From positions 22,320,001 through 22,384,000 of the forward strand of contig JAQFVV010000005.1 in the NCBI GenBank assembly GCA_028023455.1: DNA of 64,000 nucleotides, read 5' to 3'. Shown here in pieces: positions 1 through 64,000 of this stretch (positions within the stretch are counted from its first letter, which is position 1; every line of letters begins with the position of its first letter). The DNA comes from Epiperipatus broadwayi. Lineage: Eukaryota; Animalia; Onychophora. The position numbers were made by a program, and so were the translations under genes. The notes under the pieces were generated by a model. It was given only the letters and a program-made list of their open reading frames with translations, was not told the DNA's origin and did not search any database.

Positions 1-164
1 TTAGATGATATATATATAATGTAAATCTTTTTTAATACAGAATATTTTGTATATGTTAAATCAATATCATTAAATTATATAATTTACTCAATCACTACTT
101 TAGTTGAAATAGAATAATTTTTTAAATATATAAAGTTATGTTACATATGTATATATATTTATAG

Positions 165-290
165 CTCCACCACCTCCAAAAGAATGTGGACCCAGGGTGT
201 GTGGTCCAAATTCTCAGTGTTATATTGAAAATGGGAAACCCTTTTGTACTTGTAAACATGGTTTTACAGGAGCTCCACCTCATTGTAAAG
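165..290 (+). CDS. EGF exon: APPPPKECGPRVCGPNSQCYIENGKPFCTCKHGFTGAPPHCK
   Basis: tttatag acceptor at 163-164, gtaagt donor at 291; 126 nt; 6 Cys in EGF spacing. Confidence 0.92.
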
Positions 291-1665
291 GTAAGTACTA
301 GAATTTTAATAGAAAATACTTAGATATCAGTAATAAAGTTGTTGCAATTACTGGAGTGCTGATTTTAAAAGTAAATACCATGAATTATGCTCTATCAGTA
401 TAAATCACTGAAATTATATGCTATCCAAAAAAATATATAAACGAACAAACAGAAAACATAAGCAGCCATTTTTCTATCACCGAGAGCCATAGGTGATCAC
501 ATTTTAAAAAAATATAATTTATAAATAACTTTTACGATTCATCAGCTTTGTTCGTCTAGAAGCATCATAATTTCTTTGATCTATGTTGAAAGCACATACA
601 TTTTATTCTTCCTTTATTATCCTTTCAAATTTAATATGCAGTATTTCATGTAATAAAATGTTTTCTAAGATAATGCTAAAAGTTTTACAAAATTCAAGAA
701 AGTTGATACTGACTTAAAAAACATCAAAACAATTAAAGATTGTAGTTTCTTAATAACAAAACTACCATGACATTTTTATAAGAGAAAAAAGTTATTGAAA
801 AAAATAATATCACTCGGAGCATATTTAATTGGAATGAAAATCAGGATTACCAATTATGAAAATAGATGTAGGTATAAATAGTGAGTACAGAAGAAAGCAA
901 GTTTTTTCTTCCCTTGCGATGTTCCTGGTGCTGTTAGTGCTGGCATATTAGTGCAGTTGTGTTTGGTGCTGTCATAATATATTTGACTGGAGTGAGAAGG
1001 ATCCAGGGGGGGAAAGCAGTCAAGAAAATGGTGGTGAACCTTTTTCCTCAATGAGGGATTGGATTTCAGAGACTGAGCCTTTGTAGGTGCCAATAGCTGG
1101 TTAGGTCAACAAACACATCACACAGATCTTATTTTATTTTCATATGCCTGATGGGCTTTATAGGATTTATTAGAAAGAGAACTTATCTTGTAAACTAGAT
1201 TTAAGAATAATATTGATTGAGTTAGAATATAGTGAATGATGAACATTAGTGAGAATGGAAAATACTAATCAATGGAAGAGAAGAATTTATTGATCTTGGT
1301 TGTAAATACTTAAAATGTTAACTGTCCTTTATATATATGATTTATGTTGTTTAAAGATTAATAAATGTTAATTAATTATTACTATCGTTAATTTCTCTTC
1401 TCTTATTTTTTCTTTCATTTAACTTGTTGGTATTCATATAAATTCATTTTAGAATACACAATAACAGCTATCCAATTTTTTTTAAGAAGCAAGAATTTAA
1501 TCTATTAACTTCAGAGCCATCCACTGTAAACTTGAATAACTAGTAGATATTAGATGGTTGCACAATAACAAACACCTTCAAATTAGGTCTCTAAACCGCT
1601 TGCACCTACACATTCTTTATTTACATATTTTCTAAATGCAACTCATTTTTTTATTATATATATAT

Positions 1666-1862
1666 TAAAACAAAACACTGGTATTCAATCTACAATTTTC
1701 AATATAATAACACAAAAATAAATAAATAACAGCTGCCACTAGCTTACGACATGACTGCCATCTTCAAATAAGCATTTACTCAAGATGACAGTTATGTCAT
1801 AAGTTAATTATTCCACATAAATATATTGAAAATTGTAGATTTAATTCTAGTGTTTTGTTTTA
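1666..1862. repeat. MITE-like fold-back with outer and inner inverted repeats
   Basis: taaaacaaaacactggtattcaatctacaattttcaatat pairs with atattgaaaattgtagatttaattctagtgttttgtttta; inner cttacgacatgactgccatctt pairs with aagatgacagttatgtcataag. Confidence 0.7.
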
Positions 1863-2094
1863 TTGTATACTAATGTGTTTGTTATATATATATATATATT
1901 TATATGTAGATCACATTTTGCCTCCCTTCCATGTTCCATTATTTATAATTTTGACAATGATGTAAATCCATCAGAAATTTACTCTTAACTAATTTTATAG
2001 AATCAAAATATACCAAAATTCTTAATTATATAATTTTACATAGAAATCTATCATGATTTTCAACTACCTATTTATAACTTTCTGTTTCGTGTAA

Positions 2095-3425
2095 TTATAG
2101 GCGATTTGAACACAGAATTTCAAGATTCCTTCAATTATCCATAACCACACACATGTGAAAAAGATAAATGATCTCTGATATACATATCTTGTGCAGAATC
2201 AGTACTCATCAGTTGGTCCAGATCATCATCTCCCACACATATATAATCAGTGTCTGGTTTATATTAACATAGAAAATCTTGAAACTTTAATAGACAGGCT
2301 TCAATCTATTCCACTCTCCAATTCTTCTGCCATCCATACCATTGAAAATATGATGATGGAAATGCCCAAGTTCCTTGTTGATGCCATTATTAATGTCATG
2401 CCCATGTTGACTTTGTTGCTCTAACCCCTTATAGAACCTTATCCATTTAAATACACAGAAAAGGGATGGTCAGGATACAGGCTCAATCTGTAACATTTGA
2501 ATGCAAGCATACTTTATATAATTAGAGTTTAGATGTTATTATAGGGGGTTTGAACACAGACTTTCAATCTTCCTTCAGATATCCACTTTATCTCATACAA
2601 CCGATATACATGAACAAACACATGTGAAAATGGTAAATGATCTCCAATATACATATTTCATGCTGAACCAGCACTCATCAGTTGGTCCATATCATCATCT
2701 CCCATATATATATAATCAGTGCTCAGTTTATATTAACATAGCAAATCTTGAAACTTTAATGGATAGGCTTCAACCTACTCCACTCTCTGACTCTTTAGAC
2801 ATCCATATCATTGAAAATCTGATGATACAATACCAAAATCCCTTGTTGATGCCAATATTAATGTCATGCTATGATTAAGTCACACTAACCCCTCATGTAT
2901 AGGATCATATTCATTTAAATACACAGAATAGGGTTGAGCAGGATACAGATACAAATATTACAGATCTAGCCTTATCCTGCCCATCTCTCTTCTGTGTATT
3001 TAAATGGATAAAGTTTTATACATAAGGAATTAGTGTGACTTAAAGTCAACATGGGCATGACATTAATATTGACATAGACAAGGGATTTGGACATTCCATC
3101 ATCAGATTTTCAATGACATGAATGGCTGAAGAGTTGGAGAGTGGAATAGATTGAAGCCTGTCCATTAAAGTTTCAAGATTTTCTATGTTAATATAAATTG
3201 AGCACTGATTATATGTGTGTAATGATGATTTGGACCAACTGATGATTGCTGGTTTGGCATGAAATATGTATATTGGAGATCATTTATCTTTTTTACATGT
3301 ATGTGGTTATATATAGCAGTTGTATGAAATAGAGTGGATAGCTGAAGGAAGTTTGAAAGCCTGTGTTCAAACCCCCTATAATTACATCTAAACTCTAAGT
3401 ATATAAAGTATTCCTGAATTCAAAT
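2095..3425. repeat. Repeat family A: two direct ~400-450 bp copies followed by an inverted copy (about 930-bp palindrome, 2495-3425)
   Basis: Copies at ~2095-2480 (+), ~2495-2946 (+) and ~2973-3425 (-); apex gcaggata...tatcctgc; the unit carries a tRNA B-box-like ggttcaaatccc motif near its outer end; a further copy at 63625-64000. Confidence 0.85.
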
Positions 3426-3452
3426 ATATTATCTTATATGTATATAAACTGA

Positions 3453-3691
3453 AAATGCCAATAGCTAACTAATCATACATATAAGTTATATCAAATCACC
3501 CCAGCCAATGCTTAAAATTAACCAAGACAATATTTGCAATCTGTTGCTAAGACTTTGTCAAGGCAACACTCAGATAATAAACAGAAATATTTTTGCTTTG
3601 ACAACAGATTGCTGATATTCTATTGGTTCATTTTAAGTACGGGCTGGGGTGATGTGATTTACATCTGATAACTAATTAGCTGTTGGCATTT
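3453..3691. repeat. Diverged MITE-like fold-back (~240 bp)
   Basis: aaatgccaatagctaactaat...atcaccccagcc...gcaatctgttg pairs with caacagattgc...ggctggggtgat...aattagctgttggcattt. Confidence 0.7.
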
Positions 3692-4281
3692 ATGACTTAC
3701 ATAACATATCAGAGCCAAACTTGCTTGTAAGCTACCAATAAATACTTCAATAAACTGGCCACATTATGTAAAGACTGATTCAGTGATTTGATGCAATGAT
3801 AAAAATTACAGACTTTGGAGCTTAAATTCCATGGACTGTAGCCCAGTTCTATCATTTTTCGTTTTTGAACTTCTTGTAATCTTGCAAGCAATAGTAATAA
3901 GAATAAAATAAAAGTGTAATATTATATTAATTGCACTATTCAAGAAAATGGGCTAAATTTGTTTCTTCTTAAGTTTTACCTTACTAGTTGATCTGGGAAA
4001 ATCTGCTACTATATACTTCAGTGATCTCAGTTATATACTATATGGATGCTTGGTGGCAAAAGATAGATATCAAAATTATATCTACTGAAAATCAATAGCT
4101 GGAAAATAGCTGGGGTTTTTTGTTGTTCTTATCGTCTAATATCCATTTATTTTTTATGTTTACATCAATGATCGTGTTGTGATTGAATGATTGCTATTAA
4201 ATGTCGATTCAATGTAAGCTAGAAAAGCTATGCATTACTTTGTTTTGGTAACTGTTATAATGCTTTAATATTTTTTTGTAG

Positions 4282-4410
4282 CAATTGATCCCTGTTTGTC
4301 AAATCCATGTGGTTTTCAAGCTATTTGTAAGAGTCGCCCTAATTCTTACATATGTGAATGTCCAGAGAACTTTCTTGGGGACCCATATAGTCCATCTAGT
4401 GGCTGTTTTG
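4282..4410 (+). CDS. EGF exon: AIDPCLSNPCGFQAICKSRPNSYICECPENFLGDPYSPSSGCF
   Basis: tttttttgtag acceptor, gtatga donor at 4411; 129 nt; 6 Cys. Confidence 0.92.
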
Positions 4411-4501
4411 GTATGAAAATTTATTTGTTTTTAGAAAAAGGTGTTAATTCACATTATTGATCATTTATTTTTGCTTACCATTTATATATCTGCTTTTGTA
4501 G

Positions 4502-4627
4502 ATGTTATTGATTTGCAGTGTTCCGATGTTGTTTGTCCATATGGTAGTATATGTCAGAAAAAACATGGGGTTGCCTGTGTGTGTCCACCAGGACATACAG
4601 GAAATCCATTTAGAGAAGGCTGTATAG
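4502..4627 (+). CDS. EGF exon: DVIDLQCSDVVCPYGSICQKKHGVACVCPPGHTGNPFREGCI
   Basis: gcttttgtag acceptor after a 91-nt intron, gtttgt donor at 4628; 126 nt; lies inside track ORF 4441..4647. Confidence 0.92.
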   Translation: MLLICSVPMLFVHMVVYVRKNMGLPVCVHQDIQEIHLEKAV

Positions 4628-4694
4628 GTTTGTATTTATTTTTATAAAGTTTTGTTAATAGAAAAAAAAAATTTCAGATGTTAAATTAACTTTT

Positions 4695-4796
4695 TTTTTT
4701 TCATGTATCATAGCATCGGCCGGGAAGCGAACCCGCTAACCCGGGACAAATGCTTGTAAGGCAGTTGTGCCGGCCACTCGACCACCAACATTTGAC
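4695..4796 (-). mobile_element. Young retroposed tRNA-Gly(TCC)-derived short SINE or pseudogene with poly(A) tail
   Basis: Minus strand 4791-4712 reads ATGTTGGTGGTCGAGTGGCCGGCACAACTGCCTTACAAGCATTTGTCCCGGGTT[AGCGGGTT]CGCTTCCCGGCCGATGCT, colinear with eukaryotic tRNA-Gly(TCC); A-tail is the T-run at 4691-4701; 17-bp direct repeats atgttaaattaactttt at 4678-4694 and 4797-4813. Confidence 0.8.
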
Positions 4797-4896
4797 ATGT
4801 TAAATTAACTTTTAAGTACAAGTTATGAATATTGACAAATTATATGATTAAATGTAATGGTGGCTGATTTTTGTGTGATAAAACATTCAGTTAAAT

Positions 4897-4955
4897 TTTT
4901 ATCATAATGGTAGAGTATTAGACTCAAATGCTAAAGATCCCTGGATCAAAGATCA
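4897..4955 (+). mobile_element. Decayed tRNA-derived SINE head
   Basis: ataatggtagagtattagactcaaatgctaaagatccctggatcaaa resembles A box, anticodon arm and B box in order. Confidence 0.4.
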
Positions 4956-5106
4956 ATTTTGTTACATCTATTCGCAAATCTGATATGATTTACTGAGGAG
5001 CAAACCATTAAATTATTATTTTTTGCTTAATCCTAATCATTTTATATTAGAAAGATGGATTTGAAAATTTCATAAAAATTTAGATTTGCAAACAAATGAT
5101 CTAAAG

Positions 5107-6311
5107 CAGTGGTCTTCAACCACTGGGTTGCGGACCAGCACTGGGCCGCAGAAGTTTTCTGTCAGTCCACATGCTAGACTGGGAAGAAAGTTTGTAATAA
5201 CAAAATAATAAGATTTTAAACTTTTAATTAATATAAACAATTTTTATTTATTTTTTCATCGCATTTTTACCCAATTAAAAAAAAAGAAACAGAACAAAAA
5301 CAAAATCTAATCAATCATACATAAATTAATTTGTTATTCTATTTATCACAGATGTTTATGGGAGGGGGGTAGAAAAAAGTTTTTTATTATACAAACTCCG
5401 GTTGTCTTTTGATAGCCAATCACAGCCGCTTGTCAGTGTTGTTAAAACATAAAATGTAATGTGACTTTTTTTGATCTCTTAAATTTTTTCTACTCTCTCT
5501 TTTAATATTTCATTTTCAGTATTTTTTTTTTTTTGGCTATATGGCAATTTTTTTGGGGGATTTAACTTTTATTTTTGAAATCAATTTTTATTACCTTTTT
5601 TTTAAAATAAAAACAAAAAATAAGTTTTGTCTCTAATTTTTACAAAGTATTTCTCAATACACCCCCACCACCCCAAAATAAAGTAAGATCAAAACTTTTG
5701 ATTTTTTTCAAGTTTCATTTTTTTTTGTTTAAAAATACAGCCACTTCTTTTTGGCCTATAAGGCGATATTTTTTTTGGCTTTTATTTGTATATCACTAAA
5801 ATACTAAAACTTTTATTTTTAAAACCAATTTTTGTTACTTTTTTTAAAAATAAAAACAAACAAAAAAATAACTTTGGTGTCTATCTTTTTTCTCAGTGAT
5901 GACAAAGTATTTCTCAACCCACTCCTCCCCCAAAATAAAAATAAAATAAGATCAAAACTTTTAACTTTTTCAACATTCAGGTGAATAACATTTTATTCTT
6001 GCATGTTTTAACAATGAAATAATAAACGTAAAATGCAAGCACATTAATGAGAACGATTATTGTTATTGTACTGTTTTCTGTAGCAGTATGACTACGCAAC
6101 TCAAGAAAAAGTGTTCAACATGTGAAGGTAAGCAACACTATTACAATACCCAATAACTAGTATGCTCTTTTGGTCAGTTATAACAATTATGCTTATCTAA
6201 AGCTAAGCAGGTTACATCTTTAAGAAAATTTATCTGTAAACTTCTGCCGATCCACAAAATCTTATTCTTATTTTTGGCAGTCTGCAGGTGTGAAAAGGTT
6301 GAAGACCACTG
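5107..6311 (+). mobile_element. Non-autonomous hAT (Buster/Charlie-type) element, 1205 bp
   Basis: Perfect 15-bp TIRs cagtggtcttcaacc (5107-5121) and ggttgaagaccactg (6297-6311); degenerate 8-bp nnnTAnnn flanks atctaaag and gtttagaa; internal ~200-bp duplication (~5530-5720 and ~5750-5975). Confidence 0.85.
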
Positions 6312-7426
6312 GTTTAGAAAGTCATATGACATTCATGTGACAAAAGTGACAACTGATCTGGGACCTGTAAATCTTTAGTGCTCATGCCTTCCGTTCTATC
6401 ATTGCATTAATCCATGCAGTGTGAAATAAAAGTGAAGAGAAATGAAGGAAATAGAGATTTATTGCTTAAGCCTTTTGTGAAGACAATGAGGAATAATATT
6501 GGAACTAATGAAACAGCTTTTATTAAAATGAGATAGGAAAAGGCAATGCATCAATGCTGACAGTAATTTGGAAATTGTGATTTGGAGGGCATAATAAATG
6601 TAACAGACATAAAGAAACTTCTGATTTTACCTAAAGAAAAGCCATTTTTATATCACACCATACCCATATGAATTGATAAAATTATTTAATCATAAAATAT
6701 TATATGATTCTTTCTGTTTATGCTTAATATGAGCTTTCAGGATAAAACAATAGATTGCTCTGGAGTAGAATGTAAGAGAATTAATCCCGACAAAATATTG
6801 AATAATTCAAAGCATCATCAAATAAATTGGAAATCTGATCAGGGTAGAAGTTATATTATTTTTGTGCCCTAGGTAAAATCAGCTACTTGCTCCCACCTTT
6901 CCCAAATTTCCAACTTCGATTTTTAGAATAGTTTTGTTGATAAGTCATAAAGCTGATTATCTTTCAAAAAATAACTAGCTTGTGTAAAACCATTTCTCTT
7001 AAAAGTTAGTACTGCACTCCTCAATAAGCTCTGCATCCTAACCAGCTCCTTTGTTAACATAATGGTAGCTCCAGAAAATTTGGTTATCAGGTAAAAAGAG
7101 AAAAAATGATGAATCAGATAATGACTTTGGGATATTTAGGCAAAAAGGTACTACAATTCTCATAATAGTTGTTTGACATTGCTTTCTATCTTTTTAATGT
7201 AAGGATGTACTTAATATTTTAAGTATTTAATCGCCACAATAATGCTTTATGATCAGATCAATCTGGCATAATCTATCCTGCCAAATACTTTGGTACTTTT
7301 GTCTTGATAATCAGTTACAATTGAGAATTTATTGAATGTTTCAATTTTTGTAGATAATCAAGTATCTTTTTTTTTAATTATTTAAAAAAAAACCTAAAAT
7401 ATTTATTATTATTATTATTATTTTAG

Positions 7427-7552
7427 CTATTAATCCCTGTGAAAGTTCAAAACCTGTTTGTGGAATCCAGGCAATTTGTTCCATGGCCAAAGGAAAAGCT
7501 GTTTGTACTTGTCCACAAGGCTATACCGGTAATCCCAAGGTTGAGTGTGTAG
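7427..7552 (+). CDS. EGF exon: AINPCESSKPVCGIQAICSMAKGKAVCTCPQGYTGNPKVECV
   Basis: attattttag acceptor, gtaagc donor at 7553; 126 nt; 6 Cys. Confidence 0.92.
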   Translation, partial: LLIPVKVQNLFVESRQFVPWPKEKLFVLVHKAIPVIPRLSV

Positions 7553-7886
7553 GTAAGCTCACATAATATTCATAAATATTATACATTATAAAATATTGGT
7601 GACTCCCATGTTAGTATGATAATAATAATATAAACAAACAATGTTAACATACTCTTCCATGTACTTTACAAAATGCAAATACATTAATATTTTATTATTT
7701 CAAACTTCTAAAAATAGCTAATAGTTTCAATTCTTCTACGGTTTTCTTCAGAGCTATTTCAACTATTTTAAAAAAATACAATTATATAATAATAATGAAC
7801 AAAATATTTTATTCTTAGAAGTTTCTTTCATTCCAAAAAAGTGGAATTTTAAAGTTTATTTAAATGTTACTGGTTATTGAAGAAAT

Positions 7887-8083
7887 AAACATCACATGAC
7901 TACCTCCTCTTATGCTTGTGTATAACTGTTGTTAAAACAGGCAAAACTCACTATATATATTGCCACACACAGCAAGCTAAAGTAATCAATGGATGCCAGA
8001 AGGCTTGCATAAAATTCCCATCTAGTGCCTACTCATCTGATATCCCCAGATTCGTTTCTGGCTTATGGCCTTCGCCAGTGAGG
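7887..8083. repeat. Repeat family B, left arm only
   Basis: aaacatcacatgac...aaaacaggcaaaac...aatcaatggatgccagaagg...catctagtgcctactcatc matches the left arm of the palindrome at 21451-22040. Confidence 0.85.
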
Positions 8084-10064
8084 TTTTTCTTGAAAAAATG
8101 TAAGTAAAAAACTTTATGATGATACAAAGCCTCCATTATTTGTTTTTTTATAAATCGATCGATCCTTGGAATATGTGCAAAAAATATTACTAAAACATTG
8201 TATTGAACATTTGACTAGTGACTGGATCTGTCAAACTGATCTCCATCCAGTTAGTCTAGAAACAAAGTATCCAATAAAATAAAAAAACAATCCTTAAAAA
8301 GTCTTGGAATTTAGATTTATAAATCAAATATCCACTATAGATTAATTATTGTAATAAAAAACAATGAAGTATTAACAGTGGTAATAAATATACTAATAAT
8401 CATCATGAAGTACAGAAGTACTTTCAGTTATTTGCAAAACCATTTTCAATCATAAATCTTGTAAATTTGATAAAACTAATGGAACAGCTTTTATTATCAC
8501 TTGTAATTATTACAAATGATAAATATTATGTGGCTGTTTTATGTCTATTCAAGAATTATTTTATTACTACTGCAGCACATATTAACAAGATACATTGTTG
8601 TAAAGCAGTCTGTTGTTTGTAACAAATTGCATACTTAAATGTAAGGCAAAACTTATTTTGATTACTTATCTGAAAGTGTAGTCACTATTGAACATAGAAT
8701 GAAAGTCTGTGATATAAATATAAGCTATTTGAGTATCCCAAAGATTCACTTAAATGCAAAAGATATAATAATCACATACACAGAATATAAATTATTCAGC
8801 TGATATTTTATGAAGATTTTATTGCTTCATATTATTTCTATCAAAATGTAGGTGGGATATTACATATGCATAAATCTGTAGTAGAGTTTTATATTATCTC
8901 ATGGATTAAAGAGTTATCTTGTGTTTGTAATTAGTGATGCAGTCTTATAGGGCTTACTTGCTCTTACTGGTATTTATTTATCATTTGAGATGATGTTTGA
9001 TGCGATAGTTTTCTCTAACGTCCCATATTTTACTGCTATTTATTGAGGCTTACACCCATCGGAAATAATGCTACTGTCCACTACTTGCATTTTTAGAGAT
9101 TTTTTTTTTTATCTGAAGGCTAAAGACACATTATGGGCATAATTCTTATGATTATAATTCATTTTATAAATAGTTTCACCTCAGTTTTTTTCCTTAATTA
9201 CAAATTGAAGTACAACTTTTGGGGCCAACAGAAGTAATCACTTAACTAATTATTAAGATTGCATTATATAGAATATGAATTGTACAAATCTTATTTGGAT
9301 GTACTATACAAATAGCAGGATCATATATCTTCTGTGAGTAAATACTTTTTATTTAAAACCAAACATAAACTTTGAAATGTAAGCAATAACTGCTTAAATA
9401 CTAGAAAAGGTTTTCCCCTGAATTCAGCACTACAAAAGCTCTAACGAAAATCAATTTCAAGTAAAGACTTGGCAGCCATGATTGTTCTGACTAAAGAACC
9501 AATATATCATTTAAATAACATCCAGAATTAAGAAAGATTTTGAGATTAATGAACCACTAAGTCAAGAATGTTATTAAAAGCTATGTTCTTATAAATTTTA
9601 ATTGAACTGAAAATGCAAGATATTATTTCTAAATGGCTGATGGTGTTGAAATCCAAAATATTCAATCTATCTCTGGTCATCAATTGTTATTGTTGAAGAC
9701 AAAAACGACTTCTTTATTACTGAATTGAAAAAAAAAAAAAGAATTAGAAGATTCTGTAAGAATCATTAGGAAAACACGATATTTGATTATATGACCTATG
9801 GATAGAAATTTCAAACGATGTTTAATAAGAAGCCATTTTATATCACATGACATTAGAACCTATTTATTTCAGTCTAATGTTAGATTCATGACATTTCATT
9901 TTTTTTTTTTTAGTTTTAAAATTTAAAAGTCAAATATTTTTATTAACTATCTTTTAAAAAATCATAATTTTTTTTTTTAATGTTTATTTTGTATTTATAA
10001 AAATACATTTAAATCAATAAAATATATGCACAAGTATGTAATGTTTAATTAATGCATTTTTTAG

Positions 10065-10169
10065 CTCCATGTGATGTATCAGAATGTCCAGAAAACAGTT
10101 ACTGCATTGATGGTGGATGTGAATGTAATGAAGGATATGAACCTGATGAAACTTTTCAATATTGTGAAC
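10065..10169 (+). CDS. Short EGF exon: APCDVSECPENSYCIDGGCECNEGYEPDETFQYCE
   Basis: gcattttttag acceptor, gtaaga donor at 10170; 105 nt; 6 Cys. Confidence 0.9.
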
Positions 10170-10789
10170 GTAAGAAACAATTCTCATTTATCTATCTATT
10201 TTTCTAAATTTTATCTATCTTTAGTCTAAAAATTAATATTCATCTACTTTCATGCATGTATATAAAATAAAATAAAATAAAATACCGGAATAATCTACAA
10301 TTGTATACTATTTTATAAATAAATAACATATATAACTAGCTTACAGCATGACTGCTTTCTAAACACCATTTACTGTTTATATATATATATATATAATTGA
10401 CCTATTCATTCAGTATACTAAATGTTTACTATAGTAAATAGAGTGATTTGAACTTAGGATTTTCAGTCTATATATATATATATATTGTAAGGGTAGCTGA
10501 CTACCCCATAAACCCAGCCTCTATATTAATCCACACCACCAAACCAAGCCCATTCAAAACATAAGCTTAACTAATAAGTGGTTGAATGTACGCTATCTTT
10601 TCTTTTTAAGAATATCTATACATACGCGATGTTTACTTTGTTAAATATTAAAGTAATTAAATGTCGCAATAAACTAATTTTCCTTACTTAATAAAAAGAG
10701 AAAAATCCCATTTAATGAAAGGAAATAGAATTAAACACTTTAAAGAAATCATTTAAATATATATATACTAATAATCGACTAATGATCAA

Positions 10790-11560
10790 TGTATTGAACA
10801 GCACGAGTTGAGATAGAGATTAAGGAAGTGCAGTGATGACCCAATGTCAAGCTAATGCATTGGGCAACCAAGTGTGGAAAATAAAATTAGAATTCTATTA
10901 CATAATTCTGTAAATTAATTACTATTAAGATAATTTAGCAACAATAGGTAATTGCAGCAATGTCAAAGTAAATGGAAGATTTAGTATACCAAACACCAGA
11001 AACTAAATTCAGCATAAAAAAGCAAACTCAGGTTATTTCCATTCTCTTTTTTTTTTAAATATTGCATTAGCCATAGAAAGTCAACATTGTGAGACTGAAT
11101 TTTCGAATGCAAAGAAAAATGGATGCCTTATTCAAATATTCTGACTTATCCATATAAGTTTATAGCATAAAACCAAAAGAAATTAAAATCGACATTTGAA
11201 TTAAGAGAGGTTTGATAAATATGTACACCTTAATAAAATAAATGAATTGTTTTCAAAGTGATATTGGAGAAACAACAATAATATTTGAACATAAACAGAA
11301 AAGGAATAAAACATCGCCAGCAGTTAGACAAAATGATGAAGTAATTTCTCTTGCATATAAAGCCTTTAAATGTCAAACCACAAATAGAGAAAAATTAATT
11401 CTATTATAAATCACTGTACAATGTATTCTGGCTAAATTACTAGTGCCATAGGACTAAGTGCCATTATTCTGACCCTGGAAGTGCAATGACTTCATTTACT
11501 TACTCTTGTAATGCCTGAAGGAAGACCAATTGTCCTACACCAAATGTCTACATGAATTGA
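10790..11560 (+). mobile_element. Heavily decayed Penelope-like element (RT C-terminus and GIY-YIG remnant)
   Basis: Frame-broken peptide NCFQSDIGETT...AVRQNDEVISLA resembles the PLE CxxC-YIGET...EH..AVR motif; followed by ctgaaggaagaccaattgtcc, a decayed hammerhead-like motif near 11516-11540. Confidence 0.45.
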
Positions 11561-12606
11561 GAGAAAGAACAACTGGAGAGAATTGATGCAATATTATTTT
11601 GAGCATATTACATAAGGATTCCAATGAGTGATGAATATTTTACTTAAGGAGAGCAGTCTAAAAAGAGATAGACTGTACTCATAAAATTGTTGCCGAACTC
11701 ATGAACATTAACCAAGATGATTTAATGAAAGCTTTGATTTTGTTACATATTCTTACCATATATATATATATGTTTGTATCTTTTTTTTTTTATTTCCACA
11801 TTTGGAAGTGTAAATGTTTATAACTTGGAAGAGTCCATTATAAATGGAAGCAACAAAAAGAGGGGTAATCATTAAGTTAGATAAGTTTTTTTTGTTTGTT
11901 TATGTTTGAAATAAAGTTTAGATTGGCTTTCCCTCTGCAGCGACTTGCCATTGATCATCATAATATGGGATAAGGTAATAGGTTTGGAATAGTAATTACA
12001 TTCAATTGTTGATATGGCAGAAATCATTCTTGACGCATATAATTACACTATTTTATCTTATTAAAAAGTTTAAAATTTTTTTTTATTCTGTTACCTTATC
12101 TAATAAATGTTATAGAATTTATTCATATCAAAATGGTCTCTAGTTTACTAAAATCATCTTGCAATCACTAATCAACCAGTATCCTAGGATATGCATACGC
12201 ACGCACCTCACTCATATAATAATACTGAAATATACTTAGGAGGATATTAAAATCAATTGTAACCTATATAGAGATGCAGCAGGTGTTAACTTGTATAAGT
12301 TCATCCCTGAAGAGAGTAAAATGCAGAATTCTCTCTTAAGTTTAAATACGGAGGCATAATGGGACCAGAAAGGGGGGTTAGATGTTGGATGAACTAGACC
12401 AAATTGTATCTAGATTTAATGAGTAAATGCAGAGCTAGCCCATTGGAGGTGGATACGATCATATGTTATGTATTTCATCGCACCATTGGCAGCACCCTAC
12501 CAGAAGACACTAGGTCTGACCATAGTAAGATGTGTTCCCCCTCTCTTGTGGAAACACCGGCCCATTAAAATGCTTATATACTAACCCTCTGGTTGAAATA
12601 TTAAAC

Positions 12607-13035
12607 AATTGTATTTATATATTGGACTATTTCCATAATCTAGTATTGAGTATTGAATGTCTTTTAGAAAAATTTAACTTTATTTAAATTTTCAAAGTAC
12701 ATTCAACTGTTAATAATAGTACATAGGTCAGTATATACCCAATGTTTTGAGAGGTATTATTCTCTTCTCTTCTTTAGCTGTTAGTAGCCTGACCAGTAAC
12801 TAGCATGGGAATTGAACCTAGCTCTAAGGGTCTAGGTTCGATTTCCATGCTAGTACTGTCACTGGTCAGAAGAGAGGAGAATAATACCTCTTGAAACCTT
12901 GTGCATATACTAACCTGTGTGCTATTACTAACAGTTTAAGTATATTTTGAAAAATTAAATAAAGTTACATTTTTCTAAAGATATTCAATATTCAATACTA
13001 GGATGATGGAAATAGTCCAATATATAAATACAATT
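12607..13035. repeat. 429-bp fold-back with a tRNA T-arm-like motif at its apex
   Basis: aattgtatttatatattggactatttcc (left end) pairs with ggaaatagtccaatatataaatacaatt (right end); apex gaacctag-ctctaagggt-ctaggttcgatttcc. Confidence 0.85.
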
Positions 13036-13540
13036 AAAATACCATCATCACAATCCTTCAAGAAAATATTAAAACAGTTGTGTAGACAAGATATATATTA
13101 CTAAAATCCAATCTAAAGGAGCTAAACCTGATGCACTTCACCCATCAGACTAGAAATAATTAAATATACATTTTGAACTTTAATTAAAGATGAAAATATC
13201 TATTGTTATTAAGTATAATACTGACCTTTAATGAAAATTTAGTGAATATTTGTGCTAAAAATGATATGATAATTTCTAGCCTAATAAATGATTAGAATAA
13301 TCAAGAACATATTTATCTGTGGGCTGCTGACAGGAATTTCCTGTTAACTGAAAGGAGATGTTTTGATTCCTCTTGGAGGCCTTAAAGGAATCAAGCAGGG
13401 CAAATTCCTAATGTCCACTCCATACACCCTTGTTGTTGCAGCTGTTATTACTGTGATTATTCATATAGTATACAGACATAAATGGACTGCTCACCAACAT
13501 GCATCAGTCACCATGGTGAGTTTATTTCCTCTAAATTTAA

Positions 13541-16500
13541 GATCAAGAAACACCATGGTCTTTCTTCTCAGTTGCTTGATAAGGTAGAATGAATGCACGT
13601 GCGAATGAAAATTATTTTTTTTCTAAATATATATTTACAATCAAGACAGACACAAATAATTCATGGCCCTATTCCTAGGAGGCTGTAAAGTCACCAGCAG
13701 AGGCAGTGATTGGTGGCTGAAGGTAGAGAATTCTAAAAATCCCCTGATTGCAGACCTAGGTTGTTATTTTATGATGACTTTTTATTTAGGTACTTACAAC
13801 TGGAGATCACTTTCAAATGAAAGAAGATTGCAAGAATTGGAAGAACTGTCTCATATTAAATGGGACATTATTGGACTTTGTGAAGTTAGAAGAAAAGATG
13901 AAGAGACGATTGATTTAAAAAGTGGACATGTACTCTACTATAAAGGCACAAATATTGGAAATACAAGTGGAGTAGGATTCATTATAAATAAAAAGTGGAA
14001 GAACAACATTGTGGAGATTGATGGTGTATCGGACAGAGTGGCAAGATTAGTTATACAACTTAATAAGAGATACCAAATGCAGATAATTCAGGTTTATGCC
14101 CCAACAAGTTCTCATAGTGATGAAGTAGTAGAAGATTTTTATATGGATGTACAAAAGACTTTTGATCAGAGTAAACAACATTTTAAAATTGTTATGGAAG
14201 ACTTTAATGCTAGAATTGGTAAACAAATGAAAGATGAAAGTGCTGTAGGTAATTTTGGTTATGGTAATAGAAATGAGAGAGGACATAGACTTGTGGAGTT
14301 TGCAGAAAAAGAAAAACTTTATATTATGAATTCTTTTTTTTGAGAAAAATGTTAAAAGGAAATGGACATGGAAGCATCCAAATGAAGGTACAGCAGAATT
14401 GGATTATATTTTGACTAACAGAAAATACATATTTCAAGATTGTAATGTTCTTAATAAATTTAACACAGGAAGTGATCATCAATTAGTAAGATGTAAGATA
14501 CATGTTAATGCAAAACTAGAGAGACAAAAATTATTAAGAAAAACAATATTTACAGTTGATATTCCTAATCTTCAGAAACATTCTAATGAATTTAAATTAG
14601 AACTTGCAAATCATTTTCAAATATTAGCAGATTTTGAACATGATTCAGATTTGAATGAAATTAATAGGAAAATAACTGATATACTTTTAAAAACTGCAAC
14701 AAAGATAGCTGGTAGAAAAAAGCAGCAATTGACCAATAAAATTTCTACTGAGACTAGAGAATTTATGAAGAAAAGAAGGAATATGAAGATATATAAAAAT
14801 GATGCATTAAAAAGGATTGAATATCTCAAATTTTGTAAAATGGTGAAAAAAGAGTTGATAATGATATAAGAAAGTATAATTGTGAACTAGCAAGGAAAGC
14901 TATAGAAGAGAATAAAAGTCTCAAGAGTGTAAAACAACATTTTGGTATTGGTAGGAAATTTATATCTGCAATAAGAAAAAAAGATGAAACTATTACTAAA
15001 AAGAGAGATGACATCATGAAATGAGTAGAAAAGTTCTATCAAGAATTATATAGTAATAAAGAACAAGTATCTCCAACAACTATTATATCTTCTGAATTGC
15101 CCAGGATTTTAAATGAAGAAGTGAGACATGCAATTAAATTTATGAAGAAAGGAAAAGCTCCAGGTAATGATGGAATTATAATTGATATATTAAAAGAAGC
15201 AGGTGAAGAAATAGAATTTTTTTTAGCAAAGTTATATACCAAATGTCTAAATGATAAAGATGTACCAGATGATTGGAAGAATGCAGTATTAATATTAATA
15301 TTTAAAAAAGATGATAAAGATATTAGAAATTACAGACCTATCAGCCTTTTATCAGTTTTATACAAAATTTTTACCAAGATAATTACAACTCATCTACAGA
15401 GAACTTTGGATTTCAACCAACCAAAAGAACAAGCTGGATTTAAAAGTGGTTTTAGTACAATGGATCATATCCAAGTATTGAGAGAAGTTATAGAAAGGAC
15501 CAATGAATATGAGTTGCCATTATGCTTTGGATTTGTAGATTATGAAAAGGCATTTGATTCTATAAGCATTTCTTCAGTGATTAAAGCATTGGATCATCAA
15601 GGTATAGACCCAGGATATTGTCATATTCTGAAGAATATTTATAAAAATGCAATAGCAACAATTAGATTACATAATGATATTAGAAAGGTTAACATTGAGA
15701 AGTGTGTAAGACAGGGTGACTCCATATCTCCAAAACTTTTTACAGGAGTACTACAAGAAGTATTTTGTGGATTAAAATGGGAAGCTAAAAGAGTAAAAGT
15801 AAATGGAGATTATTTAAGTCATTTAGAGTTTGCAGATGTTTTTGAAAATAATATTTCAGAGTTTCAGGAAATGTTGCAGGAGTTATCAGATGAAAGTAAA
15901 AAAGTAGGACTAAAGGTAAATGTTAAAAAGACTAAAGTAATGTTCAATGGATTTTCTCAAAAGATAAAAATAAAGATTGATTATGATGAGTTAGAAGAAG
16001 TTAACAACTACAAATACCTTGGTCAGATTATTACTACAGATGGAAACATAATGGATGAAATTAATCATAGAATTAAACTTGATTGGAGTGCTTTTGGTAG
16101 AAATAACTTGATATTAAAAGGAAATATGCCTATGTGTTTGAAAAGGAAGGTTTTTAATAAATGTGTTTTACCAGTTCTTACTTATGGATCTGAGACTTGG
16201 ACACTTAATAGAAGAGCAATACAGAGACTTCAGACTACTCAAAGAAGTATGGAGAGATGCATGTTAGGAGTAACTAATAGAGATTAAAAATGCAATGTAC
16301 ATGGGTAAGAGAACAAACAGGTGTAACTGACATCATTGAAAGGATTAAAAGACTGAAGTGGAGTTGGGCTCAACATATTTCTAAAAGAGATGATAATAGA
16401 TGGGCAATAGAAATATTAAACTGGATTTAAGAAGATTGTAAAAAATCTAGAAAGAGACCACCTGAGATGGATGGATGAAATAAGAAATTATATAGGGATG

Positions 16501-16597
16501 ATGTGGAGAAGAGAGGCTAGAGATCAGAGAAGATTGATTGAACTTGGAGAAACCTTTATCCTACAGTAGACTTATAATGGTTAATGATGATGATGAT
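13541..16597 (+). mobile_element. RTE-clade LINE, near full length but inactivated (APE endonuclease and RT)
   Basis: ORF pieces 13663..14343 (LGTYNWRSL, WDIIGLCEVR, QVYAPTS), 14399..14869 (DYILT, SDH) and 15097..16287 (KAPGNDG, RNYRPISLL, QAGFKSG, VDYEKAFD, RQGDSISP, damaged FADV); (GAT)n tail at 16585-16597; several stops and frameshifts; 5' boundary approximate. Confidence 0.93.
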
Positions 16598-18387
16598 TTA
16601 TCTAGGGAGGATAGTATTATAATTGTGAGTGCAGAAAAAGTTGACAACTTTGGAGTAGATTGTAATAATTTGACAGTTATTAGTTGACATATGAAAAAAT
16701 GCATCCTGGAACATTGAAGAGTGCTGATTCAGTATGAAATGCATCAAAGTCATTTACTTTTTTTAGATATTTTTATTTATGCAATTACAATATATATGGC
16801 CAAAATAAAAAGTTATGTGTACATATATGTATGTGTGTGGTGATTCTGATAACTAACTTCAATTACTTAAAATATCAAAAATTATTGTAGTTACTTTGAG
16901 AGTGATTAAATCCTCATACAAGCTTTTGTAAAAAAGAACTTAATACAGTAGTATTGTCAGACAGCAAAAAGAAAATTTAATTCTGAGATCATAATTAATA
17001 TTTTTACATAAATGAGGTTAAGCAAAATAATATAATTTAGTAAAATAACATGATTTTGTCATTATCATTAGCAGCTTCTCATAAATAAATATGGCAGCCA
17101 ATATGACTTCAGAAGAAGAAAAAAGTAGACAAAGAATAAAAATTTGAAATACAGAGAATAAAAAAAAAAATTTGGAGTCAGACTTGCAGTGCATACAATT
17201 CAAAGATGGAATTGCACAAACATACAATCCTACTGTTGCAGTTCATGTAGAGAGGTAATCAATGATATCAGAAGTTCATGATGATTGATTTTTGTACTAA
17301 CTTAAAGACAAAGATATGGAATCTACTTTATCAAAAAATATTTGAAAACATTTATTAAATAAATAAAAAATATAGAAAAAGGGACTCTAAATAATAGGTT
17401 TTTTAATACTTAAACTGTTTTTTTTTTTTGCCTTTCTAAGACGATTGTCTCTTAACTTGAAGATAAAAACAGCAATTTCCCTTTTTTTGAGAAAGTTGAT
17501 TCACCAAAAACGTTACAAAAAATAACTATCTTATAAATGATTGAAAATGAAGGATTAAATACTTAGATATTGTGTGCCTTGTTTAGATCAGATCTTAAGT
17601 TTTATTTTTAAACTAGTGAAAATTTAGATATTTTCTCACTTGAATCTGCTGTACAATATTTATGATAAACACGCCCAAGAGTAAAAAATTATACAATTGA
17701 TATAAAATTGATATTAAAATATATAAAAAGTGACTTGATTCCAACTCTATATAACTGCATGAATGAGTTAGTTTGAATTCAAAACTTTAAGATTATTTTG
17801 AATTTCAGCCACTAGCATAAATAATATAAAAAAATAAGGTAGTTTCTAGATGCATAAGTGTATTAATATCAGCCTTGAATCCTAAGTCCTCATCGGTAAA
17901 GATAAAAACCTTATGAGCTAAGAGTCCTAGCATTAATTCATAGCTAAGTAAGAGATTGAATGCTTGAAAGCCTTATACAGTTACTTCAATGGTAAAATGC
18001 TGGACTAAAAAGCTAAGAACTTTAAATCAATTCTCACATGAATAAAGTAAATTTTAAAAAAAATCTCAGTTCATTGTAGTAAATAAAACTGCTCAACTCA
18101 CCACTAGATGTCCTCAAACATCATATGATCTTTTGAACTTCTAATCTGACAATTAGTGTGATTACTTCAGATATCTTTTTTGTATATATGTTTATTTTCA
18201 AGTGTATTTGAAGAAGCCAGTCTTATATAGATTTATTTTTAAATAAATTAGAAGTGACTTCATGAAGCTATTTTACAGATTTCTTATAAACGTGAAGATT
18301 GCATTTATAAGTTAAAATGCTTAACCAATGCAAATGTAGACATGTAAATCAATTATTAAATATTGAATTTTATTTGTTTTTTTTCAG

Positions 18388-18513
18388 CTGTTGATCAGTG
18401 CAAAAAAGGAGGAATTTGTGCATCAACTGCCAAATGTGTGAGTTTTCCTGGAGGTTTTAATTGTGTTTGTCCACCTGGCACCACAGGCGATCCTTATAAT
18501 GAAGGATGTAAAG
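18388..18513 (+). CDS. EGF exon: PVDQCKKGGICASTAKCVSFPGGFNCVCPPGTTGDPYNEGCK
   Basis: ttttttttcag acceptor, gtgaga donor at 18514; 126 nt; lies inside track ORF 18363..18596. Confidence 0.92.
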
Positions 18514-19879
18514 GTGAGATTTTTAAAATTATTAGTTTGTATTTTTTTTTTATTTATAAAATCTTGAGTACTAAAGCAAAAGTGTCTGTCTATTAGTTTT
18601 AAACAAAATCAGATACATGCTAATCACAATAAATTCCTATTATAATTTTAATGTTGACATTTTGGAATTTTCAAAATATTAACGCATAAATAAGTAAATA
18701 ACAGCTATAGCTGATTGCCATCACCAGCAGCTACTGGGGATGGAAGTCATTCTGTAAAGTAGCTATAGCATTTATTTATTTATTTATAACTTTGGGATAA
18801 TGAATTGTATTAACGCATCAATAAAAATATTAGCAAAATTTAGACAAATAGACTTTCTCAAGTGAAAACTATAAACAATAAATATATATATACACACACA
18901 CACAGAAAAAAACTACTCACAATTTAAAAGCAATTTTCAATCATCCTTAATAATAAAGAAAGTTCTCATAAGATTGATGACTTCAGATCCAAAATGAATA
19001 ATCAAGCGTTACTTTTGATATTTCTTTTTTTGTTAATTTCATTACTTTCATAAAACACAATCTTTACACTAGTAAACAATATTTTATGAACAGTATTCAT
19101 GAATGTATGAGGTCAAACTAAGGTGCCTATTTTTAACTATATATATATAAATCTATTAATTTGATCACTATAAAATATAAAAAATAAATCTAGTTATTAA
19201 AAAGATTATATAATACTACTACTAATAACTAAATGTACAGTACTATATATTATAAATAATAATATTTCATTGTAAAGGAAATTAAAGTGGAGGTTGCTGT
19301 AAATGCTCAGCGAGCTATGTATAAACTAATAGTAACCATCAATAAATAAAAAAGTATAGCATGGATCCATCTTTATTGTAGCTCAGATCGTATTTAAGCA
19401 TTCAACATATCAATAAACAGAATATTTACATTTAATTCAAGCTAAAGTACAGATAGGTACATTCTTAATCTTTTTGTTTATTGACAAGTTTATATTAATT
19501 TACACTTAACTCACTGGGGTTATATGTATATAAAGATAGTAAATTCTCAATATATCTTATTTTAATGGACTAAACAAATAAATAATAAGTATGAAAAAAG
19601 ATAGGAAACTTATTAAAAATTATGGATAAGATCAATTTAGTATTTGCTCACTGAAATGCATATAATATACAATTCATGTCTTATGTTTCAAAACATCATA
19701 TAAATTTTAATATTTCATTAATTATAAAAGTTTAAATATTCAGATTAATATTAATTATAGTGATTACTATATATGTATTTTTTATAATATATTTTTTATA
19801 TATTTTTGACATTTGTTTAATGTATTTGAGGTTTAATCAATTTGAAGTTATTTAAGACAGTTAAAGTATTATCTGATCA

Positions 19880-20150
19880 GAAAATGAATAAAGTGATTAT
19901 GGGTGGAACAATTTTTGACAATAAACTCTTAAATTTTTTAGAATAAAAAATTGAAAAGAATTTTATTAAAAATAAAATCATAAAAATGATTTGGGAAAAT
20001 TGTAAAATTATTTTTTATCAACACTTGTAATTCTTTTCAAGCAATGAAAGAAGCTCGGAAGAAGATTGTTGGACATTCGAAACTGTCAGTGTGGAACAAA
20101 GTATTGCATTTGCTTTGTGTGAAGAGGATAGAAGAATGTGTTATTATTGT
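19880..20150 (+). mobile_element. Possible piggyBac transposase C-terminal remnant
   Basis: NKVIMGGTIFDNKL resembles YNxxMGGVDxxD; followed by Cys-rich broken frames. Confidence 0.3.
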
Positions 20151-20999
20151 TTATTTATATTAGTTTTAATTTATTATTACAATTAGAATTTATAAAAATT
20201 TAAGTTCCCGAACACTATTTAATAATGAACAAGATATTACAAATATGCTCACGTATATATTTATTTATGGTAATAGCATTTATAAGTCATGTCAATTAAA
20301 AAATATCCATGAGGAAAAACATTGAGTTAAGACCATGACATATCACTAATAGATGCAGAAATACAATAGTTCAAAAAATGATGTATCCAATAAAAAAAAA
20401 AAGTTTCTATGGAGCTAATTTCAGAGTTATAGAAAGATGATGAAAAATACATGCATAATAGTGGATCAAAATTCATCATATATATATATATATATATACA
20501 ATAATTAAAGATAATATTGATATTAAGTACTCAGAGATAATATTGAAAATACTAAATACACCTTTAATACTTGTTCAATGCTGAACTTTTTTATCAAATG
20601 CAGCTGTTATATGTAATGTATTGATAATGAAGTCTGTTTTACCTTAGTTCAAAATTTTATATACACATTTTACTGAATTTATTTTATAAAATAAATTATT
20701 CTTTACTTTTAAGTTATGAAAATAAAGTTTTGTTATCAGATATATGCCATTAGAGAAATTCTTTACATATACATTACCCTTCTTCAAATTTTTATTTTTG
20801 AAATTTTCATAAATACTCTTTTTTTTTTAAATCATACTATCTGTTTTTGCTATTTTTCTTTTCTTGCTTCAATATATATTTCTCTATCTAAGATATTCTT
20901 GCCTTAAAATATTTTATTGAATTTCTTCCCTAATATTCTTTTATTTTTTCATTCATCTTAACCAATTCACTTACATTAATTATAACTTTACTTTCTTAT

Positions 21000-22320
21000 T
21001 CAGTAAATCAATTAACTCCTTTTATAATTACTTTTGCCATGTTCAAATTTTAATAATTAACATGATGTTTCAATTGTTCAAAAAACTTGTTCAAAGTCCT
21101 AAACAAAAAATTATGTATTGTGTTATTTATAAAATTACTTAATTTTTATAAAAATCTATCCTTATTATTTACATATTTTTATGTATTTGGTAGATTATAT
21201 ATGTTAGTAGACAACATCTAATTATATTTTTATTTATGTATATTCTTTAATTATTATATTTTAAACACACAATCATCAGCAGTAGCAGCAACAACTATCC
21301 GCAAACAAATATGGCTATTTCAACTCCACCAGAGAAAAAAGTGAAACAACATAAGAAATAAGAAATATACTCTAGAGATGAGTTTTACAACGCTTATGCA
21401 AACCGACATGAAACACATATATGTTCACATACTGAATATTCTTCCTTATTATCACGTGATCACCAAATCTTATGCTTGCTCATAACCTTTATTAAAACAG
21501 GCAAAACTTTCCATACAGTAATGCACCTCAGTGCAAGCAGAATAATCAATGGATGCCAGAAGGATTGTGCATAAAATCCCTATCTAGTGCCTACTCATCC
21601 AATATCCTGAGATTAGTTTCTAGCTTGTGGCTTTCATCAGTGAGGAGCTTGGATCTGAGAGCACTGCACCTAGATCTTAGCACTGCACCTAGATCTTAGG
21701 ATCCTAAGATTTAGATGCAGTGCTCTCAGATACAAGGCTCCTCAGTGATGAAAGCCATAAGCTAGAAACTAGTCTGGGGATATTGGATGAGTAGGCACTA
21801 GATAGGGATTTTATGCAAACCTTCTGGCATCCATTGATTATTCTGACTTGCACTGAGTGGCACTACAGTATGGAGAGTTTTGCTTGTTTTAATCCTTCAT
21901 TATTCTGGTATTAGATATTTTGTGATGCTGTCTTTTAATTTCTTCTGCAAAAACTTTTATTTAAACAGCAATACATATAGAGAGTTTTGCCTGTTTTAAT
22001 AACAGTTTTGAGCAAGCATAAGAAATGGTAATCATGTGATGTTTATTGGCTTAAAACTTTTATTTCTGAAATAATATAATACCTTGTCTAATTGTAGCCC
22101 TCTAATATATTCTATTTTCCGCATATTGAGGTATACTATATAATATTCATATAGATATGTAAATAATAAGTTTATGTAAGATGAAATAATATTTTACAAA
22201 CACCATGTATAATTTTTTGTTTAGATCTTTGAAAATTGCTTAACAATCAAGGTGTCCAATTAATTAATAAAATTTGACATTGCAATAAATAAGTGTAAAA
22301 GAGGTTGATTTTTAAATATT
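21000..22320. repeat. Older diverged inverted repeat (~21000-21200 vs ~22130-22320) enclosing the family B palindrome
   Basis: aagtcctaaacaaaaaattatgtattg pairs with catgtataattttttgtttagatcttt; ccatgttcaaattttaataattaa pairs with aattaattaataaaatttgacattg. Confidence 0.6.
21451..22040. mobile_element. Repeat family B, complete palindromic MITE-like element with a loopless apex
   Basis: Arms ~21490-21701 and ~21702-21893 pair along their length; apex atcttaggatcctaagat; termini atcacgtgatcacc and ggtaatcatgtgat; 19-bp tandem duplication gcactgcacctagatctta. Confidence 0.88.
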
Positions 22321-22700
22321 GTGTTTGATATGCAATATTAATTGAATAGAATAGCTCTATTAATATCTTTATCTGTCTTTTTCTTAAAATCACAGCTTAA
22401 GAACCTCAATTTTTTAAATTTTATTTCATTTTCTGATAAATGAAGTTTGAGCTCTTTATGAAAATGCTACTTAGTTAATCAATTTACATGATTTAATTCC
22501 AAAATTAAATATTCTCAAACCAATCTCATGTGCATATTATCTAGTCATTCCATTTCTGAGCAGAATCCCCCCACCCCACACATACTAACACTTGTTTGAA
22601 CTTTATTTTTTTCCTATTTTCTTTGATATATAAAAGCATAAGCCTTTTTATGGATTTTTTGCCTGCTATTAACCACTTCCAAATATCACTTTTTTTACAG

Positions 22701-22820
22701 CTCTTGATTGCAGTATTGTTCATTGTCCTCTTAATAGTAACTGCATTTTGGATGGAGGTATCGCCAAATGTGTTTGCCCTCCAGGGTATCAGGGAAACGC
22801 TCTCACCACAGGCTGTTACA
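22701..22820 (+). CDS. EGF exon: ALDCSIVHCPLNSNCILDGGIAKCVCPPGYQGNALTTGCY
   Basis: cttttttttacag acceptor, gtaagt donor at 22821; 120 nt; 6 Cys; different frame from track ORF 22596..22904. Confidence 0.92.
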
Positions 22821-23111
22821 GTAAGTAAAAAATATTTGGTTGAAAATAGAAAACTGAGCAAAAGTTTTATACTATTTAGAAATTACATAATTAGTTTAAC
22901 ATAAAACTCAATATTTATTTTAAAAAATAAATTCTATTTGGGAAAACTATAAGAAAGATGCAAATGGAAATAAAATGTTTGTGTGATATGTAATTTGTAT
23001 TATTTGTAATATTCAAATGCATACCTTCTTTTTTAATTAGTAAATTTTCATTAATATTTAAAATTTTATGACATTGGCAATGGATAATAATTTAATTTTA
23101 AATATTTTCAG

Positions 23112-23231
23112 AAATCTCCCGTTGTCCAGTGCCCTGCCCTTCCAACAGTTTTTGCCAACAACATAAGAATTGTGCAATTTGTGTCTGCAATCCAGGTTTC
23201 ATTGGAGATCCATTCAGAACTGGTTGTCGTG
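23112..23231 (+). CDS. EGF exon with a seventh Cys: KISRCPVPCPSNSFCQQHKNCAICVCNPGFIGDPFRTGCR
   Basis: atattttcag acceptor, gtaact donor at 23232; 120 nt. Confidence 0.9.
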
Positions 23232-24599
23232 GTAACTAATAATTTTTATTTTATGTATGTAATGATACTTTTTATAATTACTTTGAAGTTTATAAAAAAT
23301 ACATCAATAAGAGTTTGGTATATTAATATTAGTTTTCATTTAAAATTTAATCAATTATGTGATTAATACATTAGAGCGCTATATCATAATATCATGTATG
23401 ATAATATTTAAGTGCTCTCTATTAGCTCATTATAAAAATGAATTAAGATGTGGTACATATCAGGATAGCATCCAACAGGTTAGAAAAACATAAATGAAAA
23501 ATCACAAGATGAAAATTTGAGTATTAAAAAAATAATAAAACAGTAAATAATATTAATAAAATTTCAAAAATTATTTGCTGTTCAAAATGATAATGATATG
23601 AGTATCTTTCTGTTATTCAGTCATTCAAATAGCACTGCTTTAAACTCTATAGGTATCCTTTGATGTATTTATCAGGTATTAGGTTTCCAATAATAAAATA
23701 ACTATGACAAAATCATAAAGATGTGCATAAATTAAATTTTTTATTACATATTTTTAAATATTACAAAGTTATTAATAATGTATTAAATAATAAAATAATC
23801 TTTATTCACATGTTTACTTGACTGCAGATCTAAAGTAAGGAGGGATCAAATATTTGTGAATTCTAACTATAGATTATAAAATAATTTAAGATTTGCTGCA
23901 AAAATGATAGTGATGTTGTATATTAAGCAGTTGTCTATTTATTAATATATTGTTGTGGAATATTTTTGGTGTTTTAACCAAGGCAATTGACTTAGATTTG
24001 AAAATGTAAACCAGCTTTTAAATAGTTCATTGTAGGATAAAAACCTTTCCAATGTCTTTAAAAGTATTGACTAGCTTTTTAATTGTAAGATGATGAAAAT
24101 TTGAGAAGTTTTCCATCTTTGTTTCCTCTTCTAGCTAAGAATATCTAGATTCCCATTTATCAGTCTATATTAAATGCTTAATTGATGTGTCTATGGTATA
24201 TCTACTAAAAAAAAAAAAAATCCTCAGCTTGATAAATGAATTTTCAAATTTATTCAGCCTAGATTCAAATCCAGGTTGTACAAATATTTGTTGCTTCATA
24301 TCTTTATTCATCAGCTTATTAAATCAAAAGATTTATAATATAACAATATATCTTATTAAATAATCACAAACTTCTTACACCTTTAAGCAAATAATATTTA
24401 TTAATATAATAACGGTTTCGACTGTTCCGCAGTCTTCTTCAGATCTCAATCTATTTCTCTACATTTATAAGAAATTAAAAATCCATTTAGTTGAATGTTT
24501 TTTATTGTCTATAAAATGTTGTAATTTAATAAGTATTTAATCCAAAACTTTTAATGATATTTTGATTTAAAATTTATATAATGAGAAGAATGTGACAAT

Positions 24600-24860
24600 A
24601 TATATAAATCTATGACCTGGGAACAAATTGGAGCAAATACACTTGTAATTCATTTAAAAGGCCTGGATTTAAGTATGTAGCAGAAACTTAAATGATGAAA
24701 AAAAAATCAAAAGTTTTCAAGATATGGATTTAGAGGATAATAAAAAAGTTAAGCTGGAAGGAAGTTAGAAGTATAGATATTTTGAAAAGAATAAATAAAA
24801 ATGCTTGTTGAAGAAATTAAGAAATGGAAGAGAAATTGAATTTGATATGTATTTGAAGTA
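24600..24860 (+). mobile_element. Decayed RTE-like LINE C-terminal remnant
   Basis: RIIKKLSWKEVRSIDILKRINK resembles the RTE RRMLxISWxxKVxNxEVLxR motif. Confidence 0.4.
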
Positions 24861-25990
24861 AAAAAAATTATATCAACTAAACATTATGACTTATTAATAA
24901 TTGTTATTAATCATTCATTAGACTAGAGATTATCCACTTAATGAATAATATTTTTGTAGTGTAATTTTCACTCCACAAGATGTTAAAAGCAGATAGAAAC
25001 CAGTTCCTACCTTTGCATGAGAGGTGTAAAATTACACTACAGAAATATTATTCATTGTGACTTATTGTTTTATATGGTTTTGGATAGTTATATTTATTCA
25101 AAACCAGCAATTGTAATCTTTAGTAATGAAATGACATTAGATGATATTGCTATTCTATATACTTCTGAACCAGTTTAGGGTCGTAAGTCAGAAACTAGTT
25201 TAAGGATAGGGGATATGACAGCAGTACAATCTAGTGTTCATTGATTAATCTTACAATATGTGGATCTTGAATAGAGCAAAGAGAATTGTTCCTGAAAGAG
25301 AATTTTATAAAGAATTAATCATATAGGTTGATGGAGACAGAAAGGAGAAAGAGAATAGGGGGAAAAAGTTGATATATGATCATAACAATTAGATGTCAAA
25401 TCAAAAAGCTGAAAATGAGAAACAAGAAAGGCTGAGAAAAGATTGTCTGGAATGGTACATTTCTTGACAGGAAATGGTAGTGATATATTTAAATATTTGT
25501 TATAAGATGCTGTTATTTGCTTTTATCTTATTACAGTGTACAGAACTTTGGCCAATGAAATTTAATCAAAAGTCAAAAGAGTGTTTATTGATCCATCTTA
25601 ATTGGAAATGGAATCTGTGGATAGTAAGAAATGTTTAACTAAACAACTTTACCAGATCCATTTGATGAGTGAGTGTCTCATTTACATTTCTACTATTGAC
25701 AAATTCTTAGAGGACACACTGTTATGTAGAGCTTAAATACAGAATTGAGAGGGTAGGCTATTTATTTTCTTTGTTATATATATATATGGTTTTGCATTGA
25801 AAATTGATGGTATTTCTATGTTTGAATGCATAAAGAATCTGTTTTAAGTTATATTACCATCATATGACCACTATTTACATATGCTTTCAGGATCATATTT
25901 TTTCAGTATATTCTAGAATTATCTACTTGAGGAATTAATAGATACTAGATTATAAGCAATTCAAAACATTAAGTACTTTTGAATAGTGTG

Positions 25991-26042
<52 letters not shown>
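25991..26042. repeat. (TAA)n microsatellite, about 17 units
   Basis: Uninterrupted ataataataa run. Confidence 0.95.
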
Positions 26043-26044
<2 letters not shown>

Positions 26045-26454
26045 GAGCACAATGCTGAATGAGAAATGTTTTAAATTCAGGAAAATCAAATATCTTATAT
26101 CTGAGCTCCTCAATGAAAATATAGAAACTAGCCTGGGAATGAAGAGTCCTAGATATCCATATAAGAATCAGCTAGATGGCTCTGGAATAAAGTTGGGGCA
26201 ATTGCTCTTAGATTGTTTTATTTCGCTACTTTCGGATCTCAAAAAAAATTTGTGAGAACTCATAATTACATTTTGAACTATTGAAAATAATTTCAGTATA
26301 GTGTATTAAGAGAAGTGAACTAATTAACATTAGCATATAACTCATTAACACAAGTATATAATTTAATTTTTCATCAAGTGTTATACATAGTTTGATTTTT
26401 TCTTTATAAATTTTGGCATTTTTGTAATTTTTATATTTATAATTTGAATTTTAG

Positions 26455-26583
26455 TACCTCAGATGCCTTTGCCATGTGATAATCCTGAATTTTGTGGACC
26501 CAATTCAGAATGTCTGATGATTTCTGCTAGGCAACAATGCAGCTGTTTACCTGGATTCAAGGGTAGACCACCACACTGTGGAA
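26455..26583 (+). CDS. EGF exon: VPQMPLPCDNPEFCGPNSECLMISARQQCSCLPGFKGRPPHCG
   Basis: gaattttag acceptor, gtaagt donor at 26584; 129 nt; 6 Cys. Confidence 0.92.
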
Positions 26584-27182
26584 GTAAGTGTCAGTCACTA
26601 GTAGTTATTGATAGTATAATAGTGAATCCTTGATTATGACTTGGCTTTTAATTCTTAATATATTAAACTTTTCCTCTGCAATTTAATTTTTATATACTTT
26701 TTTTATGTATCTAATATGAACTCCCATGTTCTGTGATAATAATGTAGTGACATCTATATGTATACATAATCTTAAATAAGTACTGGGTGATCAATTAGCT
26801 CCAGATAGTGATGCAAATAAGGCATTTAATTTTATAATTTGCCTCTGAGTAATTCACCCTCTTTCAAACAAGGAGAAATTAGTAAATATTAATTAGATTG
26901 TTATATAGCATTTACTGATTTTTACTACTTACATTAAATTGTGAGTGAATATAGATGTCACTAGTATATGGCTTGAATTAATGGATAAGCAGTTGTCTTA
27001 ATGAAGACCTAGCTTGTGATTTTTTCAAAAGAAAATGGAAACAGTTTAGTTTGGAAATGTAAAATGGAGTTGATTCAAACTAGTCTTCTAAAAAGAAATT
27101 TTTAAATCTAAATTGTGCACTATATTTCTTAGAAGTATTATTTTTATATTTTCTTTACTTTTTTTGGATTTCTTCATATATT

Positions 27183-29648
27183 CACATATTATTTTTTTAT
27201 AAATCTCCTCATATGCACTATAATGTAAATTTTATATCATTCCTCCTTTATTTTCTAACAGCTTTTACTGTCTTGCAGTCTTCATCAGAGCTACAACATT
27301 TAAAACATATAATCATGTAACCATTGTTTTACATACATATAAAAATATATATTTTACATTCTTATTCATAATCATATTTTATTTTTAACTCGATATCTTT
27401 ACTTTTCTTATTTCCTAATTATTATTTTCTTATTATTTCTTTATTATTTCTACTTCATTTTTATTTTTATTCTTTATTTTTTATTTCTTCTTCTATCATT
27501 CTACATTATTCTTTAATTTATCTCTATCACCTTTCTATTTTATTTTAATACCTATTAATCTAATTTTTTTTCTTTATTTCTACTATTTATCTAATTCTTT
27601 TATTAATAATTTTTATTTATTTCTATACCTATCATTGCATATAAAAGCGATTTACCCGCTGACGAAGAAGCTGCAAAAACCAAAACAATTAAATGGGCCG
27701 AGCGCTTTCGAGGTTTTCCCTCATATTCACGGCCAACATTAATTATTCTCATTTTTAAGTTATATTCATTTTATTCACTTTTTATAACCTTATTCTTCCT
27801 TTTTACATTTATAACTGACTCTTTTTTAAATTCTTTAGCCTTTTTTTTATATACTCCTTTAATGTAACTCACTATATTTTCAATTTCTTAAAATTTTTAC
27901 CTTATTCTTTAAACGTTTTATTTTTAATAAACTTTATATATATCTATTATTACTAATATTTCTATAAAAATTAAGTCTTTATCCCCCCTGCCCATTTTTA
28001 TTTATATTTGCTTTTATCTTCTTAATTAATATAGCTTCTTCTATTTTGCTATCTCTTTTATTAGTATAACCAATCATTTTCATGCTATCTTTCTCAAATA
28101 TATGTCCTGTTTCTATAGAATGCATATAAATTGGTGATTTTTTATCATACCTATGCTGAATCAATTTTGTATACATTGAATTTTTTGTTTCTCCTACATG
28201 TTTAGTTTTTATCTTATTATTTTTACATGCCAAAGATAAAATTAAGATAGACTAATAAGCAACAAAGTGTGACATCCAATTACTAACACCCACTTAAAAA
28301 GCTTAATATAAGAACATATAATTTATTAAAGTAATGTAAAAGAAAATTGTAAGTAACCCAAAACAAAATAAGATTGGAAAACAACAACATCTTGTAAATA
28401 TGTATATATAATGTCTTTTAATAAAGATAAATACTTAAAATAAAAATAAAAATTATTCTTACATGATCTACATTCTATCTCATATACTCCATTTATATGT
28501 TTTTCTATTTCTTTAATATATTTATTATCGAATATATCCATTATATTTCTTTTTTTATTTACTATTTTATATTTAATGACATTATTATATTTTTTATTAT
28601 TTTTTTAAATAATTTTATTAATGTTCTTTACTATATTATTACTATATGTTTTAATTCCCTTATATTCATCTTTTTTTATTCTATCTTTCTTACATTTTCC
28701 CTTCTCTTCTTCTTTGTCTATTCCTTTATATCTTTTTTCTAATATTTTTATACTTTTCTCTATTATTTTCTCTTGATATTCATTTTCTTTAAACTCTTTA
28801 ACTACTAATTCTATCTCTTTCTTATATTCTTCTTCATTTGAACAATAATTAATAGCTCTAGAAACTAATAAATGAAGAGATAGAAAAATAAAAGAAGCTA
28901 TATTAATTAAGAAGATAAATGCAAATCTAAATAGAAATGGGGGTGGGGGTAAAGACATTATTTTTATAAAAAATATTAGTAATAATAGAAAAATAAAAAA
29001 ATATATATATATAAAGTTTTTTAAAAATAAAAAGTTTAAAGAATGGAATATAAAGTTAAAAAAATTGATAATATAGGTAATTAAAAAGAAAAAGAGGCTA
29101 AAGAATTTAAAAAAGAGTTAGTTATAAATGTAAAAAGGAAGAAGACAGTTGTAAAAAGGTGAGTAAAATAAATAAGTAAATTAAAAATGAGAATAATTAA
29201 TAAAGATAGGAATAAATAAAAATTATTAATAAAAGAATAAGTATAGATAAATAATAGAAAAGAAAAAAAGAAATTAAATGAATAGATATTAAAATAAAAA
29301 ATAAAATAGAAAGGCGATAGAGATATATTAAAGAACAATGTAGAATGATAGGATAGAAGAAGAAATAAAAAATAAAGAATAAAAATAAAAAGGAAATACA
29401 AATAATAAAGAAATAATTAGGAAATAAGAGAAGTGAAGGTATAGAGCTAAAAATAAAATAGGATTATGAATAATGTAAAATATGTATATTTATATGTATA
29501 TAAAATAATGGTTATATAATTATATGTTTAAATGTTGTAGCTCTGATGAAGGCTGCAGGGCAGTCTAAACTGTTAAAAAAATAAAAGAGGAATGATATAA
29601 AAATTGCATTAAAGTGTATATGAGGAGATTTATAAAAAAGTAATATGT
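27183..29648 (-). mobile_element. Penelope-like element, 5'-truncated, with an inverted copy of its 3' end (arms ~27183-28060 and ~28870-29648)
   Basis: Minus-strand peptides RAINYCSNEEEYKKE...FKENEY (RT thumb/linker), GVYEIECRSC and VGETKN...QH...H..ETGHIF...EEAIL (GIY-YIG); the + strand arm starts with KIKEAILIKKINANLNRNGGG; CTGATGA hammerhead-like motif in both arms (27282-27288 minus, 29543-29549 plus). Confidence 0.88.
27696..27734 (-). ncRNA. Minimal type I hammerhead ribozyme motif with G3-U8
   Basis: Minus strand GGCC-GTGAATA-T-GAGG-GAAAA-CCTC-GAAA-GCGC-TC-GGCC: 4-bp helix I, 4-bp helix II, palindromic AGCGCT helix III, UC cleavage site; lies in a CpG-rich ~110-bp segment (~27640-27750) absent from the opposite PLE arm. 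Confidence 0.65.
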
Positions 29649-30539
29649 ATATATACTATACTCCTTTTGAGACTGTCAAGAAATGACAATTATTGGGAGA
29701 GTACTTCTAATATGGGGATAGGGAAACAAGAAAAGCTATGTTAACATTCCCTGGAAAAAATTATCCTGAGTTATCAATTACCTAATATATTAACCAATCA
29801 TGAAATTCACAAGAGTAAATAATGATAGCAATATGGATTCTTTTCTTTTTGGAATCTTCTTGTGGAGTTTTATCAAATTGCTATAGGATAATATGCTTAA
29901 AAATTCTAATCATTTAGAGCTAATATTCATCTAGGATCCTATTTATCAAAACTATATTTATCAAAGTGGAGAAACTAACTCAGGATTTCAATCTTGGAAG
30001 AATTAGAATAAGGAAGTTATAAATCATAAAGTGTTATTAATAAACAAATAAATTGTTTTTTAAGCAAGGTTGAATAATCAGTGATTAGAAGGTAAATACA
30101 AACTTTGATTAGTTAATGGTCAATAGACATTAATGTCAACAAACGGATTCTCTATTTATTCATATTGAGTTATCCAAGGTGATTATTTGAAATTTTTAAG
30201 AGATTAAGATTTTGAAGTCAAATTATTTTCTTTGTTCAGCTACATACCTAAAAATTTCATTTATGAAATAATATATGATTAATACATTTTGGAAAAATTA
30301 TGATGTATGCCACATCAAGTATCCTTCCAATTGCACTGTTCTTAGGATTATTGAATTAGTAGATAAAAGAATTTGTGTGTTTAACATTATCTATCTGATA
30401 AGTTTGTATAAAAGTGGGGGCCTTTAATAGATGGGTTTTATCAGTTTTTACATACGAGTAGGAGAATTGGACATTCAATAAGGAAATATAGAGACTTTAA
30501 ATCATACAAGTAAATGTGGAGAGATGTTAAGAATAACAA

Positions 30540-30854
30540 GGAGAAACTGAAAGTTAAATATATGGATGAGAGAATTCATAGTTTTCACTGATGTCCCTGA
30601 AAGAATTAAGAACCTAAAATAGAGTTGATTTAAATATATTCTTAGAAAATATAATAATAGGTGGACATTTGAATTCTTAGACTGTATCCTAAGAGAGTGT
30701 AAAAGACTTAGAAATTGACCATATATTAGATTGATAAAATAAAAATGTATCCTAGAAGGGATATGTAGAAGAAAAACTATTAATCAAGCTAAAGTGAAAG
30801 AAGCATTCATTCTATAGTGGATCAATAAGGTTTGAAAATGATTATGATGATGAT
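30540..30854 (+). mobile_element. Decayed RTE 3' end
   Basis: Similar to 16300-16597 and ends in gattatgatgatgat. Confidence 0.55.
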
Positions 30855-32330
30855 AGTTTTCACATTTTTATAAGTGAAATTTTTTAAAGTATCATGCTTT
30901 CATAGTCAGTGCTAAAATGTGATGTAGTGTTAATATGTTATTGATAACTTCAGTCTTCCTCTCTCTTTCTCTGTGAAAATGTTTTGTGAAGAGTATTGGA
31001 ATTTTCTTTGTTTTTCAATTTACAGTATTCATGTGAAATGCATTATTCATAACAACATCATATGATCACTTGGTTGTGCTTCCCAGAGCAGTTCTTTTCA
31101 ACCCACTCTAGCCCATCTACTGTAAACCTGAGATCAGTTGACATCAGTTGGTATAAATTTATAATATCCACATCCCAGATCAATTTTTGATTTTTTTCTT
31201 AGTTAGTGAAGACATGGAGCTCAAATCTGAAATCAATGCATTTATGTGCCTAGAAGCAACCACATGCTTCTTTTAACTATTTAAAATAATAGCCTGAAAT
31301 TTAAAAAAAAAATGTCCTGAATCCAAGCAAGTCACTGACATAATCATATAAATCTGGCACCAATTCAGTTTCTATGTATTTTACAGCTCTGTAGACCCCT
31401 TCTACTCTTTTGATTAGGAAAATTAATACTAACAGCAACATCACCACATAATTTCTTTCGGTTTAGTCTTATGTTTTCAACAGTATTTCTCTGATGTTAT
31501 TAACCTTCCTAGTCAAAAATTTAAAAGAGGCTTAAAGTTGGCATAAAATTGAACTCTATAAAATATATAGAAAATTGCCTATTGTCAAATCCATAACAAG
31601 AAAATTGACTTAGATTCAAATCCTTATGGTTTTTTGTTAATTTCAGATTTTTAGTGTGAATACTATGAAAAAGCAAAGTTTGGGTTCTGGATGCATAAAT
31701 GTATTGATTTCGGCTTTGAATCTTAATTTATCACTCAGGCTTATGATAGATGGCTCTAAAGTAGAATGAAGAGAACTGCTCTTTAACATTTATTATCAGT
31801 TACAATAAAACTTTAAGTTTCTAAACCTGCAACTTTGATGAGGATGAGTTATCACCCATTGAGCTAATAACTGAAGTTTTATCATCGTTTTCTATTCATT
31901 TGTAGTCTTATTGGCTTGATAGTTAGATCTGATAGTTCGTGGACTGCAGTTCAGCTCTGTTATTTTCAGTGCTCAAATTTCTTATAAACTCCTAAACAAT
32001 AAAATATTTGATTATTATCATGCATGCATCCAGTGGCAGACTCTTGATTTCAAATCCATGGGTAGCCAAATGCGGTCACTTTTGATGCTTGCTCTTTTTA
32101 CAAACTCCCAACTAATAAATTATTCAATTATCACCACTTATATAGGGCAATGGTAAAGTGGCTCCCTGAAACTCATGGTTCATGAGTTGCAGCCCAACTC
32201 TGCCATTTCTGATGCTTGGACTTCTTATTACTTCTCAAGCAATAAATAATTCAATTGTTATAATATATATGTAGCACTCTTTGTAATTTGTTGTAATGAT
32301 AGAGTGTCAAACTCTGCAACACAAAGTCTT

Positions 32331-32615
32331 AAATCACTAAATATCACATGACCACAATTTCCTATGCTTACGCAAGCTGTTGCAACAGCAGCAAACTCCA
32401 TATAGTAATGCTACTTAGGGCATTGTATTCTAAGATCTAGATGTATTACTCTCAGATCTAAGGCATTCTCTCTAATGAAAGCCACAAGCTAGAAACTAGT
32501 CTGGGGATATTGGATAAGTAGGCACTAGATAGGGATTTTATGCACAGATCTTGCATCCATTGATTACTAAAGCTTGCATTAGGTGTCCCTACTGTATGAA
32601 GAGTTTGCTACTGTT
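32331..32615. repeat. Repeat family B, short left terminus plus right arm
   Basis: cactaaatatcacatgacc...ctaagatctagatg...gaaagccacaagctagaaactagtctggggatattgga...gcactagatagggattttatgc. Confidence 0.85.
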
Positions 32616-32830
32616 TGAATTCAAGATCTATGAGTCAGGCCACCTTCGTCATTCTTGGTACTTAAACTTTTTATGAAATTCTGATCAATAAACCATTCAA
32701 TTATTTTATTTTATTTTAATACTTATATAAGTATTTTATTTTAATACTTATATAAGTAATATATGCTTATAATGATATATAAATCTTTTTTAATTAATAA
32801 TATATATATATATATTTTCTTAATTTTTAG

Positions 32831-32851
32831 AAACCCCTGTTTTCCCACCAG
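32831..32851 (+). CDS. 21-nt proline-rich linker micro-exon: KTPVFPP
   Basis: ttttcttaatttttag acceptor, gtcagt donor at 32852; phase 1-1; open; resembles Pro-rich leaders of other exons (APPPPK, VPQMPLP). Confidence 0.6.
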
Positions 32852-33261
32852 GTCAGTAAATAATTTTCTTGTATGATTTTATTGCATTTCATTGATAATT
32901 ATAAATAAAAAATGTTTCATATAATTTAAAATCAATATTCTATTTTATAAGATTTTCTCTGTCATTTCTAGGTATGTTCTCCGAAATAAATAGAAAGACA
33001 AAGCAGCAGGCTTTGATTTTTATGAGTTGTTATTATTTACTAAATTGCAAGATATAAACTATGAAATAATTTTCCTCTTGACAATATTATTAACAATATA
33101 TGTTATGGAATAATTTTAATAGGAAACAACTTTTAGCCATGAATGATATTTTAAAATCTGTACTCAATTTAAGATTGTGAAAATGCTTTTAGATAGGTGA
33201 TCCAAATGGAAATGGAAAAACATTTTTGTATAATAATTTTAAAAACTTTTTATCATAATAG

Positions 33262-35448
33262 CCAAAGGATTGATAGACAACATAGCCAGAGTAACTAGAT
33301 ATTGTAGAATGAAAGAATGGGTATTGGTACTGAGAAAAAGATAGAAAGCCCCATATATTTCAAAAACCCCCATCGTGGCACAACCTGTCACGAATGCAGA
33401 TGTGGTTACCCTACTCTACCAACTTATGGAAGAGGACCGACTTGCAAGAGAAGAAGAGTCAAGGAGGTCAGAAAGGTTCAATCAAAGCCTAGAAACCACG
33501 TTCCAGAAAAATAACCAAAGGCTGGAAGCAATATTTCAAAAGAGTGTAGAAGAGGACCGGAGGCATAGGGCAAAACTCCTAGAAAGTCTGGGGGCTAAAG
33601 AGCGGATTGAAAGAAAACTGCTGGCCATAGATAGGGGAGAAGGCAAAGTACCACATGAAAATTTAGGGGAGTTAAAGGCAGATACAGTCTTAAAAGACCC
33701 CAGAGATAGATCAGAAAGAAAAGAGGGATAATGTAGATAGTAGAGAGGAGTTGAACAAGCAAGATATTATAGAGTATCAGTTGTACCAGAGTATAGTAGA
33801 AACCAAGAAAGGTCAGTGTGAGCAAGAGGTAATGAAGAAAGAGATAGAGAGGAGGATAAGGACAGAAGGTACTGAATCGGCTGAGTGTATCACAGATAGT
33901 AATAGTATGGTGAAAGAAGAAAGGGATAAAACAGAAGAACCAGAGTATATGGGTGAATTAGAACAGGTTATGAAAACTGTACAACCTACAACCCAAATTA
34001 TACCAAAGGAGGTGAAAACAGTTGACACTAAGAAGGAAGAAATAGAGGTTATAAGAAAAACTATAGAAATTGTGAGCCCACCTTCAGAAATACTAGGAGA
34101 AATTCTGAAAATTTCCGAAGGATAAGCTGGACTTGGTGAACAGATTGAGACACAGATAACATAAATTACAGAAAGAGAATTGATAAAGATAAATATACCA
34201 GTGGAAAAGATTGAATTAGGAGCCATTGAAGAAAAGGTCGAGCCAAGTACTTTAGAGAGATTGGGGGTAGAAACTGCCAATGAGAAAGAGGACATTGTGA
34301 TGGGAAAGGAAACTATTAAATTAAATCCATTAAGTGAGGAAGAAATAGTACCCATCATACCTAAATTCTGGAGCCTTTAGGGAGAGCTGAAAAGATGGAA
34401 GCTGTAAATGATGGAACAGAAAGATTAAAAGTTGATTTAGAAATGATTGAAGAAGGGGAAGAACTGCTTTCAGAAATAATCACTGAAGTAGAATACATTC
34501 CAACAAAAGAGATAGAAAAGACAGAGATAGTAATTCCAGCTAAATTACTAGGTGAAATAGTTGAACAAATAGAGCTTCACCAGGAAGAGAAAGAAACTGA
34601 GAAAGGTCCCTCTGAGCTAGGAATATTGAGTGGAGCCGAAAAATTTAATATCATTGATCTGGAGGTTGGTAACAGTAGTCCCACAGTGAGATGGAGTGTG
34701 GCACTGCTGGAACTTGAGTATAGGATGGCATACCACTCTGGTCAGGAAGTCCTGAATAGTATTGTTAGACGTCCAGTAAAATATAAACCAGACCACACAT
34801 CCCTGAAATACCAACAGTTGGCAGCATGGACCATTATGGTAGGTGGTTTGGTCAAGAGGGATTTCAGAGACTTTCATTGCTGGCAGGGCAGACCTCCAGA
34901 GTCCTTAGAAAGTAGGCAGCTGTTCAGACAGGAGCATAGGTTTATCCAAAGCAGTTATAGTAGGTTAGATGACAATCAGACTGTGGCTCCTGGTCTGGAG
35001 AAGTGTTGGTTTTGCTGTGAACCTTGGAGGACCATTAAGGAAACATCTGGTGGGGCTGATTCATGGGTTAACCTCTCGACAGTGTTTAGAAATAAATCAG
35101 CTGTGCTTCTTGTGTTTTTACTTTTGATGAATGGAATCAACTCCTGATCAAAATATCACATTACCAGCATATTGACAGAGGTAGAGATTGGTGTGCTGCC
35201 AAGATCAGATTTAAACCTAAAATCACAAGAGTGATGCCAAGGGGAGAACTCATATGTAAATAGGATATGGAAAGATAAGAGGGTGTTGAAAAGTAAGATG
35301 ATAGTTGTAGGATTGTACCATCCTCCTAGACTAAAGCCAGATATCAAACAACCCCCTGATCCTACCTAAACAATCATAAGTACATGGATCAAACCCCTAC
35401 CTTTTACTTGTATATTAAACTAACCAACCCTGGGGTTTACTAACAACA
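33262..35448 (+). mobile_element. Decayed LTR-retroelement-like remnant with Glu/Lys-rich gag-like coiled-coil ORF pieces
   Basis: Broken ORFs 33375..33731, 33751..34125, 34180..34380 and 34395..35147; no pol motifs; shares ggattgatagacaa, ggtactgagaaa and gaaagccccatatattt with 39314-39830 (minus); no TSD found. Confidence 0.5.
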
Positions 35449-38400
35449 TCTAATTACTTTTACATTTGTTTTTTGTATGACTTTAGAAATATAGTTTTTT
35501 ATATATATAAATTTTTATTGCTAATTAGTTTAGAAGAAATGTTTTATATATCTATTTCTTATATAAGTTTTCATTATGGTGGGGAGTATGAGAGTAATAG
35601 CTAAGCAAGGCATGGAATACATTGAGATGTGTTATGACAAGAGTAAAGTTTTGAGTTTAGTTGTTTAAATGAAAATCAACATTTGATCATTGATCATTAA
35701 TAATCCAGATTAAGTAAAGGCATTTTTTTATTTGGTTTTTAAAGTAAGTTTGGGGATATGAAATGGTCAGTTTCATCCATCTGCCTGTTTCACTTATTTT
35801 ACCCATACATCTATCTATATGCCAGGTTTAAACCCTCCCAGAGTATCCATTCAAATAACATTAAATTATTATATATGCAGAATCATGTATATATATGCGA
35901 GTGGTATGTCTGTAATTTAATTGAATATGTATAGATTACAGAGATGTATCCATTTTATAAATATTTCTAATTTAGGAAATATTTTAGTCTAAATTATTGT
36001 TATGTTATTGGTATATTTTACAGATATGTATATTCAATTTATAGATATTTCTAGTTTAAGAAATACATTATATAAATATTTCTAGTTTAAGAAATATTTC
36101 AGTTAAATTATTTAGCAACTTTATTGTTGTATTATTGAAATCACGTACGCATATTTCCTGTTATTCTGCATCTACTAATTACGAAAGTAACTTTGTCCAA
36201 AATAACATTTGATTTTGTAAACAGATTTTTAATGTAGGTCATACATTTGTTCCTAAAATAGCGTGGATGTTATTTGGTAAATATAAAATGTTAACAACAA
36301 AATAAGCAGGAAAACAGAATCTAAATTACTTTCTTATAATTAAAATTGTTTTTCTAAAATAAATAAATGAGTTTCTCTACTGGGTGTAATTATTAAATGT
36401 TTTGCTAAAATAATTAAATGGACTTTTCAGCTACATTCAAGCTCGTAAAAATTAACAGGTGGACAGAGGTTAAAAAGTATAAATACTTAAAGTTTTATTA
36501 ACAAAAGAGATCATATATATATTAATTCTTTGAATGCATGACTCGTCTAAAAACGAGAAGATTTGACATCACTCTAAATCGGCTACTTTTTATCCCACGT
36601 ATACATATAATATGTCATTCGAAAGAAAATCAAAAGTTCTGTAAGATGGTGCCCTCTTCAGATTTATTTTACAAGTAAAAAATCAATAAAAATGACCATA
36701 TATGTCAAACAAAACCAAAGCACCGCCTCCTCACCAACTTTTCTTGAATCTTATTGGCTGTCCCACTTCTGTCAAAAAGGGAAATGGCTGCCAAAAAGTA
36801 AAAAGTTACGTTCGTTTTGATTTTTATTACGAAAATTATAAATGAATGTTTACAACATTTTAAACAATATTTGAATTGAATTACAAATTATTATTGATAA
36901 AATAATACTAAAAATCAAATTATTTTAGAAAAATAGTTAAGATATTACCAAGAATTATTTATTTATTGCTACATATTGATCGTAACGTTAAAGTGAAAAA
37001 AAAAAGATTGCTGACGCAATCTTTTTTGGTTGGTTGAATAGCGGTTACTTTTATTTCACTGCAATTGAATATTTTTTAAATTATAAATCAAATTTTATTT
37101 TTGAAAAGACTTTCGTTTGTTTCATAATCTGACAATTCAGTAATATACTTTTTACAAACGAAACTAATGTATTTATATTATTAAAAGTGATCTATTTTAA
37201 CAATAGATTTTGTTAAAGTTGTGAGTTGGCCAATTACAAGTTTTGATTTTTAACTCATTCGGCCAATTAAATAATAATCGTTGAAAGGGTTAATATCCTT
37301 CCAAGTGTTTCAAAACTAACTGCAATGGAAACCACTAAATGGTAAATTTTTCTCAGAGCTCTGTCTATAAACTGTGACTTTCGTTTCTTTCTTTTAAAAG
37401 CTAGCTATTCATTAAATCTGCTTTCCCAAACACCTTTACTAAAATCTACAAAGACGATTGTTAAATGCTAAATCTTACCTGATTGTAAAATGCTAAATCT
37501 TGTCTGATTGTAAAACTTGAATTCTCTTTTATAATGTAAAACTTGAATTCTCTTTTAAAATGTAAAACTCCTAATAATCTATTTTAAATGTGTAATTTTC
37601 TGCGGTCTTTTATGCCAATTTCTAAATCTATTCAATTTATTCTATGATTTTATCATTTTAGTGTAATATATGTATTTAATATGCCAAATTACTTGAAACC
37701 ATGAGTATTTATAAATATAATTTTAGCTTATCGATTTGCGAAGATAATTTCAAATCTTCGCTATAATTTAATATTAAATAATTGAATTATTATTCTTCAT
37801 TCTCACTCGCTGTTTCGAGATCATATTATTTTACTGATTAAGTTTTGGGTATTAATATTACAATAATCAGTTATCTAGTTATTTTATGTATTTTGCTTAA
37901 TTTTAGTTATGAATTATAACTATTTATATATATATAACTCGTATATCATCGGAACTAGCCACAGAAATATTCTCAAAGCATATTTTAATGTTTTACTCAT
38001 AATTACCCTGCAAATATGCTTTGCCCTCCTTAAATTTATATATGTTGAGATGCAGGTGATAATATTAAACTAGGTTACTAATTAATTTAGTCCCTAAATA
38101 GTATATTTACAATACTAAATTTGAGAACTGGATTGTATAGATATGCAAATAGATGCCATCTAATTTTAAGGCATGGTAATATAATTTTACGCATTTGCAT
38201 TATATATATTTATAAGTTGCGGATGTGTCCTTACAAAGTATGCAATGTACACTTATTGGCTTGCTGCATGATTCTCGATGACGTGCTGGTGGAGGTCATT
38301 CTCATCCACTTTAGTTCGGGTTCAAGCACACTTTTAGAACTAGGGCACAAGAACCTAGATGATTCATAATGCTTATCCGACTACCTGAACTACTAATGTT

Positions 38401-38819
38401 CTTATTCGTGGCAAGTTGAGCAGTCTTAGGGCAAACCGAGTCTTTGAAGACTGAAGCCTGTGAATAATGACCCATTCGCACCTTTTTGCTTAATTAATAT
38501 TGTAATATGTGCCATAGAGGATATAGGTAAACCTGTCATAAACCAGTTTTTTCTCCTTTTATATTAAATACTTATCTAGCATTAGTGTATATCCTAATCT
38601 AGGTTAACATGCTAACCTGCGTATCTCTGAGCCTAATTACATGCTCAAATTAATTTTATATAGATAGACGCCACTATTATAGTTAGTTATATAACTTTGG
38701 CTATAAAGTTCCACATGATCTAGCAGACTACAAAAGAGCTAGAAATTTGGCATATTAATTAATATAGGCATGAAATTCCGATACCGCACTACACATTATT
38801 AAACACTTATAATGAGACA

Positions 38820-39313
38820 TGTAACATTGATCTCAGCAGTTATCTAACGCCTGCGAGTGTTATATCTCACGTTCCCATCATATAATTTGGTATGTTTTGA
38901 TTTATTGTTTGCTATTGTTTTATTAAAGTAATAATATTTAAAATTATAACTCGTTTGCATATTTTTATTGTCTGTGAATTCATTTTGTCCAACTCTATAT
39001 TTAAGTTGCACATACACCATTTCATATATATGTAGATTAGTCTGTTAAGTTCTATAATTAATTACTTAGCCATATGTGTATATGTCTGACCAAATCAGTG
39101 ATAAACTAGTTAAATTTGTGAGTCTCTTGTTCCACCATGAGTGACTGCCGGACCGAAGGTAAGTCATCCATTGGGTATTAAATCATTGAGCAGAGGTGAA
39201 AGGATTGAATGTTGGTTGGATTCTGAATCCCAGTATCCGGATTCGATCAGCTTTAGTGTATTTTGCCTGTGTTCTAGATTTTGTTACATGGAGGGACAAT
39301 TCTTACCGTTACA
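38820..39313. mobile_element. Possible solo LTR (TGTAAC...GTTACA, 494 bp)
   Basis: 6-bp terminal inverted repeat, attaaa, TCAGT initiator-like motif at 39095, retained CpGs; abuts a gag-like remnant; no TSD found. Confidence 0.35.
39123..39158 (+). CDS. Candidate 36-nt exon VSCSTMSDCRTE supplying EGF Cys1 and Cys2, or an alternative first exon from ATG 39137
   Basis: Strong AAG/GTAAGT donor at 39159 in phase 1; two in-frame Cys; weak GAG acceptor at 39120-39122; CCACCATG context. Confidence 0.4.
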
Positions 39314-39830
39314 TAGGTTTTTTTTTTTCCTCCGGGTTCTGTTTAAAATATATGGGGCTTTCCACATAGCCCTCCTTTGGATCTTGCTCAAGCCCCACTT
39401 CCTCTTTTCTTTCCCCCTCTGATTCATGCCTTCCACTGGATTGATGTTCCAGCACTGGTCCCTCTACTACACTACTATCCCCAACTACACTCTCTTCACA
39501 CAGCATTTCCCCAGACTCGTCAGATGTAACAGAGCTTATCCCCTGTTCCTCTAAGCTTTTGTTCCTCCCTTCCATGTCTTCTATCTCACTTCCCCCTCCT
39601 ATTTCTTTCTCAGTACCACTATCCATTCTTTTTTGCTATATTGTCTATCAACCCCTCCAAACCCTCTTGCAACCTTTCTTCTATCGCTCTATCTCTTGCT
39701 TCCATGTTCTTCTGGTTCTCTTCTAACCTCCCTAGAATTCTTGCTTCCATACTTTGGTTCATGACCATTATGTTTTGGTTATTTTCCCTGCACATGTTTC
39801 TTAGGCTTTGATCTCTCTCTTCAAAAAGTT
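39314..39830 (-). mobile_element. gag-like coiled-coil fragment, same family as 33262-35448
   Basis: Open frame QLFEERDQSLRNM...GLIDNIAKRMDSGTEKE...ESPIYF, continuous with track ORF 39309..39626. Confidence 0.5.
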
Positions 39831-41204
39831 GATTTAATTAATCAAAAATATTAATTATTGCATAGATTGAATTAGCAGCTATTTTTTAGACCAGGTCTTT
39901 ATCTAGAAGAACTCTGCTTTTCAAGTTACATAGGATGTTCCAGAGTTATTCAGTTTTTTTTTTCAAAACTAACGTGAAAATTTCTATCTCACATAGAAAA
40001 TTAGTAAAGAAGAAACTATTACAAACAAAATCGTTTATTGTGAAATTTTTCTTATGGATTCCACATTGTTAAATTTACATGATTTTAAATAGAAGTTAAA
40101 ATTAAAACGTTTTTTTCTCTCATAAATATTAAATAATTTAATTTTTTAAAGCTGAGTAAAGAAACTTAGGTATATGTAAGCCTGCAACAATTAAAAACAC
40201 TGCACATGATTCATTAGTTGTTATATATTCTGATTTATCATCAAAGGTCAATGGAAACAGTTTTAATGGCCGACTGCATTTCAGTTTAAATGAAATTGTC
40301 AGAACACATTATTGCATAATTTAAAAGAATTGTGTTATAAAAACATAAAAAACAATTTTAACAAATAACTATCTTCTAAAGAATAAGAAATGGACTGATT
40401 TGATTAAATTTCAATTGAACTTGTAAATAACACCTAACTTGTGTTACATCAATGCCATTCGGATAAATAATAATAAGTCATTTGTTATCTAACGAAATAA
40501 ACTGGCATTGACATAATAAAAGGTGGTGGCTGTTATTTACAGGTTTAATTAAAAATGATTCTTTGGAGGTCTGACTTGTAAATTATTGTTGTAACATTTT
40601 CGAACTTGAATGTTTCATGAATAGTTTATATTAGTATTATATACTTGATAAGCTGTGAAAAAAATTATTATATTTTTATAAGCATGAAGATTTTAAACAC
40701 ATACTTGCATTGCAAATTTTCAACATAGAATATCTATTGGAAGTTAAATATTGCATAGCAGTACTTCATAATCAGATTCATTTATTTGTTATAATTATTG
40801 GCTGGTGATGGAAGAAAAACTTTCTTCAATTTTTAGTTTCAATAGTTTTCAACTTGATAGTGTGAGTCAGTTTTTCAAAATTTTGGTATTTTTTTTTTTA
40901 ATTAGAAAGGCTGTACTTTTGATGTTGAGGTACAGCATGCATTCCAATATGCTGCTATTTTTAGAAATTTAAAAAATAGATTATTTTGCCATAATAATAT
41001 AACCACTGCAATTAAATTTATTTTAATATATAAGCTGTTATTTTACTCATTTTATTGCATAGGGACTTCTTATCAATGTAATATAATATAAAGATAAATG
41101 CATCATAAAATTCTAAAAATATAAGAGCAAAGTTCATAAAACCAATCAATATGTTTTTTAGCTGATGTGATGTGATGTACTGTAGCTTCTCCTTAAACGA
41201 AGTC

Positions 41205-41395
41205 AAGAATCTCTCGGCAATTATACCCAGAAAAACCTGTTAGCCACTTTATTTTTTATTCTCTAGTCTAAGTTTTCCCATATTCTGCTCTATCCCATTT
41301 CCAACATAATCTTTGTCAACTCTATGGCCTTTATATCTAAATCCCCCTTATCTTTTCCCAAACCCAGCATAAAAACATGGCACTTTCGATTCATA
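41205..41395 (-). mobile_element. 3' fragment of an I/Nimb-like LINE, same family as 61440-62300
   Basis: aaacctgttagccactttat...ccaacataatctttgtcaactc...tatatctaaatcccccttatctttt...aaacccagcataaaaac nearly identical to 61482-61645. Confidence 0.75.
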
Positions 41396-41489
41396 TCTTT
41401 CTTAGATTGGTCAAGATTCTAATGAAGTGTTTTATGATGAATTTGAGGATAGTTTTTGTCATTCCAAAGAAGTGTATAATATTGATTGC

Positions 41490-44400
41490 TGCTATATACG
41501 TGTATAATAATGTTTTGTTAAAAGAAAATTATACGTATATAATACATTTTCTTTTAATAAAACTTATTTTAATAAAACATTAATTATTATATACAATTTT
41601 CTTTTAATAAAACTTATTTTAATAAAACATTAATTATTATATACGTATAATTTTCTTTTAACAAAACATTATTATACACGTATATAGCACCTCCACCACT
41701 TCAGAAATTATGGTTTCTGAAGTCTTACATAGTCTTTTAAGTAAGCGGGTTCTTTTCTTGTTCTCGAAGATCTGCGTGGAGATGTTTTCTCTTCTAATGG
41801 CGTTTTGTTAGTCTCTTGTAGTTCAGCTTTAATGGGCATTCTTGACAGTGCGTCTGCGTGTTTAATGATCTTTCCTTTTTTGAAATTTAGATCAAAATCA
41901 TAGCCTGACAACAGATTAACCCAACGTAACAGTCTAGGGCTTAGATGATCAGGTGCAGTTTTATTTTTTGCTAATAATCCCAACAGCGGTTTATGATCGG
42001 TAAAGATTTTAAACTGTCGACCATACAAATATTGGTGAAACTTTGTTATTGCAAATATGATAGCCAACGCCTCTTTATCTAGTTGACTATAATTTTGCTC
42101 AGCTTTTGTTAATGTTCTTGAAGCGAAGATGATTGGTCGCTCGCCGTCAACTACTGTATGGCTTAAGACTGCCCCTACTCCAACTTCGGATGCATCTGTT
42201 GTCAATATCAATTCGAGGCTACTGTCGTAATGTACTAATAAGCTGTTTGACGTTAATAATTCTTTAGTGTCACAAAAAGCTTTTTCTTGGGTTTGATCCC
42301 AAATCCATTTTTGGTTCTTTTTTAATAAATTGTATAGCAGTTTTGCTATGTGAGCTTCCCCTTAAGAAAAACTTCAAAATAATTAAGAAGTCCTAAGAAA
42401 GCTTGAAGTTCTTTAACATTTCTGGGTCTTCGTGCTTCCTTTACGGCTGCAATTTTTTGAGGGTCGGGTCTTTTTCCCTTTTTTGAGATTATGTGTCCCA
42501 GGAATTTTAATTCAGTTGCCATCCAGATACATTTGTCTGCGTTTATTTTAGCTCCAAAACTACATAACTTGTCGCAAACTTTTAAAACTCGTTCACGTAA
42601 TTCCTCTTCTGAATTGGCCATGACCAAAATGTCATCAAAATACGGTGTTACACCATCCAATTGCTGGAACAGCATGTCCATTTTGGCCTGGAAAATGTTT
42701 GGTGCAACCGTAATTCCATAAGGCAATCTATTATACTTAAACAATCCCTTATGTGTTGTAATAGTTAGCAATTCTGATGTGCGTTCAGAAACTGGTATCT
42801 GGTGAAATGGGGCCTTTAAATCAATTTTAGCATAGTGAGTTGCCTTTTGCATATTTGCCAGTATTTCTCTGACATTAGGTACAGGATACTGACTTTTAGT
42901 GAGGTTTTTATTTATTGTGGTCCTATAATCTCCGCAAATGCGAATCTGCCCATTTGGTTTAGTTATAACCACGATTGGAGTCGCCCATTCCGTTTTCTCG
43001 ACTGGCGTTAATACACCCTTACTAACCAGATTTATCAACTCTTGTTCTAACTTAGTTTGCAGCGCAAAAGGAACTTTTCTGGGTCTGCAGATAACGGGGG
43101 TTGCGCCACCTTGTAGCTCTATGTTTATAGGCGTCGTAATAATTTTTCCCTCATCACTTTTAAATAATTCACAATATTTATTTCTCATTTTTTGCTCAAT
43201 AGCAACTTTATTTATTACACATATCTCTATTCCCAAAGCATCGAACCATTCCCTACCTATAATAGGATTTAGACCGCCTTGTACTATATATATAACGGTA
43301 GTGTTCGAACCTTACTATTTAATTCAATCTGAGCCATCACCTTCCCTAATATTTTCATACTATTTCCGCTAGCGTCTTTTGCCCTTAAACTTGTCTTCAT
43401 TAATAAAGGAGGATTTTTTCGATTTTTCGCTACTTTCTCCCAGTCTTCAAGTGTCATCATTGACACGCCTGCTCCGCTGTCAATTTCCATTTTTACTGGT
43501 GTCTTTAATAAATTAACTGTCAGCATAAACTGACTTCCATATCCCATCTGTGTATTGTAAATATCACATTTTTTTTTATTTTCGACTTTACAAGTTGGTG
43601 AGCTGCCACGATCCTTTTCTCCTTTATTTCGACATACTTTCTGCAAATGCCCAACTTTACCACAAGTCCTACAATGCTCCTTATTATATTTACACTTACG
43701 AGCCATGTGGCTTTTTTTTCACAGCAATAACACACTATCTCATATGTTTTGCTCTTAATAGGTTGGGACTTATTTTCAGTTTTCCGAATATACGCATTTG
43801 TGGGTAAAATTTCTAAATTCTTCCGATTGGTCGAGTACTTTTTGTGGGCTACTCCCATTTTGGTTGCTTCATTATACGTTAACTCTCTTGAGGCCAGTAA
43901 CTGCTGCCTAAGCCTATCATCTGACATGCCCCAAAGTAATTGCTCAAGCAGATTATCCTCTAAGGCATCGCCATAACTGCAACTTTTAGCAAGTTCTCTT
44001 AGAGCTTGATCATAATCTCGTATACGCTCTCCCTTGTTTTGCCTTCGGTTTCTGAAGTGTAGTCTTGCGACATGCTTCGAAGGCTGGGGACTGAAAAAAT
44101 TATTTAATTTCCCCGTAACTACATTATATGGCAAATTCTCTGGCTCTTCGTGATCACAGAGTCTATTTGCTATTCGATTACTTGTTGCCCAGCATAACAC
44201 AATAACGTGGCAACTTTAATGGGGTTGCTTGTCGTACCATTAATCAAAAATAGTTTCTCGATTCTCTTAAGATAAATTGGCCAATCAAAAGGGTTATTAA
44301 CATTGAACTCGTTAATTGTTACCTGAGGCACTGATGTCATCATTTTCTATTTTGCTTTTTTTTTTTTTTTTAAAAAAAAAAATTTCTATTTCGCTACGAG

Positions 44401-44733
44401 ATAACTATTAAACATGCTTACTGAGACAAATTTCTATTAATACGCTTACTAAAACAAATTACTGTTAATACGCTTACTAAAACAATTTTTCCGACTACCA
44501 ATTCTATATTCACCCGGACTTCGATTCTCAATTTCCTTGTAGCTTTCTCTACGTTATACAATTCAATTTGAATCCACTACTGTTTCTAAATTGCACCAGA
44601 TTTTTCTACTGGAACGTATCCTGTCGATTAACTGTGCCAATTTTCTTTTAATAAAACTTATTTTAATAAAACATTAATTATTATATACGTATAATTTTCT
44701 TTTAACAAAACATTATTATACACATATATAGCA
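41490..44733 (-). mobile_element. Young Ty3/Gypsy LTR retrotransposon lacking integrase, with ~95-bp LTRs and 54-bp terminal inverted repeats
   Basis: TG...CA ends; perfect 5-bp TSD ATTGC (41485-41489, 44734-44738); direct repeats 41595-41689 and 44639-44733 differ at one base; PBS-like TGGCACAG at 44639-44632; PPT-like aagtggtggagg at 41701-41690. Confidence 0.92.
41708..44343 (-). pseudogene. gag-protease-RT-RNase H polyprotein (~878 codons) with four small frameshifts and no integrase core
   Basis: Gag MTSVPQV...WPIYLKRIEKLF; two CCHC knuckles; protease EIDSGA; RT KIDLKAPFHQI, RLPYG, YFDDILV; RNase H TTDASEVGVGAVL, YSQLDKEALA, TDHKPL, ADALSR; fused in frame to tail RRSSRTRKEPAYLKDYV. Confidence 0.92.
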
Positions 44734-46224
44734 ATTGCTTTTATTGTAAAGATATAATGTAAGAATAGAATACATGAGCAGCCATAATTAGACATTGTAT
44801 TAAAGTTTTTCAAAAAGAAAACTGTCTGCAAAGTGTTTCACAAAATATCATGAACAGAATAAGGACCAGTAAATTTTATATGTAGATGTATTTATGGTTT
44901 ACAAATTGACTTATATAGACACAGCAGAATTTATTTCTAGAGTATTATTATTATTATTTTAATTATTTTTTTGGGTCAGAATGGTCATATTTATTTGGGA
45001 ATAGTTGCTAATAAAGAAATATAAATTATGAATTTTCATAAACAACATAGTTTTTTTATTTTTTCAGAACACTAGACATTTAGTTAACGTATTGTCATGT
45101 GTTTAACTATATTAATATAAGATTATTCCCTGTATGATGGCAGAGTAACAGACTGAAGAGTAAAGAGTTCTTGAATGCAATCTCAATCTGTTACTTCTGG
45201 TGCTAAAACTTTGCATAATTCCTGCTATTTAATCAATGAATTATTTAATTTAGTGTAGTATTTGGTCCATTTTTACTTTAATTCCTTATATTATCTCCTA
45301 ATCTGTTTTTCTATTGGATTTTAAATAAAACAGCTATAGGAAGAGTACCAATTTTTACTGCCACACTTGATGGTCATATGATTAAATTATTACATTTTAA
45401 CATATTCTAGCTTATTACAAGAAAGTTCTATCAACTTTATGTTAAGACTTTGAGAGGCTATTTTAGAATTGAGCCTCAACTTTCTCAAACTGTTTAGTAG
45501 CAGCTTATTTGGAAGTAGGCTGTTTTGTTTGGTTAGTGTAAGCTATGTTTTAATATTGCTCTGCCATAGTATTAATAGCGAGAAATTGTTCATGATGTTA
45601 AAGACAGGCTCTTGATGTCTTAGGCAGAACATTATACCCATACAATGAAAAAAATCTACTATTATTAACAAAATCATACTTTTTACTTTGAAATAAGATC
45701 TCTTGCACAATCATTTGTGAAAAATTGCTGCATTTGGATTGGTTATTTCTCTTATTTAAACATGGTAGAATATCTTTGGCCAGTTATGTTATCTCATTAA
45801 AAATAACTGTAAAGAAGAGCAAAGTGAATTGAGGCACAGTCCCATTGTTACTTTCTAATTTTAGTAAAAAGATTAATTATGTAAAGAATAAAAGTGGATC
45901 ATCAAATTCTAATGCAATTAGAGAAATGAATTATAATTTATAAACCTTGTTCCTATTGACTTTTGGAATATATTATTCATGTATAGATGTATGTCTGTGT
46001 ATTTATATTTATGTATATATTAGTAATTGTTGAATCTGTATTTTAATAATATTTTAATTCTATAGGTATATAATGAGCTTGCAAATACAAGGGTGATAAA
46101 TTAGGTCATGTGACATATGACTTGATTTCTTTGTAATTCTATAGTAAATATGTGATGTAGAAGTTTTGTTATATTTTGGTATAATCTGTCCTAGTAATTG
46201 TGATTGTATTTTTTTTTGTTTTAG

Positions 46225-46323
46225 GAACTAAATGCGTGAAAAAAGGTGATGAAATTTTTTGCACCTGCATTGTTGGGTATATTGGTGACCCATATTCATC
46301 TGACGGTTGTAGCCTTGAGCCTC
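46225..46323 (+). CDS. Half-EGF exon (Cys3-Cys6): GTKCVKKGDEIFCTCIVGYIGDPYSSDGCSLEP
   Basis: ttttttgttttag acceptor, gtaagt donor at 46324; 99 nt; only 4 Cys. Confidence 0.9.
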
Positions 46324-46399
46324 GTAAGTATTGCATTTTAATTGTTTGTGTTATCTCATTATTGATTATTAGTTGTAGTTCATTTATTGTTTAAGAAAG

Positions 46400-46886
46400 A
46401 AGTTGGACAGCAGCCAATATTTTTTATTTAATTGTAATGTAAATAATTAAAATAAACATTGATTGTAGTTTTTATTAACAATTGCTGCATATATCTGCAA
46501 TCATTTTTTACCAAGCCATTGTGCAAATAAAAACTCATGCGACAATTGGCAATAGATTGGTCAACACGAATACACATATACAAGAGCAATAACCAAAAAA
46601 GAAGGGCAGTTCTGTATTTGCTGACCATCAGCAAGAACCCATCCACAGATTTGAACCCTCCAAAGGTGATATATTATGCACAGAAAGGAATGACATCAAG
46701 AGAAAAATCAAGGAAGCTTGTTTTATCACCAGTGATATCAATTCAATAAATAGAAAAGACACTTGTTTTGCCATTTCCAGAAAATGGATAATATAGGAGA
46801 TAGTTTTGCATACATTTGCATATAATGACATTGATAATGTAAAGAGGCTATGATTATGGAGTAACAAAACTGAAAGCGCTTAGCCT
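46400..46886 (+). mobile_element. Penelope-like element 3' fragment (GIY-YIG C-terminus and hammerhead)
   Basis: Frame SVFADHQQEPIHRFEPSKGDILCTERNDIKRKIKEACFITSDINSINRKDTCFAISRKW matches the PLE S..A.H..H.F..R...EA..I..INR..W pattern; 5' boundary approximate. Confidence 0.7.
46845..46886 (+). ncRNA. Minimal type I hammerhead ribozyme motif with A3-U8
   Basis: AGGCT-ATGATTA-TGG-AGT-AACAAA-ACT-GAAA-GCGC-TT-AGCCT: perfect 5-bp helix I, weak helix II, palindromic AGCGCT helix III. Confidence 0.6.
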
Positions 46887-47858
46887 GCAGAAATTACGAT
46901 ATAGAAAGCCTACAGAAATTATTATATAGAAAAGTTTCACAGCAACACATCAGTGTATTATTAATTTGAAATCTGTGGAAAATAAATAAACTCTATATAT
47001 AATATATTAGTAATTGGGTGTGTTTACATTTCATATTTTGAAATGAAATAAGGGAATCTACTTAACATAAATAAGATTTAAGTCCACTCTGATTTATGAT
47101 TAATGAAATTGGGGATTGGAATAACTGGTGAAGTTGTTTATTTGAAACTAAATCTGTGAACCTTGTATTGCCGTAGTTCATAATTCTGAATTTGACTATT
47201 ATATAACATGTTTTTGTTAAATAATGAACTAATAGAGGGATTTTATTTGCTTCATCCATAACATTTAACTATGTGCCAATTTAATTTAAAAATTATACAG
47301 ATTAACACATCAACAAAAATAATTAATATAAAATAAAATATTGTTGAGAAAAAAGATTATAGTAATAAATTGAGGGAGTCTATAGAGACTATATTCAATA
47401 TGTATTATACTCAAATCTTGTTGGAATAATACATATTGGATTTTATAAATTAAAAATTTATGAATCCTTGTTTACTACAATGTAATGAGATGTGTTAAAT
47501 ATCCATACATTCTTCTCCATAAACATTTCTCTGAGTCCACTTTTAATGCAGATTAAAATGCTTAGTTAAATTGGACTGAAAACTGGAAAGATCCATTTGT
47601 ATATCATAAAGGGAAGCAGACTAATATTCAATAATAAAAAAAAATTAAAAAATAATAACTCAGTGATAAAAATAACACAGATTTTATTTATTTAGGATTT
47701 TATTGTTATAAAAAAGTTTAATAAATAAATTAGGAAACATTAAATCTGCCTTTATTCTTCTGTTGAATAATAATAAAATGAAAATAAATGTCAAATTATA
47801 TATATATGATAAACAAAACAAGTTATAAATTTCGTAACTTGCTCATAGCTTGCATTTT

Positions 47859-48116
47859 ATGATCACTAGATGGAGCTTTACCAATAGCCCACTATCAAGC
47901 TTTGTTTACATAAATGCTGAGAGAGATAGAATTTAATATCTCTTTCAATTTTCTTCAACCTTTAAGCCATGGTTTCAAGCTAGTTGGCTCACTAGCTCAA
48001 AACCATGGTTTAAAGGTTGGAGACAATTGAAAGAGATATTGAATTCTATCTCTCTCAGCATTTATGTAAACAAGGCTTGATAGTGGGCTATTGGTAAAGC
48101 ACCATCTAGTGATCAT
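47859..48116. mobile_element. Near-perfect 258-bp palindromic MITE
   Basis: Arms of ~125 bp with roughly a dozen mismatches; apex ctag-ttggctca-ctag; TA on both flanks; right side runs into (TA)n. Confidence 0.85.
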
Positions 48117-48132
48117 ATATATATATATATAT

Positions 48133-51100
48133 TGTAACTAAAAAATAATTGTGATTTTGGAGATAGCAATCAAATCTCCCCTAGATGGTCTTAAGTCATT
48201 AAAAAAAAGATTAATAATTATTTATTCTGTCTTAGCATTTTCTTCCCTTCCTAAAATAATCTAAGATGCAGATTACATAAAAAAACAGTTTGTAATCTAT
48301 AGCCCATAGAAATATGTGTTAAAAAAATTGTCTATGTTTAAAAGCAGCTGGACTTTTATCACGCTTCTTTTACACGTGTGCCTAGTTTATCTACTAATCG
48401 TTTTTACACCTTTCTTACTAGTTTTTTTCATTTTACAGAAATAAAACTAAATAACTGAATATATTAATTATTTAATAAAATAATATATCAAAATATCATT
48501 TCTTATAACATTCTTTCCATTCACTACTGCTTATTATTAATTATCTATATATAATACTTGCACACATAAATTTATATATAAAAGAAAAAAAAAATTTAAA
48601 TTAAAGAATATATATATGTGTGGAAATGAAAACATATATATGTGTACATTTGCCTCACTCCCAAACAAAAAAAAATTTAATAGTCTCTCTTATGGAACTA
48701 CCTTCCTAAACAATTAATTAAATGCTATTGTCTAATCAGAATGACATTATTTATGAGTATCCACTTCATACAAGTATCATTTCTTACTAATTCCAGAACA
48801 ACTTGCTATTGGAATCCTATTTTTATTGATCATGGGTCTACTACTTTCAATTAGATTATTGGAGTTATTCCCAGGCCTACTTATATTTGATTTACTGGGT
48901 TTTGTGGGATAGTGTCAGCCTAACTGGTTATTCACAATCCTTATAGTGGAGACTTTATAACTATAGCTCTCCTCCCTCCTATAATAACCTTCAGCCATAC
49001 TTTCTGTAGCTCCCAAGGCATCCAACTTGTCTTCCCCTTTTTCTATGGAGTATACATCAGCTGCTACCATATATATATTCCCAGGCATTCCTATGTTTGG
49101 TTTGCTGGGTTTTGTGGGATAGTGATGGCCTAACTGGTTGCTTCCAATTCTCATACTGGAGACATTATAATTATAGCTCTCCTACTTCCTAGAATAACCT
49201 TCAGCCATACTTTTTGTAGCCCCCAATGCCTCGAACATGTCTGCCACACTTTCTGGGGTGTATATATCAGCAGCTACCTTTAATTCTAAGGAATTAGCTT
49301 TGCTGAAAATGTCTTCTCTGTGGTTAATCTCTTTCTGTACTGTGGCTACCTTTACTTTTAAGGTATGGGTCTCACTGTATATATCTTCTTTGGGATTACA
49401 CTGTTCTTGAACAGCAGCCACCTCATGATTTTCATATGGCTTGGTTACAGTCACATAACTCTTTACTCCTACATAACTCTTGACTTCTATCATACAGATA
49501 TTTGCATCCCATTTCCTTTGACTTGCTGTCTGTGCATTACTTATATTTCTTCCCAGTTTTTCTATTTTTTGAGATTGTTGACTTATTTCTTGCTTTATTT
49601 CTTGAGATTGCTGATCCAGTTTATTATCAAATTTCTGATTCATTTGGCACATCTCTTGTGATTGCTGACTCAGTTTATTATCAAATTTCTTATTCATTTG
49701 GCTCATGCCCTTCCTTCATTTCCTTTATCTCTTGTGATTGTTGAATCATCGCTTGTGATTGCTGACTCATTGCTTGAGCCTGTTGATAAAATTTCTGATT
49801 TATTTGTCTCATCATAACTTTCAACCACTCTGGGGGGCCTTGCTTTTCTACTTCCTTCATTTCTTCAATAATTACTTCTTTATCTTGTTCCATATTAACT
49901 TTTTTTCACTAGCTTCTAAATTTTATAAAATATTTATATTCCTTATTTCAACTTTGTTTTATTCTGCTCCTTGATCTCCTATACATCCAGAGTCAACACC
50001 TTTATCTATCTACCCATATACTTCAAAATTTCCAACCACTATTTCTTAGCCATTATTCTTCTCAACCATCTATCTATATTTCAAGTGCCCTAAATCAACA
50101 TAACCTCCATCATTACTTATTTTTACTTATATCTGATTGACAAAGTATGAGGTCATAGCCCCTATTTAAAAACATTTATTTAGGAATAAGCTATTTCTAT
50201 ATTAGTGTGCCTTGTTTGTACCATCATTTATCTAGCTTTTCAATGCTTTCATAAAACATAACTCTCTCTTCCCCTAATTTAATAAATTAAGCCAAAATAA
50301 TTTATATAATACATATGCCTTTATTTATAATAGAGTTCATACCCCAGTTATATACGCATCTATCCTCCTAGAGATCTGACATATTGACAGCCAAAAGAAT
50401 GATTAGCAATTCACCATCATGAGCACTTAAAGTACACAATGCTCTATGAACACTCAGATAATCACCCCAATTCAGTCACTCTAAGCTACTACAGCCCATA
50501 ATAGTTTACTGCAAACACTGCTTGCTATAATTCATAAAATACTGCCTTGCTTATCTTTAAAGTCTTAGAGGCAACTATTATATTTCGGTAAAAAAAACCA
50601 TGCCTTGCTCTCTCTGGAGTCTTAGTGGCAAAAATTATGGCAGGACTACTGTTAACTGCTTTATGATAAATAATAACTGATATTATAATCTGGGTTGGAG
50701 CAGTGAATGAGATAAATCAATCACCAGTGGCATGAATACATCACATCGTCAAGGCAATGACAAAAATTCTCCATCCATCATCAAAAATTACAATATAACC
50801 AACCAAACTCCAACAATCAAATATCCAATCCAATCTCCAAAATCATAGATTTTCTATAACACAAACTTTCCAAATATGAACAAAATTATTATTCTACAAT
50901 TCAATGCTATCAATATTTCTATGCTTATCTGGCAGCAATGCTATATTTCATTGATTAGCAAAATATTCAAAAAACAGTGCTATTAACTTTAACACTTACT
51001 ATAAATTGTGATATCTATATGATTTTAAAATTGAAACTAAGCTGTTTTATGGATGTATTTATTTATCATCATCAAAAAAAATGCAACAATAGTAATCATC

Positions 51101-51788
51101 ATCATAAGGCCAAAATATTTCTATCTATATAAAAAAAAATTACACAAAAAAAATTTCCTTCTCTCTTTTTTTTTTAAAACTATACATCTGTCATCATTAT
51201 ATACTACACATTTCTCAGGTATGTGGTGTATTTCAAGCCCTAGTTGGCACGCCATTTGTAACTAAAAAATAATTGTGATTTTGGAGATAGCAATCAAATC
51301 CCACCTAGACGGTCTTAAGTCATTAAAAAAAAAAAAGGTTAATAATTATTTATTCTGTCTAAGCATTTTCTTTCCCTTCCTAAGATAATCTAAGATGCAG
51401 ATTACATAAAAAAAAAAAACAGTTCATAATCTATAGTCCATAAAAATGTGTGTAAAAAAAATTGTCTATGTTTAAAAGCAGCTGGACTTTTATCACGCTT
51501 CTTTTACACGTCTGCCTAGTTTATCTACTAATCATTTTCACATCTTTCTTACTAGTTTTTTTCATTTTACAGAAATAAAAGTAAATAATTTGAATATATT
51601 AATTATTTAATAAGAAAATAATATATCAAAATATCATTTCTTATAACATTCTTTCCATTCACTACTGCTTATTATTAATTATCTATATATAATACTTGCA
51701 CACATAAATTTATATATAAAAGAAAAAAAAAATATTTTTTTTAATTAAAGAATATATATATATGGGAATGAAAACATATATGTGTACA
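48133..51788 (-). mobile_element. Non-autonomous LTR retroelement (no pol) with a Gln-rich gag-like ORF
   Basis: LTRs 48133-48648 and 51257-51788 (TG...CA); PBS TGGCGTGCCAACTAGGGC (51254-51237), resembling a tRNA-Lys(CTT) PBS; PPT gggagtgagg next to 48648; ORFs 49690..49893 and 49182..49706; inserted in (TA)n, no clean TSD. Confidence 0.88.
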
Positions 51789-52199
51789 AAATATATATAA
51801 TAGCTTGGCCTTCTGCCATTACTGTAAATAATGTAAAGGTGTTATAATGAAGAATAAATTATAAAACCACTTTTAAAAAACCAAGTATATTTTCAATGTA
51901 TTAATGCCATAATCATAATTATCAAAAGACAACAATATCTGATAAACAAAAGTATATTTGGTTTCTTAAATTAATTTTATAGTTTATTCTCTCTTAAAAT
52001 GTTTTTATATTACATGTATATATATATTATGAATAATTTATGTTGAACGATCTGTACCATCTCACCCCATAAGGCTTGATTTGTGGCCTGGCAGAATTGC
52101 CATTATTATTAACATTCGATTTTGGATCCATTTCTGCCAAAGTCTTTTCTCACTAATTCACTACAGTTATATAGCAACTGGAATCACTTTAATAGCAAC

Positions 52200-52460
52200 C
52201 ATGTGATTAAGTGTGTGAGGCAAAGAAATGACTGGTGGAAAAACGATTAGCATTTGCAAAGTTTATGAATTTCAATTTACAAATTCTCATTCAAACATGA
52301 AGGGGAACTTTATTTTTAAACATATCTTTATGTGATTAGGTGTGTGAAACAAGGAAATGACTAGTGAAGAAATGATTAGCGTTTGCAAAATTTATGAATT
52401 CCAATTTACAAAATTTTCATTCGAACATGAAGGTGAACTTTATTTTTAAACATATCTTTT
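52200..52460. repeat. Tandem duplication, two ~130-bp units
   Basis: atgtgatta.gtgtgtga...gattagc.tttgcaaa.tttatgaatt.caatttacaaatt.tcattc.aacatgaagg.gaactttatttttaaacatatcttt occurs twice. Confidence 0.85.
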
Positions 52461-52643
52461 TTATTAAAAAAAAAAAGGGCTTCAAAACATTTAATAATTA
52501 GCAAAAATATTCTACAAACATAGTAATGCCATTTCTATTGAAAATATTTTTCTATTTTTTAAAACTATTATTGAAATTTAACAAATGAATTAAACTTGGT
52601 TGGAATGCTTTTGATATAAATAACTGAATATTAAAAAATTCCA

Positions 52644-55600
52644 TGTCTACAGAAAGACAATCTCAGCTATATAGGTGAAAATGAACTATACACCCACAAC
52701 TTGAATAGATATATTAGTAAGTTTATATCTGTTTTCTGAGACATTAATTTAACAATATAAGTACAATAAAATTATATTACCAATAATAATTTATCCTGTT
52801 TACTTTTGGAAATTGTTTTGCAATATATTTAGTGTGTGAAAATATCTTATTTTACACACAGCCGATAATTATACAGTTCGTTAATCTCCCAACGGTTTGT
52901 TCACTCATCTAATTAAAATCTATGTGAATTTCTTTTCATTTGAACTTTAATAGTAATTAATTTACTAAAGCTATCTTTATTGAAATTTATCTTTTCTCTC
53001 TTTCAAGAATGGATTGTTTTACTTTTAATGGCCATTTTCTCCTCTTGACTGTGACTGACTGCTTTCGACTGCTACACGCTAAGCATCTTGGACTTTTTTT
53101 AACATAATTTATTTTAAAAGTTTTTTTTATATGTTTTTTCTAGAGTAATCATTCTGGGGAAAAAATATCAGTACTGTCAGTACAATGTATATGATTTGAT
53201 TAAAACTTTATTTACACACAATTTAAAATATTTGCATTGTCACTTTCTCTGATTTCTCAGACTTCGTGTAGTAGAAGTATTTCTATTCTCATCAGGATTG
53301 GTGTTTACATAACTATTCATCTTTACTTGAACCACGAACATCTTGATCCGCTTTTTTAACTTCATTGCCTGTATTTCACTCAATAGTCAATACATCATCT
53401 GCTCAATAGAGGGAAAATTTTCAAGTTTATTATTTATTCAAAAATTCTGATTGAAGATTGGCTGGTATGCTGATGTAAATGATTTATATTTTTTGATACT
53501 AAATCCACTTTTAAGTTTAATTACTCATGACTTCAGAGACTTTGTCAACTATGGTGCCAGGTGTCCATTTCTTCTTTTTAATATGTCTCAAACCCATACA
53601 GTTTCATCAACCTAAATTTACAAAGTTTGCATTGTATGTGTCTTTGCTAGAAATCCTTTTTACTGATTTCCTTTTTACAGGTAAAAGTTTAGATAAATGA
53701 ATATGACATTTTCTACCAAACAGAAACTCTGCAATTGTTTCACAGTTTGTCACACTAGGGACAAAATGCTGGAAGAACATGATTTCTATCAGTGCTTTTT
53801 CCATATTTGTAACTTTTACTTTTCCGTTAATGGTAGTCTGGAGTAAGAACATGAGGAATACCTTTATCTGTTAAGTAGTTTTCAAAATCTACAGAGGTAA
53901 ACCCTGTTCTATTATTAGACACAGGATCTCAGGATATCCATGAATGGCAAACACTTCCTGTAAGGCTTTTATGGTACATTTAGTACTTTACAGTTTTCAT
54001 GAGCTTATAGTCAACCCATTTGCTGTATGAATCTTTGATTATTAATATTAAATGTTCATTCAAAGGTCCTGTATAATCTATATGTATATGTTCCCGTGGT
54101 TTTTTGGCCTCTATCAATGATTTATAAACTTTCTTTGGTAAATCAGCCACAGATTGGCAATCATGGTAGGTTTTTATTGTTTGTTCAATTTCACTATTTA
54201 ATTTAGGCCATCACATGTATGAATGTGTGAGCGCCTTCATCCACAAACTCCTGGATGTCCTTTATGTAACAACTTTAGCACTTATTTCTGTCATTCTGCT
54301 GGTATGAGTTCTCTATCAATCATCAGGATATAGCCATTGCAGATTGACAAAATCTGATGAGCATTCCAAATCACCATAGCAATGAAATTTGGTCAATTTT
54401 TGGCCATCCTTCTCAGATCCAATTCTTTAACTTGCTACATCCAGGGTCTCTATTTGTCTATTCAGTGACTTTAGAACTATTTAGATTTTCTATAATATTT
54501 ATTGTGTCTAACATGTTTACTTTTATAAACATCTGCTGGACTCTGTCTTTCACAGGTAGTCATGATAATGCATCCGCATATGTAATCTCTTGTCCCTGCT
54601 TGAAAACTAATTCATAGTCATAGGTGGCTAATATGTTAATCCATCTTAAAAGTCTCTGACTTGCATATTCAAGTATTTTTTTGTCCTTTCCAAAAATTCC
54701 TAGTAAAGGCGATGATCCATACATATTGTAAAACTATGTCCATATATATATTGATGGAATTTTTTTATTGCAAATATTATAGCCAGGGCTTCCTTATCTA
54801 ATTGACTATAAATTTTTTTCAGTTGATGATAACATTCTGGAGGCATAAGTGATCGGATGTTTGCCTTTATCATACTGATGTGCATTGACAGGTCCAAGTC
54901 TGAAATCTGAAGCATCTATAATAATTGTCACTTGCAATTTTATACTCTTGTTAATACATATGATTTACCCTTAAAAAACTTTTGTAGAAATTTAACAGTC
55001 CCAGAAAAGCTTGTAAATCTTTTATATTCTTAGGAGTGTCAGATTTTTTACAGCTCTCATTTTCTCAGAGTTGAGATCGTTTCCATCGTTATTTATCACG
55101 TTCCAAAAAATTTTATTTTCAAAGTTTTCCAAATGCATTTGGTAGCATTTAATCTAGCTCCCACTTTATTTAGCTTTGAGCACACTTCCATTACTCATTT
55201 TTTTAATTTCTTCCGATTTGGCAGTAATAAGTATATTATCTAAGTAGAGAATAACTTCATCTATGTTTTGTGATAACATGTCCATCTTCGCTTGGGAGAT
55301 GTTTGGGATCACTATTATCCCATAAGGCAATTTATTGCATTTAAACAGACCAATGTGGAACATAGTGTTAACACTTCTGTGTTTTGTTCTGTGACTGGTA
55401 TCGGGTGAAACATGGATTTTAAATATCTCTGCATGAAGGAGACTTTTGGTAAAGATGCTAACACTTCGTGTACACTTGGCATGGGATAAGCACCCTTATT
55501 TCTATATTTATTTACAATAACTCGATAATCTCCACAGAGGTAAATAGTTCCATTCGGTTTAATAATCACGACCACAGGAATAGCTCATGATGAGGCTTCT

Positions 55601-57563
55601 ATAGGTGATCACATGCTTTTTTTTACCATATCTTCTATTATCTTTTCAATCTTTCATTTCAGAGCATGAGGAACTTTCCATGGTTTACACACTGTATGTT
55701 GCATGCCTTTATCTAATTCCACATCTACTGGATTCATTCTTAATTCATCTATTTCCTGTTTAAACATCTGAGAAAACTTTATTCTAATTTCTGTTTCTAG
55801 TTTGACATTCTTAATAATATTAAGACAGATTCCTAATGGATGGAACTAGTTTTGACTGAGCAGTGTACTAATGTCTTTTTACAATAAACAGTGGTAAAGC
55901 TTTTAATTTGTGATTTACTTTCACTGGAACAGAAACTTTTCCAAATATTTCTATTGTTTTCATTTACATCCATGGCCATTACATTTGACTTATCCAATTT
56001 CACTCTCTGCTCAGATTTAATATTAATTTTATTCCACTCTTTTAGAGTAGAATTGATAATCCAGCACTACTGTCAATTTCCATATTGACTTTAATTTCAC
56101 AAATGGTTACATCCAAAGTAATTCACCATTACTTGAGTTGTTTAATGATTTTAACTTTTTACAAGTGCTGCCTCCCCTGATTTAATATCTGGGTATGGCT
56201 TGTCTTTTTCATGTTTTCTGGATATGTGAGCTAAGGGTCCTTTAATGCCACAAATATGGCATTTTTCTGATTTGAATTTGCACACTCTTTTTGTGTGCCC
56301 TACAATTTCACAGCAATAGCATAATAATTCATTTCTTATGAATATGAATTTTTTAGGTGATTTATCCATCTTAGCTGTGTATACGCTTGTGGTATTTTAT
56401 AATTCATTTGCTACATTTGATATTTGGACACATTATCTGTTGTTATCTCATGAGCTATACATTTTGCGATAACCATTCTATATGTTATATTCACTTCACT
56501 TAGTAGAGTTTTCCTAATATTGTAGTCCAACATCCCATATAATAGTTGATTCAGGAGTATGTCCTTTAAATCCGTCATACATTTCTAATGTCTGGCCAAT
56601 GTGTGCAATGCCAGATTGTAATCTTGGTAACTCTCTCAAGGTAGTTGTTTTCTCATTCAAAAATGCAAACGAGCTATCTTCTTCATTACTGCTGGCTGAA
56701 AATATGTGTAGTAAGATTTTCTATTATTCACTCTATGGTAAATCTTCTGTGGTCTTGGAATCAACACATAATTGCTTAGCAATTTGTAGGACATCGCTAG
56801 TGGCAAAAAACAAGTGTTGAAACTTTAAGCTTATCATCTTCAATTTTACTGATCCAAATAAAATGATCTATGTACTCCACATATATATTCGACACTGAGG
56901 AATTAGTAATGTCAAGTTATGGATGGGAATTGCCATTTTTCCTCTTCCCTTTTTTCATGCAAATGTACAATTCTTCTTTTTCTATGCAAGTTCTTCTTAA
57001 AAGTGCCATCAGCCATGTCCACAAGGAGACAACCTCAGTTATGTAGGCGAAAATGAATAGTACACACTTAACTTGAATATATATATGTCAGCAAGTTTAT
57101 TTCTATTTCCTGCGGCATTAACTTAACAATATAACAAGTACAATAAAATTATATTACTTACAATAATTTATCCTGTTTACTTTTGGGATTTATTATGGAA
57201 TATATTTAGTGTGTGAAAATATCTTATTTCACACGTAACCGATAATTATACAGTTTGAATGGTTTGTTTATTTATCTAATTAAAGTGTATGCGAACTTTC
57301 CATTTGAACTTTAATAGTAATTAATTTACTAAAACTAACTTTGTTGAGCATTATCTCTTCCTCGTTTGAGAATGCATTGTTTTACTTTTGGTGACCATTT
57401 TCTCCTCATTATTATGACTGACTGCTGTGTGCTAAAAGTTCTTTTTAGAATACATTTTTTCTAGAGTAATCAATCTGGGGAAAACATAACAGTACTGTCA
57501 GTGCAATGTACGTGATTTAATTAAAACTTTATTTACACACAATTTAAAATTATTGCACTGTCA
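52644..57563 (-). mobile_element. Old full-length Ty3/Gypsy retrotransposon (gag-PR-RT-RH-IN), heavily decayed
   Basis: Diverged LTRs 52644-53242 and 57016-57563; TGGC PBS start at 57015; purine tract at 53243-53258; fragments CYCCEIVGH..VC/CHICG (gag), PNGTIYLCGDYR and LDNILI (RT), YSQLDKEALAIIFA (RH), integrase-like WPKLNSEIEQ and AEFLFGR. Confidence 0.88.
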
Positions 57564-57607
57564 GTACAAAAAGGAAATTGAAAAAGATTTTTTAATAAAC
57601 ATATTTT

Positions 57608-57968
57608 ACCAGTTATGGATTTGGAACATGGATACTTAATAGAACCTCAGATCTCTCAATGAAATATGAAGATGTTAATAAACAGAGATTGAAAGTAAAA
57701 AAAGTATGAGGAGAAAAACCAACAAATCTCACTGATAGCATTGAAAAAATTAAAAAACTGAAATGTAATTGGATGGACCTATTGCTAGAAATAAATAATG
57801 ACAATAGGTGGATTCCACGAGATTCAAAGAAAAAAATATTATAAAGAGAGTATGTACAAGATGGATGGATAAATAAGTAAGTCTGTTAGAGTAATGTGTG
57901 GAAGAGAAGTTATGAGTCAGAGAAATAGGATTAAAAATTGGAAAAATCTATATCCTGCAATGGATTAG
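57608..57968 (+). mobile_element. Decayed RTE 3' end
   Basis: Colinear with 16175-16570 (tatggat..ga.acatggatacttaataga...ctgaaatg...agatggatggat). Confidence 0.7.
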
Positions 57969-58702
57969 AAATTCAGAAATAATTGAAAATTTCTTGCAAA
58001 AATTTTATAAAGTGATATATTTGAGATTTAATAAGTTATAATAAAAGATCTAATATGCTGTGTTATGAAATGGTGTCTGTTTCTAGGTTATTTTATTTTA
58101 CAGTTTTTATCTCTATATAGTTTGGTGTATACCTAATTCAATACACTTGACATTATTCAAAAGTTGTATTTGAGTGTGCAATCTTCACTGCAAATCATGA
58201 TTGTGTCTAATTTAGCCAGATTAATTCAGATCGTTTTCTTTAATTTATTACATTTACATTATATTACACTATAATAGAAAAATTTGTATTGACTTACACA
58301 ATAGAGAATGTTATTTTGACAAACTTTTTTCTTTTGCATTTTGTCATCCTCTTTATTTATCAGTTGTTGTTTTTTTCTATGCCATGAACATTCTGCACAT
58401 GTGTACATACTGCATCTTTTTGTTTCATCTATTGTACAAGTTATATCTCAAAACAAGATCCATTATTTGTGATTGTCTTATCAGAACTTTAACCATGAAT
58501 AAATATGATTAAAAACTGGTGAGCAACAGTGTTATGATAAAAATAGTTATGCTGTCTAGATTAGCCTAAAAAGTATTTTCTGAAAAATGTTCAGTTCCAG
58601 TTCAGGTTTGAATTCAAGATGTGAACATGGCATGATATTTTACCATTGAGCCCCTCTGTAAACTGTACGATATTTTTTTACATTGTTATGCAAAATCTTA
58701 TA

Positions 58703-58897
58703 TTAAACAGGCAAAACTCTCCATACAGTAGTGCCACCCTGTGCCAACCAGAGTAATCGATGGATGCCAGAAGGCTTGTGCATAAAATCCCTATCTTGTT
58801 CCTACTCATCCAATATTCACAGACTAATTTCTGGCTTGTGGCCTTCGTCAGTGAGAAGCCTTGGATCTGAGAGCACTGCACCTAGATCTTAGGATCT
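58703..58897. repeat. Repeat family B, left arm ending at the apex
   Basis: ttaaacaggcaaaactctccatacag...gcactgcacctagatcttaggatcta. Confidence 0.85.
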
Positions 58898-59541
58898 AAT
58901 GCAACCCTCCTGCAGCCACCTTTTATCTCTACTTAACTACAAAACTATGAGAATGAAATTGGAAAACACAATATTTTCAATCTAAGCTCAATAGCTTATA
59001 TAGTCATATGGGTTTGAACTCAGTTCAGCACCCATACATTGTGGTGTCTTTGGCTCTTTAACAACCATAGCCACCATTATCCTATTAGGCAGAGATAGTG
59101 ATCATGTGATGTTTAGTGGTTTAACAAAATCTTATATATTTGTATTGCTAATTTTAATTGCACATTCATATTAACAAGAGCAGCTTCTGCTCTACTACTA
59201 TGGAGCCATTTATTGGAATCTTGAGGAATCTGTATTTAACAGACAGTGCAAATTAATTCTGATTTCTGGACAGGTTTCTGATATTAATAAGGTTTTTTAT
59301 TGATAAACACAGATATATAAATAGTATAGTGAGTATATTACCAATCATTTTTGTAACAATATTAAAAAGAAATTGCCCTAAGCAAATCAACGAAATTTAA
59401 TAATAATTTTTATTTTGATGTAATACTATCCTTGTTAACAATTTAGTGATTGAAAATTTGGAGAGATTCGTTACTAATATATTAAACTATGGGTTTACAA
59501 TATAATTTTTAAAAGGAAATCTTTTGTTTATACTTTGACAG

Positions 59542-59658
59542 GAAGTGATCCCTGCATGAATAAGCAGTGTGGTATAGGAGCCAAATGCCGAATTGAAAGT
59601 TATAAGCCTAAGTGTTACTGTCCCGAAAACTTCAGTGGAAATCCTGAGAAAGAATGCA
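59542..59658 (+). CDS. EGF exon: RSDPCMNKQCGIGAKCRIESYKPKCYCPENFSGNPEKEC
   Basis: tactttgacag acceptor, gtaagt donor at 59659; 117 nt; 6 Cys. Confidence 0.92.
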
Positions 59659-61439
59659 GTAAGTACTTTGTTTAATCCTTATCTCTAGACATCATGTAGA
59701 ATTAACTATTCAAGGCCTTTACATAAGTTGGTTATATTGCAGTCATCTATATATATATATTTACTTCCATATTATCACAGGGTATTCTTATTCTTTACCA
59801 TTTTTTTTTACTGATTAACATACCATTCATTTTTTTATCTAAATCTTGGTAATTATTTATCCTCACAATTTCGCTTGTTTTATTGTCTCACTTTCTGAAT
59901 ATGTGTGTAAAATAAAAATTATTATGGAATAACTTATTTCCCATCTTTTTAATTTACTTTGTATCTGGTTCTAAGATATAAATGTAAAATATTTCTTCAC
60001 AATCTTATCATTAATCATAAATATCAGCTTACCAAAAAAAAACTTGTAACTTATCTCTCCCTGAATGGACATTACTGCTATTTACATATTTGCTTCTAGA
60101 ACATATCTTCAAATTTTTAAATTTTTGTTTTTCATAAAATGTATTATTATTTTTTTCGAACACTTTATCTCTTTACCATATATTAAGCTTGTAACAACAA
60201 TCTTTTATAAAATTTAAAAAACTTTTTATCTATTTATTACAATTTCATTTACAAATGTCAAACCTTCTGGTCTTACATCTTTGATATAATCCACTTCAGA
60301 TAAATATATTAAGGATTAAATATTTATAATGCATTCAGCTAAAGATTATCAAATCATTCCTAGGCAGATGTAAACTCTAAACCTAATTAAGAATTAATAT
60401 ATTTATTTTTTAATTAATGCATAAACATATAGAATAATTAATTTAACTTAACCTCTTAATTTTTTTTACAAGTGTTAAATTACCTCCACAATACATTAAT
60501 CATTACTATTAATCATTTATTAGGATAGACATTATTGATTTTTATTCTGCCCAGATATAAACTTTGAGCCTCAGATTTTTAATTAATCACAAACATATGA
60601 AATAATTCAACTTCATCTCCCTTATAATTTGATTTAGAAGTTTCAAAGTTTCTGCACTCAAAAACGTTGCCACTGCCCACTTCAATAAATGCAGTAATGA
60701 TTATCATAAATAATGAATAATCAAGAGATATCTCTTGATTATATATCTAATATATTCTTTTCTATTTTTCATTATTTTAATTTTATATTTCTTAACTCTC
60801 CTCGATTTGTGATTCATAGTAAACTAGATAGATTTCTTGTCCATGAATGTTGAACTTTCATATGCACCCATTATATTCCAATTTTCATATTAATTTCTCT
60901 ACAAAATTCTTTTATCTTTAGCATTATTCATCTATCCATTTCTTCTATATATACATTAAGTTACCTGAATAATTGCACTATTCTCTTTTCTTTTTTTAAA
61001 TATATTTAGTATGATATCATTTATGTAACTGTTTTCTTTTTTGCATATTCTTTAAATTCACATAATAGTCTTTTTATATATCTTTTTCTTTTATATAATC
61101 TCATATCTTTTGTTGTTGTTTTTTTATTTTCTTCTTTTTTTTAACTTTCATCTCTCTCATTTTCACTTTGGCTTTATCCTGCTTTTATTGTAATATATAT
61201 GCACAACTTTTTTTGTCATAATCTTCTCTTTTTCGATCAAATGCAAATCATCATTTTTAAAATAATTTTTTAAAACAAAAAGTTTTCATACATCAATGAA
61301 CCTAATATCATTGCTGTGATACATAATTTTGAATCTCTTATTTAGAATGTATAATATTTTTTATAAATATTCCACCTTTTTTTAAATATTATGTCTATTA
61401 TCAAATCATTTCATGTAATGTGATGCACTGTGACTTCTC

Positions 61440-62300
61440 CTTATTCAGAGTTAGGAATCTCTCAGTCACTATGCCTAGAGAAACCTGTTAGCCACTTTAT
61501 CTTTCCTTTCCATTCCCTGCCCTAAGTTGTTCCCATATTCTTCTCTATCCTGCTTCATCCCATTTCCACAACATAATCTTTGTCAACTCCATGGCCTTTA
61601 TATCTAAATCCCCCTTATCTTTTCTCAAACCCAGCATAAAAACCAAGAACCCACTTTCTGTATAATCACTTGGTTTATATTTATTTTTCCATAACTTCAT
61701 TATTTGTACCCTTTCTGCTTGCAGGCATTTACATTCAATTAATAGATGCCTAATATTTTTTATGCCTTTCTTACACAACTTTTAGACTAAATCACCCACA
61801 TTTTTCCATTTATGTGTATATTCCCTTGTTGTTAAAACTCCCTTTAGCTCCTTAAACAGTAAACTATTTTCCTTTCTATTATCATAAATTAATTAGCACT
61901 CAATATTCTGTTTACTTCTGTATATATTTAAATTCTTTTTTACTCTCCATACTGGTTCTCCATCTCTCCAACTCCCTATTCTTTATTAAGGCATTTATTC
62001 TTCTATCCCAATCCTTACCACTATAACACTTAATCATCCCATCTTTTGTATAAGTATACTAACATAAATTCTTTATCTAAATCTTCTGCATACCCTGCTA
62101 TCTTTCTCACCCATCTTGTTGCCTGCCATTTACTCATAACCCAATTAAATACTATTTTTGCTATTCTCTTATTATTCATAAATTGCAATCTACCGAATAT
62201 TTTAATTTTGCTTTTTGCATCTCTCATATAAAAACTTGACCATCCCATTTCTCTTTAATTTGCCTCCTTTGCCATCCACACATCTGCGATGCATTTTTTC
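61440..62300 (-). mobile_element. 3' portion of an I/Nimb-like LINE (RT C-terminus and CCHC finger)
   Basis: MGWSSFYMRDAKSKI...RIAKIVF...TRWVRK and MCKKGIKNIRHLLIEC (track ORFs 62030..62248 and 61545..61778). Confidence 0.7.
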
Positions 62301-62324
62301 CTACTTCTCTGTACAATATAATAC

Positions 62325-62768
62325 AAGAACAGCTCTCTATGTTAGTGCCATCTACTGTAAGTTTGAATAGTCAGTGATTATTGGACGCTTTATAGCATTT
62401 AAATACCAGATCTTTGTCTTTTGCCTTTATTAATGAAATTTGGGATTCAAAGCTGGAAGAAATGCAGTTCTGCATCTAGTAACTAACTTTAACTCCATTT
62501 ATATAATTGTTTAAGTAGGTTGTCTTGAGTTCAAAACCTCTATCTGATTTGAATTTCAGATTGTTAGCTTGAATAGTAAAATGGAATTAATGATGGTTGC
62601 TGGATGCATAACTGCGTTATTTGCAACTTTGAATCCCAACATCATTGATGAAGACAAGAATTAGAAACTGATCTAGGGAGGGGAATTTTAAAAGCAATAG
62701 AGCATCTGGTAATCACCGATTATTCTGGCTGTCAGTAGATAGTTACTACAATAGAAAGCTGCCCTCGT
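62325..62768. repeat. Diverged TIR-bounded element
   Basis: agaacagctctctatgttagtgccatctactg...agtgatta pairs with taatcaccg...cagtagatagttactacaatagaaagctgccct. Confidence 0.5.
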
Positions 62769-63232
62769 TTTACTAAACTAAATCGATCACTGATACTCTC
62801 TCATCCAATTAGTTTTATTCATTTATTCCAACCAGCATTATTTTATCATCATTATCATTCATTTTTTGATAGTTTTTTCATATCATTATATCAACAACAG
62901 GCAAATTTGCTTTGTAATTTTTTTTTCTTATTTTCTTCTTCTATGATTCATATCACCAGCACTTCTTACCAAAGTCTTTCCAACATTTTTGTCTTCCATT
63001 CTATCCAAATTCACTTTTCTACACACATTTCTCTGTAATAAAATAATTCCTTTTCTCTCTTCCACCTTAAATCTTTTTTATGCATTGATAAAAGTTATAA
63101 ATAATTAAATAAGTCCATTTTTCTTTTATTACTATAACAATGCTTATTTATTTTAATTTGGTCAATGTGACAATTTTTACTGACCAACATTCTTTTTCTG
63201 AACTAATATATATATATATATATATATAATGA

Positions 63233-63580
63233 ATACACAGAGGCTAAACTCTTCACACAGTAGCACTACTCAGTGCAAGCCAGAGTAATTAATGGATGCA
63301 AGAAGGTTTGTGCATAAAATTCCTATCTAGTATCTCTGCCTAATATCTAGATGCAGTGTGCACAGATCTAAAGTTCCTCACTGATGAAAACCACAAGCTA
63401 GAAAGTAGTCTGGGGATATTGGATGAGTAGGTACTAGATAAGAATTTTATGCCCAAATCTTTTTGTATCCATTAATTAGTCTGCCTTCCACTGAGTCACG
63501 CTATTGTATGAAGAATTTAGCCTCTGTGTAAACAGCTTGTGTAAGCACAAAAAATGGTGATCATGTGATGTTTAGTGGTT
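63233..63580. repeat. Repeat family B, internally deleted palindrome
   Basis: tacacagaggctaaactcttc pairs with gaagaatttagcctctgtgta; right terminus catgtgatgtttagtggtt. Confidence 0.8.
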
Positions 63581-63624
63581 CATATAATGAATACATAAAT
63601 AGTTTTATCATATAAACATTACAA

Positions 63625-64000
63625 GTATCCCATTACAAATTGAATCCTTTTTATATCATTATATATATATATATAATTATAAGGAATTTGAACCCAGACT
63701 TTCAAGTTCTCTTCGGCTATCCAATCTATCTCATACAACCGATAGCCATGACCACACACATGTGTATAAGATAAATGATCTCCAATATACATATTTAATG
63801 CTGAACCAGCACTCATCACTTGGTCCAGAACATAATCTCCCACACATATATATAATCAGTGCTTGGTTTACATTAGGATAGCAAATCTTCAAACTTTAGT
63901 GGACAGGCTTCATTCTACTCCAACTCTTCAGCCATCCATACCATTGAAAGTGATGATAGAAGGCTGAAGAGTTGGAGGTGGAGTAGATTGAAGCCTGCCC
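63625..64000. repeat. Repeat family A copy folding back at a different point, truncated by the window end
   Basis: Colinear with 2495-2800; arms 63904-63933 and 63962-63997 around a 28-nt loop. Confidence 0.85.

Follow-up and report, generated by a model that had tools for sequence, protein, structure and literature searches.

A single dead, one-off copy of a young Ty3/gypsy family lies within the 64-kb stretch of Epiperipatus broadwayi DNA analysed here (hereafter the window), and its far end is an inverted copy of the start of its own LTR. We put the probability at roughly 50% that this copy arose from a cDNA without U5 that acquired its second U3 end by a template jump and was then inserted in trans by an integrase acting on the two U3 ends. 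The copy belongs to a known kind but is defective, and its end structure, though unusual, is recurrent. The genome preserves how retrotransposon reverse-transcription products that lack an end integrate, since both the ends and the target site can be read in it for ten independent products. In all ten an inverted U3 start takes the place of a U5 end that is missing or unusable, and a normal 5-bp duplication is present, which shows that the integrase of the family is able to insert DNA with two identical ends.

The insert occupies 41490 to 44733 of the window on the minus strand (3,244 bp) and has a perfect ATTGC duplication on both sides, the right copy at 44734 to 44738 and the left copy at 41485 to 41489, outermost and beyond the inverted arm. 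Read along the element, the truncated 5' LTR (44640 to 44733, minus strand) consists of LTR nt 1 to 92 (44642 to 44733) plus AT. Its tail, ...AAAAGAAAAT, stands directly before the primer-binding site (PBS; TGGCACAGTTAATCGACAGG at 44620 to 44639, minus strand, reading TGGCACAG...), with no CA between them. A tRNA scan of the 64-kb window returned no tRNA gene. Five broken reading frames, identified from the ORF list and Pfam, together hold gag, a protease-like DSG motif, reverse transcriptase (RT) and RNase H, all on the minus strand. Gag, with one CCHC knuckle, and the protease-like motif lie in three overlapping broken frames at 43284 to 44343, where the putative protease was called from motif inspection only and Gag is supported by a zf-CCHC match in the gag of a sister copy. 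These are followed by an RT frame at 42346 to 43236 (Pfam RVT_1, E = 1.3e-26) and a frame with RNase H and the C-terminal tail of pol at 41708 to 42211 (Pfam RT_RNaseH, E = 2.8e-34). The polypurine tract GAAGTGGTGGAGG (41690 to 41702, minus strand) abuts the start of the truncated 3' LTR (41594 to 41689, minus strand), which contains LTR nt 1 to 92 (41598 to 41689), the AT of the spacer that precedes the PBS, and TG, the first two bases of the PBS. The 96-nt direct repeats at 44638 to 44733 and 41594 to 41689 differ at only one of 96 positions, which is a CpG site. Beyond the 3' repeat lies a re-copied unit of 49 nt (41545 to 41593, minus strand) made of LTR nt 47 to 92 plus AT plus G; it reads ATG where the preceding repeat reads ATTG, one T fewer, and both come to a stop at AT(T)G, where the plus strand is expected to run off at the tRNA junction. 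The far end of the element is an inverted copy of LTR (U3) nt 1 to 55 on the plus strand (41490 to 41544), running TGCT... from the outside in and matching the 3' repeat exactly (55/55). The original prediction had described a 5' copy ending in ...AAAAT rather than CA before the PBS, which we confirmed, and had placed the perfect ATTGC duplication outside the inverted end, where it indeed lies; the re-duplication and inverted end that it reported are both present, the inverted end being 55 nt long and not 54.

The insertion event is real, and both host/element junctions are supported by reads. Among contigs assembled from public short reads of this organism, one of 170 nt matches 41349 to 41518 without a difference, including 29 nt of the inverted arm, and another of 1,418 nt covers 44706 to 45400 without a difference, both at single-copy depth. 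No short-read contig bridges the palindrome interior (about 41518 to 41690), so the source for this part is the assembly. An empty-site check, suggested in the original prediction, was done on paralogous sequences: in older host-repeat paralogues, about 70% identical, the two flanks are continuous across one RTTGY. For the right flank the assembly contains just one near-identical copy, and it was the ~70%-identical paralogues that served as empty sites. Positions 44734 to 45010 of this flank form an old dispersed repeat with dozens of such ~70%-identical copies genome-wide. To the left of the insert, 41108 to 41415 is a very high-copy repeat, with a summed contig depth of 10^5 to 10^6 compared with about 30 to 50 in unique flanks, and many contig joints and loose ends lie within it, at 41163, 41302 and 41375.

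To see what the window copy has lost, it can be set beside its sister copies. At least 123 exact polypurine-tract/LTR-start junctions of the family are present in the 5.6-Gb genome, where its exact LTR starts number at least 217. Normal copies measure about 5.4 kb and have LTRs of 588 bp (TGCT...AGCA), 25 of which end in GTACACAGCA with differing flanks, and on their 5' side the LTR is followed by the 6-nt spacer GAAAAT and then the PBS. The LTR tips at the U3 and U5 ends (TGCTATATAC and TGCTGTGTAC) are identical at 8 of 10 positions as inverted repeats. After nt 92, all 26 sister copies examined run identically into the 588-bp LTR. In the window repeats, by contrast, nt 92 is fused to the pre-PBS spacer through a 5-nt microhomology, AGAAA, that is present in both partners, and this nt-92/AT joint is identical in the two repeats. 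The absence of CA before the PBS is explained by the LTRs of the window copy stopping at nt 92, without R and U5. The unit of 95 bp that the original prediction took for the LTR is thus nt 1 to 92 plus the last bases of the pre-PBS spacer, and the short “LTR” with inverted ends is here the stump of a far longer one, a warning for annotation wherever such a structure is met. Nor did any sister copy have the palindromic LTR of about 200 bp, halved later at the 5' side, that had been offered as an alternative, and this alternative is refuted. In the canonical LTR, motif inspection points to a TATA-like motif near nt 405 and to ATTAAA at nt 509, and the promoter and poly(A) signals of the family are likeliest to lie at about nt 400 to 510, a part that is absent from the stump. 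We also considered the 92-nt stump as a complete mini-LTR (TATA at nt 14, start near nt 46, ATTAAA at nt 67 and 82), which, if true, would account for the boundary of the re-copied unit at nt 46/47, but dropped this reading because the motifs of the canonical LTR are more conventional.

The window copy has also lost about 1.2 kb of the integrase region at 41816 to 41818 relative to sister copies, with a CAA microhomology at the joint; this deletion could have been inherited from a lost parent copy. A pattern for the 5' joint that allows either base at the variable PBS position has one match in the 5.6-Gb genome. Searches for the integrase-deletion joint and for the palindrome centre likewise gave a single genomic match each, even with two mismatches allowed. 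Because all three joints are unique, we regard the window copy as a one-off and not as a subfamily.

The end structure, on the other hand, recurs. When exact LTR starts were paired on each contig (all 127 that are not preceded by G, and the G-preceded ones among the matches listed), at least nine further insertions bounded by two inverted LTR starts were found among these matches, ranging from 100 bp to 8.6 kb. All of them have structures of their own and a perfect 5-bp duplication of their own, and LTR nt 1 is in each case the exact end of the inverted arm. One consists of a full 5' LTR and the interior up to RT, followed by an LTR-start palindrome (C489, duplication TAATG), while another of 378 bp has only 236 nt of interior between an LTR start and its inverted counterpart (C41, ATAAC). 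Two are solo palindromes of about 130 bp (C6413, AAACT) and about 100 bp (C12402, ATATC). A 5' LTR with interior is capped by inverted LTR nt 1 to 105 in C6204 (AGAAC), and in C6202 (ATTCA) a 3' LTR lacking its last 10 nt, and with them the CA of U5, is followed by inverted LTR nt 1 to 187. The remaining three are a head-to-head composite of 8.6 kb (C12, AAAAG), a mini-element of 668 bp (C6246, GTTGT) and a mosaic of four segments in alternating orientation (C6518, ATAGT). Counting exact-match starts among the matches listed, two-U3-end insertions make up about 10 of 130, or about 5 to 8%. A duplication of 5 bp was found at the window insertion and at 12 other family insertions that were checked. 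Several loci share one palindrome centre at a hairpin of LTR nt 63 to 88, which DNA folding also predicts, and this common centre points to strand switching by a polymerase.

Other rearrangements of the family were encountered in the same material. In C6205 and C12393 the 5' LTR is palindromic or rearranged while the 3' LTR and the duplications are normal, and in C6210 the 5' LTR is cut from nt 114 to its end. Within C6202 (L058 826-7835), about 1.9 kb of pol is directly duplicated, such that reference positions 2699 to 4632 occur twice. C6247 (L045 2060-6968) is a large inverted structure in which an antisense element body abuts a sense integrase end, a polypurine tract and a perfect palindrome of LTR nt 1 to 76. 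In C829 (L062 596-2327) a sense integrase end with polypurine tract and LTR lies at a distance of 24 nt from an inverted LTR 1-251 that has its start facing inward; as this LTR start is internal and not terminal, the locus is a separate class of rearrangement. In C6305 (L009 1383-2689) and C6288 (L010) two successive interiors are separated by a single LTR, which directly follows the polypurine-tract end of the first and precedes the PBS end of the second; both loci are tandem element-LTR-element arrays. Where an exact LTR start is not preceded by G (127 cases), the base in front of it is T in 73, C in 37 and A in 17, a skew that suggests a preference of the integrase for certain target sites or duplication ends.

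In the origin that we favour, events would have begun with a premature first-strand transfer, in which the PBS-primed minus strand, extended by about 7 nt, switched to AGAAA at U3 nt 88 to 92, close to the 3' end of the RNA. The plus-strand strong-stop DNA would then have comprised nt 1 to 92, AT and the PBS, and after the second transfer both LTRs would have been stumps without the rest of U3, R and U5, sharing the same joint. A premature first-strand transfer would leave the two repeats with an identical joint, as observed. The right end of such a cDNA (...GAAAAT-TG, 2 nt into the tRNA primer site) would have offered the integrase no CA. The plus strand may have run off there, re-annealed 49 nt upstream and run off again, before jumping onto the plus strand primed at the polypurine tract and copying it to its 5' end, which would yield ...TATAGCA-3', a perfect U3 end. 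Integrase supplied by other copies would finally have joined the two U3 ends to the target and produced the 5-bp duplication; as the U3 and U5 tips share 8 of 10 positions, two U3 ends should satisfy the enzyme. This is the order in which we infer the events. The core of the original prediction, that a second U3-type end was supplied before integration, holds, given the duplication lying outside the inverted end and the at least nine similar insertions with 5-bp duplications. Its stricter form, a self-templated snap-back, is not supported for the window copy, as there is no complementarity at either turn. Host end joining or the joining of two cDNA pieces is therefore a serious rival for this last step. 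RNA self-priming was rejected, as the LTR was found to contain no stretch of at least 7 nt complementary to the PBS region, and so was slippage between two 13-nt repeats (TTAAAAGAAAATT), for which a period of 54 to 55 nt is expected and 50 was observed.

The end-joining rival shares the U5-less cDNA and the two U3 ends with the template jump, but has the inverted end attached by host DNA repair and not by RT. Either cDNA fragments were ligated or filled in before integration, by end joining with templated insertion, or a concerted integration took one U3 end from each of two separate cDNA pieces, the free ends of which were joined later. We consider this possible, if rather doubtful, as the source of the window copy. 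In its favour, five of the ten insertions (the window copy, C6204, C12, C6202 and C41) join unrelated positions with 0 to 1 nt of homology, and C6518 is a mosaic of alternating segments. The 49-nt direct re-copy, which we take to resemble the templated insertions of polymerase-theta-type end joining, also counts for it. Repeated copying nevertheless fits better than random breakage with the single natural run-off point, AT(T)G, at which both the re-copied unit and the 3' repeat stop, and the palindrome centre that several loci share at the nt 63 to 88 hairpin speaks for polymerase strand switching. By sequence alone, a template jump and end joining cannot be told apart.

Explanations that place the peculiarities after integration, or outside biology, have less to recommend them. 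If a normal insertion had later been reshaped in the chromosome by LTR deletions and by one tandem and one local inverted duplication, the nt-92/AT joint in both repeats would require two identical deletions or a conversion. Against such a history also stand the position of the target-site duplication outside an inverted arm that ends exactly at LTR nt 1 and the like ends with perfect duplications at nine or more other loci. Taken singly, the integrase and 5' LTR deletions do resemble ordinary microhomology deletions, and C6210 has a deletion of the 5' LTR only, but as a whole we find this history improbable. Palindromes are a known failure mode of long-read data, and the segment 41518 to 41690, which no read contig bridges, might in principle come from a chimeric fold-back read. 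Given the independent short-read contigs that cross both host junctions at single-copy depth, the perfect duplication and the like ends at nine or more loci on other contigs, we attach hardly any weight to an assembly artefact. It is just as hard to believe in a propagating non-autonomous lineage, whether TRIM-, LARD- or MITE-like, with a palindromic LTR of ~200 bp, or a new inverted-repeat element. The terminal inverted repeats and duplication would suit such a lineage, as would the existence of miniature palindromic copies of 100 to 670 bp. However, the three diagnostic joints each occur once in 5.6 Gb, every mini-element is structured differently, the sister LTR is 588 bp long and not palindromic, and the stump lacks what is, from motif inspection, the likeliest (putative) promoter and poly(A) part.

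Returning to the template jump and the insertion by two U3 ends, we tentatively suggest that two-U3-end insertion may be a regular side pathway of the integrase, accounting for about 1 in 15 fixed insertions, from 100-bp palindromes to 8.6-kb composites, with hairpins in the first 90 nt of U3 driving much of it. If true, such a pathway would be a natural model for how retroelement integrases might have come to move DNA elements with inverted ends. The tolerance of the integrase for two identical ends is directly testable now, as are the frequency with which reverse-transcription accidents are rescued and the role of U3-start hairpins as their cause.

Among the closest known systems is Ty3/gypsy (Metaviridae). 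In the pol frame of a sister copy, Pfam finds Integrase_H2C2 and rve after RNase H, and this order of domains places the family in Ty3/gypsy. The window copy resembles these elements in its CCHC Gag, its RT followed by a retroelement RNase H, its TGG-starting PBS, its polypurine tract and its short target-site duplication of fixed length (5 bp), and its sisters have TG...CA LTRs. It differs in lacking the integrase that the rest of the family carries after RNase H, in having 92-nt LTR stumps that end in ...AAAAT in place of two TG...CA LTRs with U3-R-U5, and in a right terminus that is an inverted U3 start and not a U5 end. A DIRS/Ngaro-type element was rejected, as Pfam scans found no recombinase domain, a 5-bp duplication is present and sister copies have DDE integrase domains. 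A foldback or MITE-like DNA transposon was likewise set aside: the U3 start of an LTR family forms both termini, the joints are unique, the mini-elements all differ and there is no transposase. As the 5' joint pattern matches only once in the genome, there are no multiple short-LTR copies of the kind that a TRIM or LARD derivative would leave.

Our literature search found no in-vivo precedent for a two-U3-end insertion or for inverted-LTR termini, which is no proof of their absence. Retroviral RT in vitro yields strong-stop DNAs that self-prime or fold back, dead-end products of minus-strand DNA. The likeness is that hairpin-prone ends are copied back, just as several sister loci turn at LTR nt 63 to 88; unlike these products, the copied-back strand of the window copy starts at a plus-strand 5' end, and the product was integrated. 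In HIV-1 proviruses, premature first-strand transfer leaves LTRs that are incomplete at both ends, and a counterpart that affects only the 5' LTR is known too (PMC12657518). Premature second-strand transfer in HIV-1 (PMC12657518) has its parallel in the 5'-only LTR defects of C6205 and C6210. The DNA made by aberrant transfer in HIV-1 lacks proper ends, and its integration is not demonstrable without matched ends and sites (PMC12657518). Here, in contrast to these defective proviruses, both the ends and the duplication can be seen, and an inverted U3 end stands in for the missing U5 end. The 5' inversions of LINE-1 that arise by twin priming are inverted truncated copies with a normal target-site duplication made during insertion (PMC2837659). 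The window copy is similar in being an inverted truncated retroelement copy with a normal duplication that arose in the insertion event, but LINE-1 uses target-primed reverse transcription on the chromosome, whereas here a free cDNA was followed by integrase. A mutated end does not keep Rous sarcoma virus DNA out of the genome (Oh et al., cited in PMC12657518), the integrase inserting one end and host machinery the other, according to the summary in PMC12657518. As summarised there, this case shares with ours that retroviral DNA without one proper end can still enter a genome; in the window copy, however, both junctions are precise and carry the canonical 5-bp duplication that a concerted integration of two good ends would be expected to leave.
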